This document shows, piece by piece, positions 1 to 64,000 of a DNA stretch of 64,000 nucleotides (within the stretch, counting starts at the first letter, position 1; every line of letters begins with the position of its first letter). The stretch lies in assembly GCA_963780375.1 (NCBI GenBank), contig CAWABV010000004.1, forward strand, positions 35,662 through 99,661. Direction: 5' to 3'. Both the position numbers and the translations under genes were made by a program. A model generated the notes under the pieces. The model ran no database searches and was not told the origin of the DNA. It was given only the letters and a program-made list of their open reading frames with translations. This DNA is from an uncultured Chloroflexia bacterium (GTDB lineage Bacteria > Chloroflexota > Limnocylindria > Limnocylindrales > CSP1-4).

Positions 1-584
1 ACGAATCCGTCGAACATGGCATCCCGGTCGTCCCGGGCGCGGAGCACCGCCGACGGATGGATCGTGATGAGGGTGGTCCGCGCTAGCTCGGACTCCAGCG
101 GCCGTCCATGATCGCGAGTGACCGAAAAGCCCTTGCCGAGCAGGGCATCGGCCGCCGTCGCGCCCATCGCCACCAGCACCTCCGGTCGGACGAGCTCGAG
201 CTCGCGCTCGATCCAGACGTGGCACGCGGTGACGTGCGCACCGGACGGCTTCTCGTGCAGCCGGCGCTTGCCGTTCGGGCTCGGTCGCCAGCGAAAATGC
301 TTGACGACGTTGGTCAGGAACACCGACTCGCGGTCGATGCCGACGGTCTCGAGCGCTTCATCCAGGATCCGCCCGGCAGGGCCGACGAACGGCTTGCCCT
401 CGAGGTCCTCCTTGTCGCCCGGTTGCTCGCCGACGAGCATCAGCGGCGCCGGTACGGGTCCCTCGCCGAAGACCGTCTGTGTCGCGCGCTCCCATAGCTC
501 GCACCGTTGGCACGTGGCAGCGTCGTGCCGCGTCCGGGTGAAGCGACGTCGGGCGGTCGCCGGGCTGATGGTCGCGTTATGCAT
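1..584 (-). CDS. udgX: UdgX-type uracil-DNA binding protein (family 4 UDG-like), runs off the window edge
   Basis: Manual reverse-strand translation from ATG 584 (not in ORF track): CQRCELWERATQTVFGEG, LMLVGEQPGDKED, TNVVKHF, GKRRLHEKP (UdgX KRRIH-type loop), TIHPSAVLR. Confidence 0.88.
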   Translation of the reverse strand, partial: MHNATISPATARRRFTRTRHDAATCQRCELWERATQTVFGEGPVPAPLMLVGEQPGDKEDLEGKPFVGPAGRILDEALETVGIDRESVFLTNVVKHFRWRPSPNGKRRLHEKPSGAHVTACHVWIERELELVRPEVLVAMGATAADALLGKGFSVTRDHGRPLESELARTTLITIHPSAVLRARDDRDAMFDGF

Positions 585-692
585 CTGCAAGGTCTTGCGG
601 CATGGCCGCGATGTCCCCGGAACGGTCCCGGAATGATGTTTCCGTCCGGCGACGATCAGTGATACAGGCCTCCGCGCCAGGGTCGTCGACCT

Positions 693-721
693 GAGCCCGG
701 CCCCGCATCTGGGCCGGGCTC
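693..721. terminator. GC-rich hairpin downstream of the hemerythrin gene
   Basis: Perfect 11-bp inverted repeat GAGCCCGGCCC / GGGCCGGGCTC; no clear U-tract. Confidence 0.45.
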
Positions 722-757
722 CTCCATGTCCAGCGGCCCGTCGCCGCCCGCATCCGG

Positions 758-1222
758 CTAGCGGCTGGCCGGCACGTTCAGCTCCTCTTGTGCCTCCGCC
801 TTGCGCTGTTCCATGCGGGTGCCGAGCTCGTCGAGCTCTTCACGGTCGAAGACCTGGCGAGCCTTCTGGAACATCTCGCCCTCTTCCTCTTCCATGTGGT
901 GCTCGACGTTCTCCTGCATGACCTTGGCCTTGGCGCCCCAGCTCTCATCGTCGACGGGCAGGCCTTCGAGCTCGGCCATGACGGTGTCGACCACGTGGTG
1001 CTCCTCGTAGCCCTCGAGGACGATGTCCTTGGCCTTCGGATGCTCCTTCAGGGCCGGATAGAAGATCTCCTCCTCGATGACCTCGTGGATCGTCAGCTCG
1101 CCCTTGATCCTCGAAAACAGCTCCTCGCGCGTCCGGACGCCGCGCTCGGTCGTCGATTCGAGCTCGGTCAGGAGCTTGCGCATCTTGTCGTGGTCGTCCT
1201 TGAGGAGTCGCAGGGCATCCAT
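758..1222 (-). CDS. Hemerythrin/HHE cation-binding domain protein
   Basis: LLKDDH, HEVIEEEIFYP, EEHHVV, HHMEEEE motifs; GGAG RBS before ATG 1222. Confidence 0.9.
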   Translation of the reverse strand: MDALRLLKDDHDKMRKLLTELESTTERGVRTREELFSRIKGELTIHEVIEEEIFYPALKEHPKAKDIVLEGYEEHHVVDTVMAELEGLPVDDESWGAKAKVMQENVEHHMEEEEGEMFQKARQVFDREELDELGTRMEQRKAEAQEELNVPASR

Positions 1223-1399
1223 TTGGGCTCTCCGGTCGGTGGGTTTCGGGGTCGAGCCCATTCCAGCAGTACGTCGCTTACGCGCCGAGGCCACGGCCGG
1301 TCAGTGAGGGCGCAGCGACGTTGCAGTCCGACGTCAAGGGGCGGCCGGTCTGGTGCCCGCGCCTTCACCGTGAGGTCCGCAGCACCTAGCATTCGGCCC

Positions 1400-2275
1400 A
1401 TGGACTACGGACTCTGTCTGCCCAACTTCCGCGATGGCGCCTCGCGAGAAGGCATGGAAGCCGGCGCCGAGACCGCGGAACGGCTGGGCTGGTCGATCGT
1501 CTGGACGACCGACCACGTGATGGTTCCGACCTCGGCCGCCGACGACTACGGCACCAACTACGACGCGATCGAGGTGCTCGCCTGGATCGGTGCTCGGTTC
1601 TCGAAGGTGCGGCTTGGGACGAGCGTCATCGTCGTCCCGCAACGGAACGCGGTGGTGCTGGCCAAGGAGCTGTCGTCACTCGACGCCCTGAGCGGCGGGC
1701 GTCTGGTGGCCGGCGTGGGCGGGGGCTGGAACGAGGAGGAGTTCCAGAACATCGGCGCCGGGGAACGCTTCCACGTCCGTGGCGCCTACCTCGACGAGAC
1801 CATCGACCTTTGGCGCCACCTCTGGTCGGGCTCTAGAGAGCCGTTCAACGGCCGTTTCCACGACTTCGACGACTTCGCCTTCTCCCCTCTCCCTGCGCAA
1901 GGCGGTTCGGTACCGATCGTCGTGGGCGGTCGAGCGGAGCCGGCGCTCCGGCGCGCCGGCCGCAAGGGCGACTGGTACCACTCGAGCGCGACGAGCGCCG
2001 CGAAGTACGCCGACCGCGTGCCGATCATGCGCGCCGCCGCCGAGGCGGCTGGTCGAGCGATGCCGCGCCTGACGGCTCGCGCCTGGACGGAATTCGGTCC
2101 GGCGACCAGCAACCACTACGCGGTCCGTGGCACGGTCGAGGAGATGGCCGCCGAGATCCGCGCCTTCGGTGAACTGGGCGTCGATCACCTTGCCGTCTGG
2201 TTCGACGCCACGGCTCCCGACGATCTCGTCGCGCTCATGGAGCGCTTCGACCGCGAGGTCGCGCCGCTGGTCTGA
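1400..2275 (+). CDS. LLM-class (probably F420-dependent) oxidoreductase
   Basis: MDYGLCLPN, WTTDHV, RLGTSVIV, LDALSGGRLVAGVGGGW..EEF; TAGCAT -10 element 7 nt upstream. Confidence 0.9.
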   Translation: MDYGLCLPNFRDGASREGMEAGAETAERLGWSIVWTTDHVMVPTSAADDYGTNYDAIEVLAWIGARFSKVRLGTSVIVVPQRNAVVLAKELSSLDALSGGRLVAGVGGGWNEEEFQNIGAGERFHVRGAYLDETIDLWRHLWSGSREPFNGRFHDFDDFAFSPLPAQGGSVPIVVGGRAEPALRRAGRKGDWYHSSATSAAKYADRVPIMRAAAEAAGRAMPRLTARAWTEFGPATSNHYAVRGTVEEMAAEIRAFGELGVDHLAVWFDATAPDDLVALMERFDREVAPLV

Positions 2276-2281
2276 CCCGGA

Positions 2282-2335
2282 GCGGAGACCGCCGGACACG
2301 CGGAGACCGCCGGACACGCGAAGACGGCCGGCCCC
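2282..2335. repeat. 18-bp tandem repeat, 2 perfect copies and 1 degenerate
   Basis: GCGGAGACCGCCGGACAC x2 followed by GCGAAGACGGCCGGCCCC, between convergent genes. Confidence 0.8.
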
Positions 2336-2369
2336 CACACCGACCGTCCTCGCTGGGTGCTGCGAACGA

Positions 2370-2801
2370 CTACGAGTTACCCGCGCTGTGCCCGCGGCGA
2401 TGTTGATGGATCTGCGGCCTTGCGCCGGAGGTATCGACACTTCGCTCGCGGATCTGCTGCTCCTCCATCTGCGGGGTGAGCCGATTCCCGCTGGACGGGA
2501 CGGCTTCGAAGACGCCGCGCTCATCCTTGCGCAGCTCCTGCATCCCTGGAGCCAGCAGCGTCCCGCCCGGCTGCGCCGTGACGGCACCACGCTCACCGCT
2601 GCGCTGATCGAGCAGACCCGGTTCCTGCAGATACTGGATCGAGGTCTTCGCCGGAGCGGCGACCTTCGGCGTCGAAGCGGAGAACGCCACCCACGCGACC
2701 GCGATCACGACCGCTGCGGCGATGAACGCCGCGGCGAGGATCCCGAGCCACGGACTGCGCTGTCCAGCGAAACCCTGTCCCTTGTTGACGACCTGTGCCA
2801 T
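2370..2801 (-). CDS. Hypothetical single-pass membrane protein with three short internal repeats
   Basis: GGAGG RBS; TM segment WLGILAAAFIAAAVVIAVAWVAF; repeats PGLLDQRSGERG / PGMQELRKDERG / PQMEEQQIRERS. Confidence 0.65.
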   Translation of the reverse strand: MAQVVNKGQGFAGQRSPWLGILAAAFIAAAVVIAVAWVAFSASTPKVAAPAKTSIQYLQEPGLLDQRSGERGAVTAQPGGTLLAPGMQELRKDERGVFEAVPSSGNRLTPQMEEQQIRERSVDTSGARPQIHQHRRGHSAGNS

Positions 2802-2889
2802 GTCCTTGACCTCCGTTCTGCACCTCCCTCGGGTGCTGTGACCGGAGACTGCCGGGGGGTGGTTGCATGTCGGCTGCAGGCCGGCAGCA

Positions 2890-3075
2890 CACGACATCAA
2901 GGACGGGATCCTCGGGCGAATCAGATTCGACCAGAACGGCGACCTCACGGAAGGCGACACGACGATCTACCGGGTCGAGGGTCAAGAGCTGGTCGTCGAC
3001 CGCGTCATCTCGAGTGGGCCGCTTGGCGAGGCCCGACCTGCGCCGGAGGGGACCCGGGTCACCCCGATCTACTGA
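2890..3075 (+). pseudogene. C-terminal remnant of a branched-chain amino acid ABC substrate-binding (LivJ/K-like) gene
   Basis: IKDGILGRIRFDQNGDLTEGDTTIYRVEG resembles the G.I.FD..GD C-terminal signature; no N-terminal part present. Confidence 0.45.
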
Positions 3076-3934
3076 AGAGCGTCAGCTGGAGATCGGCCAG
3101 GGCGGACAGTCGGACGTTGCGATCGCCCCAGGGCGTGTCCACCGGGCCCTTGCCGAGCAACACCGCCCCGTTCATGCGGGCACGCTCGGCGACCTGGCGC
3201 GAGTCGTCGACCTCGAGCGCCAGCCGGACCTGACCGGCGACACGCCGACCGACCTCGACGCGGTCGATGTAGCCCGCCTGCGCCTCGTCGATGAGCTCGA
3301 GCGTCGCGCGCCCGCCGTCGAGGACGACGACCTTGCCGTCGGGCGAGGTCCAGTCGGCGAGCTGCGGGAGCCCGAGCGCGTCCCGGTAGAACGCGACGGC
3401 CGCGTCGTGATCCGGCGCGGTGACGGCGACGCGGAGCTCGTGGATCGGCCGGGCGTTCGTCTCCCACGGATAGCCGCCGGCCGTCCAGGCATCGAATGGC
3501 GCCTGGGCGCCGTCGATCGCGATGTGCTCGATCTTGACCATCGCGCCGTCGATGTCGTCGAGCCTCGCCTCCATGCCCTCGGAAAAGCCGAATCCGCCGG
3601 CGGCCGCCTGTTCGCGCGTGCCCGCATAGGCGATCTTCGTGATCCCGGTCATCCCGGCGACCGCCTGGCAGATCGGACAGGGATGGCAGCTCGAGACGAC
3701 GATGGTGCCGGACAGGTCGAAGGTGCCGAGTCGCCGGCACGCCGCCCGGATCGCCTCGACCTCGCCGTGGGCCGCCGGGTCCGCGTCGCGCCGACAGGTG
3801 TTGACGCCGGTCGCGATGACCTCGCCGGCCCCTCGGTCGGCGACGACCAGCGCCGCGAACGGGAATTGGCCGGCCGCGGCGTTGGCCGTGGCGAGGTCGA
3901 CGGCGGCCCGGGCGTGGTCTTCGATCGATGTCAT
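3059..3934 (-). CDS. Fusion of a Zn-dependent nucleoside/nucleobase deaminase (GuaD-like) with a VOC/glyoxalase domain
   Basis: DPAAHGEVEAIR and SCHPCPIC (HxE...PCxxC); C-terminal AVAFYRDALGL, RLALEVDD, PVDTPWGDRNVRL. Confidence 0.85.
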   Translation of the reverse strand: MTSIEDHARAAVDLATANAAAGQFPFAALVVADRGAGEVIATGVNTCRRDADPAAHGEVEAIRAACRRLGTFDLSGTIVVSSCHPCPICQAVAGMTGITKIAYAGTREQAAAGGFGFSEGMEARLDDIDGAMVKIEHIAIDGAQAPFDAWTAGGYPWETNARPIHELRVAVTAPDHDAAVAFYRDALGLPQLADWTSPDGKVVVLDGGRATLELIDEAQAGYIDRVEVGRRVAGQVRLALEVDDSRQVAERARMNGAVLLGKGPVDTPWGDRNVRLSALADLQLTLFSRSG

Positions 3935-5076
3935 CGGTCGTCCTTCCTCCAGCGCTGGTATCGGGCATAGACGTCAGGTTCGTTCGGTTCGACGAAGCGG
4001 GCGAGTCGTTCGCCAAGCTCCTCGAGCGCCGTTCGATCGGCGCGGGCGAGCCGGCGGAATGGCTCCAGCTCGATCCTGGTTCGGCCGCTGCCTTCGACGG
4101 CCGCCCACCAGCGACCGGCCACGACCCCATCGACCAGGATCGTCGGGAGCGTATCGCCGTTCCGGGCGACGATCCTGGCGCGATCGGCGTCGCTCACGAT
4201 CCGCGTGCGGTCGTCGTACGCGAGCACCGTGCTGTCCCACATCGGCAACAGTCGGGGCGGGGCCGGGACGTCCTCGTCGGGCAACGGCGCGCCCACGAGG
4301 TCCAACAGCTCGCGGCCGCCCTCGGTGCGGAACCGCCGCAGGTCGCCGGCGCTGTCGACGGCCTCGACGCCGGGACGGATCACCCGGACGGCCAGGCCGG
4401 TCCAGCGCGCGATATCGGCGACCGACGCCGGACCGAACGCGCCGAGGTACTTACGGACGACGAGCTCGATCGACGTCGCCGGATCGGGCCACTCCCCGGG
4501 GCCGAGCCACGCGTCGGCGTCGGCAAGGAGCGGCCGGCGCCCGAAGGACCACGGACCGCCGGTCGGCGCATGGGCCAGCGGGTGGCGTCGACGCAGCCAC
4601 CAGACGACCTCATCAGCCGGCATACCATCGACGTCCCCGACGTGCTCGCGCAGCTCGCTGATCGAACGCGGCTCCGCCGCGAAACGAACGACCCGGCGTC
4701 GGATCGTGCTGAACGTTTCCCGGGGCGGCGGCTCGAGGCGATCCTGGCGGCGCTGGTTCTCGAGCATCGGGACGACGGCCGGCCACATGGCGCGGTAGTC
4801 GGCTGCCGAGACGAGATGCAGCGTCGACCGCATCAGGGTCGCCTTCACGAGCCTTCGCTCGGCGATCGCCCGATCGAGCTTCGCGGTCGAGAACCCGGCG
4901 AGGCGCGCCCAGAGACCGATGTACGGCGACGCCGGCTCCTGGGCCTGCAACCCACCGATGTGCTCGACAGCCTCGACCACGCCGAGGTCTGCCGGCTCGA
5001 GGAGCAGCTGGCGGGCCAGCGTCGCCCGGCCCAGACGGCGGCTGCTGAGGACCTCTGTCCTACCGGTCGACGTCAC
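3931..5076 (-). CDS. AlkZ/YcaQ-family (HTH_42) winged-helix DNA glycosylase
   Basis: RATLARQLLL, GLQAQEP..PYIGLWARL (QxQ motif), LMRSTLHLV, YLGAFGPASVADIARWTG, RLLPMWD; GTG start overlaps upstream stop. Confidence 0.88.
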   Translation of the reverse strand: MTSTGRTEVLSSRRLGRATLARQLLLEPADLGVVEAVEHIGGLQAQEPASPYIGLWARLAGFSTAKLDRAIAERRLVKATLMRSTLHLVSAADYRAMWPAVVPMLENQRRQDRLEPPPRETFSTIRRRVVRFAAEPRSISELREHVGDVDGMPADEVVWWLRRRHPLAHAPTGGPWSFGRRPLLADADAWLGPGEWPDPATSIELVVRKYLGAFGPASVADIARWTGLAVRVIRPGVEAVDSAGDLRRFRTEGGRELLDLVGAPLPDEDVPAPPRLLPMWDSTVLAYDDRTRIVSDADRARIVARNGDTLPTILVDGVVAGRWWAAVEGSGRTRIELEPFRRLARADRTALEELGERLARFVEPNEPDVYARYQRWRKDDR

Positions 5077-6296
5077 TCCGGCGGCAGCTTGCCGGCTTTG
5101 AACGTGGCGATGAGCTCCGTGTACTCCGGTAGGCCGCGTTCGTAGCCGATCGCCCAGAAGCCGGCACCGGCAAACCCGCGTTCGTCGGCGAGTCGGAGCT
5201 TCGGCGTGAGGCTGCGCGCCGAGTCGTAATAGACGGCATCCCACGCGATCGGTTCGGGGCTCGCGCTCGCGGGAACGCCCGGCACGTTCGCGGACGGCTC
5301 CGCCGCGGCGTAGGCAGTGGGCACGGAGTAGAACTCGACACTCTCGGTCGGCTCGTACATCGGCGCAAACGACGGATCCTCGAAGACGCGCAGGTTCCGG
5401 CGCGGGACCCAGGCATCGCCGCGACCGCTCGACGGGGCCAGGAACCCGGGAGCGATGACCGGCCAGGTCAGGCCGTACAGCGGGAGGCCGAGCAGCAGGC
5501 GGTCTGCTGGTACGCCGAGGGTCGCGTAGAGGTCGAGGGACCAGAGCAGGTCCTTGACCTCGCCATCGAGTCGGTCGATGGGCGCCGACGCGCCCGGCTG
5601 CGAGCCCGCCACGCGGTAGTCGTAGCCCATCAGGAAGATGCGGTCGGCGCCGGCCGCGGAGGCGGCCAGGGCCATCGCGGCGCCGACCTCGTTGGCCTGC
5701 GTTGCGACGGAGAGCTGGGCGTCCGGCAGTCGATCCCGGAGGGCCTCACGAAGACGACTGACGAACGCGCCGTACTGGGGAACGAGGTCGATCGGCAGCG
5801 CCTCGACGTCGACGTCTATCCCGTCCGCGTCGACCTCCTCGACAAGCCCGATGAGCTCGTCGATCCACGCATCCTGGGCCTTCGGCTCGTCGTAGAAGCG
5901 GCGGTTCTTGGTCTCCCCGAAGCTCGTGTAGACGATCTCGACGCGGGTGCCGCGGTCGTGGGCCGCCGTGATCATCGCCCGACCCACGCCCCCACGGATG
6001 CGTTGGAGGCCCGTCTGCTCGTCGAGACGCCCGTTGCGCTTGTGCGTGACGGAGAACAGGCCGAGGGTGGTGAGGTCTGTCGACGCGATGTGGTCGGCGA
6101 TCGTGTCGTCCATCTCCCAGTACGGGACGAAGCCGTAGACCTCGTGCTTCGGATCGGGGATCACGGTGGGGCGGGGCGAAGCCGCTCCGGAGGGGAGAGC
6201 CGCGTTTCCGGGCGACGTCGGCGGCTCGCTCGGCGTCAACCCGCGGCAGCCAACGACCAGAGCCGCGACGAGGACGATGGAGATGACCCGCGTCAC
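5073..6296 (-). CDS. Glycoside hydrolase family 18 lipoprotein
   Basis: Lipobox-like LVVGC; DGIDVDVE catalytic motif; LMGYDY; LGLPLYG; GAGFWAIGYE. Confidence 0.85.
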   Translation of the reverse strand: MTRVISIVLVAALVVGCRGLTPSEPPTSPGNAALPSGAASPRPTVIPDPKHEVYGFVPYWEMDDTIADHIASTDLTTLGLFSVTHKRNGRLDEQTGLQRIRGGVGRAMITAAHDRGTRVEIVYTSFGETKNRRFYDEPKAQDAWIDELIGLVEEVDADGIDVDVEALPIDLVPQYGAFVSRLREALRDRLPDAQLSVATQANEVGAAMALAASAAGADRIFLMGYDYRVAGSQPGASAPIDRLDGEVKDLLWSLDLYATLGVPADRLLLGLPLYGLTWPVIAPGFLAPSSGRGDAWVPRRNLRVFEDPSFAPMYEPTESVEFYSVPTAYAAAEPSANVPGVPASASPEPIAWDAVYYDSARSLTPKLRLADERGFAGAGFWAIGYERGLPEYTELIATFKAGKLPPE

Positions 6297-6312
6297 GACC
6301 TCGACACGCGCG

Positions 6313-7191
6313 TCACGCCTTGACCGGAAGCACGAGCAGCCAGCCGGGTGGGACGCCCAGGTTCACGCGGCCGCGGTCGCGGATGACGTATTGCTTCGCG
6401 AGCGTATCGAGCGAGATCAGGCTGTTGGGCTTGGGGCTGCCGCCCCACACCGCGCTGCCGTGCGGATACAGCGGATCGTGGACGCGGACGCGCTTGACGG
6501 CGAAGTCGTCGAAATGTCGCGGGTCGGCGGTCGCCTCGAAACCGCTCATCATCCAGGCGTGCCGGCCGCGCCACATGACGAGGCCGACCGGGCGCTTCGT
6601 CTCGCGGATCGCTGCGGCCGCTGTCGCCACGGCCTCGTCGAAGCTGGGCAGGCTGACGAGCCGATACGGCCCGATGCCCAGCTCATTGAGCGTCGCGACC
6701 CAGCCGATCGGGTTCGCGCCACCGAATGGGCTCGATGAGCGGTCGCGGGCCCTCTCCCACAGCCGCTGCTGATCGCGCCGCGACGTCCGCTCCTGGTCGG
6801 TAGCCATGTTGAGGGCCATCTGAAGGCTCGCCCCGACGCACCACTCGAAGGTGTACTGGGCGACGAAGTCGGCCCGCCTGGCGAGGTTCATCGAGAACGC
6901 CGCGCGCTTGGGTGGCTTCGGCGTTGCCGCAGTGGCGGCCGGAGTCCCGGCGGCGGCCGGTGTCTCGGTCGATCTCGCTTCAGGCGACGCAGTCGGCGCG
7001 GGGATCGCGCCGAGCGACGGCGCGCTGGCGCGCGGCGATTCGGCGGTCGGCGCGCCATCGACGACCGCGGTCGTCGGAGAGGCGCTCGGACCCGACGGGC
7101 CCTGTTTCGGGGTACAGGCGCCGGCGACGACGGCGATGACCGCGACGAACGCGAGTGCGTGACGGAGTCGGCGAAGCAGGACGGAACTCAT
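6313..7191 (-). CDS. Lipoprotein with a C39-like (papain-fold) peptidase domain
   Basis: VAGAC lipobox, S/P/A/T linker, QYTFEWCVGASLQM (Q-x5-C), GRHAW, VHDP; start codon uncertain (7191 or 7248). Confidence 0.6.
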   Translation of the reverse strand: MSSVLLRRLRHALAFVAVIAVVAGACTPKQGPSGPSASPTTAVVDGAPTAESPRASAPSLGAIPAPTASPEARSTETPAAAGTPAATAATPKPPKRAAFSMNLARRADFVAQYTFEWCVGASLQMALNMATDQERTSRRDQQRLWERARDRSSSPFGGANPIGWVATLNELGIGPYRLVSLPSFDEAVATAAAAIRETKRPVGLVMWRGRHAWMMSGFEATADPRHFDDFAVKRVRVHDPLYPHGSAVWGGSPKPNSLISLDTLAKQYVIRDRGRVNLGVPPGWLLVLPVKA

Positions 7192-7334
7192 GGGATCGGC
7201 GGCCAGTATGCCCCGAAACGCGTCGTTATCCCGTCGGCGGAGGCGCATGCGATCGGTACGCCTCTGAACCGACCTCGGATCGCCCTCGAAGTTTGAAGGA
7301 CGGCCGTGGCCGGTTCCTCATACTCGACGGAGCG

Positions 7335-7901
7335 ATGCAACGAGAGTTGGTGGAACGAGCGCAGCGCGGCGATCAGGAGGCCTTCGAGGGCCTGGTCCGC
7401 ATGTCCGCGAACCGGCTCTTCGCGATCGCGTATCGCATCACGCGCGATCATCATCGGGCCGAGGATGCGGTCCAGCAGACGCTCGTGACGATCTGGGACG
7501 AGCTGCCTCGGCTGCGCGATCCGGACCGGTTCGACGCCTGGACGTACCGGGTCGTCGCCCGCAACAGCGTCGCCTTGGCCAAGCGCGAAGCCCGCTCGCC
7601 GGGCGGCGGCTCGATCGTGCGACTGCTTCCCGACGACGCCGACGCGTCCCAGGCCCCCGATGACATCGCCTCGGTGGCCGACCGCGATCAGATCGAGGGC
7701 GCGTTCCGCCGCCTCAAGCCGGACCACCGCGCGATCTTGACGCTGCACCACGTGGCGGGCCTGTCCTCGCCGGAGATCGCGGACGTGCTGGGCATCCCGG
7801 TCGGGACCGCAGGGTCACGTCTCCACTACGCGACCCAGGCGTTGCGCGCCGCGATCGACGCGGAAGCCCGCATCGACGATCCCCGGGAGCGCTCGGCATG
7901 A
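7335..7901 (+). CDS. ECF RNA polymerase sigma-70 factor
   Basis: LVERAQRGDQEAF, AEDAVQ, LRDPDRFDAW, EIADVLGIPVGTAGSRLHYA. Confidence 0.93.
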   Translation: MQRELVERAQRGDQEAFEGLVRMSANRLFAIAYRITRDHHRAEDAVQQTLVTIWDELPRLRDPDRFDAWTYRVVARNSVALAKREARSPGGGSIVRLLPDDADASQAPDDIASVADRDQIEGAFRRLKPDHRAILTLHHVAGLSSPEIADVLGIPVGTAGSRLHYATQALRAAIDAEARIDDPRERSA

Positions 7902-8611
7902 CCGGCTTCGACGAGACCGACCGGCGGATCGCCGCCTGGTTCGCCGATGAGGGCGTCCGCGCGCCCGAACGGACGGTTGACACGGTCCTCGCGCATGCCC
8001 GGGCGCATCCCCGGCGCCGGGATCCGTTCGCTGCTCTTCGGGGCGATCCGATGCGCCGCGGTCTGGGCGGTGCGCTGTTCGCCCCGGTGCCGTTGCTCGC
8101 GGCCGTCGGGCTGATCGTCATCGCCGTAGCCGGCGGAGCCATCGCGGGCGGGTTCCTTGATCGGTCGGGGCCGCCCGTAGTCGCGTCGCCAAGCCCCTCG
8201 CCGACCACTTCCCTCTCTCCGACTCCCTCGCCGACCCCGGTCCCCAGCCCGGTGATGCTCCACGTCGATCTGATCGAGGTGGCCGGCGCGGACGCGTCCG
8301 TGGACATCACCGACCGATCCGGCACGCTGGCATCCGCAGAGTCCGGTCAACCCCAGGACGGTGGATCGGTCGGCGACGACAGCATCGTCGTCGAGCCCGA
8401 TCCCTCGGATCCGACCGTCGCGGTCCTGACATGGACCGGCACGCCGTGCGACACGACACACACGCTCGACATCGCCGAAGACGGGCGCACGCTGACGATG
8501 ACGCGAGCGCCCTGCGAGGGGGATGCGATCCCGCGCGATCTGCGCCTGCGCTTGCGGTTCGACAGGCCTATCGACACCTCGCAGATGAGCGGGGTCGTGG
8601 TCACGCTGTAG
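7898..8611 (+). CDS. Putative membrane anti-sigma factor
   Basis: ATGA overlap with sigma gene; DRRIAAWF N-terminus, one TM helix, SPSP linker, extracytoplasmic domain with two Cys. Confidence 0.7.
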   Translation: MTGFDETDRRIAAWFADEGVRAPERTVDTVLAHARAHPRRRDPFAALRGDPMRRGLGGALFAPVPLLAAVGLIVIAVAGGAIAGGFLDRSGPPVVASPSPSPTTSLSPTPSPTPVPSPVMLHVDLIEVAGADASVDITDRSGTLASAESGQPQDGGSVGDDSIVVEPDPSDPTVAVLTWTGTPCDTTHTLDIAEDGRTLTMTRAPCEGDAIPRDLRLRLRFDRPIDTSQMSGVVVTL

Positions 8612-8621
8612 CCGCCAATGC

Positions 8622-9656
8622 CTAGGCCGTCGATCCCTCGCGCAGGTCGATCCGACGGTGGCCCGGGAAGGCTTTCTCGAGCGCTCGATCCAGGTCGTCC
8701 ATCGTGGGCGGCGGCTCGTGCCAGCGGTGGACGAGCACCGTGTGGCGGCTGACGATCGGCACGTCGCGCCGCGCGATGAAGCGCAGGAACACCGCTCCGG
8801 TGTCCGGGACGAGGAAGGAGCTCTCCCCGGACACGCGGCCTTCATGCAGGAGTCGCTCCCAGGGTTCGCCGCGGGCGTCCGGATCGCCGAGCGAGATATC
8901 GACGATGGACTTGCCGACCAGATCCTCGGCCGGCCAACCGACCGTTGCGGCAGCGCTGGCGGTGATGTCGACGATGCGCAGGTCCTCGTCGATCACGAAG
9001 ATCGGCGGGCCGCTGACCGCCGGTAGGCGCGGAGCGATCTCGATCCCGTCATAGGTTTCGAGGTGGAGCCGATCGATCCACTCCGCCAGGTCCTGCTCGA
9101 ACAACGGTCGCTCCGCACCGCCGCCGGTCGCCTGCCGGATCGTCGCGCGATCGGGCCACACGCCGACGGTGACCGCCTCGCACTCGCGGCCGATCACGCG
9201 CCGACCGAGATGCGACGCCACGAGCCCGAGGTCGACGAACCGCCGCTGTTGTCCGCGCAGGGTCTCGATGAGCCGAGCCTCCTGATTCGGCCGCGACTGC
9301 ACAGCGAGGATGCGCAGGTAGGCGAATTGCTCCGGGGGCAGGGCCGCGAAGGTCCGTCCGACGATCTCGTAATGCACCGCAGAATCGATCTGGAGCGGGA
9401 GCTGCAGCCGCGTCGCGAGGAACCGATCCTGCTCGGCCACATCCGTGGCTCGCGCCATGAGCGTGACGTCCGTCCAGACCGAGACGATCGCCGCCTCGAC
9501 CGGCTGTTCACCTTTCGGCGATCGGCGGGCGCCGACGATGAGGCTCTCGAGGCCGGGCACGTCCCGCGCGGCCCGTGCGAGACGGCCGCGCTCATCGACG
9601 AGGGCATTCGCGTCGATGTCGGCCGGCAGTCGACCGAAGACGATGCGCAGGATCAT
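8622..9656 (-). CDS. Protein with two putative ABM-like (ferredoxin-fold) domains and a C-terminal PAS domain
   Basis: PAS: IFVIDEDLRIVDITASAAATVGWPAEDLVGKSI; N-terminal duplicated ...GRR...EA..V.VW pattern. Confidence 0.6.
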   Translation of the reverse strand: MILRIVFGRLPADIDANALVDERGRLARAARDVPGLESLIVGARRSPKGEQPVEAAIVSVWTDVTLMARATDVAEQDRFLATRLQLPLQIDSAVHYEIVGRTFAALPPEQFAYLRILAVQSRPNQEARLIETLRGQQRRFVDLGLVASHLGRRVIGRECEAVTVGVWPDRATIRQATGGGAERPLFEQDLAEWIDRLHLETYDGIEIAPRLPAVSGPPIFVIDEDLRIVDITASAAATVGWPAEDLVGKSIVDISLGDPDARGEPWERLLHEGRVSGESSFLVPDTGAVFLRFIARRDVPIVSRHTVLVHRWHEPPPTMDDLDRALEKAFPGHRRIDLREGSTA

Positions 9657-9754
9657 GGGCGGCAACTGTAGCGCGGCATGGCGCGCCCGCCCATGGGTCG
9701 CTCGTCTTTGACCACCAGTCCTGACACCGCTCCGGCGCCGTTGCCGAGCTCAGT

Positions 9755-9771
9755 TGCACAATATTTGTGCA
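9755..9771. promoter_or_regulatory. Palindromic operator upstream of the ArsR-like regulator
   Basis: Perfect TGCACAA-tat-TTGTGCA inverted repeat in an AT-rich patch about 30 nt upstream of the start codon. Confidence 0.65.
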
Positions 9772-9802
9772 TAACTTCTTTGCATGCTACGGTGGCCGCG
9801 TC

Positions 9803-10396
9803 ATGGAGACGCCGTTCACCACCCTCCACCTCGACGCGCGGGCGATCCGCGTGCTCGCGCACCCCTTGCGAACGCGCCTCCTCACCGCCCTTCGTACTGG
9901 CGGTCCGGCGACCGCCACGGCCCTCGCCCGCCGGCTCGACACGAACACCGGGGCGACGAGCTACCACCTCCGCAAGCTCGCATCGGTCGGGCTCGTCGAC
10001 GAGACCCAGGACGGTCGCGGCCGCGAGCGCTGGTGGCAGGCGAGCACGCCGAGCCACGGCTGGACGGAGCGCGACGTCGCAGGCGACGCGGACGCCGAGG
10101 CGGCCAGCGACTGGCTCCGGCGCCACTATCTCCGATCGTTCGTCGACCGCTACGAGCGGTGGCTCGATCGGTCATCCGACGAATCGCTCGACTGGCGCGA
10201 TGCCGCGGAATTCGGCGACGCGGAGATGCGGCTGTCGCCCGACGAACTTCGAGCCTTCCAGGGCGAGCTCCTCGAGCTCCTCGACCGATATCGGCACCCC
10301 TCCCCTGACGACTCGGACGCACGCAGGGTCGCGTTCTACTACCACGCGTTCCCGGTGGACACGGCGGATGCCGGCCGCGGGGAGACCGACGGATGA
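9803..10396 (+). CDS. ArsR-family winged HTH regulator
   Basis: LAHPLRTRLL..L...GPATATALA...SYHLRKLA..GLV, RERWW. Confidence 0.9.
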   Translation: METPFTTLHLDARAIRVLAHPLRTRLLTALRTGGPATATALARRLDTNTGATSYHLRKLASVGLVDETQDGRGRERWWQASTPSHGWTERDVAGDADAEAASDWLRRHYLRSFVDRYERWLDRSSDESLDWRDAAEFGDAEMRLSPDELRAFQGELLELLDRYRHPSPDDSDARRVAFYYHAFPVDTADAGRGETDG

Positions 10397-11673
10397 CGTC
10401 CCTCGACGCCGGCACGGCCCGACGCCGCTATCTCATCCTCACGGGCCTGCGCTGGCTGCCCGTCGGGTTGATGACGCCGATCTTCGTCCTCATCCTCCTG
10501 TCCCGCGGTCTGACTCTGACCGAGATCGGTGTCGTCTTCGCCGCGCAGGGCCTCGTCGTCCTCGCGCTGGAGCTGCCGACGGGCGGGCTGTCCGATGCGC
10601 TCGGCCGGCGCCCCGTGCTGCTGTTCGCGTCGGTCATCGCGATCGTGTCGATGAGCATCTTCGCCGTCGCCCACTCGGTCGAGCTGTTCCTCGTCGCGAT
10701 GCTGTTGCAGGGCGTCTACCGCGCCCTCGACTCTGGCCCCCTCGAGGCATGGTTCGTCGACGCGACGCTGGCGGCCGACCCCAGTTCCGAGATCGAGCAC
10801 GGGCTCGGCCGCGGCTCGGCGGCGTTGAGCGTCGCGATCGCCGTCGGAGCGCTCATCTCCGGCGGCCTGGTCGCCCTGCACCCGATCCCGGTGATGGATC
10901 CGCTGCTGCTGCCACTCCTCGTCGCGCTCGGTTTCCACGTCGTGCACCTGATCGCCGTGGCCGCCCTGATGACGGAACCGCCACGGCCGCGTCATCCCGA
11001 AGCGATCGCGGCGTCGGTGCGTGCCGTCCCCGAGATCATCCGCGACGGACTCGGGCTGTTGAGCTCGTCGCGGGTGCTGCTCGCGCTGGTCCTGGTCGAG
11101 GCCTTCTGGGGCTTCGCGATGGTCACCTTCGAGAGCCTATTCCCGATCCGCGTCTCGGAGCTGGTCGGCGGCACGCAACAAGCGGCCGCGATCATGGGAC
11201 CGGTGAACTCGACGGCGTGGTTCGCGTCCGCCGCCGGCGCGGCCGGGATCATCGTCGTCAGCCGGCGTATCGGCGTGGCACGCTCGGCAGCGCTGTTGCG
11301 GATCGTGCAAGGCGCGACGGTCGTCGCGATGGGCCTCTTCGCCGGCATCGTCGGGGTGGTGGTGGCGTACCTTGCCTGCTACACGGCCCACGGCGCATCG
11401 AACCCGATGCATACGACGCTGCTGCATCGACAGGTTGATGGGCCGCACCGGACGACGGTCCTTTCTATGAATTCGATGGTTGGGCAGCCCGCCGGCGCGC
11501 TGGGCGGCATCGCCCTCGCGGCGCTGGCGGATGCGACGAGCGTGTCCGCGGCGATGATCGTCGGCGGGATCATCCTGGCGATCGCGGCGCCGCTGTACCT
11601 GCCCGCCTTCCGTCAGGAACAGGCGGCGCGTCCGCAGGGGGAGAAAGCGGATCAGGCGCCCCTCGCCGCGTAG
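10393..11673 (+). CDS. MFS transporter
   Basis: ELPTGGLSDALGRR motif A; about 12 hydrophobic segments; ATGA-coupled to the regulator. Confidence 0.9.
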   Translation: MTSLDAGTARRRYLILTGLRWLPVGLMTPIFVLILLSRGLTLTEIGVVFAAQGLVVLALELPTGGLSDALGRRPVLLFASVIAIVSMSIFAVAHSVELFLVAMLLQGVYRALDSGPLEAWFVDATLAADPSSEIEHGLGRGSAALSVAIAVGALISGGLVALHPIPVMDPLLLPLLVALGFHVVHLIAVAALMTEPPRPRHPEAIAASVRAVPEIIRDGLGLLSSSRVLLALVLVEAFWGFAMVTFESLFPIRVSELVGGTQQAAAIMGPVNSTAWFASAAGAAGIIVVSRRIGVARSAALLRIVQGATVVAMGLFAGIVGVVVAYLACYTAHGASNPMHTTLLHRQVDGPHRTTVLSMNSMVGQPAGALGGIALAALADATSVSAAMIVGGIILAIAAPLYLPAFRQEQAARPQGEKADQAPLAA

Positions 11674-11683
11674 ACTCGGCCGC

Positions 11684-12556
11684 GTGTCCGACGCCGCCAT
11701 CCAGGTCGAGCGACTGCCCGATGCAGGGGCCTTCCTCGACGCCGCCGGGCCGTTCCTCGAACGACGGGAGGCGGAGAACAACCTGCTCCTTGGAATCGCG
11801 GCGAACCTGATCACCGATCCGGGCCGGCCCATGACGGCTCCTCCGCAGTTCGCCGTCGTGCGACGTGGGGAGGAGGTCGTCGCGGCTGCCCTGATGACCC
11901 CGCCGTTCAACCTGGTCGTGTCGTGGACCGACGATCGCGACGCGATGCCGGCGCTTGCAGAGGAGCTCGGACAGGCCCGCGTCCACGTCCCCGGCCTCAC
12001 CGCGCCACCTGAGATGGCGAAGGCGTTCGCCGACGCATGGGTCGAGGCGCGCGGCCAGACCGCGATGCGAACGATGGCCGAGCGTGTCTACCGCCTCGAG
12101 CGCGTCATCCCTGTCACGGGAGTGGCCGGCACGGTGCGCGTCGCCGATCTGGACGACCGGGATCTCCTCGTCGATTGGATGGGCGCCTTCGCGCACGAGG
12201 CACTCGACCGCAGGGATCCGATGGACCCGGCGGTCGTCATCGATGCCGGCCTTCGGACCGGGACACGGACCTTCTACCTCTGGGAGCACGAGGGCCGGCC
12301 GGTCTCCATGGCCGGCGTGACCGGCCCGACACCACACGGGATCCGGGTCGGACCGGTCTACACGCCATCCGCGGATCGCGGCCACGGCTTCGCGAGTGCG
12401 GTGACCGCGGCGGCGAGCCAGGCCCAGCTCGACCAGGGTCGCCGGTTCGTCTTCCTGTTCACGGACCTCACCAACCCGACATCGAACCGGATCTACCAGG
12501 CGATCGGCTACGAGCCGGTGATCGATATCGACCAATGGAGCTTCGAGCCGGCCTGA
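11684..12556 (+). CDS. GNAT-family N-acetyltransferase
   Basis: VGPVYTPSADRGHGFA acetyl-CoA motif; LFTDLTNPTSNRIYQAIGY. Confidence 0.9.
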   Translation: MSDAAIQVERLPDAGAFLDAAGPFLERREAENNLLLGIAANLITDPGRPMTAPPQFAVVRRGEEVVAAALMTPPFNLVVSWTDDRDAMPALAEELGQARVHVPGLTAPPEMAKAFADAWVEARGQTAMRTMAERVYRLERVIPVTGVAGTVRVADLDDRDLLVDWMGAFAHEALDRRDPMDPAVVIDAGLRTGTRTFYLWEHEGRPVSMAGVTGPTPHGIRVGPVYTPSADRGHGFASAVTAAASQAQLDQGRRFVFLFTDLTNPTSNRIYQAIGYEPVIDIDQWSFEPA

Positions 12557-12779
12557 CGGGTCCGTCGCGGCTCTTCGACGGCCGCAGCGACGATCGAAGC
12601 GCCAAAAGTGAACAATTCGGCCCGTTCGAACGCCCATATGTACAGAAGCCCGCGGTCCCTCCTCCTCCCGGGGCCGTGGGCCGAGTCGAACACCGTCGCG
12701 AGGGCTCGGGCGCCCGCCTGGGGGGCGGCGCCCGAGATCCCTCTCCCCGACCCTCTCGCGTCCCCTAGACTGCGGCTCC

Positions 12780-14030
12780 GTGACGATCGAGGTTGCCGAA
12801 GCGCGGAGCATCCTCCGCGATCCCGTCTTCGCGCGACTCTGGTTCATCCAGGCCGCGAACCAGGTCGGCGGCAACATGGCGCTCTACGCGCTGACCGTCC
12901 TCGTCTACTCGAGCACGAGATCCAACAGCGCCGTCAGCGCGCTGCTCGTCTCGTTCGTGCTGCCGCAGATCGCCCTGTCCCCCTTCGCGGGCGTCATCGT
13001 CGACCGGCTCGACCTGCGCTGGGCGTTGATCGTCCCGAACCTGATCCGCACCGGGCTCACGGCCGGCCTGGCCCTCTCGGGCGCGCACATCGCGATGGTC
13101 CTTGCGCTGAACCTCGGCGTGAGCCTGATGAGCGTCGCGCTCACGCCGGCCGAGGGATCGATGATCCCGCGCGTCGTCCCGAAGGCTCAGCTCGAGACGG
13201 CAATGAGCGTCTTCAACCTCACGCTGCAGGCCTCGTTCGCGGTCGGGTTCGCGTTCCTCGGGCCGCTGATGGTGTCGATCGCGGGGCCATCATTCGTCCT
13301 CGGTGTCGTGACCGCGTTCTACGTCGCGGCGAGCATCGCCTGCTTCGGGCTGCCGAGCGCGCCGCCCATCGCGCCGAAGGCGGGCGAGCATCGCCGGACC
13401 CTGATCGAACCCCTGCGTGAGCTACGCGACGGCCTCGCTGTCGTCCGCCGCGAGCCGACGATCAGCCGCCCCATCGTCCTGCTCGCCACGGCCACCTCGG
13501 TTGCCAGCGTGTTGGGGGTGCTGGGACCCTCGCTTGCCGTGACCGTGGGCCTCGAACCGCAGAACCTGGCGGTCGTCGTAGTCCCGCTCGGCATCGGCGT
13601 CGTCCTCGGGGTCTTCGGGCTGCGACAGTTCGGCGGGAGGTGGCCGCGCCGGCGGGTCGCCGAGGGCGGCCTGCTGGTCCTCGGGATCGTCACGGCCGCC
13701 CTCGCGGGCGCGGGCTGGCTCGACGGCACGCTGCGCAGCATCGGCGTCCCGGTCGGGGCGCTGCCGGTCGTCGTGGTAACGGCGATGATCGCTGGGGCGG
13801 CCTACGCGGTGACGTCCGTGACTGCCCAGACGAATCTGACCGAATCGACGCCAGCCGATGTCCGGGGGCGCGTCTTCGGCGTACTGGCATCGATCGTGTC
13901 CGCGGCGTCGCTCGTGCCCTCGCTCATCGCCGGCCCCCTGGCGGACGGTCTGTCGACAGGACTTGCCATCGCCATCGCCGGGCTGATCCTGGTGGGAGTC
14001 GCATTCTGGTCGATCAGGCGCCACGGGTGA
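12780..14030 (+). CDS. MFS transporter (DHA3/MFS_3-like)
   Basis: SPFAGVIVDRLD, RGRVFG; multiple TM helices. Confidence 0.88.
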   Translation: MTIEVAEARSILRDPVFARLWFIQAANQVGGNMALYALTVLVYSSTRSNSAVSALLVSFVLPQIALSPFAGVIVDRLDLRWALIVPNLIRTGLTAGLALSGAHIAMVLALNLGVSLMSVALTPAEGSMIPRVVPKAQLETAMSVFNLTLQASFAVGFAFLGPLMVSIAGPSFVLGVVTAFYVAASIACFGLPSAPPIAPKAGEHRRTLIEPLRELRDGLAVVRREPTISRPIVLLATATSVASVLGVLGPSLAVTVGLEPQNLAVVVVPLGIGVVLGVFGLRQFGGRWPRRRVAEGGLLVLGIVTAALAGAGWLDGTLRSIGVPVGALPVVVVTAMIAGAAYAVTSVTAQTNLTESTPADVRGRVFGVLASIVSAASLVPSLIAGPLADGLSTGLAIAIAGLILVGVAFWSIRRHG

Positions 14031-14098
14031 CGCCATACTCATCGCGCCTCACCTAACCACACCGGATCGATCCGGACCACACCCTCAGGAGGGGATGG

Positions 14099-15310
14099 AT
14101 GGACGCCTCGGCCGGCCGGGGAACACCGGCTTGGGTCGCGACCGCACGCGACCTCTACCTCGTCGCGATGGCGGTGTTCGTCGTGAACATCGTCATCGGC
14201 ATCCTCAACGGTGCGGACGCTGTCGAGTTCGATCGGAACCAGATCCTGACGCACGTCCACGCGGGTACGGTCGGCTGGCTGACGCTGACGATCGTCGCGT
14301 CGACATTCTTGTTATTCCAGACCGCCGATCGCCGGCTCATGCTCGCGCTGGCCGTCCTCGTCCCGATCTACGTCCTGGCCTTCTACACGGGCAACTTCGC
14401 CTTCCGGGCCATCGGCGGCGTCGCGCTGCTGGTCGCCGTTGTGTGGCTCTTCGTCTGGGTGTGGCGGACCTATCTGGCCGGCGAACGAAACCTGCCGAGG
14501 CTGGCGGTGGCGCTCGGGCTCACGATCTTCGCGTACGGCGCCATCGTCGGCGTGCTGATCCAGGTGAGCTTCGCGGCTGGGATCACGATCATCCCGGGCG
14601 ACGCGGTCGGCGCACACGCCAGCGCGATGACCTTCGGCTACCTCGTGCTCGTCGCCATGGGCTTCATCGAATGGCGACTGCTCGGGACGCGGACGATGCC
14701 GAGTCTGGGCCTCGTCCAGGTGGGCGCCCTATTCGTTGGTGGGTTGCTCTTCTCGCTCAGTCTCATGGTCGGCGCTGAGCAGGCGGGCGGTGGGATCAAC
14801 CTGCTCACGTCGCTGATCGCCGTGGTGGTGTTCGCGATCCGGGTCCTCCCGCGGGCGCTCCGGATCGACTGGGTGACGGCCGAGCCGATCCGCCATTTCT
14901 CGGCCGCGGCAGTCTGGGTGGTGGTCTCGATCGCCATCTTCATGTACGTCGTATTCATCTTCATCTCGCAGGGCATCGACCCCGCGGATCCGAACGCCCC
15001 GATCCACATCCTCGTCGCCGGCGACCATGCGGCCTTCATCGGCATCGTGACCAACGTCATGCTGGGCTTGCTCGCGACGCTGGTCCTGCGGGCCGACGTT
15101 CGACGAGGATGGGTCGGCCAGCTGATCTTCTGGGGCGTGAACCTCGGCCTCGTGGTGTTCGTGATCGGGCTGCTGCTCGATTCGGCCGAGATCAAGCGGA
15201 TCGGAGCGCCCGTGATGGGCATAGCGCTGCTGATCTCGCTGGCGATCTTGGCCTGGACGGCGCTGCGGGAGCCGCTCGAGGTGGGTGAGGCCGATCTGGA
15301 GCCCGCCTAG
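14099..15310 (+). CDS. Polytopic membrane protein with intramembrane His residues (heme-copper oxidase subunit I/NnrS-like fold suspected)
   Basis: About 12 TMs; HVHAGTVGW, AHASAMTFGY, DHAAFIG; AGGAGG RBS. Confidence 0.6.
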   Translation: MDASAGRGTPAWVATARDLYLVAMAVFVVNIVIGILNGADAVEFDRNQILTHVHAGTVGWLTLTIVASTFLLFQTADRRLMLALAVLVPIYVLAFYTGNFAFRAIGGVALLVAVVWLFVWVWRTYLAGERNLPRLAVALGLTIFAYGAIVGVLIQVSFAAGITIIPGDAVGAHASAMTFGYLVLVAMGFIEWRLLGTRTMPSLGLVQVGALFVGGLLFSLSLMVGAEQAGGGINLLTSLIAVVVFAIRVLPRALRIDWVTAEPIRHFSAAAVWVVVSIAIFMYVVFIFISQGIDPADPNAPIHILVAGDHAAFIGIVTNVMLGLLATLVLRADVRRGWVGQLIFWGVNLGLVVFVIGLLLDSAEIKRIGAPVMGIALLISLAILAWTALREPLEVGEADLEPA

Positions 15311-15580
15311 GGACGAGCGGATCCGGCGCTTCCTGGGGCCAACCGCGTGACGACGGCGGCGGCGACGGGGCCGAAGCCCCGCGCGCCGCCTCGGAGATCG
15401 CCTGGGGGTTCGATCTCCGCGGGGGGTTGGCGTGGGGTTTGGACTATCCTGCGCCGGTCTTGTGGGGTCTTGTGCGGTCGGTCTGCACGTTCGGTGACGG
15501 GGCGCACCACCTTTCGCCACGGAACCTCGAGGCGGGACGCGCCGTCGGGGGCGGTGAGACGTCGACCAGGGAGGAGATCG

Positions 15581-16571
15581 ATGCGCGTCCGCGCCGTCGC
15601 GTTGCTCATGCCGCTCATCCTCGCCGCGTGCGCGACACCGGCTGCGTCGGGGCCGTCGGCGGCGCCATCGACCCCCGGGGCGTCACCGGCCGGACCTCCC
15701 GCGAGCGCGTCGGCCTCCTCGTCGGCCGCAGCCGCATCATCGCCAGTCGCGAGCATCGACCCGAACGCCGGCAAGGAGCGCACCGACGAGCACGGCGTCG
15801 CCCAGGTCTGGGTGCCGGCCGGCACGTTCCTGATGGGCACCGACGAGACGGATCCCGCCGGCGAGCTGGCACCGCCCGACTGGGCGGCCGTGGAGCTCCT
15901 CGGGGAACGACCGCAGCACGAGGTCGCGCTGTCGACCGGCTACTGGATCGACAAGACCGAGGTGACCAACCAGGTGTACCAGGCGTTCGTCGACGACGGC
16001 GGCTACCAGGATCAGGCGCTCTGGTCCGAGGACGGCTGGGCGTGGCTGGCCGATCGGGACGCGACCGCCCTGCCCGCCGCGTGCGTGGATGCCAAGCCCG
16101 ACGAGCCACGCGTCTGCATCACCTGGTACGAGGCGGAGGCATACGCGGCTTGGCGTGGCGGTGCGCTGCCGACGGAGGCGCAGTGGGAATTCGCGGCTCG
16201 CGGCCCAGCCTCGTCGATCTTCCCGTGGGGCGACGAGTGGGACGAGGCGAAGGCCAACGTGGTCGACAGCGATGCCTCGACGCCCGTCGGGTCCCTTCCG
16301 GAAGGTGCGAGCTGGGTCGGGCGCACTCGACATGGCCGGCAACGCCATGGAGTGGGTCGCCGACTGGTTCTCGATCTCGTATTACAAGCAGGAGGTCCGC
16401 GACGACCCGACCGGCCCCGACTTCGGCTCGAAGAAGGTCGAGAAGGGCGGCTGGTGGGGCGCGGTCCCGTACGTGGCGCGGTCGGCATACCGGCACTTCG
16501 AGGATCCGCCGACCTACCAGGACCACCACATCGGTGTCCGGATCGTGTCGGAGGGCGAACCTCCCGCCTGA
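15581..16571 (+). CDS. FGE-sulfatase (SUMF1/EgtB-like) domain lipoprotein, frameshifted near 16320
   Basis: LAAC lipobox; FLMG, ERPQHEV, KTEVTN, LPTEAQWEFAARG, FPWG; continues in another frame as GALDMAGNAMEWV...GVRIV. Confidence 0.85.
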
Positions 16572-16628
16572 CGGCTGGGTCTCGCGAGCGCCGGCCGGCG
16601 CTCCAGGCTCTGCCGGCGTTCGCCTTTG

Positions 16629-17030
16629 CTAGCCGCTGGTGGATCCGGCCCTTTCGAGCGTGGTACGCGCCATGACCGGGTCGCTCGTGACGAAGCCGAC
16701 TTCGATGTCGTTGCCCTGCATCCCGAGCAGCAGCACCGATTCGATGTTCACGCCCGCATTCGCCAGCTGACGGGACGCCTTGGCGAGACTGCCCGGCTCG
16801 TGGCGGAGCGGGATCGTCGTGATCTCCTTCTGCTCGAAGGTGCTGTTGATCTCGGCGAGGGCCGCACGAGTGTTCGCGTTGTCGTCGGTCGCGATCGCGA
16901 TCCGGCCCATGTCGCCGCACGTGGAGCCGCTCACGCTCGTGATGTTGACGCCCTTCGCGGCGATGGCCTCGGTGACGTCGGCGAGCGCGCCTGGCTTGTC
17001 GGCGAGATCGATCAGGAAGGCATGCTGCAT
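16629..17030 (-). CDS. Tandem ACT domain protein
   Basis: DKPGALADVTEAIAAKGVNI and HEPGSLAKASRQLANAGVNI; GGAGG RBS. Confidence 0.9.
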   Translation of the reverse strand: MQHAFLIDLADKPGALADVTEAIAAKGVNITSVSGSTCGDMGRIAIATDDNANTRAALAEINSTFEQKEITTIPLRHEPGSLAKASRQLANAGVNIESVLLLGMQGNDIEVGFVTSDPVMARTTLERAGSTSG

Positions 17031-17108
17031 GGTCGATGCTCCTCCACACACGGCCCGTCCGAGGACCTGTGAAACGGCATCTCGAGGGCGGGTCGGGAGT
17101 GCCCCGAT

Positions 17109-17160
17109 TCTACGCTCGCGGTCTACGCTCGGGGTCTGCGCTCGGGGTCTACGCTCGGGG
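17109..17160. repeat. 13-bp tandem repeat x4
   Basis: TCTACGCTCGCGG / TCTACGCTCGGGG / TCTGCGCTCGGGG / TCTACGCTCGGGG. Confidence 0.85.
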
Positions 17161-17220
17161 TCCAGTTTCGCGGTTCACGGCGCCGACCCGACGGCGCCGC
17201 CCCACAGAGCGCCACGCGCG

Positions 17221-17382
17221 CTTGGAACATCCCCATGTTCCAAGCGGCGTCTGAACGATCGTTCTTCCGCAAAGCGGAACAGGCAGGGTTCCGAATTGCC
17301 GCTGAAGTGCCTAGAACGGCTCCGAATCGCGACAAAAGCCGTTCCTCCGCCGCTGATTGGAACTTCGGGATGTTCCAGATGC
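17221..17382. repeat. Multi-palindromic GAAC...GTTC element, copy 1
   Basis: Five GAAC/GTTC-closed inverted repeats; colinear with 27124-27257. Confidence 0.75.
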
Positions 17383-17422
17383 GATGGAGTCGCCGATAAG
17401 GGCCGCTTCGCAGACTGAGCCG

Positions 17423-18074
17423 ATGCCCACCTGGCAATCCGCCGCGCATCGAGGCCGGCAGCGCGCGAGGTGCCTCCTGCGGCGCGCTGGCGAGGAGTTT
17501 CGTCGCTTGCGGATCGGATCCGGCATCAGCACCCGACAGCTCGCTGCGACCCTCGGTATCTCACACACGCAAGTCCGGCGCATCGAGGCGGGAGTCGCCC
17601 CGCACGTGGACCTGGATCTCATTAGTCGTATGGCATCGGTCCTGGGCGCGGAGCTCAGCCTGGGAGTCCATCCGATCGGGCCTCCGGTCCGCGACAAGGC
17701 GCATGTCGAACTGCTCGAGCGGTTCGCCGCACGGCTGGGTCCAGGCATGACATGGGCAGACGGAGGTCCCGATCCCGATCCCAGGAGACCTTCGGAGTGC
17801 CGATGGCGTAACCGGGAACGGCGAATTCGACGCTGTCGTCGAGGCCGAGACTCGCCTTCACGATGTCCAAGCCACCGAGCGTCGCCTGCGAGCCAAGCAA
17901 CGCGACCTCGAGACGACCCGCGCGATCCTGCTCGTGGCCGACACGCGGCACAACCGTGCGGTCATCGCTGCCGTGCCCGACCTGCAGCGGCAGTTCCCCG
18001 TCGGGACTCGCGCGTGCCTCGCCGCCCTCGGCAAGGGTCGGGATCCCGGCGCCGACTGCCTCGTCATCCTCTAA
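17423..18074 (+). CDS. XRE-family HTH protein with a C-terminal PD-(D/E)xK/Vsr-like putative nuclease domain, frameshifted near 17755
   Basis: RRLRIGSGISTRQLAATLGISHTQVRRIEAG (HTH); after removing one G: QTEVPIPIPGDLRSADG...VVEAETRLHDVQATERRLRAKQRD...LLVADTRHNR; TAA at 18072-18074. Confidence 0.7.
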
Positions 18075-18085
18075 CGTGAGGTGCG

Positions 18086-18774
18086 ATGACAGCGACCAGC
18101 ATCCGCGACCTCCCACAGCCCGAAGCGGTGATCTTCGACCTCGATGGCACGCTGGTCGACACGGTCGAGACGCGCATCGAAGCCTGGAAGCAGACGTTCG
18201 ACGAGATCGGGGTCCGACGACACGCGAGGAGCTCGAGCCGCTCATCGGTGTCGATGGCAAGCGGCTCGCGCGCGAGGTGTGCGCGCTCGCCGGCCAGCCG
18301 ATCGACGAGGCGCGCGCCGAGGTCATCGACAAGCGCTGCGGTGAGATCTACGAGGAGCTCAACAGCGACCCTCGGGCGCTGCCTGGAGTCCGTCGATTGT
18401 TCGACACGATCGACAGTCGCGGGCTCAAGAGCGCGATCGCGACGTCCAGCCGGAAAGAACAGGTGAAGACGTCGGTCGATGCGCTCGGACTCACGAAGGA
18501 GCCGACCATCGTCGATGCGAGCCACGTCGAGCACGCAAAACCGGAGCCCGATCTCTTGCTCCGCGCCGCGGAAGAGCTCGGGGTGGACCCATCAAGGGCG
18601 TGGTACATCGGCGATTCGACCTGGGACATGGGCGCGTCGGTGGCGGCCGCGATGATCCCGATCGGCGTCACCGCCGGTGCCGCGGTCTCGCGCCAGGCGC
18701 TCGAAGGCGCCGGCGCGGCGGTCGTGGTCGAGACGCTCGACGAGATCACGGACGCCCTGGCAGTGAGACGCTGA
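18086..18774 (+). CDS. HAD-superfamily hydrolase, frameshifted near 18215
   Basis: IFDLDGTLVDT (motif I); in the second frame IATSS, KPEPD, YIGDSTWD. Confidence 0.88.
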
Positions 18775-18777
18775 TCG

Positions 18778-18847
18778 TACCGCGGTGACGCGCTACCGCG
18801 GTGACGCGCTACCGCGGTGACGTGCTAACGCGCTAACGGTAACGCGC
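18778..18847. repeat. 16-bp tandem repeat x3 plus partial copies
   Basis: TACCGCGGTGACGCGC x2, TACCGCGGTGACGTGC, then TAACGCGC fragments; between convergent genes. Confidence 0.85.
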
Positions 18848-18855
18848 TCCCTGGT

Positions 18856-19569
18856 CTACCGAGCGCGCGCCTCGCGCAGCGCCTCGGCGACCCCTCGATC
18901 CCATGGATCGCCGTGGCCGACGAGCACCCACTGGGCACCGATCCCGTCGAGCCGCGCCCACGCGGCGCGAGCGCCCTCCGGGTCGAGCGTGAACGGCGCG
19001 ATCCGCGGGCCGACCTCGCCTGTCAACACGTTCCTGGTCGTCATCGCGTCCCCGACGAACACCGCGTCGACCGTCGGCACGTGGATCCCGACACTCCCCG
19101 GCGTGTGGCCCGGCATGTGGATGATCCGCGGCGAGCCGGGCAGATCCAGGGTCGCGCCGTCATCGAACGACACGAGCTCCGTGACCGGCGGGATCCGCAG
19201 GCCGCCGTTTCGACCTGTGTACCAGAGGAAGCTCAGCAACGAGCCGATCTTGATCGGACCCCAGCCACTGTTCGGCTTCTTGACCTCCGCCCGCGCCCGC
19301 GGCGCGTCGGCCTGGTGGACGAACACCGGCACGCCTCGTTCCCGGCGGAAGCGCTCGGCGAAGCCGACATGGTCCGTGTCGCCGTGGGTCAGGACGACGC
19401 CGCGGACGTCATCGAGCGATCGACCCATCGATGCCAGCTCGCCGGGGAGCTGCTTCCAGTAGCCGGGCAGGCCGGCATCGATGAGGGTGACGCCCGTCTC
19501 ATCGGCCACGAGATAGCTGTTGACGATGGTCGAGCCACCGAGTCGATGGAGCGACGGTCCGAGTTTCAC
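18856..19569 (-). CDS. Metallo-beta-lactamase fold hydrolase
   Basis: LIDAG, THGDTDHVG, PGHTPG, VGDA, VGHG; AGGAG RBS before GTG 19569. Confidence 0.9.
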   Translation of the reverse strand: MKLGPSLHRLGGSTIVNSYLVADETGVTLIDAGLPGYWKQLPGELASMGRSLDDVRGVVLTHGDTDHVGFAERFRRERGVPVFVHQADAPRARAEVKKPNSGWGPIKIGSLLSFLWYTGRNGGLRIPPVTELVSFDDGATLDLPGSPRIIHMPGHTPGSVGIHVPTVDAVFVGDAMTTRNVLTGEVGPRIAPFTLDPEGARAAWARLDGIGAQWVLVGHGDPWDRGVAEALREARAR

Positions 19570-19771
19570 CTGCGTTCTCCTGGGGCGTGCGTCCATCGAC
19601 GGCCGGCGCCTTCGACCGCGGACGTGCGGCTGACTGATGATGACGACCGCGACAAGGGCGTGCCTGACATCGCGGGACATCGGGATCGCACCCCGACGCG
19701 ACGAAGGGACCACGTCCCGCCGGGACGTCTTTCTACCCCAGGCACTTGCCAGCCGAGCCTAGACTCGACCG

Positions 19772-21118
19772 GTGGACCCGGCCGCCCAGACCTTCGTCCA
19801 ACTCGTCGCCCTTGTCCTGCTCGGGTTGCTGGTCGTGCGCATCCTGACGTCGCTCCCCGGCTGGCTGCGACGAGACCGCCGACCCGAGGCCCGGTCGATC
19901 ATGGTCGTCGGCGTCGGCGGTGGCGGCGGCAACGCCGTCGACCGGATGGTCGACGTCGGGCTCCCGACTGTCGGCTTCGTCGCCGTCAATACCGATGCCC
20001 AGGCCCTTCGTGAGTCACGCGCCGAACAACGCGTCCGCATCGGCGACCGTGTCACCCGCGGGCTCGGCTCAGGCGGAGATCCGGAGATCGGCCGCCGCGC
20101 CGCCGAGGAGGACGCCGAACGCATCGGCGCTGCCGTCGCGGGGGCGGATCTCGTGTTCGTGACTGCCGGACTCGGGGGCGGGACGGGCTCCGGCGCCGCG
20201 CCCATCGTCGCTGCCAAGGCCCGTGAGGGTGGCGCGCTGACGATCGCGGTCGTGACCAAGCCATTCGATTTCGAAGGGACGCCGCGACGCGACATCGCCG
20301 AGGACGCTGCTCAACGACTGCTCGCCGAGGTCGACGCGATGATCACGGTGCCCAATGACCGCATCGGCCAGGTCATCGACCCCGACGCATCCGCCCTCGA
20401 GGCGTTCCGGGTCGTCGATGAGGTGCTACTCAAAGGCGTCGAGGGTATCGTCGAGCTGCTCACGTCGCCGGGCCTCATCAACCTCGATTTCGCCGACGTC
20501 CGCTCGGTCGTCCAGGGTGCCGGTCCGGCGCTCATCGGTCTGGGCGAGGGCCACGGAGAAGGACGTGCGGTCGAGGCCGCGCGTCAGGCGGCGTCGAGTC
20601 CATTGCTCGAGGCCAGCATCAACGGCGCGCGCGGCGTGCTGCTTCACATATCCGGGCCGGCCGACCTGAGCCTGCGGGAAGTTCGGCAGGCCGCCGACGA
20701 GATCCGTGCCGCGGCCGATCCGCGCGCGAACGTCATCTTCGGTGCGAGCATCGGCGAGGTACCCGAGGGCGGGGTCCACATCACGTTGATCGCCACGGGG
20801 TTGGACGGCCACCGGCAGGCCGAGCCGCTGCCGCGGCCGACCCCGATCGCCCGCCCAGTGCCGCCCCCCGAGCCGGCCCTCGAGCCAGCCGGCGAGCCGG
20901 CCCTCGAGCCAGCCTCCGAGCCAGCCCCCAAGCCGGAAGCCACCGCTGCACCGACTCCTGCCGCGCCATCGACGACTCCGGCGCCCGACCTCCAACTCGG
21001 CCTCGACGAATCGCTCGACCTGCCGTCCTTCCTGCGCAACCCTCGCCCGACCTCGGGCACGGGACGTCGGCGCGACCCAAAGGATTCCCCGTCGCCGACC
21101 GGCTCGCGGTCGAGCTGA
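19772..21118 (+). CDS. ftsZ: Cell division protein FtsZ with an N-terminal hydrophobic (predicted TM) extension
   Basis: VVGVGGGGGNAV, NTDAQAL, GLGGGTGSGA tubulin signature, INLDFADV T7 loop, P/E/A linker, C-terminal LDLPSFLR peptide. Confidence 0.93.
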   Translation: MDPAAQTFVQLVALVLLGLLVVRILTSLPGWLRRDRRPEARSIMVVGVGGGGGNAVDRMVDVGLPTVGFVAVNTDAQALRESRAEQRVRIGDRVTRGLGSGGDPEIGRRAAEEDAERIGAAVAGADLVFVTAGLGGGTGSGAAPIVAAKAREGGALTIAVVTKPFDFEGTPRRDIAEDAAQRLLAEVDAMITVPNDRIGQVIDPDASALEAFRVVDEVLLKGVEGIVELLTSPGLINLDFADVRSVVQGAGPALIGLGEGHGEGRAVEAARQAASSPLLEASINGARGVLLHISGPADLSLREVRQAADEIRAAADPRANVIFGASIGEVPEGGVHITLIATGLDGHRQAEPLPRPTPIARPVPPPEPALEPAGEPALEPASEPAPKPEATAAPTPAAPSTTPAPDLQLGLDESLDLPSFLRNPRPTSGTGRRRDPKDSPSPTGSRSS

Positions 21119-21123
21119 CCGAG

Positions 21124-21792
21124 CTACGAGTCGGCTGGCAGCCGCTCCCCGGCCTCGATCCGCATCGGCAGTCGGTTCTCGGCGGGCGTCAGCGGGCAGG
21201 AATAGCGCGGGTCGTACACGCACGACGGGTGGTACGCGAGATTGAAGTCGAGCGAGTACGTCCCGTCGTCCTCGGGCTCGAGGTCGAGATACCGGCCCGC
21301 GCCGTATGTCTCACGCCCGCTCGTCGCGTCCAGGAATGGCACGAACAATGACTGCTCGTCACCGCCGTCGAAGGTATACGCAGTCAGCCCGTGCCGGTCG
21401 CCGTTGCGGTCGAAACGCAGGACGCCGGCGCGGTGCGCCGGTCGCAGCTGACCGTCCGATGTCGGGATCTGGAAGTCCGACGGCTCATCGCCGGTGTATG
21501 GCTCGAGGTCGATGTCCTCGAAGCGCCAGTCCGGATCGATCGCGTAGTAGGGCAACCCGGCGAAGGCCGCTCGCTCCCCCTCGGGTACCGGGCTATGCGG
21601 GTTCGACTGGAAGAAGGCGTCCTTGTCGGCGCGGAACTCCGCTAGGGCCTCCTCGTACGTGAGGACACGATGCTCGTGGTGATGGTGCTCGCCGTGGTCG
21701 TCGTCGCCATGGTCGTGGTCGTCGTGCCCGTGCTCCCCGTCGCCGCGGTCGTGCCCGGGCTCCGCGTGCCCGTGGTCGTGCTCTTCGGTCAT
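21124..21792 (-). CDS. DUF1684 family protein with a His/Asp-rich N-terminal tail
   Basis: LFVPFLDATSGRETYGAGRYLD, LDFNLAYHPSCVY..YSCPLTPAENRL; GGAGG RBS. Confidence 0.88.
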   Translation of the reverse strand: MTEEHDHGHAEPGHDRGDGEHGHDDHDHGDDDHGEHHHHEHRVLTYEEALAEFRADKDAFFQSNPHSPVPEGERAAFAGLPYYAIDPDWRFEDIDLEPYTGDEPSDFQIPTSDGQLRPAHRAGVLRFDRNGDRHGLTAYTFDGGDEQSLFVPFLDATSGRETYGAGRYLDLEPEDDGTYSLDFNLAYHPSCVYDPRYSCPLTPAENRLPMRIEAGERLPADS

Positions 21793-21873
21793 GTCGCCTC
21801 CGTCGCGCCATCGTGCGCGTCGGGGACTTCGCTGTCGACTCTGGTAGCCTCGCGCCCTCACCAGAGGGGGTAG

Positions 21874-23172
21874 ATGACGGGTCGATCCGCTGGCCTTCGC
21901 GGGCCAATCGCCAGCTCCCTCGCCTCGAGCCTCGTCGCGCTCGTGGTCGCTGCGTGTCTGGGCATGCCCTCCCCGGGGTCACCGGCGCCATCCTCGACAT
22001 CGATCACGGCACCGACGACTTCGCCGGCCACGTCGGCGTCACCGTCGACCTCCGCCAGCGCTCGACCATCGGCATCGACTGCGGCCGAGCTTCTCCCGAT
22101 CTCCGGGGTGTGGCGCGTACGGAAGGTACTCACAGCCCAGGACCGATCCGGACTCATCGACGATCCGACCTTCGACGAGGAGACTTACAGCGTCGATGCG
22201 AGGTGCGACCAGGAGCCGTGTGACACGCTGAAGGTCACGACGACTCCACTCGGGCTGTCGTCGCCCGCGACGACCGTCGACATGACCCGCGACGGCGCGA
22301 TCTACGCATCGAGTGGCCAGCTCGCCCAGGGCTCGAGCTGTCTGAACGGTTTCGGCGACCGCGTCGATGGCGGCGCCAATACCGCGTCCACGCTCCAGCT
22401 CTGGGTCGCGACCGACCGACCCGCCGGTTCGTCGGTGGCCTCAGAGGCGCTCCACGGCACGATCGAACTCGACATCACACCGACGCCGATCGGCGAGGCG
22501 GCCGGATGTGAGCCTCAGACCGCGGCGTTCGAGCTGAGCGGGCGGCGCGAGGAGGTCGCCGTCCGCAACCCCGACGGTTCCTCGTCGGGGCCTGACGTGA
22601 AACCGCCGGCGGGCGCGACCGTCGTCGCGCTGCCGACGCTCACGGCACGGGTGCCCGGCGCGACGGTCAAGTACTTCGCGATCAGCGGCGATACGTCGAT
22701 CGAGCTCGCCGAGAGCATCGGCCGTGGCGGCGCGAAGGCCTGCGGGACGATCGACTACGAGTGGTACCGCGGCGACGCCCGTCCGAGCGCGTGCACCATC
22801 ACACGCCTGACCGACACTCGCCAGTCGATCAGGATCTCCACGAGCTCGTCCGGGGTGTGCCGCATCCGCGATGCCGACGTCGCCGCGACCTACACGATCT
22901 ACATCCCTCGATGGGCCGAACCGAAGCGCGTCCCGAAGCGGCTCCTCGATTGGTGGCGCCGGATCGTCGACTTCATCGCCGATCACGAGGCCGGCCACGT
23001 GCGCATCGGACGCGATTACATCCGGCGGCTCAACGAGCGACTGGTCGGCAAACCATGCGAGAACCTCGGCTCGATCGTGCAGAGCTGGGCGCGCCAGCAC
23101 GCCGGGGCGCAGGAGGCGTACGACCGAAGCGAGTACTCCCAGCCCTGGCCCCAACCAGCAGCTGGGTATTGA
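21874..23172 (+). CDS. Secreted/lipoprotein with a C-terminal DUF922-like Zn peptidase domain
   Basis: VAAC, S/T/P linker, KYFAISG, IYIPRW, HEAGH (HExxH). Confidence 0.65.
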   Translation: MTGRSAGLRGPIASSLASSLVALVVAACLGMPSPGSPAPSSTSITAPTTSPATSASPSTSASARPSASTAAELLPISGVWRVRKVLTAQDRSGLIDDPTFDEETYSVDARCDQEPCDTLKVTTTPLGLSSPATTVDMTRDGAIYASSGQLAQGSSCLNGFGDRVDGGANTASTLQLWVATDRPAGSSVASEALHGTIELDITPTPIGEAAGCEPQTAAFELSGRREEVAVRNPDGSSSGPDVKPPAGATVVALPTLTARVPGATVKYFAISGDTSIELAESIGRGGAKACGTIDYEWYRGDARPSACTITRLTDTRQSIRISTSSSGVCRIRDADVAATYTIYIPRWAEPKRVPKRLLDWWRRIVDFIADHEAGHVRIGRDYIRRLNERLVGKPCENLGSIVQSWARQHAGAQEAYDRSEYSQPWPQPAAGY

Positions 23173-23335
23173 TCCGGAGGACTGACGGCGCGCACTCGTG
23201 ACAGGAATCCGACCAAGAGCCCGTCCCGAGGGAAACGTCGGAGTGCTGCTGGGCCTGACCGTGAAGGCGCGAGCAGAAGCCAGCAGCATGGCTGGAGGCT
23301 TCCAGGATGACGACTGACTCAAGCTCGCCCGCGCG

Positions 23336-23839
23336 TCAGAGCCCGAGGGCGATCTCCACATTCCAGCCGACGGCATCCAGCTCGTGCCGGGCGAACCTCT
23401 CACGTTGGTTTGCGACCTCGACTGTTAGCGCTCCGGCGTCACGGACACCCTCGACGATGAACGACACTCGGCAATCCCGATCGCGTCCGGAGTCGTCCCT
23501 GGGCACGGGCGCCTGGGCCTCTCCGAGATTCCCGCGCGCAACGAGTCGATCCTGGTCGTCGTAGATCGTCACGAGCTGGGCCGGAACGAGCGACACCGCG
23601 AGCATCGCATCGAGACAATCGGCCGCGGTGGGCAGCCGCTGCCTGGGGTAACTCCAACCGCCGTGGACGTCGCGGTCGAACTGAGCGCGCTCCGTGTCGA
23701 CCCACGTCACGGCGCCAGTGAGCGTCCGTACGTCCGATCGCGAGGTCAACGCGCGGCCACCCAGGACGGCGCAGCCGACCATGACGAGCGCGCCCACTAC
23801 GGCAAGCACGGTTGGTGATCGCGACACGGTCACCGACAT
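23336..23839 (-). CDS. Hypothetical membrane-anchored protein
   Basis: N-terminal hydrophobic segment; fills the intergenic gap. Confidence 0.55.
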   Translation of the reverse strand: MSVTVSRSPTVLAVVGALVMVGCAVLGGRALTSRSDVRTLTGAVTWVDTERAQFDRDVHGGWSYPRQRLPTAADCLDAMLAVSLVPAQLVTIYDDQDRLVARGNLGEAQAPVPRDDSGRDRDCRVSFIVEGVRDAGALTVEVANQRERFARHELDAVGWNVEIALGL

Positions 23840-23895
23840 GGTTGCGGTATAGCGTTCGTGACCCGCCTTGTCGAGGCGCGCACTACCCTGACGGC

Positions 23896-24474
23896 ATGAG
23901 ACGCGTCGGCTACTACATCACCATCACCACGGACGGCATGTACGCGGACCCCGATGGCGGCCTCGGTGGATTCGACCCGGCCGAGGAGGAGCATCGCTAC
24001 GCCAACGGCCTCGTGCGCGATGCCGGCGACCTCGTCATGGGCCGCGTCATGTATGGCGTGATGGACTATTGGGACGACCTCGATCTGGACGACCCGACCG
24101 TCTCCGATGTGGAGCGGGAGTTCGCCACGTTCTGGCGCGAGACGCCGAAGCTTGTCGTGTCGCGCGGCGACCCAGGGTTGCGGGCCAACGCCACCAAGCT
24201 CGAGGGCGAATTCGTCGAGGCCGTCCGCCGAATGAAGCAGCAGGACGGCCCCGACATCATGCTCGGCGCCGGCGCCGAGCTTTTCGCCACGGCCAGCCAG
24301 GCCGGGCTGATCGACGACTATCGATTCCTCATCGCGCCGATGGCGCTCGGCGACGGCAAGCGGCTCTTCGCCAAGCTCGATGAGCCGCTCAAGCTGCGGC
24401 TCACGAACTCGCACACCTTCCCATCCGGCTCCGTGCTGCTCGAGTACGCCCGCCGAGACGCGCCAGTCCGATAG
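23896..24474 (+). CDS. Dihydrofolate reductase/RibD C-terminal domain protein
   Basis: TTDGM, VMGRVMY, PKLVVSR, GLIDDYRFLIAPMALGDGKRLF. Confidence 0.88.
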   Translation: MRRVGYYITITTDGMYADPDGGLGGFDPAEEEHRYANGLVRDAGDLVMGRVMYGVMDYWDDLDLDDPTVSDVEREFATFWRETPKLVVSRGDPGLRANATKLEGEFVEAVRRMKQQDGPDIMLGAGAELFATASQAGLIDDYRFLIAPMALGDGKRLFAKLDEPLKLRLTNSHTFPSGSVLLEYARRDAPVR

Positions 24475-24707
24475 GTCACGGCGCCCGCTGCTGCCACGAC
24501 TCGCCGCCGTCCGTCGTCCAGCCGGGCTACGTCGATGCGCCTCCGCTGGCGTCTGGATCGATGACCCGCTCGGCGCCATCCGTGAAGGTCGTCAGGATGG
24601 CAATGTCGTCAGGCGGTCACCCTCGGAGACGCAGCCGTTCGGCCACGTTCTAGGGTAGATGGCGTCGAAAGTCGTCAAACTTGTCCCAACCCCTCGAGAG
24701 GAGACCG

Positions 24708-25877
24708 ATGACCATCGCCCAACCGCGGATGGACCGCATGGTCGCCAGCGTCGAGCACGTGTTCGGCTGGTTCACCGGCGGCGACTGGGAGCGGTATCAC
24801 CTCGATCCGGGCATCGCCGACTTCACGTTCGGGAACCCGCAGGAACTGCCACTCCCCGGGCTGGTCGACGCCCTCCGGTCGAATGCCATCCCCAAGGACA
24901 AGGACTGGTTCGCCTACAAGATGAGCGAGGAGGAGCCGCGGAACGTCGTGGCCGCCTCGCTCAAGGAGCGCACCGGCATCGACTACCGGCCGGAGGACAT
25001 CGCGATGACCGCCGGTGCGTTCGGTGCCCTCGGCGTGACGATCCGGGCGCTCGCCGACGAGGGCGACGAAGTGATCTTCCTCTCCCCGCCGTGGTTCTTC
25101 TACGAGCTGATGATCGCGTCCGCCGGAGCGACAGCCGTTCGCGTGCGCCTCCAGCCGCCCGGCTTCGACCTCGATCCCGACGCGATCGCCGCGGCCATCA
25201 CGCCGCGTACCCGGGCCGTCCTCGTCAACAGCCCGCACAACCCGACGGGCCGCATCTATCGCGAGCCGGAGCTCAAGGCTCTCGGCGACGTCCTGCGCGA
25301 GGCCTCTACACGCAACGGTCGGCCGATCGTGCTGCTGTCCGACGAGTCGTACAACCGGATCGTCTTCGACGGCATCGAGTTCCACAGCCCGGCGCTCGAC
25401 TACGACGCGACGATCACGATCTACACGTACGGCAAGACCACGCTCGCGCCTGGCCAGCGGATCGGCTACGCGGCGCTCCATCCGGAGTTCCCGGACCGAG
25501 CGGTCGTCGGGTATCGGGTCTTCGTCCAGCAACTGGCTGCCGGTTGGGGCTTCCCGAATGCTCTGCTGCAGCACGCCATCGGGGACCTCGAGGGGCTGTC
25601 GATCGACATCGACGCGCTCCAGGCGCGCCGCGACCGGATGGTGCCTGCCTTGCGCGAGATGGGTTATGAGGTCACGAACCCCGAGGGCACGTTCTACCTG
25701 ATGGTCCGCTCGCCCGACCCCGACGACCAGGCGTTCTGCACGCGGCTTGCCGAAGCCGGCGCGCTGGTCCTGCCGGGCACGATCGTCGAGACGCCTGGCT
25801 GGTTCCGGATCTCGCTTACCGCGAGCGACGAGATGGTCGAGAAGGGCCTGCGCATCTTCGGCGAGACGCGCATCTGA
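24708..25877 (+). CDS. PLP-dependent aminotransferase class I/II (aspartate aminotransferase-like)
   Basis: GNPQ, NSPHNPTG, SDESY, YGKTTLAPGQRIGY; GAGGAG RBS. Confidence 0.92.
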   Translation: MTIAQPRMDRMVASVEHVFGWFTGGDWERYHLDPGIADFTFGNPQELPLPGLVDALRSNAIPKDKDWFAYKMSEEEPRNVVAASLKERTGIDYRPEDIAMTAGAFGALGVTIRALADEGDEVIFLSPPWFFYELMIASAGATAVRVRLQPPGFDLDPDAIAAAITPRTRAVLVNSPHNPTGRIYREPELKALGDVLREASTRNGRPIVLLSDESYNRIVFDGIEFHSPALDYDATITIYTYGKTTLAPGQRIGYAALHPEFPDRAVVGYRVFVQQLAAGWGFPNALLQHAIGDLEGLSIDIDALQARRDRMVPALREMGYEVTNPEGTFYLMVRSPDPDDQAFCTRLAEAGALVLPGTIVETPGWFRISLTASDEMVEKGLRIFGETRI

Positions 25878-25958
25878 CATCCTTGCATTGATCGCGTCAC
25901 CGGGCGGTCGACACCGTCACCCGACCCCCGGGAGAGCGCGCGCTAGGAGGGGTTCGCC

Positions 25959-27035
25959 ATGCGGCGACGTATCGGCACCGTGGTCGGTGCTGCTCTGTTC
26001 ATCGGTGCGACGGTGCTGGCTGCGGCCGCGCCGGTCGCGGCAGACGACCACGATCGCGGGAGAGCGACGGTCATCCGGGACGGCCTTGCGTCGCCGAAGG
26101 CCCTCGCGCTGTTCAGCCGCAACTCGATCGCGATCGGGGCAGGCGCCTACGGACCACCCGGCCCTGCGCTCGAGTATGTCTTCCGCGGTGAGCAGAAGGG
26201 CACGTTCCGGACGATCCTCGACCCGGTGAGCGTCGTCGACGGCGCCGTCACGCCCGACGGCGCGATGTGGGCCATCGGCACGGATCAGACCCTCTACCGC
26301 CTCGGTTCGGATGGGGTCATCAAGCCGATCCTGAACATCGCCGCGTATCAGGCGGCAGACCTCGATCCGTACAACAACCCGGCCGAGGACCCGGCCGAGA
26401 CCAACCCATTCGGTCTCGCCGCGCTGAAGTCGAATGACGTCCTGCTCGCCGATGCAGCAGGCAACGACATCATCCGGGTCAAGCCCGACGGGACGGCATG
26501 GACCGTGGCCCGCTTCCCGCGCCGGCTGGTCAAGACCGACAAGGTCGGCGACCCGAGCCTGCCACCGAAGCTCCTCGCCGAGGCCGTTCCGACGAGCATC
26601 GCCATCGGGCGTGACGGCTATGCCTATGTCGGCCAGCTGGTCGGCTTCCCGGGCCGACCGGGGTCGGCCTACGTCTGGAGGGTCAACCCGAACGCCAAGG
26701 ACGCAATTTGCGAGGTCGGACACAAGACGAAGGCGTGCCGGACCTGGAAGGGCGGCTTCACGTCGATCATGGATCTGGCGTTCGATCCGCGGAACGGGAC
26801 GCTGTACGTCTACGAGATCGCCCGCAAGGGCTGGCTCGCCTTCGAAGAGGGCTTCGCCCCCGGCGGTGTCTTCCCCAAGGCGGTGCTGCTCGAGGTCCCG
26901 CGACATGGCGATCGACGCGAGCTCGTGAAGGGCAAGCTGTCCCAGCCGGGCGGGATCGTCGTCGGCCGAGGCGGCGAGATCTTCGTGACCGACGGCATGT
27001 TCACCGGAGGTCGACTGCTGCGCATCCGCCGGTAG
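25959..27035 (+). CDS. Secreted ScyD/ScyE-family beta-propeller protein
   Basis: Signal peptide; NPFGLA, DAAGND, EAVPTSIAIGRDG.AYVGQLVGFP. Confidence 0.8.
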   Translation: MRRRIGTVVGAALFIGATVLAAAAPVAADDHDRGRATVIRDGLASPKALALFSRNSIAIGAGAYGPPGPALEYVFRGEQKGTFRTILDPVSVVDGAVTPDGAMWAIGTDQTLYRLGSDGVIKPILNIAAYQAADLDPYNNPAEDPAETNPFGLAALKSNDVLLADAAGNDIIRVKPDGTAWTVARFPRRLVKTDKVGDPSLPPKLLAEAVPTSIAIGRDGYAYVGQLVGFPGRPGSAYVWRVNPNAKDAICEVGHKTKACRTWKGGFTSIMDLAFDPRNGTLYVYEIARKGWLAFEEGFAPGGVFPKAVLLEVPRHGDRRELVKGKLSQPGGIVVGRGGEIFVTDGMFTGGRLLRIRR

Positions 27036-27063
27036 GCGAAACAACCCCAAGAACTTCGCGCGT

Positions 27064-27100
27064 CGAGTGGCCGCGGGCCTGTCCAACCCGCGGCCACTCG
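27064..27100 (+). terminator. Stem-loop downstream of the ScyD/E gene
   Basis: CGAGTGGCCGCGGG / CCCGCGGCCACTCG 14-bp inverted repeat followed by CTTCT. Confidence 0.6.
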
Positions 27101-27123
27101 CTTCTCCCAAGGCTCGCCAGCCG

Positions 27124-27257
27124 TGGAACACTTGTTCCAACTGACGGCTAAACGTCTGTTCTTTCGCGGTTTGGAACATCACGGGTTCCAACGCGCGGCT
27201 GAAATGCCCCATCCGCTTCGTTCCGACGTTGGTCGTAACACGTGATGTTCCAGGTGC
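27124..27257. repeat. Multi-palindromic GAAC...GTTC element, copy 2
   Basis: Ungapped similarity to 17236-17311; shared end GATGTTCCAGRTGCG. Confidence 0.75.
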
Positions 27258-27454
27258 GGTTGAGCGCGCCGGCAGGTCTTTCGCGCAGAGAATGAACCGC
27301 AGATGCTGGTGCTCCGCCATAGCGTGACTGCTCACGACCCTCGTGCGCGCCGACCGATTCAGCGAGGGCACGCTCGCATGGGCATTCGAGAGCGGGCTGA
27401 TGGGCGCGATCGCGCGTCGGGCGGCGACGCTGGCCACCGAACTATCCTTGCCCG

Positions 27455-27820
27455 ATGGATGAGCAGACCGTCCGTGAACATGCCCGCGCGATGTGCGACG
27501 CGATCGTCGCCGGCGACGTCGAGACCGCGATAGCCGATGCGAGCCCCGAGCTTCGTCGCAACCTCGGCGAGGTGATCGGCTTGTTCCCGCTCCCGGCGAC
27601 GGAAGCGGCGATCGAGTCGATCACCCAGGGTGGGTCGAGCTACGTCGTCGTGCTGCGTATGGTCGGAGAGACCGACGAGGTCCAGGTGCAGACGCGATGG
27701 AAGGACCGCGAGGGCTCGCCGACCCTCGTCGAGGCCAGCCACCTCAGCCGCACGGAGCGCGCCGCGGAAGAACCGCTGGAGGCTGAGGGCGAGAACGGCG
27801 AGGGAGACGGACCCGCCTAG
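27455..27820 (+). CDS. Small acidic hypothetical protein (possibly NTF2-like)
   Basis: 121-aa ORF with typical codon bias; TATCCT -10 element 6 nt upstream. Confidence 0.7.
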   Translation: MDEQTVREHARAMCDAIVAGDVETAIADASPELRRNLGEVIGLFPLPATEAAIESITQGGSSYVVVLRMVGETDEVQVQTRWKDREGSPTLVEASHLSRTERAAEEPLEAEGENGEGDGPA

Positions 27821-27826
27821 ACGCGA

Positions 27827-29059
27827 TCAGCGCGCGACGCGTTGCCAGGAGATCGCGCCGTCGTCGATCCATGACGGTTGATCCGTGATCTGCCCATCGG
27901 GATCGAGGAGGTACGCCTGTGCGCTATCGGGTCCCCGGGTCACGATCCACGCGTCGTCCGGCGACCATGTCACACCCGCTGCGTGCCCCCCATTCGTAGG
28001 CCTCATCCCGCGTCCCGATCGGCATGCACGGTCCGCCGTACACGCTCGCGACGCACGGGCGCGCCAGGTCGTCCAACGCGACGATCCGTTGGCCGTCATT
28101 CGACACATGCGCGAACGCGGCCTCGATGATGACCTCGATCCCGGTCGCGACGTCGTGCACATGCGTCCGCAACGGATAGTCGAAGGACCCCGCCGTGTAG
28201 ACGACCTTGCGTCCATCGTCCGCCCATCCGTTCGGGCGCAGCACGTTGCTGCCCGGCGGCAGGCCCGCGATCTTCTGCAGGCTGCCCGGATCATCGAGAT
28301 CGACGACGTACAGCGCCACATCGGGGGCGTCGGGATTCGACCCGCCCAGGAAGAGCAGTTGACGTCCGTCGGGTGGACGCCAGTAGACGTCGAGGAACGC
28401 ATATGGCAGGTCGAGCCTTGTCATCGAACCGGTCGCGGCGTCGACGACGTTGAGCTCCCCGTCCACGGAATCGATCGTGATCATCCGGCCGTCCGGCGAC
28501 CACGCCATCGTGTCGGTATCGACATTTGGTTGGCTCGGGGACCTCGCGATCGTCTCACCGGTCATCGCATCGACGACGATGAGAGCCGTTGCGAGCTGGG
28601 TCCCTCGCAGGAATGCCAGTCGGGTGCCATCGGGCGACCACCGCGGTTCCTGGTCGATCTCCGGCCCCGAGGTGATCTCCCGCCGAAGCCCTGTCGTCGG
28701 GATCGACCGTGAATATGTCCCCGTTCTGGGCGTACGCGACGTGGCCGCTGCCGGCGAGCCCGAATGGCGGCGGGAGCCGCTGCTGCTGACTCCCGACATA
28801 GACCGCGACTGCGGCCAAGAGAAGCGACGAGGGCGGCCAGGACGCCGATCGTCCGCCATGGGACCGGCGGGAAGGCCCGCCGCCGGCGGAACCTGACAAC
28901 GGTCACGGGTAGCCACCTTTCGAGGAAGCTCCAGCGCGGCCGCTGCCGAAGCTGCGCCGTCTGCTGGAGGACGTCGTCTCGGAAGCCGGGCGTCCGCGGC
29001 ACCGGGGCATCGATGAACCACGCCCTGAGGTCGCGATCGAGCGCGTCGTGCCGGTTCAT
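27827..29059 (-). CDS. Putative anti-sigma factor with a TolB-like/PD40 beta-propeller, frameshifted near 28825, 28700 and 27995
   Basis: DRDLRAWF...RQRPRW N-terminus, TM helix, repeated WSPDG motifs across frames; ATGA overlap with sigma gene. Confidence 0.75.
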
Positions 29060-29640
29060 GCGACGACCCGTGTCTGGATCGCCTCGGGAGCCCGCTCGAG
29101 AGCGGTCAGTGCGGCACGCATCGCCGAGAGGGCGGCATGGAGACGTGATCGGGCAGTGCCATGCGGAACACCGAGCGTCTCGCCGATAGCTGAGGTCGAC
29201 ATCCCGAGGTAGTAATGCAGGACGAGGATCGCGCGCTGTTCAGGGCGAAGTCGGCGGAGCCCGCGTTCGATGACGTCGCGGTCCGCGATGAGGCCCGTCT
29301 CATCGCCGATGACCGGCGGTGAGATCGGCTCGATCTCGATCTCGATCGGCCGGCGTCGACGCTTGCGCACGGCGTCGAGACAGGCGTTCACGGTCAGGCG
29401 GTGGAGCCAGGCGTCGAACCGATCGGGATCACGGAGACCAGGCAGATCGCGCCATGCCCGGATGTAGGCATCCTGGACGGCGTCGCGCGCAAGCTCCTGG
29501 TCCCGGATGATCAGGTAGGCGACCGCTTCCAACCGCGCGATCGATCCGTCGACCAGCAGTGCGAAGGCGTCATGATCGCCCCGCCCCGCTCGCTCGACGA
29601 CATCGCGTTGGTCCACGGTCTCCCTCGGTGTCGCGTCCAT
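29056..29640 (-). CDS. ECF RNA polymerase sigma-70 factor
   Basis: VERAGRGDHDAF, LRDPDRFDAWL, LGVPHGTARSRLH. Confidence 0.93.
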   Translation of the reverse strand: MDATPRETVDQRDVVERAGRGDHDAFALLVDGSIARLEAVAYLIIRDQELARDAVQDAYIRAWRDLPGLRDPDRFDAWLHRLTVNACLDAVRKRRRRPIEIEIEPISPPVIGDETGLIADRDVIERGLRRLRPEQRAILVLHYYLGMSTSAIGETLGVPHGTARSRLHAALSAMRAALTALERAPEAIQTRVVA

Positions 29641-29738
29641 TCGGACGCATCCAACACCAAAGGCGTCGCCGCGCCGTCATCTTGTCGAAAACTCGTGATC
29701 CACGGGTCTGGACCCACCTGCCCTACCCTTGAGCCGAC

Positions 29739-31415
29739 ATGCCCGCCGAATTCATCTATTCGACGTACCGGCTCGCCCGGCACTACCCGCCCGACCGGAC
29801 GGTCCTCGAGGACATCTCGCTCAGCTTCTATCCCGGCGCGAAGATCGGCGTCATCGGTCCGAACGGCGCCGGCAAGTCGAGCCTGCTGCGGATCATGGCC
29901 GGGCTCGATGACGGGTTCACCGGCGAGGCGCGGCTGACGCCCGGCTTCACGGTCGGCTTCCTGAGCCAGGAGCCCCAGCTCGATCTGTCGAAGGACGTCA
30001 AGGGCAACGTCATGGACGGCGTTCGGGAGATCCAGTCGCTCATCGATGCCTACAACGCCGTCATGGCCAAGTGGTCGGATCCGGACGCCGACTACGAAGC
30101 CGTCGGCGCGGAGCAAAGCGCCCTGGAAGACAAGATCAACGCGGCCGACGCCTGGAACGTCGAGCGCAACGTCGAGATCGCGATGGACGCGCTGCGCTGC
30201 CCGCCAGATGATCAGGATGTCTCGACGCTGAGCGGCGGCGAGCGGCGCCGCGTGGCTCTCGCACGGCTCCTGCTCCAGCATCCCGACCTGTTGCTGCTCG
30301 ACGAGCCGACCAACCATCTCGACGCCGAGTCGGTCGAATGGCTCGAGCGCTTCCTCGACGAGTACGACGGCACGGTCGTCGCCGTGACCCACGACCGCTA
30401 CTTCCTCGACAACGTCGCGAAGTGGATCCTGGAGCTCGATCGCGGTCGCGGGATCCCCTTCTCGGGCAACTATTCGAGCTGGCTCGAGCAGAAGCTCGAG
30501 CGCCTGTCGCGCGAGCAGAAGACGGCCGACGCGAAGCAGCGGACGCTCGCCCGCGAGCTCGAGTGGGTCCGCTCCTCGGCAAAGGCACGCCAGTCGAAGG
30601 GCAAGGCGCGGCTATCGGCTTACGAGCAGCTCCTCGCCGAGTCGAACGACGCGAAGCGCGTCGAGCGCGAGCTCGAGATCGCGATCCCGCCCGGGCCGCG
30701 GCTCGGCGACCAGGTCATCGAGGTCGACGGTCTGCGCAAGGGCTTCGGCGATCGCCTGCTGATCGAGGACCTCGGTTTCAAGCTGCCGCGGTCGGGGATC
30801 GTCGGGATCATCGGCCCGAATGGCGCCGGCAAGACGACGCTCTTCCGGATGATCGTCGGCCAGGAGCCGCCCGACGCCGGGTCGATCACGATCGGCGACA
30901 CCGCCGTGATGTCGTACGTCGACCAGTCACGCGACGACCTCGACGGGGCGAAGACCGTGTTCCAGGAGATCACCCAGGGCGCCGAGGTCATCAAGACGGG
31001 CGCCCGCGAGGTCCCCGCGCGAGCCTATGTGGCGTCCTTCAACTTCCGCGGCACGGATCAGCAGAAGGTGGTCGGCCAGCTGTCGGGTGGCGAGCGGAAC
31101 CGCGTCCACCTGGCGAAGCTGCTGCAGTCGGGCGGGAACGTGCTGCTCCTCGACGAGCCGACGAACGACCTCGATGTCGACACGCTCCGCGCGCTCGAGG
31201 CCGGGCTCGAGTCGTTCCCCGGCTGCGCCGTCGTGATCAGTCACGACCGCTGGTTCCTGGACCGGATCGCGACCCACATCCTCGCTTTCGAGGGCGATTC
31301 GCAGGTGCGGTTCTTCGAGGGCAACGTCAGCGATTACGAGGCGTTCCGGCGCAAGGAGCTCGGGACCGCGGCAGACCAGCCGCACCGCATCCGGTACAAG
31401 CGGCTGGTCGCCTAG
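29739..31415 (+). CDS. ettA: Energy-dependent translational throttle A (ABC-F family)
   Basis: LSFYPGAKIGVIGPNGAGKS, two ABC cassettes, ELEWVR..KARQSKGKARL linker, QPHRIRYKRL end. Confidence 0.96.
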   Translation: MPAEFIYSTYRLARHYPPDRTVLEDISLSFYPGAKIGVIGPNGAGKSSLLRIMAGLDDGFTGEARLTPGFTVGFLSQEPQLDLSKDVKGNVMDGVREIQSLIDAYNAVMAKWSDPDADYEAVGAEQSALEDKINAADAWNVERNVEIAMDALRCPPDDQDVSTLSGGERRRVALARLLLQHPDLLLLDEPTNHLDAESVEWLERFLDEYDGTVVAVTHDRYFLDNVAKWILELDRGRGIPFSGNYSSWLEQKLERLSREQKTADAKQRTLARELEWVRSSAKARQSKGKARLSAYEQLLAESNDAKRVERELEIAIPPGPRLGDQVIEVDGLRKGFGDRLLIEDLGFKLPRSGIVGIIGPNGAGKTTLFRMIVGQEPPDAGSITIGDTAVMSYVDQSRDDLDGAKTVFQEITQGAEVIKTGAREVPARAYVASFNFRGTDQQKVVGQLSGGERNRVHLAKLLQSGGNVLLLDEPTNDLDVDTLRALEAGLESFPGCAVVISHDRWFLDRIATHILAFEGDSQVRFFEGNVSDYEAFRRKELGTAADQPHRIRYKRLVA

Positions 31416-31420
31416 GTCGA

Positions 31421-32158
31421 CTAGGGCCGGTACACGTGGCCCTGCCCCCAGAGGGTCGGGTTGCCGGGCGTGTCCTGGTTACCGAACCAGGCCCAGTCCT
31501 CGAGAGAGCGCATGTTCGCGCTCCGGCCGAGGAGCCCGACGTATACGTGGACCCCGGACAGGGTAGCGCGATAGTTGCCGTACCCCTCGTCGTTGACGTA
31601 GCAGGCGTGGCGATCAGGTGCGAACTCGTCATCGCCGTACGGGATGTAGGCGCCCTCACCCTCGCCGGGCACGCACGCGCCGCTGTCGACGATGAGGTTT
31701 TCGACCGAGACCCGGGCCATGTAGGCGTCAAGCATGTCGTCATCGTTCTTGAAGAGGTAGAAGCCCATCCGCGCGACCGGCGTGCCGATCATGTCGCAAT
31801 CGATACCGGCGATCGCCAGACCGGGCAGGGCATCGCCGCGGACCGGCGAGCAGTCACTCTCGCCACGCAGGATGCCGTCGACGAGATACCGCTCGGCGCG
31901 CGAGAACGACACGGGCTTGGGGGTCGGCTTGGGCGTCGGCTTGACCGTCGGCACGGGCGTGGCCGGCGGCTCGGCGGTCGGCTCCGGTGTCGCGGGATCC
32001 GACGGGGTCGACGGCGACGGGGATGCGGGCGGCGCCGACACGGTCGGCTGGCTCGGGACCGGCGACGCGGGCGTCTGGCTCGGCGTCGGGGTCGACGCCC
32101 CACACGCGCTGAGGATGAGGGCGGCCACCAGGGAGGCCGCGAGAACGAACTTGTTCAT
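31421..32158 (-). CDS. Hypothetical lipoprotein with a P/S/T-rich linker and a four-Cys domain
   Basis: LSAC lipobox; GGAG RBS. Confidence 0.75.
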   Translation of the reverse strand: MNKFVLAASLVAALILSACGASTPTPSQTPASPVPSQPTVSAPPASPSPSTPSDPATPEPTAEPPATPVPTVKPTPKPTPKPVSFSRAERYLVDGILRGESDCSPVRGDALPGLAIAGIDCDMIGTPVARMGFYLFKNDDDMLDAYMARVSVENLIVDSGACVPGEGEGAYIPYGDDEFAPDRHACYVNDEGYGNYRATLSGVHVYVGLLGRSANMRSLEDWAWFGNQDTPGNPTLWGQGHVYRP

Positions 32159-32329
32159 GATCGATGCTCCGAAGGTGGGCGGGGCTTCGGTTCCGCCACT
32201 GCCGATTTGACGCCGAGCAAGCCGATTTCGACCGCGACAAAGGTCTGGAAAACGAGGTCGTCGAATGTCGATTTATTCGGGCGACGAGGCGGCCACCTCC
32301 AGGAACGTCGCCCCTTACCATCGATAGCC

Positions 32330-33494
32330 ATGGGAACGACTTCTGTCGCGATCATCGGCGGTGGCGCGGTCGGGCTGGCGACCGCGTGGCAGCTCATCGA
32401 GCGTGGCATCACCGACGTCATCGTCCTCGAGGCCAGTGAGCTCGCATCCGGTTCCTCGAGCCGGTCGGCCGGGTTCATCGAGACGCAGTACGTCGACCCG
32501 CTCGACATCGAGCTTCGGGCGCTGAGCATGCTCGAGTTCCGACGACTGCAGATCGGGGCCGAGCTCGAGATCAAGGAGATCGGCTATCTCCGGCTCGCGC
32601 CGGACCGCGAGGCGCTCGAGGCCTTCGAGGCCAGCGTTCGCCTGCAGCGCGAGCTGGGCATGCTGGAGTCGGCCCTTCTCTCCGCCGATGACGTTCGCGA
32701 GCTGGTCCCCTGGCTCCGCGGCCCAGCGATCGCCGGTGGGCTGTGGGGTCCCCGCGATGGCCGGATCGACGGGCCGGCGTACTGCCGGATCATGGCCGCC
32801 AGTGCCGTCGCTCGCGGCGCTCGGATCCGGACGGGTGAGCGAGTGATCGAGGCCTTGTCCGCGTCATCGGGGTGGCGGATCCAGACGAGCGAAGGCGTGG
32901 TCGAGTGCGACGTCGTGGTCAACGCCGCCGGTCCATGGGCGGCGCAGATCGGCGGGCTGCTCGGTGTCGCGGTGCCGGTCATCCCGCTCCGCAACCAGAT
33001 CGGGATCTGGCGACTGACCGATCCACTCGATCGCCTGCTGCCGATGGTCATGGATTACATCCCGCATTCCGGGACGCGCGGCCTGTACGTCGCGACCTTT
33101 GACGACGCCGGAGCACGTCCTTGCCGGCCTCCACAGCGAAGAGGTCGTCGGCGAGGGCGTCGACCCGGATGCCTACGACCGCGACGCCGATCCCGAGTAC
33201 CTCGCGGACACGCGACTCGCGCTCGAAGGCCGAATGCCTGACTTGCCGCTCGGCGATGTCGAACGGGCGTGGGCCGGGCTCTACCCGGTCAGCCCGGACG
33301 GCCTGCCGATCGTCGGCCCGGCACCCAGCGACCCGAGCGTCATCCTCGCCGTAGGCGGCGGCGGCTCGGGCATCCAGATGTCGCCGATCATGGGCGCGCT
33401 CGCGGCCGATTGGATCGCCTACGACGAGCCTCGATCCCTCTCGGACGGCCGCCTCGTCGCGCCAGACCGCGAAAGCCTGGTGATCCCCGCATAG
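32330..33494 (+). CDS. FAD-dependent oxidoreductase (DAO/sarcosine oxidase beta-like), frameshifted near 33107
   Basis: IIGGGAVG, GSSSRSAG, VVNAAGPWA; second frame WAGLYPVSPDGLPIVG, GGSGIQMSP. Confidence 0.88.
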
Positions 33495-33569
33495 AGGCCA
33501 GAGCCGTTATGCGGCTGCAAGGCCCGCCAAACGTCACGGCGGGAGAATCCGACCGAAAGGTGGATGCCC

Positions 33570-35099
33570 ATGACGACCTCTCCCACCATGACCGCCCCGA
33601 TCGCGATGGCGGGGCCGCTGACCGTCTCGAGCACGAACCCGCGGTACTTCAGCCACGCCGATGACCCCTCGGGTCGCGCGGTCTACCTGACGGGTTCGCA
33701 CATCTGGAACAACCTCCAGGATGGCCTCGGGCCAGGCGCCGAGGCGCCCAAGGAACCCGAGCGCTTCGACTTCGATGCCTATCTCCGCTTCCTCGAGGAG
33801 CGCGGGCACAACTTCATCCGCCTGTGGCGCTGGGAGCACATCCGGTCCCAGGCGGCCGGCGGCGACTACCACCTCGACATGTCGCCCCAGCCGTGGGCGC
33901 GGACGGGTCCCGACCGCGCGAAGGACGGCAAGCCGCGCTTCGATCTGGACCGGTTCGACGATGCCTACTTCGGCCGCCTGCGCGAGCGCGTCGAGCATGC
34001 CCGCGATAGAGGGATCTACGTCGACGTTCTCCTGTTCGACGGCTGGGCGCTCCATCTGAGCCCGCCGCCGGACAACATCGAAGGCCACCCGTTCCACGCC
34101 GCCAACAACATCAACGGCATCGCCGCGCGGTCGATCGACGACCTCCAGGTCTTGCCGCTGAGCCCGAAGGTCGCGTCGATCGAGGAGGCGTACATCAAGA
34201 AGGTCGTCGATACGCTCCACGACCTGCCGAACGTCCTTTGGGAGGTCGCCAACGAGTCGTCGGGTGACGGCAGCGTCGACCAGGAGTTCGCCAGATTCCT
34301 CGGGATGGACGAGCCGCCGAAGTGGGGCGACTCGACCGAGTGGCAGTACTGGGTGATCGATGTCGTCAAGCGCCACGAACAGGAACGCGGCTATGAGCCG
34401 CACCCGATCGGCATGACGATGCAGTTCCCGGTGGCCGATCAGACCCGCGTCAACGGACCGCTGCTGCGGAGTCGAGCCGAGTGGATCTCACCTGGGTACG
34501 ACGACGAGATGTTCAAGGACGGCGGGCACCCGTCGGCTCCGGGTTCGCCGCCATCGCAGTGGTATGCCGACCCGCCTCCGGCCGACGGCATCAAGGTGAT
34601 CGTCACCGACACCGATCATTACGCTCCCGGTCAGGGCGACGCGCTCTGGGCATGGAAGTCGTTCCTCCGCGGGCACAACCCGATCCTCATGGACTTCGGT
34701 CTGCTCGGCGGGTTCGATCGCGGTAGCGAAGCGGCCGATGGTCAACCGTCGCCATTCGAGGCGTCCGAACCCGCCAGGTACGCGATGGGCGATACGCGCC
34801 GCTTCGCGGAGCGGATGGACCTGATCCAGATGCGGCCTCGCGGCGAGCTGGCGTCGACCGACTACGTCCTCGCCTCGCCTGGCCGCGAGTACCTCGTCCT
34901 CGAGCCGAACGGCGATCGGAAGCCCTTCACGGTCGATCTCGCGCCCGGTCGATACGACGTCGAATGGTTCAGCGTAGCGGAGCGCCAGACCCGGTCGGCC
35001 GAGCCAGTGGATATCGGTACGAGGGGCGCATTGGAGTTCAACGCGCCGTCCGACGGTCCCGCGGTCCTCTACCTCAAGAACGTCGACGCCTTGACGTAG
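33570..35099 (+). CDS. Clan GH-A-like TIM-barrel glycoside hydrolase (DUF6298/DUF4038-like) with a C-terminal beta-sandwich
   Basis: YLTGSHIWNN, HNFIRLW, FDLDRFDDAYF, WEVANE (NE acid/base), DTDH. Confidence 0.7.
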   Translation: MTTSPTMTAPIAMAGPLTVSSTNPRYFSHADDPSGRAVYLTGSHIWNNLQDGLGPGAEAPKEPERFDFDAYLRFLEERGHNFIRLWRWEHIRSQAAGGDYHLDMSPQPWARTGPDRAKDGKPRFDLDRFDDAYFGRLRERVEHARDRGIYVDVLLFDGWALHLSPPPDNIEGHPFHAANNINGIAARSIDDLQVLPLSPKVASIEEAYIKKVVDTLHDLPNVLWEVANESSGDGSVDQEFARFLGMDEPPKWGDSTEWQYWVIDVVKRHEQERGYEPHPIGMTMQFPVADQTRVNGPLLRSRAEWISPGYDDEMFKDGGHPSAPGSPPSQWYADPPPADGIKVIVTDTDHYAPGQGDALWAWKSFLRGHNPILMDFGLLGGFDRGSEAADGQPSPFEASEPARYAMGDTRRFAERMDLIQMRPRGELASTDYVLASPGREYLVLEPNGDRKPFTVDLAPGRYDVEWFSVAERQTRSAEPVDIGTRGALEFNAPSDGPAVLYLKNVDALT

Positions 35100-35267
35100 C
35101 CTCGACGGCGCGGGAGCCCAACGTTCCCGGGCCAGCAGAGGATGCGGTGCTCGAACGGCGGCCATCCAAGATGGTCTTGATTCACATCGAGATCGAACTG
35201 TTTGCGCCTGTCGGCACTCCTAGGTGCAGCCGAGCCAGATGGACTCGGCGACCGATGAGGAAGCGGG

Positions 35268-35822
35268 ATGCACCGAGCACTGGTCGTCCGGGCTCAACAG
35301 GGGGACGAGCAAGCGTTCGTCGCCTTGGTCAGAGAGGTCGGCGACACCTGCATGGCGATCGCGTATCGGATCCTGCGCGATGTCGACCTTGCAGAGGACG
35401 CGGTGCAGAGCGCCATCATCACCGCGTGGCGACAACTCCGAGCGCTTCGCGACCCGGATCGGTTCGAGGGCTGGTTATACAAGCTCCTCGTCAACGCGTG
35501 CTACACCGAGGCCAAACGCGCCCGACGCCACCATGTCGGCGTCGTGGACATCTGGCCGGAGGTGGCATTCACCCGGGATGACACCCTGACGGTCCAGCAT
35601 CGCGATCAACTGGAGCGGGGCTTCCGGAAGCTCTCACCCGAACAGCGCGCTGTTCTCGTCCTTCACCACTACGTCGGCTTGACATTGTCGGAAGTGGCCG
35701 AGCGACTCGAGATCCCCGAGGGGACCGCCAAGTCTCGGCTGCATTACGCGGCGTCGGCGATGCGGGCTGCCCTCGAGGCGGATGCCCGTGTGGCCGAAGC
35801 CTCAGGGGAGAGGTCGGCATGA
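35268..35822 (+). CDS. ECF RNA polymerase sigma-70 factor
   Basis: RAQQGDEQAF, LRDPDRFEGW, IPEGTAKSRLHYA. Confidence 0.93.
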   Translation: MHRALVVRAQQGDEQAFVALVREVGDTCMAIAYRILRDVDLAEDAVQSAIITAWRQLRALRDPDRFEGWLYKLLVNACYTEAKRARRHHVGVVDIWPEVAFTRDDTLTVQHRDQLERGFRKLSPEQRAVLVLHHYVGLTLSEVAERLEIPEGTAKSRLHYAASAMRAALEADARVAEASGERSA

Positions 35823-36715
35823 CCACGCAGCGCGATCCCTACGCCGACCAGCTTGTCGACGCGTTCCTCGACGAAGGTCCGGTCCGCATGTCGGATCGGC
35901 TATTCAACGCGATCGTCGACGACGTCTACCGAACTCGACAGCGGGGCCTTGTCGCCCCGTGGAGGGACACCCTCATGAATCGACCTGCTCTCGCGGCGGC
36001 GGTCATCGTCGTCGCGATCGCGGTTGCTGGCGCGGCTGCAGTCCTGTATCGGCCGAACGAGGGCCGTGTCGGGAGCGTACCGTCGCCGTCACCCGCGACA
36101 CCCGTGCCAGCCGTCGGCAGGAGCCTCCCGCCTTCGGGCAGTCTGCTGCTCGCGGACACGTTCAGCGAGCCCTTTACCTACACCATGCCCGTCTTCCCGG
36201 TCCAGGGAACGGCGCCCGTCACCGGCGAGGCGTTCGACCCATCGTCGGGTGGACGACCACCTGCGATCGATCGGACCTACCGCGTGTATTCGACCGTGTG
36301 GGGCTCCGTGACCTTCCACGACGACGAGTCGCTGCCGGCGGATATGTGCCGAGCCAGTGGGTCGAGCATCGACGACGTCCCTGCGACACCCGGCGAGGTT
36401 GGTCGCTGGCTCGAGTCAGCCGTTGGTCTTCTGGTGTCGGCCCCGATCACGATGACGGTCGATGGCCGCCCGGCCATGGTCTGGGACACCCAGACGGGCG
36501 GCAACTGCGACGCGATCCCGAGCCGCAATCCGCCGTGGTTCGGTGTCGATGAACGGCACCGGATCTACGCGGTCCCGACGGGCTCGGACACGATATTGGT
36601 CATCACCTGGGGTGTCGATTGGGGCAACGGCTCCGAGGAGTACCTCGATCAGGTGAACGCCGCGGCGGACGAGCTCGTGCGATCGATGAAGTTCCATTCC
36701 AACGACGGCTCATAG
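35819..36715 (+). CDS. Putative membrane anti-sigma factor
   Basis: ATGA overlap; FLDEGP...RTRQRG N-domain, TM helix, extracytoplasmic domain. Confidence 0.7.
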   Translation: MTTQRDPYADQLVDAFLDEGPVRMSDRLFNAIVDDVYRTRQRGLVAPWRDTLMNRPALAAAVIVVAIAVAGAAAVLYRPNEGRVGSVPSPSPATPVPAVGRSLPPSGSLLLADTFSEPFTYTMPVFPVQGTAPVTGEAFDPSSGGRPPAIDRTYRVYSTVWGSVTFHDDESLPADMCRASGSSIDDVPATPGEVGRWLESAVGLLVSAPITMTVDGRPAMVWDTQTGGNCDAIPSRNPPWFGVDERHRIYAVPTGSDTILVITWGVDWGNGSEEYLDQVNAAADELVRSMKFHSNDGS

Positions 36716-36740
36716 TCGCGCTGCAACGCAAGGTGCGAGA

Positions 36741-36778
36741 ATCGGTCGACTCCGACCATGACGAAGGAGTCGACCGAT
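36741..36778 (+). promoter_or_regulatory. Hairpin occluding the RBS and start of the YbhB/YbcL gene
   Basis: ATCGGTCGACTCC (36741-36753) pairs perfectly with GGAGTCGACCGAT (36766-36778). Confidence 0.55.
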
Positions 36779-37229
36779 GACGTTCGTACTCACCAGCCCG
36801 GCGTTCGAGGCCGATGGCGAGATCCCGCGGAAGTACAGCTGCGACGGCGAGGACGTGTCCCCTCCCCTCGAGTGGGCCGATGCGCCGGACGGCACCACGA
36901 GGCTCGCGCTGATCGTCGATGACCCGGACGCGCGCGGGTTCGTGCACTGGGCCGTGTTCGACATCGATGCCACCCAGTCCGGCGGCCTGCCCGAGGGTTT
37001 CTCATCCTCGCCCGATGCGCCCTCCCAGGGCACGAACCAATTCCGCCGGCTTGGCTGGGGCGGCCCGTGCCCGCCGTCGGGGACCCACCACTACCGGTTC
37101 ACGCTGTTCGCGCTCAACGCGCCGTTGGAGCTCGCCGGAGCACCGAAAGCCGACGAGATCCGTGCGGCGATGGAGGGTCACGTCGTCGGCCAGGCGGAGC
37201 TGATCGCCCGATACAAGCGGCAGCGCTGA
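36777..37229 (+). CDS. YbhB/YbcL family PEBP (Raf kinase inhibitor-like) protein
   Basis: LTSPAF, DVSPPLEW, DDPDA..FVHW, GPCPPSGTHHYRFTLFAL. Confidence 0.93.
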   Translation: MTFVLTSPAFEADGEIPRKYSCDGEDVSPPLEWADAPDGTTRLALIVDDPDARGFVHWAVFDIDATQSGGLPEGFSSSPDAPSQGTNQFRRLGWGGPCPPSGTHHYRFTLFALNAPLELAGAPKADEIRAAMEGHVVGQAELIARYKRQR

Positions 37230-37275
37230 GGATGGTCGACCGTCCGGGCAGACCCAGGCTCGACCGCGCGGGACG

Positions 37276-38202
37276 CTACTGGAGCATCGGGCGGACCTCG
37301 CCGATGAACCGGACGAGGGTCTCGTCGTCGAACGGTGGAGGCATGTCCAGGTAGAACTCGCGGAACCCGAGCTCCGCGTAGGGTGCCAGCTTCTCGGCCA
37401 ACCTCGCCGGGGTCCACGCCTGCCCCGGGCCATCCCAGCCCCCGTTTTGGCGGCCGATCTCCCGGGCGACGCGTTCCGCCTCGGCTTCCGAGTCGCGCAG
37501 GACGCTTGCCTCCGCGCTGAACACGTAGCGGATATCGGACGGGTCGCGGCCCACGTCGTCGCACCAGCGTCGAAGCGTCGCCTCGGCATCGCGGACGACA
37601 TCGAGCTCGCCGAAGGTCGCCCACAGGTCCGCGTACCGGGCGACCGTTCGGAGCGTCTTGCGCTTGCCCTTGCCGCCGATGAGGATCGGTAGGCGCCGTT
37701 GGATCGGCGGAGGGACGTTCCGGACGGCTCTCGACGTGTAATGCGGTCCGGCCGTGGCCTCCTGCCCGTCGAACATCGCTCGCATCAGGGCGACCGCCTC
37801 GTCCAGCCAGTCGATCCGCTCCCCCATCGACGAGCCGGGCTCGACGCCGATCGCCTCGAACTCGGCGATGTTCCAGCCGGCGCCGATGCCCAGGATCGCG
37901 CGGCCGTCGCTCATGTGATCGAGGGTCGTGACCGACTTGGCCAGCAGCGCCGGGCTGCGCAGCGGGTTCGCCGTCACCATGTGGCCGAGCGTCACGCGTT
38001 CGGTCACGCCCGCCCAGGCGGCGAGGGTCATGTAGCCCTCGAAGCTCGGGCCGCGCTCGTCGCCCCGGATGGGATACGGGTGATCCCACGTCCACAGAGC
38101 GTCGTAGCCGAGCTCGTCGACCCGTCTGCCGACCTGCATCAGCGACGCCCAGTCGGTGTACTGCGGCCAGGCCAGCACGCCGAACCGGAGCGGGTCCGTC
38201 AT
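37276..38202 (-). CDS. LLM-class (probably F420-dependent) oxidoreductase
   Basis: GYDALWTWDH, LAK.VTTLDHMSDGRAILGIGAGW, PILIGGKG..TLR.VARYAD. Confidence 0.9.
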   Translation of the reverse strand: MTDPLRFGVLAWPQYTDWASLMQVGRRVDELGYDALWTWDHPYPIRGDERGPSFEGYMTLAAWAGVTERVTLGHMVTANPLRSPALLAKSVTTLDHMSDGRAILGIGAGWNIAEFEAIGVEPGSSMGERIDWLDEAVALMRAMFDGQEATAGPHYTSRAVRNVPPPIQRRLPILIGGKGKRKTLRTVARYADLWATFGELDVVRDAEATLRRWCDDVGRDPSDIRYVFSAEASVLRDSEAEAERVAREIGRQNGGWDGPGQAWTPARLAEKLAPYAELGFREFYLDMPPPFDDETLVRFIGEVRPMLQ

Positions 38203-38212
38203 CGTCCCTCCG

Positions 38213-41200
38213 TCATGAGGGTTGGACCTCGACCGGGACCGACTGCGTGTAGAGCACCCGACCGAAGTACATGATCTTGATGAGCGCCCACCAGGAGCCG
38301 GCCGGGGAATCCATCGGCGGCGCGACGGTGAATTCGACGAGCGTCTCCTCGCCGTCGCCGACCACGAACCCCTGCGTCCAAGGGTGGATGTATGCCCAGG
38401 TATCGTGCGGGCTGATGATCTGCGCCTCCCCGCGAATCTCGCTGGCGACGCAGTTCCGCAGTGACAGTCGTAGGCTCGCGCGCTTTCCGGGCGCCACGGC
38501 GATGGCTCGATCGAGCACCTCGACACGCAACTCCTCGATGTGCGGATCGTCGTGGTCGTGCCGGAAGGTCCGGCGATCGCTCTCGATCGTCGCGGTCGCA
38601 AGGGCCCGTTCGACAGCGGCCGCGAGCGACCCAGACCGCTCCCCGGTCGTGGTCGTCTCCGATCCCGAGCCCGCTCGGACGTCGATGGCCACGACGTCCT
38701 CGTGGGTCTGTCCGCCATCGGCGATCCGGGCGGCGACGAAGTAGCGGCCAGGCGGCGCGTCGCCCGGCGACACCTGGACGTCCAACGCCATGTGCCCCCC
38801 CGGCTCGAGTCGGTATGCCCGCTCCGAAGGAGTGACCTGCCACCCGGCGGGGACGATGATCTCGACCGAGCCCTCGACTGCCGCATCGGTCCGCTCGGAC
38901 GCGACGGAGATCGGCAGCTGGAACGGGCCGCTCACCGTCAGCCGGGCCGGCCGGATCTGGACGCTGACCGGCTGGTAGCCGATCGGGGCGGGGCCTTTGT
39001 TGTGCAGCCAGTAGTCGGCGAAGACCGGCTGGACGGGCTCTGTCCGCGTGGCCCGACCCGCCGTCTCGTCGACCGCCGGATCCGCGCTCTCGAACCGCGC
39101 TCGAAGCGTGATGATCTGGAACGGCTCGATCGACAATCGGATGGCACCATCGTCGACGTCGACCGGACGGGGTGAATCCTCGAGCAAGTCTGTCAGCTCG
39201 GCGCTCGCGAACGGCCGAAATGCTCGCACGATGACCTCGCCCGGCTCACCCGATGACTCGTACAGCCGCATCACCATCGGGTTTCCGACACCTGCCCCGA
39301 CACCCGCTTGGTGCGCGAACGGCTCGCCTGCCGGCTTCAGCACCGACAGCACGACCGATGAGGGCTCGACGCGAACGGCGCTGGTCGTCGCCGGCAGCTC
39401 GCCGGGATGGGCCTCCAGGACCCTGGCGATCAGCGGGTTGTTGAACTCGTGGCCGATCCTGACGGTCTCCGCGGAGCGCCAGTCGCCGGCCGCGGACGTC
39501 AGTGCGTACTCGAACGTATGGCTCCAATGCTGGAACTGGAAGTTGGAGCCATCGGGCGCCGAGCGCTGCGGGGGATCGATCCAGACACCGGACGGCCAAC
39601 CGCTGCACGAGCGCAGCAGCGACAGGTAGAGGTTGCCGCCGCGCTCGACGTTGAACCCCGGAAGCCCGCGGTTGAGGACGGCGACCGTGTAATCCTCCAC
39701 CTCGCCCGTCCCATGGAGGCCGCGCGGCTGGATCACCTCGATGACGGCGTCGTCGAGATCATCCGCCAGAGCCTCGATAGCCCCGACCACGATCAGGACT
39801 GGAAGATCGCGGTCGCCCCGGAGGTCCTGGAATCCTTCCGTGCGTGCCGCCTCGGGCGCGGCCGGGATCCACACCCGCGCCCTGCCACCGGCGCCGATCT
39901 GCCGCTCCAGCTCATCCCGGTAGTCGGAGCCGGACGCCTCCAGCAACTCGGCGACGAAGCGGTTGTCGGATGGGCCGCCGATCGCGATCCGGACGTCGGG
40001 CAGGTTCGAGTCGATATACATGACGCCATAGCGATGGCCGTCGTGGCGGGTGACGGTGGACGTGACGCCCTTGCGGACGAGAGCGATCGAAAGGCGCCGG
40101 ACATCATCGTCGAGTGAGGGATCATCGGGGACGATCACTTCGGCGATGCCGATCGCCTGGGAGGCGTACGGCTTCTCTCCCTCGTGCTCTGCGAGGGCGA
40201 CACGAGCGGTCGCGCCCAGGGCGAACCAGTCGTAGGCTGGGTTATCGAGCGTGAAGGGGACCTCGCCCACGTCCACGTTCGGCGTCCCGAAGCCACGACC
40301 CACGACTGCGTTGCCGACCTCCGAGACCGGCGCGCCGCCGTCGACCGTGACCGGGAAGCGAACCCTGAACAACCGATCCTGGCCGGCGTAATCGTGCAAT
40401 CTGGTCGTGAGATCCACGCGGGGAACGCCGAGCCATAGCGAGATCTCCTGCTCGAGCCGGCAGCCCTGGAACGGGCGCTCGACGAGGACGCGCTGGCCGA
40501 TGGGCGAGGCTTCGACCCGGACGCTCGCCGGTCCCTCCGCAGACCCGAGCGCGCGTCCGTCCGGCGTCAGATGCCACGGTCCCTCCCCGAAGATCGGGTG
40601 ATTCGGGTATTCGCGGTACTCGACCAGTTCGTTCGCTGCGCCACCCGGCGCGATGATCTCCTTATCGGTCTCTTTGTCGACCAGGCTCACGACCGCACCG
40701 CCACGTCGAGGATCGACCCGCGCCACATAGGTCTCGTTCTCGATCGCATGCCCGTCGATCACCCGCCACCCCACATCATCGGCGCTGCCGTGGGCCGCCC
40801 CGCCGAGGAGGCGATACGTGCGGTACCCGACCGCCGGCACGTCCGTCGCGATGAACGAGAGCCGCCCGGCCTCCACGACGACCGGCACGTGCGCGCCCGT
40901 GTCGTCGACGAGGCTCAGCAGGTCCGCGGGTTCGGCTAGCCCCACGTGGACGACATCGGTGCGGGGCCACGACAACGGATTGAAGACTGTGACCGCCCGT
41001 CCATCGCCAAAGGTGTCTATCCGCGCGCCCAGATGGTCGAGGGCATCGTCGAGCGCGCTCTGAGCGAGCTCGGCCGCCTCCCGCCAGCCGCCCATGAGAT
41101 CGAGGTAGACCTGATCCGATTCCGAGCCGGTGATCCCGTCGTGGTGCGCGCCATAGAGCAGCTGACGCCACGCTTTGTCCGTCGCTTCGCTCGGGAAGCG

Positions 41201-42574
41201 CGCTCCAAGCTGGCTCGCGACCGTCGCGAACTTCTCGGCGCTCAGCAGGGTGTTCTCGGCGAGCCGCTGCGCCTGTTTGGTGTCGATGAACGACACGTCC
41301 TTGCCCGAGTAGATCGGGTTCATATCCCGTGTCTGAGGGGAGAACCGACGTCCCCGGGTGGCCATCTCGGCCCGGACCGCGTCGAAGAAGTCGCGCGGGA
41401 TCGCGCTCTGGAGCCGCGGCCAGACGTAGCGCGCGTTCCAGGCTCGCTCGATAGCGGTCTGCCAGCGGTTCGGCGGCGAGTAGTCGGTGCCCGTCGGCAG
41501 CATCACATTTCGCGTCGCGGCCAGCGTCGCGAGCTCGGTGAACAGCCGATGGACCTCCGCCATCGCCACTTCGAGCGTCGGCGATGACTCGAGCCACCAG
41601 CCGGCTGAGTAATGGTCGGCCATGAAGGCCGTCAGCAGCGCCCGCCCGCTCGGCGCGACCCAGTCGAACTCACTCGGGAACTGCATCTGCGGCACGTCGG
41701 GGGCGGCCATCTGGGCGATCCCCATCCGCATGGGCCCGCGCACCCAGTTGGGACCCCACTCGTGGAACGGGCCGCGCGCCCACGAGCTCGACGTGATCGA
41801 CGCGTCGGCCATGATCCCCGGGAATTGCGGGTCGTGGCCGAACGCGTCCAATTGCCACGCCGTCGCGGGCGCGCCGCCGAGCACGTCGCGTTGATAGCCG
41901 ACCCCATAGATCGCGTTGCGGATCGTCGATTCCGCGCTGGTCAGGTTGGTGTTCGGCTCGTTATAGGTCCCGCCGACCAGCTCCAACCGCCCCTCGGTCA
42001 GCAACCGCCGGATGTACTCCCGGTCTTCCGGGTAGACGTTCCAGTACGGCTTGAGGTAGTCGAGCTCCGCGAGCACGAACTTGTAGTCCGGGTCCCGGCG
42101 GGCCATCTCGAGGTGCGCCTTGACCAGCGCAAGGCCTGGCTCCTGGAAGGGGAACCGGAATCGGATGGCCGTCGCCCACGACTCGGTGTAGGCCGCCTGC
42201 GTGTTCCACCACACCGGGTCGTAGTGGAAGTGGGCGATCATGAACAGGCGCCAGCCGGGCTCGGCCACCTCGACATCGAAGGCGAGGCGTGCTGACCTGC
42301 CGGCGCCCTCGACGACGACCTCGGCGGCGACGGAGTCGCCCGGCGTCACCGCGGCGTCGACGACGACCCCGATCTCGAGGGCGGCCTGATCACCGGCTTG
42401 CAGCGGGCCCACCGATACCGCTGATCCACTCCGAACCTGATCCCCCTCGACGCGGACCCGGGCCGGCTCGGCTTCGTCCCCGTCCTCTGCCACGACCGTG
42501 ACGCGGACGACCTGGCGGGGCTCGTCCTCCGACCCGATGAACAGATTGGTCGCGGCGGCGCCGAGGATCTCCAC
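38213..42574 (-). CDS. GH38 alpha-mannosidase with a C-terminal NEW3-like domain (Rv0648-like)
   Basis: HFHYDPVWW, WQLDAFGH (nucleophile), HHDGITG; 1453 aa. Confidence 0.9.
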   Translation of the reverse strand: MEILGAAATNLFIGSEDEPRQVVRVTVVAEDGDEAEPARVRVEGDQVRSGSAVSVGPLQAGDQAALEIGVVVDAAVTPGDSVAAEVVVEGAGRSARLAFDVEVAEPGWRLFMIAHFHYDPVWWNTQAAYTESWATAIRFRFPFQEPGLALVKAHLEMARRDPDYKFVLAELDYLKPYWNVYPEDREYIRRLLTEGRLELVGGTYNEPNTNLTSAESTIRNAIYGVGYQRDVLGGAPATAWQLDAFGHDPQFPGIMADASITSSSWARGPFHEWGPNWVRGPMRMGIAQMAAPDVPQMQFPSEFDWVAPSGRALLTAFMADHYSAGWWLESSPTLEVAMAEVHRLFTELATLAATRNVMLPTGTDYSPPNRWQTAIERAWNARYVWPRLQSAIPRDFFDAVRAEMATRGRRFSPQTRDMNPIYSGKDVSFIDTKQAQRLAENTLLSAEKFATVASQLGARFPSEATDKAWRQLLYGAHHDGITGSESDQVYLDLMGGWREAAELAQSALDDALDHLGARIDTFGDGRAVTVFNPLSWPRTDVVHVGLAEPADLLSLVDDTGAHVPVVVEAGRLSFIATDVPAVGYRTYRLLGGAAHGSADDVGWRVIDGHAIENETYVARVDPRRGGAVVSLVDKETDKEIIAPGGAANELVEYREYPNHPIFGEGPWHLTPDGRALGSAEGPASVRVEASPIGQRVLVERPFQGCRLEQEISLWLGVPRVDLTTRLHDYAGQDRLFRVRFPVTVDGGAPVSEVGNAVVGRGFGTPNVDVGEVPFTLDNPAYDWFALGATARVALAEHEGEKPYASQAIGIAEVIVPDDPSLDDDVRRLSIALVRKGVTSTVTRHDGHRYGVMYIDSNLPDVRIAIGGPSDNRFVAELLEASGSDYRDELERQIGAGGRARVWIPAAPEAARTEGFQDLRGDRDLPVLIVVGAIEALADDLDDAVIEVIQPRGLHGTGEVEDYTVAVLNRGLPGFNVERGGNLYLSLLRSCSGWPSGVWIDPPQRSAPDGSNFQFQHWSHTFEYALTSAAGDWRSAETVRIGHEFNNPLIARVLEAHPGELPATTSAVRVEPSSVVLSVLKPAGEPFAHQAGVGAGVGNPMVMRLYESSGEPGEVIVRAFRPFASAELTDLLEDSPRPVDVDDGAIRLSIEPFQIITLRARFESADPAVDETAGRATRTEPVQPVFADYWLHNKGPAPIGYQPVSVQIRPARLTVSGPFQLPISVASERTDAAVEGSVEIIVPAGWQVTPSERAYRLEPGGHMALDVQVSPGDAPPGRYFVAARIADGGQTHEDVVAIDVRAGSGSETTTTGERSGSLAAAVERALATATIESDRRTFRHDHDDPHIEELRVEVLDRAIAVAPGKRASLRLSLRNCVASEIRGEAQIISPHDTWAYIHPWTQGFVVGDGEETLVEFTVAPPMDSPAGSWWALIKIMYFGRVLYTQSVPVEVQPS

Positions 42575-42580
42575 TGTCGG

Positions 42581-43501
42581 TTACCGGGCCTCGCCGGACA
42601 TGACGGCGACGGCCTCTGCGCTGACGGTGTCGCGCCACGAGTGGGCTGGCTCGTACCCGAGCATCTGCCGAGCCTTGCCGATGGCGAGGAGCGTGTCGTG
42701 GTCATCGATCGCGCCCCGCACCGGCACGGACGGGAAGCACGCGCTGAGCAGCTCGGTATCGGGTCGGGCGGCGTTCGTGTCTGCGGCCGCGATGATGCAC
42801 ACCTCGGCCCCCGATATCGGTGCCGTCAGGCTGAGTCGGCAGGCCTGCGCCACGTCCCGCGCATCCACGTATCCCCATACGTTCCACTCGCCGGTGTGGG
42901 GGTCGTCCCACGTGCTCGGGAAGTCGTCGTATTCCGCGGGCTCGCGGATCGCGGAGAAGCGCAGGCCGATGAAGGGCATCCCGCTCCACCTCGCGAACTG
43001 GGCCGCCATCTCCTCGCCGACGACCTTCGAGAGCGAGTAGCTCGAGTGGGGCCGCAGCGGATGTCCCTCGTCGATCGGGACGTACTCCGGCTCAGGGGCA
43101 TGGCCCGGCGCTGCCGTGGCATCCAGCAGGTTGCGCGCATGACGGGTGCCGAACGGGAGGCCCAAGACGGTCTCACTCGACGCCCAGACCACGCGCTCCA
43201 GTCCCAACTGCGTCGCCGCACTGAACACGTTGTAGGTGGTGAGTGTGTTGATCTCGAACGTCTCGCCGACGGTGCGGATGCCGGGCGCCGGGATGGCCGC
43301 GAGGTGCACGACCGTATCGGCCCCGCGCAGGGCTTCGATCGCCTCACCCAGGTCGGTCAGATCCGCGCGGAGATAGCGTCCGACCGGCTCATGGGGCGGG
43401 ACCACGTCCACATTCAGCACGTCGTGGCCCCCCGCCACCAGGTCCTGGACCACCGCGCGTCCGGCCTTCCCGCTACCACCCGTCACGACCACCGATGCCA
43501 T
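42581..43501 (-). CDS. NAD-dependent epimerase/dehydratase (extended SDR)
   Basis: TGGSGKAG, HLAAIP, WASS, YSLSK. Confidence 0.9.
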   Translation of the reverse strand: MASVVVTGGSGKAGRAVVQDLVAGGHDVLNVDVVPPHEPVGRYLRADLTDLGEAIEALRGADTVVHLAAIPAPGIRTVGETFEINTLTTYNVFSAATQLGLERVVWASSETVLGLPFGTRHARNLLDATAAPGHAPEPEYVPIDEGHPLRPHSSYSLSKVVGEEMAAQFARWSGMPFIGLRFSAIREPAEYDDFPSTWDDPHTGEWNVWGYVDARDVAQACRLSLTAPISGAEVCIIAAADTNAARPDTELLSACFPSVPVRGAIDDHDTLLAIGKARQMLGYEPAHSWRDTVSAEAVAVMSGEAR

Positions 43502-43512
43502 CGCCTCGTGCC

Positions 43513-44001
43513 TCAGTGCCGGTGGTTGGGGAAGCCGTACCGCGGATCGGCCGGATGCTCGTATCGCGGCTCCACGACCGCGAGCTCATGGCGCCGCGCC
43601 TCGAGCCAGACGTCGAACGCTCGGACGCGCGCGGCGAGCAGGAGGTCCTGCTCGATCGTCGCGCGCGCGTCCTCGAACGCGACGACGTTCGCGGCATGGC
43701 GGTAGAGGTCGGGGTTGCGGTCGTAGTAAGCGCGAACCTCGTCGTCGGAGACCACGACATCGTGCGTGACCGCGAGGACGAGCTGCGAGACCTCGGAGAA
43801 ACCACGCGCCCGGATCTCGTGGGCGACGATCGATTCCGTGACCAGCTCCCGGACGATCCACCGGCACAGCTCCAGGTACCCGGGACCCTCGGACGGCGGC
43901 ATCTGACGCCCGCGTGGCCCCAGCCGCATCCGAGCGATCCGCTCCTCCAGGGCGCCGACGGTGATGGGCTGCCCAGCGACCGTCGCGACGTGAAGGATCA
44001 A
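43513..44001 (-). CDS. Rv0649-like small protein with a SurA/PrsA N-domain-like region
   Basis: VATVAGQPITV, VSDDEVRAYYDRNPD, C-terminal YEHPADP...HRH. Confidence 0.6.
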   Translation of the reverse strand: MILHVATVAGQPITVGALEERIARMRLGPRGRQMPPSEGPGYLELCRWIVRELVTESIVAHEIRARGFSEVSQLVLAVTHDVVVSDDEVRAYYDRNPDLYRHAANVVAFEDARATIEQDLLLAARVRAFDVWLEARRHELAVVEPRYEHPADPRYGFPNHRH

Positions 44002-44912
44002 CCCTTCACCCCGCCGACCGTGACCCCCTCGACGAAGAACCGCTGCGCGACGATGAAGATCACCACGACCGGAAGGACCACCAGGGTCGTCGCGGCCATC
44101 AGCAGGTTGTAGCTGACGTCGTGCTCGCCGGTGAAGAACGCCAGCCCCACCGCCAGCGGGTACTTCGACTGGTCGTGCAGGTAGAGGAGCGGCAGCAGAA
44201 ACTCGTTCCAGGCCCCGACGGCGGCGAAGATGGCGACCACCGTGACGGCCGGCTTGGTGAGCGGCAGGATGACCTTCCAGAAGGCCTGGAACTCGCTCGC
44301 GCCGTCCACACGAGCGGCGTCGGACAGCTCGTGCGGGATCGACAGCATGAACTGGCGGATGAGGAAGATATAGAACGGGTTACCGAAGAACGCCGGCACG
44401 ATCAGCGGCAGGAACGTGTTGACCCAGGAATCCGAGCCCTGGATCCCGAACGACGGCAGCCTCCCGAAGATGTCGAACAGGGCGACCAGGATCACCGGAT
44501 AGGGCAGGAAGATCGTCGCCAGGCAGATGTAGAAGACCTGTTCCCGGCCGCGCCAATCGATCCGCGAGAACCCGTACGCGATAAGCGTGTTCGACAGCAC
44601 GGAGCCGATCGTGATCCCTAATGTGATGATCACGGAGTTGAGGGCGAACAGGAAGAACGGGATGAAGCTGACCGCATCTGGGAAGTTCTGCCAGACGAAC
44701 GTTTCTGGGATCAGCGTGGGTGGGACCCGCGTCCCTTCGTGGGGCGACTTCAGCGCGCTGACCACCATCCAGTAGAAGGGCACGATGAAGACGAGGGCGA
44801 ACAGGATCGCCACGACCCGCGGCAGGACCGACCCGGTGAGGAAGCGGGATGACCGGCGCTTGCGCCCTGTGACCGCACGAGCGATCGGCTGCGTAGCGTT
44901 GAGGTCCGTCAT
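43998..44912 (-). CDS. Carbohydrate ABC transporter permease (MalG-like)
   Basis: ELSDAARVDGAS EAA loop; WNEFLLPL. Confidence 0.93.
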   Translation of the reverse strand: MTDLNATQPIARAVTGRKRRSSRFLTGSVLPRVVAILFALVFIVPFYWMVVSALKSPHEGTRVPPTLIPETFVWQNFPDAVSFIPFFLFALNSVIITLGITIGSVLSNTLIAYGFSRIDWRGREQVFYICLATIFLPYPVILVALFDIFGRLPSFGIQGSDSWVNTFLPLIVPAFFGNPFYIFLIRQFMLSIPHELSDAARVDGASEFQAFWKVILPLTKPAVTVVAIFAAVGAWNEFLLPLLYLHDQSKYPLAVGLAFFTGEHDVSYNLLMAATTLVVLPVVVIFIVAQRFFVEGVTVGGVKG

Positions 44913-45859
44913 CTGATGGCCTCGTAGTAGACCCAGCCCCGGGCCCACCGAAAGACGATGACCGCCAGGATCAGGCTTATGGCGAACAGCACGACGGACA
45001 CTGCGGCCGCGTAGCCCATCTGGCCGAACTGGAATGCCTGCCGGTAGATGAAGTAGACGATCGTCAGCAGCGAGTTGTCGGGTCCTGCCGCTCGCTCACC
45101 CCCACCGGTCAGGATGAACGCGGGGGTGAAGATCTGGAGTCCCAATGACAGCCCGATGATCAGGTCGTAGAGGATCACCGGCGTCATCAGCGGCAGGGTG
45201 ATGTTGAAGAACTTGCGGATCGGTCCGGCTCCATCGATCGAAGCGGCTTCGTACAGCTCGAACGGGATGCCTTTGAGACCCGCCAGGAAGATCAACGCGT
45301 ACTGACCGGCACCCAGCTGGGCGATCATCACCAGGGCGAGCTTGGTGTACGCCGGATCGCCCATCCAGTTCGGGGACCGCGATCCGACGCTCGTAAGTAC
45401 GTAATTCAACAACCCGTAGCCCGGGTTCAGGAACACGACGAAGATGAAGGAGATCGCGAAGACCGGGAGGATCGAGGGGAGGTAGTAGATCGCCCGGTAG
45501 ATGGAAACCTCCCTGATCTTCTGGTTCATCACAAGCGCCAGCGTCATGGCCACGATGACACCGAGCGGGACAGCGAGGGCCGTGTAGTAGAGCGTGTTGG
45601 AGACGGCCTTCCAGAAGAGCGGGTCGGCGGCCATGCGCTGGTAGTTCCCGGCCCCGATCGGGATCGGCTCCCTGAGACCCGAGTAGCGCGTCAGGCTCAA
45701 GAAGAACGTATAGAAGATCGGGAAGACCCCGAGGACCAAGAAACCGAACAGCCAGGGGCTGATGAACAACAAGCCCATGCGCAGGTTGCGACGCTCGAGC
45801 GGGCCCATCCGGTGGCGACCGACTCGTGCGCGTGGGACGGCCGGGGAGGCTTCGGACAT
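44909..45859 (-). CDS. Carbohydrate ABC transporter permease (MalF-like)
   Basis: ELYEAASIDGA; GYAAA. Confidence 0.93.
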   Translation of the reverse strand: MSEASPAVPRARVGRHRMGPLERRNLRMGLLFISPWLFGFLVLGVFPIFYTFFLSLTRYSGLREPIPIGAGNYQRMAADPLFWKAVSNTLYYTALAVPLGVIVAMTLALVMNQKIREVSIYRAIYYLPSILPVFAISFIFVVFLNPGYGLLNYVLTSVGSRSPNWMGDPAYTKLALVMIAQLGAGQYALIFLAGLKGIPFELYEAASIDGAGPIRKFFNITLPLMTPVILYDLIIGLSLGLQIFTPAFILTGGGERAAGPDNSLLTIVYFIYRQAFQFGQMGYAAAVSVVLFAISLILAVIVFRWARGWVYYEAIR

Positions 45860-45892
45860 CTAGCCGCTTACTGGCAACTCGTCGATTGAGCA

Positions 45893-45925
45893 AGTCGCGG
45901 GGACCGATCGCCGATCCCCGCGACT
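45893..45925. other. Intercistronic stem-loop after the substrate-binding gene
   Basis: AGTCGCGGGGA / TCCCCGCGACT inverted repeat. Confidence 0.55.
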
Positions 45926-45941
45926 CGCGATGCTCCCAGTG

Positions 45942-47378
45942 TCAGCAGCCGACCGCGTCGAGCTGCGGTTGGACCTCGTCCGCGGCCTCCTGCAAGGCGG
46001 CCATCGGCTCCTTGGTGTTGAGCTCGACCGAGCCCTGGGCAGACGTCAACGCGTCCCAGTAGGTGGCTCCAACGGCGAGCGGCGGCCTGTTCGTCGCGAC
46101 GTCGAGGAAGTCGAGGAACGTCTTGTGCTGCTCGTCGTACAGCGAGGCGTCCGTAAGCAGCGCTTTCAGCGTCGGCAGGTGCTTGGTCTCCTTCGTGTAC
46201 ACCGCCTGGCCTTCCGGCCCGGCGAAGTACTGCATGAACTTCCAGGCCTGGTCCGGGGCCTTGGAGTCGGGGATGAGCGCGACGGACCAACCGCCGGCCC
46301 ACGTGGCGCTCTGGTCGCCTTCCTTGGGAACCGGGATGTAGGTAAAGCCGTATTTCGTGTCCGGCGCGTACTTGGCCATCTCATCGATGCGCCAGTCGCC
46401 GGTGACGACCATCCCCAGCTTGCCGGTCGTGAACGCGTTCTGCTGGGCCGGGTTGGTCGGGTCCGGCATGTTTGTGCTGACGAAGCGCGTGATCTTCTCC
46501 GGATCGCGCTTCTTTGCGAAGTCGTAGAGGAACTGGAAGCCCGCCACGACACCCGGATCGGTCGGTGTGACCTTGCACGCGGCCGTGTCGGCGAATTTGC
46601 CGCCGTACGCGAAGCCCCAGGTGTAGTGCCAGCCCTGGTCCAGGGCACCAGGCTGACCGCCCGGTCCGGGCCCACCCGGGATCCAGCCCATGGTCTCGTA
46701 ATTACCGCTCGCGTCTTCCTTGGTGATCTTGTCCGCGATCGCCAGGACCTCGTCGATGGTCGCCGGGCCATTGGAGATGTCCAGCTTTGCCGGATCCTCG
46801 CCGGCCGCCGTGATCAGGTCCTTGTTGTAGTAGAGCGCCCGCGCGTCCGTGTCGAACGGCAGCGCGAACGTCTTGCCCTGGAACTGTGTCTCGTTCCAGG
46901 CGAAGTCCAGGTACTGGTCCTTGAGAGCGCCCGCTTCCGGGAGCTCGGCGAGGACGCCCTCCGCCGCCCGTTGGGGCACCGTGAAGCGGTCCGCAAGGTA
47001 CACGTCCGGCGCCGCGCCACCCCTGATCGACGTCAGCAGCTTGGCGATGTTCGTCTCCGTGCCGGGGACGATCGTCATCTTCACGCAGATGTCGGGATTG
47101 GCCTGGTTGAATGACTCGACCATCTTGGCCATGGTGTCCGAGGCGGGTGGCGTGTGCTCGGTCCAGAACTTGACCTCGGTCGCGCCTGCCTGGCAGGAAG
47201 CACCCGTTACGGCTGATCCTTCTGGGCTCGCGCCCGCCGATCCACTCGCGCTCGCCGCAGGGCTCTCGCCGCCGGAGGGGCTCGCGGCCGGGCTCGCCGC
47301 GCTGGGCGCGCACGCACCAAGTGCGAGGACGAACACCAGCGTGAAAACGAAGGGGGATCGCCTTAGATAGCCACTCAT
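45942..47378 (-). CDS. Sugar ABC transporter substrate-binding lipoprotein
   Basis: LGAC lipobox, APDV, LYYNKDL, FTTGKLGM; GGAGGAG RBS. Confidence 0.93.
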   Translation of the reverse strand: MSGYLRRSPFVFTLVFVLALGACAPSAASPAASPSGGESPAASASGSAGASPEGSAVTGASCQAGATEVKFWTEHTPPASDTMAKMVESFNQANPDICVKMTIVPGTETNIAKLLTSIRGGAAPDVYLADRFTVPQRAAEGVLAELPEAGALKDQYLDFAWNETQFQGKTFALPFDTDARALYYNKDLITAAGEDPAKLDISNGPATIDEVLAIADKITKEDASGNYETMGWIPGGPGPGGQPGALDQGWHYTWGFAYGGKFADTAACKVTPTDPGVVAGFQFLYDFAKKRDPEKITRFVSTNMPDPTNPAQQNAFTTGKLGMVVTGDWRIDEMAKYAPDTKYGFTYIPVPKEGDQSATWAGGWSVALIPDSKAPDQAWKFMQYFAGPEGQAVYTKETKHLPTLKALLTDASLYDEQHKTFLDFLDVATNRPPLAVGATYWDALTSAQGSVELNTKEPMAALQEAADEVQPQLDAVGC

Positions 47379-47605
47379 GTCTCCTCCTCCATAGATCTGC
47401 CGGCGGGCGCGCGGAGCGAGCAGAAGCCGGCGGCCAGGTGCAGGCCCGGACCCTCATGCCACCGCGTGATGCGAGGCATCACGCAGGCACGGGTATCTGC
47501 CCGCATGTCAGTGAGGAACGCTCGCGAGGAGCGTGTGGCGAGGGCCTGGTACGACGACCAACGGCAGCTCCTCCGTGCGGCCCGTCAGGCCGCCGCCTCC
47601 CCGTC

Positions 47606-47621
47606 GACGGTCTAGACCAGA
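47606..47621. promoter_or_regulatory. GntR-type (dre-like) operator upstream of the ABC operon
   Basis: Palindromic core GGTCTAGACC next to a minus-strand TAGTCT -10-like hexamer. Confidence 0.55.
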
Positions 47622-47682
47622 CTAAACCGCAGGAACGTCATCTTGCCCATCCGGCGACCGCGAGTCAAGCCGATCGCGCGCC

Positions 47683-48831
47683 TCAGGCGGGCACCAATTC
47701 GAGTGTCACAGGGCGGACGCTGGACGCGCGGACGACGAGCCGGGTCGGGAGCACGATCCTGGCCACTTCGGAGCGTTTCCCGCCGATCCGTTCGAGCATG
47801 ACCTGCGCTGCGATGCGCCCGATCCGGTCCCGTGGCTGGGCAACGGTCGTGAGCGGCACCGAGAGGGCGCCCGCCATCGGATCATCGTCGAAGCCAGCGA
47901 CGGCGAAGTCGAGCGGCACGCGTCTGCCGAGCGTCCGAGCGGCTTCGAGCACCTCGAGCGCGAGATGGTCATGCAGGGCGAACGCTGCCGTCGCGTCGGA
48001 GCGAGCCAGGAACTGGCGGATGCGTGTGACGTTGTCCTTGTTGGCGACGCGGTAATCGTCGCCCCATGCCTCCCCCACCGGAAGGCGATCGAATCGCAAG
48101 GCAGGATCATCGGCGATGCCCGCCGCCGTCAGCGCCTGCTGGTACCCCTGGAGTCGTTCCGCGACCGACGTCGTCATGAGGTTGTCGGTGGTCACGAACG
48201 CGATGCGCCGATGGCCCTGGTCGAGCAGATGCGTGACGACGGTGAAGGCGCCGCCCACGTTATCGGCGAGCACGGCATCGAAGGCGTGGCCGATCAGGTG
48301 CCGGTCGATGAGGACGATCGGCAGGCCGCCCGCTGCAAGCCTCGCGAAGAGTTCGGGATCCGGGTCGTAGTCGATCGGATAGACGATGAGGCCGCTGACG
48401 CCCTCGTCCACGATCCGTCTGACTCGCCCGGCCTGTTGCTCCCGGCTGGAGCCGTTGCTGCCCGCGAGCATGCTGTAGCCATGGGCGTGCAGCTCGTCCT
48501 CGATCCCGTGCATGACCGCGGGCACGTAGGGCATCGCGACCGAGGGGACGAGGACACCGATCACGCGACGACGGTGCTCGATCTTGACCGGCGCAGGACC
48601 CCGCACGAACGTGCCACGCGACGGGACCACCTCGGTCAGGCCCCGACGCTGGAGCGCGGCGAGCGCCTGGCGGATGGTCCCTCGGCTGACTCCTAGGTCA
48701 CGGACCAGCCGAGCTTCCGAAGGCAGCCGGCTGCCCGCTGGGTATTCGCCGTGCTCGATCGCCGTCGCAAGCTTGTCGGCGATCCGGCGATGCATCGGGA
48801 TGTGCCCGGACGACTCCAAGTCGTCGGTCAT
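47683..48831 (-). CDS. GntR HTH plus LacI-type sugar-binding domain regulator (AraR-like architecture)
   Basis: RLPSEARL...GVSRGTIRQAL; DNVGGA, GHRRIAF, ERLQGY, GFDD, LTTVAQP. Confidence 0.92.
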   Translation of the reverse strand: MTDDLESSGHIPMHRRIADKLATAIEHGEYPAGSRLPSEARLVRDLGVSRGTIRQALAALQRRGLTEVVPSRGTFVRGPAPVKIEHRRRVIGVLVPSVAMPYVPAVMHGIEDELHAHGYSMLAGSNGSSREQQAGRVRRIVDEGVSGLIVYPIDYDPDPELFARLAAGGLPIVLIDRHLIGHAFDAVLADNVGGAFTVVTHLLDQGHRRIAFVTTDNLMTTSVAERLQGYQQALTAAGIADDPALRFDRLPVGEAWGDDYRVANKDNVTRIRQFLARSDATAAFALHDHLALEVLEAARTLGRRVPLDFAVAGFDDDPMAGALSVPLTTVAQPRDRIGRIAAQVMLERIGGKRSEVARIVLPTRLVVRASSVRPVTLELVPA

Positions 48832-48874
48832 GTCGGTCCGCCCCCTCGCGTCCCTGCGTTCGTTCCCTGCCGAT

Positions 48875-48889
48875 CCAGTCTATACCGGT
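48875..48889. promoter_or_regulatory. Second dre-like operator upstream of the regulator gene
   Basis: AGTCTATACC, a two-mismatch variant of GGTCTAGACC. Confidence 0.4.
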
Positions 48890-48896
48890 TCGCCCG

Positions 48897-52900
<4,004 letters not shown>

Positions 52901-53014
52901 TTATCGATCTCGTTGGGACGGACACCAGCCCCGTCAACCTGCTGATCACTGGCAAGCTGGCGGCGGCCTGGCCCCCGGACCGGTCGGTCGGGCTGATACC
53001 TTCCGCCGATGGAA

Positions 53015-53105
53015 ATGCCAGGAGGGTCCAGCGCGCTCGCGTCCTCCGTCGTCGATGTCATCGGGCAGACGCCTCTCGTCGAGCTGTCCCGCCGAAGTAC
53101 CTCTC
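53015..53105 (+). pseudogene. N-terminal remnant of a cysteine synthase-like (PALP) gene
   Basis: SSVVDVIGQTPLVELSR resembles the conserved IG.TPLV.L start; similarity ends immediately after. Confidence 0.45.
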
Positions 53106-53129
53106 GACAGACCTCTGGCCGGAGTAGTC

Positions 53130-54022
53130 CTACTCGGCTAGCACGGTATCGGTCGGTGGAAGGGTGGCTCCCGGTCCGACCAGGATGTCGACCCCGAAGC
53201 TGTCTTCCCTCATGCCGTCCGCTAGGTAGCCGCTCACCCAGACTCGAGTGGGGACCCGGCGTCGTGTCGCGCGGGATCCGGACATCGTGTCACTACGGAC
53301 CCGGTCGAAGAGGTGCTGGCCATCCCAAGGACCCGACAAGGTCGAGGCCAGCACTCTCCCTGGGTGGGGAAGGTGTCGATCGTGATGACAACGTGGCCCT
53401 TGGGCAGGAATCCCCCCGCTCGTACCGTCACGCGCTGTCCAGGCATGACGGTCTCGTCGTCGATGGTGATACCGAGGGGCGAGAGGGAGACCACGACGAA
53501 CGCCTCGGCCCAGCAATCGTCGCTCGCCTTCACGGTGACACTCTGTTCACCGGCCCGGGCATCGGTCGGGACGATACCGGTCACCATCGCGGCGCCGTGA
53601 CCGTCCGTCATTCCGGTGCCGATCTGCGGCTGACCGACACCTATGTCGAAGATGGACCCGAGGAACATCGTCACCGTGACATTCGGTGGAAACCCACTGA
53701 TCGGGACGCGGACAGGGCCGCCAACGTGTACGTAGGTCGTGTCGGCATTTACCCAGCCGGACTCGCACACGATCGACGGAGGTTCGGGCAGCGATGGTGT
53801 CGTGGTTGGCTCCGGGACCGACGTCGGTGTCGGGGTCGGAGCCAGTGTCGGCTCAGGTGTCGCGGTCGGAGTGGGCGTCACTGGCTGGTTCGGCGTGGCT
53901 GTCGGCGTCGGCGAGGGCGTCTCGTCCGCACGGACCGGAGTCGTCGTGGCCATCGCGAAGGCCAGCACGGACGTGATCGCGACCGCAGCGACCCACGAAC
54001 TGTTTTGTCGACTCTGGCGCAT
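53130..54022 (-). CDS. Secreted P/T-rich protein with two beta-rich repeats, frameshifted near 53285
   Basis: Signal peptide ending VRA-D; PT linker; repeated GF.P..V.I pattern; second frame ends GATLPPTDTVLAE. Confidence 0.6.
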
Positions 54023-54171
54023 GGCTCGAACCTCCTGACGAGCACATGACGCCGATCACTCGTGGTTCTTGCACCTGACGCAGTCGTGCGTCACCCCCAC
54101 GTCACGACGACGCGGACCGTGCACACTCGATGGTCCGTCGGCGCAGAGCGCGACAGAAGGAGGGTCGAACC

Positions 54172-54459
54172 GTGTGCTGCATCATCGCCGCGCTGTTCGC
54201 GTTCGGTCCGCGGGCGGCCATCCTGGTCTGGTGGCTGGTCGACCAGGTCCGCTGGAACCAGGCGTTCGACACGTTCCTCTGGCCGCTGGCCGGCTTCCTC
54301 GTCGCGCCGTGGACGACCCTGATGTACGTGGTCGTGTTCCCGGCCGGCATCACCGGGTTCGACTGGATCTGGCTCGCGATCGGAGTCGCGTTCGACCTTT
54401 TCTCGTGGTCGGGTGGCGCCTACACCGGCCGCAATCGCTACTCGACGTACCGCGCCTGA
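54172..54459 (+). CDS. Small integral membrane protein
   Basis: AAGGAGG RBS, GTG start; GPRAAI, PWTTLMY; three hydrophobic segments. Confidence 0.75.
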   Translation: MCCIIAALFAFGPRAAILVWWLVDQVRWNQAFDTFLWPLAGFLVAPWTTLMYVVVFPAGITGFDWIWLAIGVAFDLFSWSGGAYTGRNRYSTYRA

Positions 54460-54463
54460 TCGT

Positions 54464-54943
54464 TCAAGTCTTCTGCGCGGCGAGCGGGAGTTCCAGGACA
54501 GTCGCCCCCGACTCGCTGGCGATCGACCGCCACGATCGATCGCTCGTGATCACGAGTTCGGTATCCACCACGCGCGCTGAAGCCAAGATCAGCGCGTCCG
54601 GCATGCGCAGGCTGGTCAACGCGCGGATGCGAGCGCCCTCGCGGGCGACCTCGTAGTCGATCGGAACGATCCGTATGTCCGCGAAATGGCGCAGAAAGCC
54701 CTCAGCGATGGCCACGGCTGCTGATCCCTGGCGGAACGGGCGAACGAGGATCTCGCCCACGGTGATCGCCGAGACCGACGCCTGATTGCGGCCGGAAGCG
54801 ACGAAACCATCGAACAGCTGCTCGGCATCGGCGCTCGCCGGTTCGCCGCCTACGAGGTAGGCAAGGACGACCGAGGTGTCGATCAGCAGCGACGCACCGG
54901 CTGGGATGCGCGTCGCGAGATCGCCTCGAGCTGCGCGGGTCAC
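54464..54943 (-). CDS. vapC: PIN-domain toxin (VapC-like)
   Basis: LLIDTSVVLAYL, TVGEIL, LRMPDALILASA, ITSD; GTGA overlap with antitoxin. Confidence 0.88.
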   Translation of the reverse strand: MTRAARGDLATRIPAGASLLIDTSVVLAYLVGGEPASADAEQLFDGFVASGRNQASVSAITVGEILVRPFRQGSAAVAIAEGFLRHFADIRIVPIDYEVAREGARIRALTSLRMPDALILASARVVDTELVITSDRSWRSIASESGATVLELPLAAQKT

Positions 54944-55185
54944 CCGCGCTTCCAGCTTCCGCGCTCCCCCGCCAGATAGTCGGCTGTGTCGCCGTAGACA
55001 TCGCGCAGCGTGCTCGCGTAGCTCTTCCGGATCCGGTGGAGGCGGATGGTGTCGGGCTCCTCGGGCGAGACTTCGACGAGGAAGCGGTCCCCTTGTCGGA
55101 GGCCCACGGCGTCGACGACCTCTTCCGGGATCGTGAGTTGGCTCTTCGCACGCAAGCGCGCCTCGGCGTTGGCGGGTCGGTTCAT
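54940..55185 (-). CDS. vapB: AbrB/MazE-type antitoxin (VapB-like)
   Basis: RLRAKSQLTIPEEV..AVGLRQGD. Confidence 0.85.
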   Translation of the reverse strand: MNRPANAEARLRAKSQLTIPEEVVDAVGLRQGDRFLVEVSPEEPDTIRLHRIRKSYASTLRDVYGDTADYLAGERGSWKRG

Positions 55186-55203
55186 GTCGGAGACTGTACG
55201 GCT

Positions 55204-55257
55204 GAGTCGTACTGGCGGTCAAGCGGTAGGAATCAAGTCAAGGTCGTCGTACGACTC
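55204..55257. promoter_or_regulatory. Inverted repeats in the vapBC promoter region (likely autoregulatory operator)
   Basis: GAGTCGTAC (55204-55212) / GTACGACTC (55249-55257); palindrome GTCGTACGAC at 55246-55255. Confidence 0.45.
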
Positions 55258-55293
55258 GCTTCTGGCATGTCAGCGGTCGCGGGCCGATCGACC

Positions 55294-55881
55294 CTAGCCG
55301 TCGCGGTCGGTGGAATAGGTCGCGACCATCACGCCAGTCGACGTCGTCTTCGAGTCCTGGAGCTTGAGGCCGGCGTCGGGCACGCCGTCATCGAATAGCC
55401 GCTGACCCGTACCGAGCACGAGCGGGTGGATGAGCAGGATGTAGGCATCGACCAGCCCGTCCTTCATCAACCCGCGCAGGAGCTTGCCACTACCGAGCAC
55501 GACGATGTCCTTGCCCGGCCGCTCTCGGAGCTTGGCGACTTCCTCGTTCACGTCGCCCTTGATGAGCGTCGAGTTCGGCCACGGCAGCGGCTCCTCGAGC
55601 TTCGTCGAAGCGACGTACTTCGGTGAGGAATTGAGCATGTCCTTGAACGGACCGCCCTGCTTGTTCCACGACTCGAGCAGGTCCTCGTAGGTCCGCCTGC
55701 CGAGCAGCAGGGCCTCCGTGTTCGCCATGCCCTCGGCGGCGAGCTTGCCGGACTCCTCGTCGGCGTACTTTGCGGCCCAGCCGCCGTGCTCGAACCCGCC
55801 GCGGGTGTCCTCGTCGGGCCTGCCGGGTGCCTGCATGACGCCATCGAGCGTGACGCTGGTGAATGCGACGACTCGTGCCAT
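55294..55881 (-). CDS. Dihydrofolate reductase/RibD C-terminal domain protein
   Basis: TLDGVMQAPG..EDT.GGF.HGGW, LLGRRTYE, GLVD...LIHPLVLGTG. Confidence 0.9.
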   Translation of the reverse strand: MARVVAFTSVTLDGVMQAPGRPDEDTRGGFEHGGWAAKYADEESGKLAAEGMANTEALLLGRRTYEDLLESWNKQGGPFKDMLNSSPKYVASTKLEEPLPWPNSTLIKGDVNEEVAKLRERPGKDIVVLGSGKLLRGLMKDGLVDAYILLIHPLVLGTGQRLFDDGVPDAGLKLQDSKTTSTGVMVATYSTDRDG

Positions 55882-56007
55882 CGTCGACCTCCTTCTAGAA
55901 GCTGCCGGTCGCGATCGCGGCCGTTAAGCGATCACTGACAGACCAAGGCAGCGCGACGCCCGTCAAGAGCGAACGTTCGAGATCCCACCACGCTCGCACT
56001 CGTCACT

Positions 56008-58002
56008 TCACCGTGACGGCACCGAGGCGGACGCGACTGTCGCGCCGGCACGGGCGCCCTCCGAGGTCGCGTCCATCAGCGTCCGGGGCGAGAGGGCGTC
56101 GCCGACGACCGTCACCGGCAGGCTTGGCGCCGTTGAGGCGAGATCGTCGCGGAGCGTCGTAAGCGCCTTGCGGCGTCCGGTGATGACGATCAGACCGACA
56201 CCCTCGCGCTGCTCCTGCTGCTCGCTGTAGAGGTGGCGCAGCGTGACGACGCCACCGTCCAAGCTCGAAACGCCCGCGAGGTTCGGGCTGAGCCGCACGC
56301 CATCGCGCGCCAGCTTCTGCAGCACGAGCGGCGACTGCGTGGCGTCGATCAGGTCGCCGACCGACTTGAAGGTCGTCGCGATCTCGACCTCGAAGCCGGC
56401 GGCGATCAGGACTTCGGCAGCAGTCGGCGCGAGTTGCTGGCCGTCGTCATCGAGGATGAGCGCCGAGCCGGATGTCGGGTCGGGAAGGTCGGCCCCTTCG
56501 AGCAGCTCGTCGACATCGAGAACCGGCACCGGACCGGGGATACGCGCCTCCGGCCGAAGGATCGAGCCCGTCGCAACGATGACGGCGTCGGGCTTCTCGG
56601 CGAGCACGGCCGCAGCGTCCGCTTCGACGCCCACCCGGATCTCTGCCGCCGGCTACATCTGCCTCCTCGCGCAGCCAGTCGACATACAACGCCCAGCGAT
56701 CGCGACCGGACCGCAGCCCCGCCAGCCGAGCGCGACCGCCGAGCTCGGACCGCCGCTCGAACAGCACGACGTGGTGACCCCGCTGAGCCGCCGCCCGAGC
56801 CGCCTCCAGCCCGGCCACCCCTCCCCCGACGACCACGACTCGTGCCGGCTCCTCGACCGGCGAAGCATCCGCCAGCCCTGGATTCCGGATCGCCGGATTG
56901 ACCGAGCAGTACATCGGCATGCCCGTGTACAGCCGGCCGATGCAGCCGTCGTTGAGCCCGATGCACGGCCTCGGCCGCCGACCATCCGCGACCTTCGATG
57001 GCAGGTCGGGGTCGGCGATCATCGCCCGCGTCATCGCCACGAGATCGACCCCGCCGGCCAGGACCTCCTCGGCCATCGACGGCTCGACGTTCCGCCCCGC
57101 GACCAGCGTCGGCACGCCGACCTCGCGCCGGAACCGGATCGCCCGCTCGTTGAAGACGCCCTCGGGCAGCATGTCGCCCGGGACGAAGTAGCCCGTCGAC
57201 AGCCGAGACGCGCCGGTCCCAGCCGCTGACACTGAAGAGGTCGACTGCCCCGGTCGACGCCAGCACCCGCGCGATCTCGATCATCTCGTCCGGGCCCAGA
57301 CCGCCGGTCAGGCATTGGTCCAGCGTCATCCGGAACCCGACGATGAACCGGTCGGACACCGCGGCCCGCACGGCCAGCAGCACCTCGCGCGCGAGCCGCG
57401 TCCGGTTTTCCAGCGAGCCGCCGTAGGCGTCGGTCCGGGTGTTGACCAGCGGGTCGAAGAACTGCTCGAGCAGGTGCCCGCCGTACGACGTGACCTCGAT
57501 GCCATCGAGCCCGCAGCGCTCGAGCCGGCGGGCGACGTCGGCGAAGCGCTCGACGATGGCCGGCAGCTCGTCTGGTCGCGAGCGGCACCGGCACCTCCAT
57601 GTGGACGCCCTCGGGCAGGTCCGACGCGGCGCGCAGCGGGATGCCCGAGATGACCGACGTGCCGCGCCGGCCCATGTGTGTCGCCTGCGAGATCACCAGC
57701 GCGCCGTGCTCGTGCACGCCGTCGGCCAAAGCCCGGAGCGCCGGCTCGTTGCGCTCATCCCAGAGGGCGATCGAGCCGTACGACGCTTCGGTCGACGGGT
57801 CGACCGACGCCGACCCGAACGTCATCACCAGCCCGCAGCCGCCGGCCGCCTTGCGGACGTGGTAATCGACCTCGCTGCGGTCGATCAGCCCGTCGCGGCT
57901 CCAGCCGGTCGCATGCGGCGTCGAGACGATGCGGTTCCGCAGCTCGCGCCCGCGGATCTCGAACGGCGACAGGAGAAGTGGGTAGCGCACGGCGGCATCC
58001 AC
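56008..58002 (-). CDS. OYE-family NADH:flavin oxidoreductase with a C-terminal FAD/NAD domain, frameshifted near 57575, 57220 and 56645
   Basis: LRNRIVSTPH, QATHMGR, RAMIADP, CIGLNDGC...CSVNP, VVVVGGGVAGLEAA, VIVATGS, VGDALSPR across frames. Confidence 0.85.
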
Positions 58003-58133
58003 GGGCCTATGGACGCGTCGTCTGGGGCTGGACGGCGACCTCGTTTCCCCGGACCGCCCCGTTGTTGATCTCGATCCGATACAACACGGTGCTTCCGATT
58101 ATCCGACCCGACACACCACCCAAGGCGTTCCCC

Positions 58134-58189
58134 TTGACCGCGCAGGCAGGCCGTCGCATCCTACCGGCGCCAGCCGGCAACGCTGCCGG
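58134..58189 (+). promoter_or_regulatory. Putative sigma-70 promoter with a downstream LacI-like operator
   Basis: TTGACC-N17-CATCCT followed by the inverted repeat CCGGCA-ACGC-TGCCGG with central CG. Confidence 0.4.
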
Positions 58190-58485
58190 TTCGAGGACGA
58201 TGCCCACCGCCAGCGATGCCAGTTCGAGCCGAAGGCCCTGGGTGGTGCGGTGTCGGAGCGCGATCGAGCCGGCGCGGGTCGACCCTGAGATGGCACCGTG
58301 GATCGCGTCTCGTTCGGTCCATCAGGTGACCTAGTGGCGATGGAGGCTCGCGCGAGGAGGCGCGAGCCGCGGCCAGCCCGGTTTCGCAGCTTCGAGACTG
58401 CAAGAACGAAGGAGGTGGCAGAGCCAAAAGCGGCGTCGACCGCGGGCCCACACCGCGGTTCCGAGCGCGCAGAGGAGGATCCCGG

Positions 58486-59775
58486 ATGAGGAACAGATCA
58501 CTGGTGCTGCTCGGGGTGATGGTCATCGCCTTCGCAGCCGCCTGCCAGGGCGCCCAGCAGGGCGGGAAGCCCGCGAAACTGACGGTCGCGGCCCTCCAAG
58601 GCGATGAGAGCCTCGGCTTGAAGGCGATCGCCTCGAGTTGCGGGACGCAGATCGGGACGACGATCGAGTTCGTCGACAATCCCTACGACGCCCTGTACGA
58701 GAAGCTCGTCACCACCTTCCAGGCGAACGACGCCACGTTCGACCTGGTGATGATCGACGATCCGTGGATGCCGAAGTTCGGCACTGACGGATCCTTCCAG
58801 GACCTTGGCCAGTTCGGCATCAAGAGCGATCCCGACATCGCGCAGATCGTCTGGGACGTCGGCACCTGGCCGCCCCCGCACGGAGCCGTGCCGCCGAGCG
58901 AAAAGGGCAAGCCGGCCCAGCTGCTCGGCGTGACCGTCGTCGGGAATGTCGAGATGTTCATGAACCGAAGCGACGTGCTGCCTGCCCCCAAGACCTACGA
59001 CGAGGTGCTGGCGAACGCGAAGGCCCAGGACAAAGCCGACTTCGCGGGCTACATCATCCGTGGGAAGGCCACGAACCCCGTGACCGCCGACTTCCTGCCG
59101 ATCCTCTGGTCGTTCGGTGGGGACGTCTTCGATGACGACTGGAACGTCGTCTTCGACAACGACGCGTCCAAAGCGGCCATCAAGTTCCTCGTCGAGGACC
59201 TGAAAGCCGCAGCTCAGGATGACCCGGCCAACACGGATGCCGCAGACCGATCGCAACTCTTCTCCACGGGGAAGGGTCTGCAGTCGTCCGTCTGGCCAGG
59301 CGAGATCGCCGGCATCGTCAACAACGCGGAGACATCGCAAGTCATCGGCAAGGCCGAATACACGCCGATCCCGGCCGGCCCATCCGGCAAAGGCATCGGC
59401 ATGATGGGCAACTGGATGCTCGCCATCCCGAAGGCATCGAAGAACGGGGCCACCGCGGCCGAGTTCATCAAGTGCGCGATGTCCGCCGACTCGCAGAAGA
59501 CCATGGCAGCCAACAAGGGCATCCCGTCGCGGACGAGCGTCTTGAACGACGCCGAGCTCGGCAAGACCAACCCGTACTTCCCTGTCCTGGCGCAGGCCCT
59601 CACTGTGCCTCCCAACTGGCGTCCTCGGACCGACCAATGGAACGCCGTCGAGAAGATCATCGGAACGCACCTCAACAACGCCCTTGCGGGTGGTGAGACG
59701 GCCGATGATGTCGCGACAAAGGCGTCGGCAGAGATCCGGACCCTGATGCAGGGAGCCGGCTACCCGACCAAGTAG
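58486..59775 (+). CDS. Sugar/polyol ABC transporter substrate-binding lipoprotein
   Basis: AAAC lipobox, FDLVMIDDPW; GAGGAGG RBS. Confidence 0.92.
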   Translation: MRNRSLVLLGVMVIAFAAACQGAQQGGKPAKLTVAALQGDESLGLKAIASSCGTQIGTTIEFVDNPYDALYEKLVTTFQANDATFDLVMIDDPWMPKFGTDGSFQDLGQFGIKSDPDIAQIVWDVGTWPPPHGAVPPSEKGKPAQLLGVTVVGNVEMFMNRSDVLPAPKTYDEVLANAKAQDKADFAGYIIRGKATNPVTADFLPILWSFGGDVFDDDWNVVFDNDASKAAIKFLVEDLKAAAQDDPANTDAADRSQLFSTGKGLQSSVWPGEIAGIVNNAETSQVIGKAEYTPIPAGPSGKGIGMMGNWMLAIPKASKNGATAAEFIKCAMSADSQKTMAANKGIPSRTSVLNDAELGKTNPYFPVLAQALTVPPNWRPRTDQWNAVEKIIGTHLNNALAGGETADDVATKASAEIRTLMQGAGYPTK

Positions 59776-59799
59776 TCCAGTCATAGCGGAAGTGTCGAA

Positions 59800-59841
59800 G
59801 GCCGGCCGGCCCGCGGTCCTTGGATCGCGGTCCGGCCGGCC
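59800..59841. other. Intercistronic stem-loop after the substrate-binding gene
   Basis: GGCCGGCCGG...CCGGCCGGCC with an inner CCGCG/CGCGG stem. Confidence 0.55.
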
Positions 59842-59853
59842 ACGCTATCCCTC

Positions 59854-60759
59854 ATGACGACGATCGCTGCGCGCCTCCGTATCGGACCGGGCGCCACCGC
59901 GACCAGGCCCGAGCGGCTGGCCTTCCGGCTGCTGCTGCCCGTCTTCGGGACGGTCGTGGTAGTCGCCACCATCCCGTTCGTCCTGGCTGTCATCGAGTCG
60001 GTCACGCGCGGCGGGGAGTTCGTCGGTCTCGCGAACTACATCCGGGCGCTGAGCAACCCGGCGCTCGCGGAATCCGTACGCCAGACGGCGATCTACGGTC
60101 TCATCGTCGTCCCATCCGAGATCCTGCTCGGGATGGGCCTTGCCCTGCTCGTCCACAGGACGATCCGCTCGGCAGCCGTGAAGGCGGCGATCTACGTCCT
60201 GGCCATCATCCCGATCGTCATCCCCGGCGTCGCGGCTGGCGTGATCTTTCGGCTGATCTATGCACCCGAATACGGCCTGCTGAACTTCATCCTCGAGCAG
60301 CTGGGGATCATCCAGCAGCAGATCCTCTGGCTGTCGGTGCCACCGCTTGCGATGCTTTCCGTGGCCAGCGTCGACATCTGGCAGTGGACGGCATTCGTCT
60401 ATCTCGTCCTCTTCGCCGCGCTCCAGACCGTGCCACACGAAGCCGTCGAGGCGGCCCAGGTGGACGGGGCCACCTCATGGGCCCAATTCCGCCACATCGA
60501 GCTTCCCTTCATCCGACCGCTCGTGCTGCTGGTGCTGTTCTTCCGGATCGCCGACGTCCTACGGGTCTTCGACCACGTCTTCATCCTGACCGGCGGCGGG
60601 CCCGGCACGACGACCGAGTTCCTCAGCCTCTACCTGTACCGGATCGCCTTCAAGTTCTCGGATCTTCCGCAGGCGGCAGCCCTGGCGGTCATGATGATGG
60701 TCGGGATGACGCTCTTCTACACGGTCATCCTCCGCTTCACGCCACTCGAGGCCGACTGA
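59854..60759 (+). CDS. Carbohydrate ABC transporter permease
   Basis: DIWQWT, EAAQVDGA, LTGGGPG. Confidence 0.92.
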   Translation: MTTIAARLRIGPGATATRPERLAFRLLLPVFGTVVVVATIPFVLAVIESVTRGGEFVGLANYIRALSNPALAESVRQTAIYGLIVVPSEILLGMGLALLVHRTIRSAAVKAAIYVLAIIPIVIPGVAAGVIFRLIYAPEYGLLNFILEQLGIIQQQILWLSVPPLAMLSVASVDIWQWTAFVYLVLFAALQTVPHEAVEAAQVDGATSWAQFRHIELPFIRPLVLLVLFFRIADVLRVFDHVFILTGGGPGTTTEFLSLYLYRIAFKFSDLPQAAALAVMMMVGMTLFYTVILRFTPLEAD

Positions 60760-61601
60760 TGCGACGGGGACGTCCGATGAGGCGGCTTCTGACGGTGATC
60801 GGGTTGCTCGCCGTCGGGCTCGTCTTCGTCTTTCCGCTCTACGTCCTGCTCGCGACGTCGCTCAAGCCCAAGGCCGAGCTCTTCCTGGGCGAGCCAACGC
60901 TGATCCCCCAGAGCCCGACGCTGGCGGCCTACGAGGACGTGCTGTTCGGCCGGAACATGATCACGCTGCTCGCGAACAGCGTCATCGTGGGCCTTGCCTC
61001 GACCATCCTGGCGCTCATCATCGCGATGGCGATCTGCTACCCGATCACCCGCCTGCCGACCACCCGCCGGACCCGGGCGAGCGTCATGAACTGGGCGCTC
61101 TCACTCCGGTTCCTGGCGCCGATCGCGGTCGTCATCCCGTACTTCACGATCGTCCGCACGCTCGGGATCTACAACCAGCTGCCAGCGCTGATCCTCGTCT
61201 ACACGATCTTCAACCTGCCGCTGTCGATCTGGATGCTCAGGGGCTTCCTGCGCGAGATCCCACTCGAGCTCGAGGAGGCCGCCTTGGTGGACGGCGGCTC
61301 TCGCTGGCAAGCGTTCCGCCACGTGCTGCTGCCGTTGAGCCGGATCGGCGTGCTGGCTGCCGGGATCATCGTCTTCGCTTTCGACTGGGCCGAGTTCCAG
61401 TTCGCCTTCATCCTGACCGCGACACCTCAGTCCCAGACCTTTCCGGTCGGCGTGGCCGGGCTCGTCACGCAGTTCGAGATCATCTGGAACGAGATGGCCG
61501 CAGCAGCGGTCATCGCGATCGTCATCCCGGTCATCGTGATGTTCCTGGCGAGGCGCCATGTCGCGACCGGGCTGACCTTCGGCGCCATCCGCGAGAAGTA
61601 G
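60759..61601 (+). CDS. Carbohydrate ABC transporter permease
   Basis: EIPLELEEAALVDG; GLTFGAIR end; TGATG coupling. Confidence 0.92.
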   Translation: MRRGRPMRRLLTVIGLLAVGLVFVFPLYVLLATSLKPKAELFLGEPTLIPQSPTLAAYEDVLFGRNMITLLANSVIVGLASTILALIIAMAICYPITRLPTTRRTRASVMNWALSLRFLAPIAVVIPYFTIVRTLGIYNQLPALILVYTIFNLPLSIWMLRGFLREIPLELEEAALVDGGSRWQAFRHVLLPLSRIGVLAAGIIVFAFDWAEFQFAFILTATPQSQTFPVGVAGLVTQFEIIWNEMAAAAVIAIVIPVIVMFLARRHVATGLTFGAIREK

Positions 61602-61620
61602 CGAAGGGGAAAGGCGATCG

Positions 61621-62464
61621 ATGTCAGGGGCCGACCGCCGTTCGGCGACCCGCATCTACCTCAACGGCGCGACCATCATGACCACGAGCACCGCACGTCA
61701 CATCGAGGTCGCCCGTGCGGCCGGCTTCGATGGGGTAGAGGTCCGTGCCGAGCGACTCCTCGACGCGCCTGACGAGGTCAGCGAGGCGGCCGGCACCGTC
61801 GAGCCGGGCGAGGTTTGGAGCCTGAACGGGATCCAGCTCCAGCTTGGCTCCGACGGTCGGCTCGATCGGCGAACGACTCGAGGCCGAGCTGCCGCCACGG
61901 CTCGGGATCTGTCGATCCCTCGGTGCGTCATATCTCCTCGTCGTTCCGCCGCGGGCCCCGGGCGCCGAACGTGCCCCGTCGGTGGCAGCGATGCGCGATG
62001 GCCTCGCCCGCATCCGGGATGCCGCCGCGCCGATCGGGGTCGGCACGGCGTTCGAGTTCCTGGGTTTCAGGGATTGCCCGATCGACACGCCGGCGCTCGC
62101 GGCCGAGGTCGTGTCGGCCGTGCCGGGCGTCGAGCTCGTGCTGGACTCGTGCCACTGGCACGCCAGCGGCGCCGGCTCGCTCGACGGATACCCGGTCGAT
62201 CGTCTTGCGATGACCCACCTCAACGACGCACCGGCCAAGCCGCCGCGCGAGATCGAGGATGCGGATCGTGTCCTGCCGGGGGCGGGCGTGATCCGTCTCT
62301 CGGACCTGGTGGCGGACCTCACCGGACGGGGCTACCTCGGACCGTGGAGCCTCGAGACGTTCAACCCCGCGTACTGGGCGGACGACCCCAGCGAGATCGC
62401 CAGGACCGGCCTGCGTCTCCTCCGGGACCTGCTTGGGTCGCCCGCGGCCGGGAGCAGGGCATGA
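61621..62464 (+). CDS. Sugar-phosphate isomerase/epimerase (AP endonuclease 2 TIM barrel, IolI-like), frameshifted near 61870
   Basis: AGFDGVE; second frame FEFLGF, LDSCHW, HLNDA, DRVLPGAG, SLETFN. Confidence 0.85.
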
Positions 62465-62571
62465 AGATCGCCCTGCTGGGCGCCGGCCGGATCAGCGTGG
62501 CAGCATCGCGCTCGCGGATCGAGCATCGCCCGGTCCGCCTCGCGGAGATCGTCCGAGAGGCGTCTCGATGA
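62461..62571 (+). pseudogene. Internally deleted Gfo/Idh/MocA (IolG-like) dehydrogenase
   Basis: 36 aa: N-terminal MKIALLGAGRI joined directly to C-terminal-like SVAASRSRIEHRPVRLAEI. Confidence 0.65.
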
Positions 62572-63689
62572 GCGACGGATCAACGCCGGCGGAACGAGAA
62601 TCGACGGGACGCGTTCGCCGATCACATCGGCTCCGTGGCCAGTGGCACCTTCGAGCTGGCGGCGATCGCGATCGGGCTCAAGCTCGGTCTCTACCAGGCT
62701 CTGCGGGACGGCGGACCCGCGACCTCGATCGAGCTCGCGGAGCGAGCGGGCGCGAGTGAGCGACCGATCCGTGAGTGGCTCGAGCACGGCGCGGTCACCG
62801 GCCTGCTCGACGTCGTCGAGGATGCGGACGACCCGACGGCCCGCCGTTTCGGACTCTCGGCGGCGCCATGCCGAGGTCCTGTTGGATCGCGACTCGCTCG
62901 CTTACAAGGCACCGACCGCGACCCAGGTCCTGTCGGCGCTGGCGTCGATGCCCAACGTCCTGGAATCGTTTCTCACGGGCGCCGGCTTCGCGTACGGCAA
63001 CGCCGGCGAGGACATGCGCGTCGGCGAAGGGGAGGCGAATCGACCTTCCTACCTGGGTCCGCTCGGCCGGGACTGGCTGCCGTCGATCGAACCGCTCCAT
63101 CGCCGCCTCCTGGCCGATCCACCGGCTCGGATCGCGGACGTCGGCTGCGGCCTCGGCTGGGCGAGCATCGGCGTCGCGCTGGCCTATCCGCGTGTCCGCG
63201 TCGATGGCCTCGACCTCGACGGTCCGTCGATCGAGATGGCCAAGGAGCAATGCCGATTCCACGGGCGTCGCCGATCGCGTGCGCTTCTTCGTTGGCGATG
63301 CCGCCACGCCCGGCCTCGAGGGCCCGTACGACCTCGTGATGATGCTCGAGGCCTTCCACGACATGGCCCATCCGGTGCGCATCCTCGCGGAGCTCAGCCG
63401 ACTCCTGACCGACGAAGGCAGCATCCTGATCGTCGACATGAAGGTCGGTGAGACGTTCCGGGCCCCCGGCGACGTCCTCGAGCGGTACAACTACGGCTGG
63501 AGCGTCATGGACTGCCTGCACGTCGGCCTGCAGGATGGAGGTCGGGGCACGGGCACCGTCATGCGGCCCGCAACGCTCCGGGCGTACGCCCTCGAGGCTG
63601 GCCTGTCAGGGTTCGAGATCCTGCCGATCCAGCATGACCAGTGGCGCTTCTACCGCCTATGGCCTCAGGCGGTGGCGCCGCCTGCGTGA
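62568..63689 (+). CDS. Class I SAM-dependent methyltransferase with N-terminal winged HTH (Rv2258c-like), frameshifted near 62610, 62865 and 63250
   Basis: GLKLGLYQAL, IREWLE, IADVGCGLGW, GLDLD, EAFHDMAHP, GTVMRP. Confidence 0.85.
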
Positions 63690-63714
63690 TGGGTGCCCAG
63701 GGATCGCGTCTCCA

Positions 63715-64000
63715 CTACTTCGAGAGCTGCCCGCGGATGGCACCGGCTGGGTAGTCGATGTTGTGGACGTTGACGTAGTAGTCCGCGGGATTCGAGGCGA
63801 TGTCCTTGGCCAGCGAGCGAACGACCTCGACACACCCACTCGACGACCCCTCGCTCGGTGCTTGGAGCGGCACGACGACCGGACCATTGACCCCCGCCGG
63901 CGCGTGATGGATGTGGGCAGCGATCGCCGTATCGATGCCAGTCACCGTGAGTTCGTAGCAGACGACGCCCTTTCCGGTGTTGACCCTAACGACGACCGTG
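63715..64000 (-). CDS. CHRD domain protein (5' end outside the window)
   Basis: AAHIHHAPAGVNGPVV, YYVNVHN..YPAGAIRGQL. Confidence 0.88.
   Translation of the reverse strand, partial: TVVVRVNTGKGVVCYELTVTGIDTAIAAHIHHAPAGVNGPVVVPLQAPSEGSSSGCVEVVRSLAKDIASNPADYYVNVHNIDYPAGAIRGQLSK

Follow-up and report, generated by a model that had tools for sequence, protein, structure and literature searches.

A dispersed three-module palindromic repeat and an adjoining gene for an XRE-HTH protein with a predicted PD-(D/E)xK nuclease domain in a Limnocylindria bacterium

The 155 nt at 17223-17377 of the window (the whole stretch of 64,000 nt that was analysed) are one copy of a family of palindromic repeats scattered through the genome of a soil bacterium, and they end 45 nt before the start codon of a gene whose product is predicted to join an XRE helix-turn-helix (HTH) to a nuclease domain of the PD-(D/E)xK fold. 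We consider it probable that the repeat and the protein form a partnership similar to that of REP repeats and RAYT, in which an HTH-guided nuclease would be the partner enzyme, with binding, cleavage, autoregulation and mobilisation as its presumed activities. The assembly of the genome under study (G000) amounts to 3.56 Mb and is 91.5% complete. The features of the locus, together with the second copy of the element in the window, are the following:

17109..17162, no strand: 13-bp tandem array, unit TCTACGCTCGGGG, 4.2 copies
17223..17377, + strand: element copy 1, a ~157-nt three-module palindromic repeat, here 155 nt (169 bits with the nhmmer and covariance model R1; alignment A2 sets it beside the 11 other full copies)
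17223..17255, + strand: left module, hairpin or palindrome TGGAACAT-CCCC-ATGTTCCA followed by the tail AGCGGCGTCTGAAC
17253..17279, + strand: overlapping palindromes GAAC-N4-GTTC and TTCCGC-N3-GCGGAA, read in alignment A2
17276..17306, + strand: middle module, GGAAC-N7-GTTCC with the tail GAATTGCCGCTGAAG, oriented as the left module
17314..17344, + strand: variable internal hairpin GAACGGCT...AGCCGTTC, missing from short variants
17345..17377, + strand: right module, inverted, with the tail CGCCGCTGAT followed by TGGAAC-N8-GTTCCA
17378..17422, + strand: leader between element and gene, with a GATAAGGG box at 17395-17402
17423..18074, + strand: gene for an XRE-HTH and PD-(D/E)xK-fold protein of ~216 aa (HTH_31 match, model fold, family conservation), frame broken in the assembly
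27124..27252 (about), + strand: element copy 2, a short variant without the internal hairpin (R1, 108 bits), right hairpin GTAAC...GTTCC

Each repeat can be read as three modules, every one a short palindrome and a tail, with the outer two inverted relative to each other, and the left and right modules pair as a terminal inverted repeat of ~27 nt. Five inverted repeats closed by GAAC/GTTC had been described in the initial annotation, and GTTC is found exactly at 17237, 17261, 17288, 17341 and 17372. The exact inverted repeats span 17223-17242 (TGGAAC-N8-GTTCCA), 17253-17264 (GAAC-N4-GTTC), 17276-17292 (GGAAC-N7-GTTCC), 17314-17344 (GAACGGCT...AGCCGTTC) and 17358-17377 (TGGAAC-N8-GTTCCA), and the spacing of the palindromes across the aligned copies is nearly fixed at N8/N7/N8. 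Hairpins of the form GGAAC-N2-20-GTTCC were observed 8 times in the window versus 1.14 expected, a number reached in 0 of 100 shuffles, and 5 of the 8 fall inside the two element copies. Copy 2, which had been noticed earlier as a homologous element 10 kb away, shares 76% column identity with copy 1. The 13-bp array preceding copy 1 is real, as had been claimed, but the repeat unit does not include it, and its expansion is confined to this locus; the orthologous locus in a related genome (G024) carries ~1.4 units, and no other element copy has such an array beside it. The GATAAGGG box of the leader recurs, by eye, as G-TAAG-type boxes upstream of paralogues. A LexA/SOS-box reading of GAAC-N4-GTTC, based on resemblance, was dropped because this string is one piece of the 155-nt repeat. 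Among the contigs of four sequencing runs, none spans 17287-17450.

Strong folding of the element (z -4.4 for the + strand, -6.5 for the - strand), as well as an orientation shared with a neighbouring gene in 9 of the 12 full copies by manual count, would be in line with a structured non-coding RNA in several copies, an sRNA or a 5' leader. Against this, the two strands fold about equally well and model R1 scores on both, the stems are conserved as sequence, and RNAalifold gave no covariation support (term +0.32, double changes in 2 of 26 pairs), although covariation cannot separate hairpin from dimer-site models. Rfam covariance models returned 0 matches at gathering score over the whole window, and four matches obtained in permissive mode, all far below the cut-offs, were rejected as chance. 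A promoter and terminator scan of the locus likewise gave no match, with no sigma-70 consensus match in the leader, and the element is patchy within the genus, with copies in every gene context. We therefore regard an RNA as hardly credible here.

The R1 search detected 12 full and ~4 partial element copies in the genome under study, all of them intergenic, so that the possibility of only two copies no longer holds. These 16 loci contain 33 of the 92 GGAAC..GTTCC hairpins of the genome, and they occur in every kind of gene setting, after genes as often as before. R1 elements are carried by 4 of 24 genomes of the same genus and by 4 of 150 of the same family, and by none of 16 from a sister family. 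Comparison of related genomes, as had been proposed at the outset, showed that some sites are filled in G024 or another relative (G196) and empty in G000, and that other copies are kept at orthologous sites, for example upstream of infC, tig and pyrG. The copies group by genome and not by orthologous site: pairs at orthologous sites are 43-59% identical, versus 58-81% for the best same-genome partner in most cases. With 12-33 loci per genome and a mean pairwise identity of 58% among the G000 copies, the copies are few and diverged, and any activity is therefore low or ancient. Enrichment of exact k-mers, the approach applied to RAYT flanks, was uninformative, with GC-rich coding words as the top 14-mers and 8 occurrences for the best 14-mer within 17101-17423, because the copies are only 55-80% identical.

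The flanks of the 12 G000 copies show no target-site duplication. Comparison of filled and empty sites between G000 and G024 or G196 gave neither a readable target-site duplication nor an exact insertion boundary, because intergenic DNA is too diverged between these genomes. In the incomplete G000 assembly, nhmmer and a hairpin scan yielded no isolated end pairs, and no parent insertion sequence sharing the ends of the element was found.

The gene downstream of copy 1 begins at a conserved start codon (17423), which agrees with the distance of about 40 nt given for it before. A single extra G in ATGACATGGGCAG (17747-17759), near 17755-17757, breaks its frame; contigs of runs X5 and X18 have one letter fewer at 17757, and the frame break is absent there. 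Contigs from RNA libraries cover the gene, although such cover is no proof of transcription. The XRE HTH recognised in the initial annotation is supported by Pfam matches to HTH_31 (40.2 bits, cut-off 27) and HTH_3 (32.4 bits, cut-off 23), and the best structural matches of this domain are controller proteins of restriction-modification (R-M) systems (C.BclI, Z 10.0; C.AhdI, Z 9.9), ClgR and HipB. A homodimer model, with the predicted interface within the HTH domain, scored 0.72 versus 0.34 for the best control, at a mark that 20 of 30 solved homodimers and 1 of 23 single chains attained; agreement between its runs extends to at least 77% of contacts, with pLDDT of at least 82. This result may stem from a resemblance to XRE dimers already solved.

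The C-terminal domain, suspected before of being nuclease-like, models as a PD-(D/E)xK fold. In the AlphaFold model (pLDDT 86), residues 93-172 form the order alpha-beta-beta-beta-alpha-beta (H93-104, E111-117, E126-132, E137-143, H149-163, E167-172), and all top structural matches outside the HTH, covering residues 92-217, are PD-(D/E)xK nucleases: the NucS C-domain (Z 9.6, rmsd 2.8, 93 aligned), 2okf (Z 8.9), 1y88 (Z 8.6), Can2 (Z 8.3) and Hjc (Z 7.6), where values of 8-9.6 lie only moderately above the tool's stated background of 7-8. Foldseek matched the model to 2wiw, 1y88 and 2vld. At the level of sequence, the C-terminal domain has no family match in Pfam and NCBIfam, a search of solved structures returned HTH matches only and no nuclease, and PADLOC gave weak HTH matches only and no defence family. 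D128, E141 and E143 are retained in 64-65 of 66 family members, and E115, D148, Q150 and K159 are retained as well. The putative catalytic motif, D128...E141-A-E143, is of the D..E-x-E form, in which Glu replaces the Lys of D..E-x-K. The HTH varies across the family while the acidic residues at canonical PD-(D/E)xK positions stay, as would be needed for catalysis. The family counts at least 789 relatives from metagenome data and 175 from species-representative genomes, and the nearest ESM Atlas clusters are unnamed Chloroflexota proteins. Separately, the Atlas gave a match of 0.76 to a cluster bearing Replic_Relax, which is taken as a lead only.

An R1-type element lies directly upstream of the gene in 14 of 15 close orthologues (at least 62% identity), and the contig of the 15th offers only 181 nt upstream. 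These orthologues share one locus with the order ACT, element, HTH gene, HAD (HAD in 15 of 15, ACT in 10 of 15), kept wherever the contig reaches; since they are syntenic, their adjacency and co-occurrence with the element count as one inherited event, not 15. In G000 and G024 the neighbours are ACT-domain, HAD and MBL-fold genes, and neither genome has a methyltransferase gene adjoining the HTH-nuclease gene. The element stands on one side of the gene only in this clade, upstream, with its outer modules inverted. All 14 genomes with a close orthologue and an upstream element also hold dispersed copies, with 4-66 R1 matches each when both strands are counted. Gene presence thus goes with repeat presence (14 of 14 orthologue-bearing genomes, versus 4 of 24 and 4 of 150 sampled), in counts that ignore shared descent and with one exception, G021, whose 91%-complete assembly contains ~17 element loci and no close orthologue, only paralogues of 38-39% identity, one of them broken.

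A single locus common to all 15 close orthologues could also be expected if the element were a common MITE or REP-like repeat with no relation to the gene, the upstream position being inherited synteny and the repeats flanking paralogues being due to chance or repeat-rich neighbourhoods. This reading is helped by the copies kept at other orthologous sites (infC, tig, pyrG), by the elements that G021 keeps without the gene, and by the second family gene of G000 (C8:31685-32365), which has no flanking repeat. However, it does not agree with what is seen beyond the syntenic locus. The family has 1-5 diverged paralogues per genome, and its non-syntenic clades carry palindrome types of their own with the same architecture. 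Moreover, R1 matches adjoin family genes at other loci in two other genera (L085, L084). Flanks that resemble each other on the two sides of the gene, mostly as direct copies, were found at 15 of the 78 loci of the family (E<1e-3; E<=4e-6 at 8 of these), versus 6 of 299 control genes drawn from G000 only, none of which fell below 4.6e-5. For example, a paralogue in G014 has a GTGCA..TGCAC-type element of the same architecture on both sides, and this type recurs at no fewer than 3 other loci; the gene-flanking types also have extra copies in G202, G204 and G205, and BLAST found none in G009 and G203. A repeat without any tie to the gene is further opposed by the absence of crossed helix/palindrome cases described below, and we hold it to be quite improbable, as a reading already disfavoured.

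Among 66 loci of the family, recurrent GGAAC hairpins occur at 9, all with an S-H-T recognition helix, and every one of the 7 loci with a G-H-D helix, and no other locus, has recurrent TGGTC/GGTCG hairpins. No crossed pairing was found in these 66 loci. TGGTCGA-N4-TCGACCA is dispersed at 11 sites in G208, and N4-spaced sites number 0 in 5 control genomes. The recognition helix of the HTH thus tracks the palindrome type, S-H-T with GGAAC and G-H-D with TGGTCGA, in a match that the members of each clade likewise have by common descent. Together with the orthologues and the flanking repeats, this match bears out the suggested link between the element and the protein family in other genomes.

The nearly fixed spacing, N8/N7/N8 in one type and N4 in the other, suits a dimer on duplex DNA, and it speaks for another reading, in which the protein is a transcription factor only, repressing its own promoter through palindromic operators. 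The nuclease-like domain would then be a sensor or oligomerisation module, and the dispersed elements would be operator-carrying repeats, spread by other machinery, that form or perturb a regulon. The nearest structures of the HTH domain are palindrome-binding autoregulators (R-M controllers, ClgR, HipB), in 14 of 15 orthologues the element stands 45 nt before the start codon, and the dimer model passes. Such a role, on the other hand, leaves unexplained why acidic residues at canonical nuclease positions are kept in 64-65 of 66 members under a variable HTH, and a conserved unit of 155 nt with three modules and terminal inverted repeats far exceeds the size of an operator. The sites are also gained and lost between close species and stand after genes as often as before, and G000 yielded no transposase whose ends match. 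We consider this explanation rather unlikely.

We believe that the partnership with an HTH-guided nuclease accounts best for these results. The element at 17223-17377 would be one of a population of non-autonomous repeats of ~155 nt, and the product of the adjacent gene, a dimeric XRE-HTH fused to a PD-(D/E)xK nuclease domain, would recognise this repeat type. HTH dimers would bind the TGGAACAT..ATGTTCCA palindromes, and the copy on the promoter side of the gene may provide autoregulation. The nuclease domain would cut at or near bound or extruded palindromes and so maintain or spread the repeats, parallel to the presumed role of RAYT for REP/REPIN elements but with another class of enzyme. 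The initial annotation had proposed an autonomous unit with non-autonomous copies elsewhere; the dispersed copies and the likeness to REP/RAYT with a different enzyme stand, whereas the unit of gene and element is not itself mobile-looking and resembles a domesticated single-copy RAYT more than an autonomous transposon, because the orthologues occupy one conserved ACT-element-HTH-HAD locus. A bolder proposal, which we regard as possible and somewhat short of probable, is that Limnocylindria carry a second, independent symbiosis of a repeat with a dedicated enzyme, in which a domesticated XRE-HTH-PD-(D/E)xK nuclease recognises an 18-20-bp palindrome through its recognition helix and cuts in order to copy or maintain three-module elements throughout the genome, enzyme and repeat co-diversifying into many specificity types.

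To our knowledge, no class of enzyme other than RAYT has been described as devoted to palindromic extragenic repeats, and our literature search found no description of a repeat system paired with an HTH-nuclease of this kind. Whole repeat super-families such as the CGTC REPs are without a known partner (PMC3733652). If the proposal is true, a second partnership, with a different enzyme at its core, would mean that this intragenomic association arose more than once, an unannotated protein family would gain a testable role, and the helix/palindrome pairs would offer a natural series in which to follow the evolution of DNA-binding specificity in a nuclease whose recognition site is long.

The structure of the HTH is like that of the C proteins of R-M systems, which are dimers that bind palindromes (C-box operators) upstream of their own gene, but the HTH here is fused to a nuclease, no methyltransferase is adjacent, and the genome carries dozens of sites. 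On the side of the nuclease, residues 92-217 match NucS/EndoMS, Hjc, XisH-like and Can2/Card1 proteins (Z 9.6, 7.6, 8.9 and 8.3, respectively), with acidic residues on strands 2 and 3, and differ in having an XRE HTH as the N-terminal partner and the motif D..E-x-E, not D..E-x-K. BamHI uses such a D..E-x-E variant. MITEs such as ERIC or Correia are intergenic repeats of 130-170 nt with terminal inverted repeats, folding as a single long hairpin and patchy in distribution. The present element matches them in size, terminal inverted repeats, intergenic location, folding and patchiness, but differs in that G000 yielded no parent insertion sequence sharing its ends, its flanks show no target-site duplication, and a dedicated gene that does not resemble a transposase goes with the repeats.

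Di Nocera et al. 2013 (PMC3733652) describe CGTC-tagged REPs of other phyla as palindromic extragenic repeats whose stems of 8-9 bp begin with A-T pairs, with loops of 4-5 nt and the tail CCA, and found no dedicated transposase for them. Some of the present tails carry CGTC-like strings, such as CGTCGAACG in the G014 type. Membership was rejected, as the present modules have stems of 5-8 bp and other sequences.

In two studies of REP/REPIN-RAYT systems (PMC2817692, PMC5581495), RAYT is a Y1 (HUH) tyrosine transposase related to IS200/IS605, encoded by a single-copy, vertically inherited, housekeeping-like gene beside its cognate palindromic repeats and flanked by two cognate inverted repeats, and its presence correlates with the abundance of those repeats, with which it co-evolves. 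The enzyme here differs, with an XRE-HTH and a PD-(D/E)xK fold in place of a Y1 HUH transposase, and the RAYT domain PF01797 had 0 matches in the 91.5%-complete G000, in a search that matched 6 of 14 reference genomes as a control. The unit is ~155 nt with three modules, versus 20-40 nt with a GTAG tag in REPs; the copies number tens, versus hundreds, and are 55-80% identical; and the element stands on one side of the gene only in this clade. The likeness is one of organisation: a single-copy, vertically inherited gene adjoins cognate palindromes, the same repeats are dispersed between genes, the repeat type changes with the enzyme clade, gene presence goes with the repeats, and copies within a genome are closer to each other than to their orthologous copies.

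Every sequence detail listed in the initial annotation was found in the window. The GTTC tetramers at 17237, 17261, 17288, 17341 and 17372 were all present, each closing an inverted repeat:

17223-17242, inverted repeat TGGAAC-N8-GTTCCA
17253-17264, inverted repeat GAAC-N4-GTTC
17276-17292, inverted repeat GGAAC-N7-GTTCC
17314-17344, inverted repeat GAACGGCT...AGCCGTTC
17358-17377, inverted repeat TGGAAC-N8-GTTCCA
17109-17162, 13-bp tandem array, 4.2 units

The window contained 8 GGAAC-N2-20-GTTCC hairpins where 1.14 were expected; a count of 8 was reached in 0 of 100 shuffles, and 5 of the 8 fell inside this element or its second copy near 27124-27252, which is real and shares 76% column identity with the first. 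The 13-bp array is present but unrelated to the element, since it lies beside none of the other copies and has about 1.4 units at the orthologous locus of the related genome G024. Between an NHL-repeat gene, which it closely follows, and the second copy, which begins about 25 nt further on, lies a perfect hairpin with a 13-bp stem, GAGTGGCCGCGGG...CCCGCGGCCACTC (27065-27099), that resembles a terminator stem lacking a T-run.

Alignment of 12 copies delimited a unit of about 155 nt, from TGGAAC to GTTCCA, with three modules:

Left module, palindrome TGGAACAT-N2-4-ATGTTCCA and tail AGCGGCGGCTGAAC
Middle module, GGAAC-N7-GTTCC and tail GAATGGCGGCTGAGG, oriented as the left module
Right module, inverted image of the left module

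Because the right module inverts the left, the two ends constitute terminal inverted repeats (about 27 nt), and a single long hairpin can accommodate the entire element. Folding was strong on both strands and about equally so (z -4.4 and -6.5), and the stems were conserved as sequence without compensatory change (covariation term +0.32). Since no Rfam family matched either, we read the element as a DNA repeat and set aside its interpretation as an RNA gene.

The assembly containing the window (G000; 3.56 Mb, 13 contigs) was searched by BLAST, iterated nhmmer and a covariance model, R1, built from the copies. The profile search proposed earlier thus went beyond the two known copies, giving 12 full and about 4 partial or variant ones. 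All were intergenic and in contexts unrelated to each other, among them upstream of infC, tig and pyrG and between convergent genes (translations read by eye), and 33 of the 92 GGAAC..GTTCC hairpins in G000 fell in 16 element loci. Of 24 other genomes in the genus, 4 had R1 matches; a sample of 150 genomes spanning the family yielded 4 positives, and 16 genomes of a sister family yielded none. Several copies occupied orthologous sites in G000, G024 and two further relatives, G021 and G196, and some sites were filled in one genome and represented by a short element-free spacer in another, the intergenic DNA being too diverged for exact boundaries or target-site duplications to be read:

Filled, G024 locus L034; empty, G000 contig C8:415816-415886
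Filled, G024 locus L024; empty, G000 contig C4:61538-61620
Filled, G196 locus L183; empty, G000 contig C8:226585-226588

Copies grouped by genome and not by site, all 12 full G000 copies forming one clade; pairs at orthologous sites were 43-59% identical, and the best partner within the same genome usually reached 58-81%. Either homogenisation of the copies or a fresh round of spread inside each lineage could explain this grouping. A second, more diverged GTAAC..GTTAC/GTTCC subfamily was also seen in G000 (C8:465342-465461, C5:467065-467147 and C5:301091-301223), at two sites in tandem with a main-type copy, and its members group with similar G024 and G021 copies rather than by genome. Outside the present element, the commonest 14-mer of G000 (CCCGGTCGGCCCGG or its complement, 24 occurrences on both strands) may mark another repeat.

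The initial annotation had coupled the element to the XRE-HTH gene just downstream, here placed at 17423-18074. In the first samples taken from related genomes, initially 10 family loci and later 17, a strong R1 match was found only at the G024 orthologue, and the sole paralogue in G000 has no flanking repeat; the link looked coincidental until the picture was changed by a wider sample of 80 family loci from species-representative genomes. Gene order around the 15 loci of 62% identity or more is shared (ACT gene, element, HTH gene, HAD gene), making them a single syntenic group, and in 14 of them an R1 match ends about 40 nt before the gene, the fifteenth contig having just 181 nt upstream. 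Dispersed copies were present in 14 of 14 of those genomes, with 4-66 matches each (both strands counted). As these loci are orthologous, their adjacency represents one inherited association; the case for a link beyond synteny comes from other clades of the family, which show repeats of their own at other loci. Similar upstream and downstream flanks were found at 15 of 78 family loci (E<1e-3; 8 at E<=4e-6, best 2e-22), compared with 6 of 299 random G000 genes, none below 4.6e-5. A paralogue in G014 is flanked on both sides by a 150-nt, three-module element with inverted ends as in the window but with GTGCA..TGCAC palindromes, which recurs at no fewer than 3 other loci; TGGTCGA..TCGACCA, GGTGATC and TGAAC..GTTCA types were read by eye beside other paralogues. 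Extra copies of the gene-flanking type occurred elsewhere in three genomes (G202, G204, G205), and none were found in G009 or G203. R1-type matches also adjoin family genes in two other genera with GGAAC-type elements, upstream at locus L085 and downstream at L084.

Two further flank features were noted by eye. Downstream of five paralogues of 40-46% identity (L078, L079, L074, L080, L081), short TTGCGT/ACGCAA/GATGCAA-type motif arrays stand in place of the three-module element and may be another cognate site type. A G-TAAG-type box (GATAAGGG, GGTAAGTG, GGTGAGC and similar; 17395-17402 in the window) precedes the start codon of most family genes, paralogues included, by 20-40 nt; it might serve as a promoter -10 element or as an operator common to them.

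We grouped 66 loci according to recognition-helix sequence in the HTH. Recurrent perfect GGAAC flank hairpins occurred at 9 loci, all with the S-H-T helix (7 from the syntenic clade, plus L129 and L138), and recurrent TGGTC/GGTCG hairpins at 7 loci, which are all 7 loci with the G-H-D helix; there was no crossed case among the 66. The G-H-D genome G208 contains 11 dispersed perfect TGGTCGA-N4-TCGACCA sites on 9 contigs, and this palindrome at N4 spacing was absent from five control genomes, which may include carriers of G-H-D genes. Common ancestry accounts for part of the match inside each clade. The palindromes persist in otherwise unalignable flanks, and clades differ in palindrome within the same architecture, the pattern expected if a DNA-binding protein and its site co-evolve.

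The window gene product carries an HTH_31 domain (40.2 bits, cut-off 27), but its frame is broken at ATGACATGGGCAG (17747-17759), the protein then running on in frame +1 as far as 18074. In two other public sequencing runs, X5 (DNA library) and X18 (RNA library), the contigs covering this point are both one letter shorter at 17757 and differ at some further positions, and thus represent near relatives with an intact frame; the run that best represents the stretch has no coverage there. The HAD-family hydrolase gene downstream (18086-18774) is also broken in the assembly, its N-terminal part in one frame and the remainder in that of ORF 17863-18774, which suggests single-base indel errors. An assembly error or a strain-level lesion is thus a likelier explanation of the break in the HTH gene than a property of the system itself. 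Beyond the HAD gene, a 16-bp tandem repeat, TACCGCGGTGACGCGC (3.4 copies, 18778-18848), occupies the spacer to a convergent MBL-fold gene, and an FtsZ-like ORF (19772-21118; GGGGGNAVDRM motif, by eye) is extended at its N-terminus by a long hydrophobic stretch and has a C-terminus rich in repeats and in proline, with 12-36-bp tandem repeats at 20860-20936.

The G024 orthologue is intact (217 aa; 74% identity over the C-terminal part) and has at least 789 relatives in a large protein collection, those with names being annotated as XRE-family regulators of Candidatus Limnocylindrales, none with an annotated domain beyond the HTH. Its AlphaFold model, built on a 30-row alignment (mean pLDDT 86), comprises an HTH (about 8-75) joined by a low-confidence linker (83-90) to a C-terminal alpha-beta-beta-beta-alpha-beta domain. 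In exhaustive structure comparison all top non-HTH matches were PD-(D/E)xK nucleases, with Z values just moderately above the tool's stated background and alignments that are mutually consistent and span the whole domain:

NucS C-domain, Z 9.6 (rmsd 2.8, 93 aligned)
XisH-like protein 2okf, Z 8.9
AF1548, Z 8.6
Can2, Z 8.3
Hjc, Z 7.6

Foldseek agreed, so the nuclease-like C-terminal domain suspected initially has a predicted PD-(D/E)xK fold. Among 66 family members, down to 42% identity, residues E115, D123, R125, D128, E141, A142, E143, T144, D148, Q150, K159, R161, D162, N178 and R179 were kept in 63-66, unlike the recognition helix, which varied. The putative active-site motif is D...E-x-E, a variant used by BamHI. 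A homodimer model with its interface in the HTH domain scored 0.72 against 0.34 for the best control, with controls passed, at least 77% of contacts shared between runs and pLDDT of at least 82; 20 of 30 solved homodimers and 1 of 23 single chains attained the same mark, and the model may owe its pass to resemblance to XRE dimers of known structure.

We propose that HTH dimers would bind palindromes of their own repeat type, that the copy abutting the gene leader would make expression self-limiting, and that the conserved nuclease domain would cut at or near bound, possibly extruded, palindromes, so that the repeat population would be copied, converted or maintained. The predicted binding specificity of the protein for its own palindrome type is the best-supported of these steps, through comparative evidence; catalysis is plausible from residue conservation, and mobilisation of the repeats is proposed by analogy with RAYT. 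Against the proposal, about 17 element loci persist in G021, whose assembly has no close orthologue, the repeats are few and divergent, and no insertion signature is readable at the compared sites. We consider a cognate protein-repeat partnership somewhat probable, and protein-driven propagation rather doubtful. The REP/RAYT-like interpretation is supported by comparative genomics, through adjacency, dispersed copies and the helix-palindrome match; the autonomous, transposon-like unit first envisaged gives way to a fixed chromosomal gene with its repeat, at a syntenic locus in close orthologues.

In the literature searched, supplementary files aside, we found neither REP-like repeats tied to an HTH/PD-(D/E)xK protein nor a description of repeats in Limnocylindria. 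CGTC REPs are described, in the portion of the source consulted, as having no dedicated transposase (Di Nocera et al. 2013, PMC3733652). RAYT (REP-associated tyrosine transposase) genes, in the sections we draw on, are flanked by cognate REPs with which they co-evolve, correlate with REP abundance, and are single-copy and vertically inherited (Nunvar et al. 2010; Bertels et al. 2017; PMC2817692, PMC5581495). The present protein lacks the defining Y1 HUH transposase of RAYTs, its repeat is not a 20-40-nt tagged unit as in REPs, and, unlike RAYT genes as portrayed in those sections, the gene of the window clade has the element on one side only. It resembles them, to the extent of the same accounts, in its cognate flanking repeats, co-evolution, correlation with repeat abundance, single copy and vertical inheritance.

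Follow-up and report, generated by a model that had tools for sequence, protein, structure and literature searches.

Why should a bacterium that already possesses a division ftsZ carry a second one, which stands apart from the other division genes and begins with a run of hydrophobic residues? This question is raised by a locus in the window, i.e., the whole stretch of 64,000 nucleotides that was analyzed. The gene encodes an FtsZ whose N-terminus is about 41 residues longer than that of the canonical protein. It is probably a lineage-specific second FtsZ of the Limnocylindrales, a duplicate of the division ftsZ provided with an N-terminal signal-anchor, which might form filaments on the membrane without the help of adaptors. 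The features of the locus are as follows.

19772..21118, plus strand: coding sequence of the putative membrane-anchored FtsZ paralog, 448 aa, GTG start, stop codon included
19760..19765, plus strand: -10-like hexamer TAGACT, 6 nt 5' of the start codon, candidate leaderless promoter
19772..19777, plus strand: acidic N-tail (M-D) within a conserved D-x-x-A-Q-T motif, predicted to be non-cytoplasmic
19778..19852, plus strand: predicted single transmembrane helix, residues 3-27, with the conserved Arg23 inside it (AF2, Kyte-Doolittle, Eisenberg)
19853..19897, plus strand: short linker, residues 28-42, comprising a PGW motif and a basic patch (LRRDRRPEAR), cytoplasmic by prediction
19901..19903, plus strand: internal ATG (Met44), alternative start candidate
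19895..20377, plus strand: Tubulin/FtsZ GTPase domain, residues 42-202 (Pfam PF00091, E 1.6e-43)
20174-20194, plus strand: G-box GGGTGSG, residues 135-141, invariant in 27/27 sequences of alignment A1
20480..20497, plus strand: T7 synergy loop N237-L-D239-F-A-D242 (alignment A1)
20522..20806, plus strand: FtsZ C-terminal domain (FtsZ_C), residues 251-345 (Pfam PF12327, E 1.4e-28)
20807..21013, plus strand: disordered Pro/Ala/Glu-rich C-terminal linker, residues 346-414 (AF2 pLDDT, alignment)
21014..21037, plus strand: conserved C-terminal peptide LDLPSFLR, residues 415-422 (alignment motif)
21038..21115, plus strand: basic C-terminal tail of 26 aa, 3' of the conserved peptide
18856..19713, minus strand: MBL-fold hydrolase (Pfam PF00753), divergent neighbour, outside the system
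21124..21861, minus strand: DUF1684 protein (Pfam PF07920), convergent neighbour, outside the system

The open reading frame that the first-pass annotation placed at 19760-21118 is real, and only its left border had to be corrected: position 19760 belongs to the hexamer TAGACT, which the 6-nt spacer CGACCG separates from the GTG at 19772, where the coding sequence begins. The same annotation named an MBL hydrolase and a DUF1684 protein as the neighbours, and both were recovered by their Pfam domains, with no adjacent fts, mur or sepF genes. The database protein P0001 (448 aa) is 99% identical to the anchored FtsZ and has an identical start.

The body of the protein is that of an ordinary FtsZ. 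The Pfam scan found Tubulin (149.6 bits, cut-off 33) and FtsZ_C (99.4 bits, cut-off 27) as the only domains, and with the motifs located, the earlier description of an intact GTPase core, T7 loop, disordered linker and C-terminal LDLPSFLR was borne out. In the T7 loop, which has its catalytic Asp residues, N237, D239, F240, A241 and D242 are invariant (27/27, alignment A1). Across the 325 compared core positions, 111 are conserved as the same residue in both paralog classes, and fixed differences between the classes number only 10 and are mostly conservative. Judged from these residues, the GTPase core looks catalytically complete. The C-terminal linker is variable in length and sequence in the alignment and has an AF2 pLDDT below 50 over most of 348-416. 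Beyond it, each of the 18 rows of A1 that derive from loci retains the motif [DE]-L-[DE]-[LVI]-P-[ST]-F-L-R. By its sequence, LDLPSFLR appears to be of the peptide type that binds FtsA, ZipA or SepF-like partners; the canonical FtsZ of the same genome ends in ...DDLEIPSFLRRK. Some distant subfamilies, those of the MDWLTQYW group, have no clear C-terminal peptide, so partner recruitment is presumably not universal in the family.

Whether the N-terminal extension belongs to the protein at all depends on the start codon. A soluble FtsZ could be made from the ATG at 19901 or nearby, with the extension left untranslated: this start would yield MVVGVGGGG, a plausible FtsZ N-terminus, it has a GAGG 11 nt upstream, and among the few database entries called with shorter N-termini are P0049 and P0113. 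However, Met44 occurs in 1/27 sequences of A1, that of the window alone, and the others have L, V or R. The extension is kept in 20/20 related loci and in 114 of the 120 database clusters (90% identity), as would be expected had the first-pass annotation chosen the correct start; of the remaining six clusters, one is a canonical FtsZ, and in the other five the sequence is truncated or the gene call differs. In a comparison of 55 pairs from 11 same-length orthologs, differences in the extension fell on codon positions 1, 2 and 3 with counts of 817, 400 and 1014, and the median dN/dS was 0.37, whereas the same position classes of the upstream control (1446, 1549 and 1451) had no coding periodicity. 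Finally, an in-frame stop lies 3 codons 5' of the GTG/ATG in 17/20 loci, the exceptions being the TACACT loci L033, L034 and L036, and thereafter the frame is open in every locus. The pattern of substitutions indicates that the extension is translated. The internal start, which had been named among the findings that would refute the anchor, is thus disfavoured and largely refuted, and an entirely soluble product of this gene is highly improbable. The GAGG before the ATG may allow an extra soluble isoform in this one species.

The region upstream of the start codon is equally regular. A TANNNT hexamer precedes it in 20/20 loci, with a spacer of 6 nt in 18 and 7 nt in 2, which leaves no space for a Shine-Dalgarno site, and this fixed distance also speaks against the internal start. 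Genome-wide, the hexamer was counted 184, 116, 68 and 80 times at spacers of 6, 7, 8 and 9 nt and about 10 times at other spacers. Since the same arrangement is so strongly enriched in the genome, the leaderless start proposed earlier from TAGACT gains weight, and the mRNA is likely to be leaderless and translated from GTG 19772. Leaderless genes are apparently common in this soil lineage, which has been little studied. A single contig from an RNA library, X16 (19683-19842, free of mismatches), crosses the GTG and spans the proposed transcription start; it would argue for a 5' leader if it were derived from sense-strand RNA, and in that sense it favours the internal start. It could also represent carried-over DNA, a divergent transcript or an antisense transcript, and contig X15 ends at 19751; the contigs reveal neither strand nor transcript ends. 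Together, X15, X16 and X17, from RNA libraries of two studies, give a partial, low-depth cover of the gene, in which the uncovered parts carry no information, and weakly suggest its expression.

What, then, does the extension do? The hydrophobic run first noticed there is FVQLVALVLLGLLVV (residues 8-22), which includes one Gln. It is followed by the conserved Arg23, then by ILTSLPGW and then by LRRDRRPEAR. The best 19-residue Kyte-Doolittle mean of the protein is 2.51, the next-best window elsewhere reaching 1.59. The corresponding mean of the extension is 2.4-3.2 in 20/20 related loci, where a crude sum on the biological hydrophobicity scale is at most 0.5 kcal/mol, the Eisenberg mean hydrophobicity ranges over 0.73-0.94 and the hydrophobic moment over 0.05-0.23 (0.73 and 0.11 for the helix of the window protein). 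In the AF2 model, residues 3-27 form a confident helix, with 10-residue block means of pLDDT of 82, 94 and 77 over residues 1-30, followed by a linker of low confidence (below 50 at residues 32-39) and a confident core (mostly above 90). The net charge of the N-flank is -1 in 19/20 loci and 0 in one, vs. +2 to +5 for the C-flank in 20/20, and R36, P38, R41 and I43 are invariant or nearly so in the alignment of anchored FtsZs. Between subclades, the sequence of the hydrophobic stretch drifts while its length, hydrophobicity and flanking charges are preserved. A transmembrane helix was thus predicted by four measures (Kyte-Doolittle, Eisenberg, the AF2 helix and the positive charges of the C-flank), and the N-out/C-in orientation suggested at first sight under the positive-inside rule agrees with the flanks of every locus. 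The extension therefore fits a very hydrophobic transmembrane helix followed by an Arg-rich patch, as far as sequence and structure models can indicate.

The extension is also absent from the structures with which the protein could be compared. In 49/49 matched solved FtsZ sequences, the alignment starts at query residue 37-44, so residues 1 to ~40 have no counterpart there; the closest solved chains are 3wgj and 2vam, the canonical FtsZs of Staphylococcus aureus and Bacillus subtilis, respectively. The Kyte-Doolittle screen flagged no row among the 82 canonical FtsZs of the tree set. From a hydrophobicity screen of 150 representatives, P0187 was flagged and rejected, as it is hydrophobic only at the extreme N-terminus, ~100 residues from the G-box.

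Two other roles for the helix have to be weighed against these values. It could lie peripherally, in the plane of the membrane, or serve oligomerization, like the helices of Mycoplasma FtsZ and Odinarchaeota FtsZ1. The self-tethering FtsZs described so far use amphipathic helices, and the conserved Arg inside the hydrophobic stretch, towards its cytoplasmic end, is a point against a bilayer-spanning anchor. Nevertheless, the low moment combined with high mean hydrophobicity points to a non-amphipathic helix, and in 20/20 loci the values fall in the transmembrane, not the surface-seeking, region of the Eisenberg plot. The 23-25 consecutive, mostly apolar residues and a charge asymmetry of the signal-anchor pattern also make a peripheral helix quite improbable. 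A hydrophobic segment at the N-terminus could, on the other hand, be a cleavable signal peptide, with the FtsZ exported, secreted or processed. Here, the charges are inverted, with an acidic N-end and the basic residues after the hydrophobic stretch, which at ~23-25 residues is too long. Neither Ala-x-Ala nor a lipobox Cys is present, a twin-Arg ahead of the hydrophobic region is also missing, and the GTPase would find itself outside the cell without GTP; export is hardly credible. The signal-anchor remains the preferred reading of the extension.

The same cell has a conventional FtsZ as well. The search for a second, dcw-linked copy, recommended at the outset, located it on another contig, in the order mur ligase, mraY, ftsW, murG, ddl, ftsA, ftsZ, with ftsA directly upstream. 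The two proteins of this genome are 56% identical (core ~58%). The anchored ftsZ has no ftsA, ftsQ or mur neighbours and is not present as one conserved copy per genome, and in these respects it differs from a division ftsZ of the dcw cluster. In a tree with 82 canonical FtsZ rows, one of them an outgroup row from an unpublished genome (G481, locus L073), the anchored FtsZs form one clade (SH-aLRT 100) in which the extension is kept, as a self-tethering paralog family would require. This clade lies inside the order-level clade of the Limnocylindrales (SH-aLRT 98) and a class-level clade (99), and a single clade for all 32 anchored rows was not rejected by the AU test (p 0.806). The anchored FtsZ groups with division FtsZ and not with the FtsZ-like, CetZ or TubZ families.

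The distribution of the gene is patchy. It was found in 32/301 family genomes from 11 genera, a tally that includes the unpublished genome G246 (31/300 without it); the unpublished genomes G223, G698, G726, G593, G521, G302, G405 and G431 contribute solely to the numbers of genomes that were searched. Wherever the gene occurs, a canonical dcw ftsZ accompanies it. Over the same 66 genome pairs, the median core identity is 73.6% for the anchored and 94.3% for the canonical copy, and the anchored FtsZ evolves ~4-5 times faster. Synteny plus a Pfam scan of adjacent genes at 18 anchored loci found no neighbour gene common to all of them. Synteny is seen only within subclades: HAD, MBL and DUF1684 in the group of the window (MBL hydrolase and DUF1684 each in 3/17 paralog loci), convergent ClpX and divergent ValRS in another, and a PLP decarboxylase, HtrA-like protease, aminotransferase or APH-type kinase at further loci. 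Two phylum-wide searches were evaluated through their best 150 matches each (310 and 452 further matches lay beyond these), and among the matches listed, only genomes of genus g1 matched the extension. An ESM Atlas search with residues 1-110 returned FtsZ clusters only, with a score of 0.85, which is at lead level at most. In families f32 and f33, sequences that matched in part at the N-terminus were rejected, their extension being polar or absent and having no transmembrane segment. Taken together, the gene looks like an accessory one: patchy, fast-evolving, solitary and always alongside the dcw ftsZ.

Such an accessory gene might encode a membrane-bound regulator that co-assembles with or caps the canonical FtsZ, nucleating Z-ring assembly, regulating it in space or acting on it as a dominant-negative brake, perhaps under certain conditions, and that builds no cytoskeletal structure of its own. 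The constant company of the canonical FtsZ fits this reading, as do the structural core positions and the C-terminal peptide that the two proteins have in common. Accessory regulators are often patchy and fast-evolving, and a solitary gene with its own promoter has, in its conserved upstream motif, a possible regulator site. However, purifying selection acts on the GTPase and T7 machinery as a whole. This argues against a simple cap or sequestering protein, since such a protein needs neither, and no stress-linked or regulator-linked neighbour is conserved across the 18 paralog loci. The regulator is on the whole unlikely as the full account, even though it overlaps with the preferred reading and the evidence presented here fits both. 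A decaying or neofunctionalized copy without a remaining role in division could likewise evolve fast and be patchily present.

According to the preferred reading, that of a duplicate with its own signal-anchor, the division ftsZ would have been duplicated and would then have gained the anchor at its N-terminus. A leaderless mRNA would be translated from GTG 19772, and residues ~3-27 would insert into the membrane as a single helix, with the acidic N-tail outside and the Arg-rich patch inside. With the helix in this orientation, the GTPase core would lie on the cytoplasmic face of the membrane, held there by a tether of only ~10-15 residues. Because the membrane-spanning helix is part of the protein itself, attachment would be possible without the usual adaptor proteins, so that no FtsA, SepF or ZipA would be needed. 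In the presence of GTP, the protein would then be expected to polymerize, either by itself or together with the canonical FtsZ, into membrane-hugging filaments. As the anchor sits at the N-terminus, the filament side that faces the membrane would be the opposite of the usual one; when an artificial tether was moved to the other end of FtsZ, the side of the rings on liposomes was reversed, as related in PMC5797765. The C-terminal peptide, on its ~70-residue linker, would stay free to recruit FtsA or other peptide-binding partners.

Because only ~10-15 residues would separate the helix from the N-terminal face of the core, the membrane would be met by the filament side that FtsA- or ZipA-tethered FtsZ turns away from it. 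This leads to a bolder proposal, namely a natural "inside-out" FtsZ with its opposite filament side to the membrane and the opposite handedness of curvature, forming a second, adaptor-free membrane-remodelling machine distinct from the Z-ring. The proposal is decidedly doubtful. If it were true, such a machine could, for example, act on inward membrane tubules, wrapping and pinching them, or give protrusions their shape, and it would be present in a widespread group of soil Chloroflexota. The coupling of filaments to the membrane, and the filament face that meets the bilayer, are central to the long debate on whether constriction force is generated by FtsZ itself, and the side of the tether has so far been changed only by engineering. 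The anchored family therefore offers a ready test object: one polypeptide that is expected to reconstitute on liposomes or nanodiscs without adaptors, with the canonical FtsZ of the same cell as a built-in comparison. In addition, annotations as "cell division protein FtsZ" conceal a distinct subfamily of predicted membrane proteins.

How does such a protein compare with the systems that are already known? It resembles canonical bacterial FtsZ in both domains, the G-box, the T7 loop, the disordered linker and the C-terminal peptide. Unlike canonical FtsZ, it has a predicted transmembrane anchor at the N-terminus and a basic tail of 26 aa, and its gene is situated outside the dcw cluster, is probably leaderless and is found in about a tenth of the family genomes. 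ZipA and EzrA are bitopic tethers or regulators of FtsZ, each with an N-terminal transmembrane helix, and are separate proteins that bind the C-terminal peptide of FtsZ. The anchored FtsZ shares with them a predicted short external N-terminus, one transmembrane helix and a cytoplasmic body, together with the presumed job of holding FtsZ polymers at the membrane, but its anchor is fused to FtsZ itself.

The premise from which the locus was first approached, that bacterial FtsZ is soluble and tethered by adaptors, proved to be dated. Self-tethering by amphipathic helices has been reported for Mycoplasma FtsZ (bioRxiv 10.1101/2023.08.29.555414), for chloroplast FtsZ1 (as cited in PMC12583498) and for Odinarchaeota FtsZ1, whose N-terminal amphipathic helix binds the membrane, whose first 13 residues were deleted in an experiment and which is one of two paralogs with divided tethering modes (PMC12583498). 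The natural self-tethering FtsZs in the literature found all use peripheral amphipathic helices, and in the open-access literature searched, no description of a bacterial FtsZ with an integral transmembrane anchor was found. The anchored FtsZ is like these proteins in its predicted adaptor-free binding of the membrane by the FtsZ polypeptide itself, and like OdinFtsZ1 in having the element at the N-terminus of one of two paralogs. Unlike the short, peripheral amphipathic tethers, its segment comprises 23-25 uniformly hydrophobic residues with positive-inside flanks and is predicted to span the bilayer, and it is unrelated to them, having an independent origin within one bacterial order.

Tethering from the N-terminal side has an artificial precedent in the mts-FtsZ of Osawa and Erickson (2011), whose "inside-out Z rings" were tested on liposomes (via PMC5797765). 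In both proteins, the membrane tether is on the N-terminal, not the C-terminal, side of the FtsZ core. The engineered protein carries an amphipathic targeting sequence, whereas the anchored FtsZ is the product of a natural gene, with a predicted transmembrane helix and a retained C-terminal peptide. Makarova and Koonin (2010, PMC2875224) described a crenarchaeal FtsZ-like protein in which, as predicted here, a protein of the FtsZ-tubulin superfamily is joined to a transmembrane region at its N-terminus, there consisting of several helices. Their account assigns this archaeal sequence to the FtsZ-like-1 type, notes that a part of it is partly disrupted and aligns poorly, and presents it as unique (PMC2875224); the anchored FtsZ, in contrast, qualifies as bona fide FtsZ, its two domains being intact, and its bacterial family comprises at least 114 clusters in the database. 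FtsZl1 and FtsZl2 are given in the same source as divergent clades outside FtsZ proper, with operon partners of their own, e.g., vWA proteins (PMC2875224). Unlike them, the anchored FtsZ is without a conserved operon partner and is nested within FtsZ proper.

The anchored FtsZ encoded in the window is a conserved, selected and intact FtsZ paralog that carries an N-terminal apolar helix with positive-inside flanks.

Features of the anchored ftsZ gene and its product
19760–19765, plus strand: TAGACT hexamer, separated from the GTG start codon by the six bases CGACCG
19772–21118, plus strand: anchored ftsZ open reading frame, from GTG to stop, encoding 448 amino acids
19901, plus strand: internal ATG, codon 44 of the same frame
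Residues 42–202: Tubulin/FtsZ GTPase domain (Pfam, E 1.6e-43)
Residues 251–345: FtsZ_C domain (Pfam, E 1.4e-28)

The domains were described as intact in the first-pass annotation, and the analysis bears this out. Both Pfam domains are recognized, and the G-box (G133–G141), the NTD motif and the T7 residues N237, D239, F240, A241 and D242 are invariant in a 27-sequence alignment. When 30 anchored cores were compared with 31 canonical cores of the window's own family over 325 positions, conservation reached 90% or more at 120 positions among the anchored sequences versus 238 among the canonical ones. The same residue is conserved in both sets at 111 positions, and fixed differences are limited to 10 positions, mostly with conservative changes. 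The core thus compared looks functional. All 18 locus-derived sequences retain the C-terminal peptide [DE]-L-[DE]-[LVI]-P-[ST]-F-L-R, which is similar to the canonical ending ...DDLEIPSFLRRK; a distant MDWLTQYW subfamily in the 27-sequence alignment is without a clear peptide. Among solved structures, those closest to the anchored protein belong to ordinary FtsZs, 3wgj from S. aureus and 2vam from B. subtilis. Alignments to all 49 matched PDB sequences begin at query residues 37–44, which leaves roughly the first 40 residues without a solved counterpart.

This extension at the N-terminus is translated, to judge from its conservation and its pattern of codon change. Five orthologs from the same genus retain the hydrophobic run, the PGW motif and the RRxRRPE patch, and their frame opens just three codons before a Val/Met codon. 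After 17 additional loci were fetched, the layout was common to 20/20 loci. In a search of 5.8 billion proteins, 114 of the 120 best clusters at 90% identity had the full hydrophobic N-terminus, with the same start called by several pipelines; five of the other six are truncated or differently called, and one is a canonical FtsZ. Homologs therefore keep the extension on which the first-pass annotation had based its proposal. Among 11 orthologs of the same length (55 pairs), codons 2–43 differ 817, 400 and 1014 times at codon positions 1, 2 and 3, and their median dN/dS is 0.37; the figures for an upstream control of equal length are 1446, 1549 and 1451. A start at the internal ATG 19901, which had been named as the alternative that would remove the extension, was rejected because just one of the 27 aligned sequences of the family has Met44 and the codons upstream of it evolve as coding sequence.

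The extension looks like a transmembrane signal-anchor, and the hydrophobic run, basic patch and charge pattern reported earlier recur throughout the family. In all 20 loci, the best 19-residue Kyte–Doolittle mean is 2.4–3.2, and a crude sum on a biological hydrophobicity scale does not exceed 0.5 kcal/mol even when the conserved Arg is included. The net charge in these loci is -1 or 0 in the N-flank and +2 to +5 in the 15 residues past the segment. By the positive-inside rule, the predicted topology is N-out/C-in, which is the sole topology that keeps the GTPase in the cytoplasm. The helix is uniformly apolar because its mean Eisenberg hydrophobicity is high (0.73–0.94) and its hydrophobic moment is low (0.05–0.23); an amphipathic N-terminal helix was rejected on the same moment. 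AlphaFold2, run on the 27-sequence family alignment, placed a helix at residues 3–27, with 10-residue block means of pLDDT of 82, 94 and 77 over residues 1–30. This is followed by a linker (residues 32–39) with pLDDT below 50, a confident FtsZ core (43–345), a disordered linker and a short helix (419–422) within the C-terminal peptide. The N-terminal motifs differ between subclades (MDPAAQTFVQLV..., MPVPGEAVAV..., MEVLAQYFPLIV..., MDALAQNAPLVI..., MDWLTQYWPYL...), but the segment keeps its length and apolarity, with an acidic N-tail before it and a basic C-flank after it. Transmembrane segments typically evolve in this way: the sequence drifts and the physical properties stay.

The start of the gene is probably leaderless, as was first proposed from the TAGACT hexamer 6 nt before GTG 19772. 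A TANNNT hexamer (TAGACT, TACACT, TAGCAT or TAGATT) is kept in 20/20 loci upstream of the start codon, at a spacing of 6 nt in 18 loci and of 7 nt in 2; the start codon is GTG in 18 loci and ATG in 2. This spacing leaves no space for a Shine–Dalgarno site. Across 12,768 candidate ATG/GTG starts of 2,821 long GC3-rich ORFs in the window genome, TANNNT was counted 184, 116, 68 and 80 times at spacers of 6, 7, 8 and 9 and about 6–29 times at other spacers. The arrangement is therefore a common type of gene start in this organism, and the anchored ftsZ has a spacer of the most frequent class. The enrichment suggests that a substantial share of the genes in this Limnocylindrales genome is leaderless. 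What may speak against a leaderless start comes from metatranscriptome libraries of soil and rhizosphere, whose assembled contigs give the gene partial, low-depth coverage: one of them, X16 (19683–19842), spans the proposed start. These contigs show neither strand nor ends, and DNA carry-over is possible. A conserved motif, approximately GGAnnTTTCGTGC, lies about 33–47 nt upstream of the start (window positions about 19722–19742, and loci L007, L008 and L035–L040). Its distance from the -10 hexamer is too great for a -35 box; it may serve to bind a regulator.

The same genome (3.56 Mb, 13 contigs, 91.5% complete) holds the second, dcw-linked ftsZ that an orphan paralog would lead one to look for. 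This canonical FtsZ, encoded on contig C5 (the window is C4:35662–99661), is 56% identical to the anchored protein. Its gene is preceded by those for a Mur ligase, MraY, FtsW, MurG, Ddl and FtsA and followed by a YlmE-like gene, which is a dcw cluster with ftsA immediately upstream of ftsZ. SepF (PF04472) was not found in this 91.5% complete genome. By domain content, motifs and phylogeny, the anchored protein is assigned to FtsZ proper and is distinct from the dcw division copy. Database entries label its family plainly as 'cell division protein FtsZ', and the sources of close relatives are named 'Candidatus Limnocylindrales bacterium' or 'Chloroflexota bacterium'.

The neighbours are as first described: a divergent MBL-fold hydrolase and a convergent DUF1684 protein, with a DUF922 protein and a HAD hydrolase farther away, and Pfam identified no division or cell-wall genes among the flanking genes. 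The longest ORF of the MBL gene (18856–19713, minus strand) is probably over-extended. Orthologs match only about 229–241 of the 285 residues, and its Pfam domain begins at residue 62; the true start may be the ATG near 19599, in which case it would lie about 170 nt from the divergent ftsZ. Upstream of it, the HAD-family gene (18086–18774, plus strand) is split between two frames near 18205–18215, with motif I (DxDGT) in one frame and the C-terminal portion in another. A same-genus ortholog (L048) is a single intact ORF; the split points either to a pseudogene or to an indel in the assembly. Across 18 loci, no conserved neighbour gene was found. In one subclade (L035–L039, L049), clpX is the convergent and valS the divergent neighbour of the anchored ftsZ. 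In other bacteria, ClpX acts on FtsZ; nevertheless, the orientation and the absence of wider conservation suggest that the adjacency is coincidental.

The FtsZ tree proposed in the first-pass annotation (114 rows, 325 columns, IQ-TREE quick search, LG+C20 PMSF) contained 32 anchored rows: 31 flagged by a Kyte–Doolittle screen and L095, which the screen had missed. L095 and 30 of the flagged rows form one clade (31/32 rows, SH-aLRT 100), nested in order-level (98) and class-level (99) clades of Limnocylindria FtsZ; the root is a midpoint root only, and long branches call for caution. A long-branched representative, P0131, stands beside the anchored clade in a polytomy. When all 32 rows were constrained to one clade, the likelihood was better than in the unconstrained search, and the AU test did not reject the constraint (p 0.806). 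The topology fits a single gain of the anchor following duplication within Limnocylindrales. Of the best 150 matches in a search of 1.84 billion 50%-identity representatives, eleven carry a hydrophobic N-terminal segment and a basic patch immediately before the G-box. For one of these subfamilies, a relative with 78% identity is encoded in an 'uncultured Chloroflexia bacterium' MAG, which also has a canonical FtsZ. Two other proteins from this search, P0121 and P0124 (826–840 aa), each contain two FtsZ G-boxes, through either a tandem double-FtsZ fusion or the merging of gene calls.

When a profile of the first 75 positions was compared with 301 sampled family genomes, matches covering the extension were found in at least 32 genomes (one unpublished) of 11 genera, including at least 11 of 20 genomes of the window's own genus, among the matches listed (175 weaker matches lay beyond these). 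No such match fell outside the family among the best 150 listed for each of two phylum-wide samples (301 and 401 genomes), and the partial matches examined there have polar N-termini. In 12 genomes with both genes, the median core identity is 94.3% for the canonical versus 73.6% for the anchored copy; the anchored copy is more diverged in 65/66 genome pairs, some of which compare different anchored subclades. One same-genus genome (G118) encodes two anchored paralogs of different subclades (L038, L041) plus a canonical FtsZ. Another Chloroflexota family, f32 (L091–L094, L056), has a second FtsZ paralog on a long branch with a conserved polar N-terminal extension (...GFNPDRM...VVPQIV...), which appears to be a different N-terminal elaboration of FtsZ.

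The observation of an orphan, membrane-anchored FtsZ is confirmed, and its reading as a self-tethering paralog is supported at the sequence level. The N-terminal helix would span the membrane and keep the N-terminal face of the GTPase core about 10–15 residues from the bilayer. The protein could then polymerise at the membrane without an adaptor, and the linker of about 70 residues would leave its C-terminal peptide free for FtsA or other partners. It may join the Z-ring, regulate it or build a separate structure. FtsZ filaments have a preferred curvature, and when an artificial tether was shifted from the C-terminal side to the opposite one, rings are reported to have formed outside rather than inside liposomes (described in PMC5797765). 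A natural N-terminal anchor is therefore expected to alter which face of FtsZ meets the membrane. The anchored protein, which occurs in uncultured soil bacteria, would let tether geometry be tested in a natural system and would be of real interest to those who study FtsZ.

No account of an integral-membrane bacterial FtsZ was found in the open-access literature searched; the one TM-fused superfamily member found there is a lone crenarchaeal FtsZ-like protein that is partly disrupted (PMC2875224). The closest systems in function are FtsZs that bind the membrane directly via amphipathic helices. They are OdinFtsZ1, with an N-terminal helix (PMC12583498), chloroplast FtsZ1 (cited within PMC12583498) and Mycoplasma FtsZ (preprint, bioRxiv 10.1101/2023.08.29.555414). 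Engineered, N-terminally tethered FtsZ is also close to the anchored FtsZ, whose predicted topology mimics that of ZipA and EzrA.
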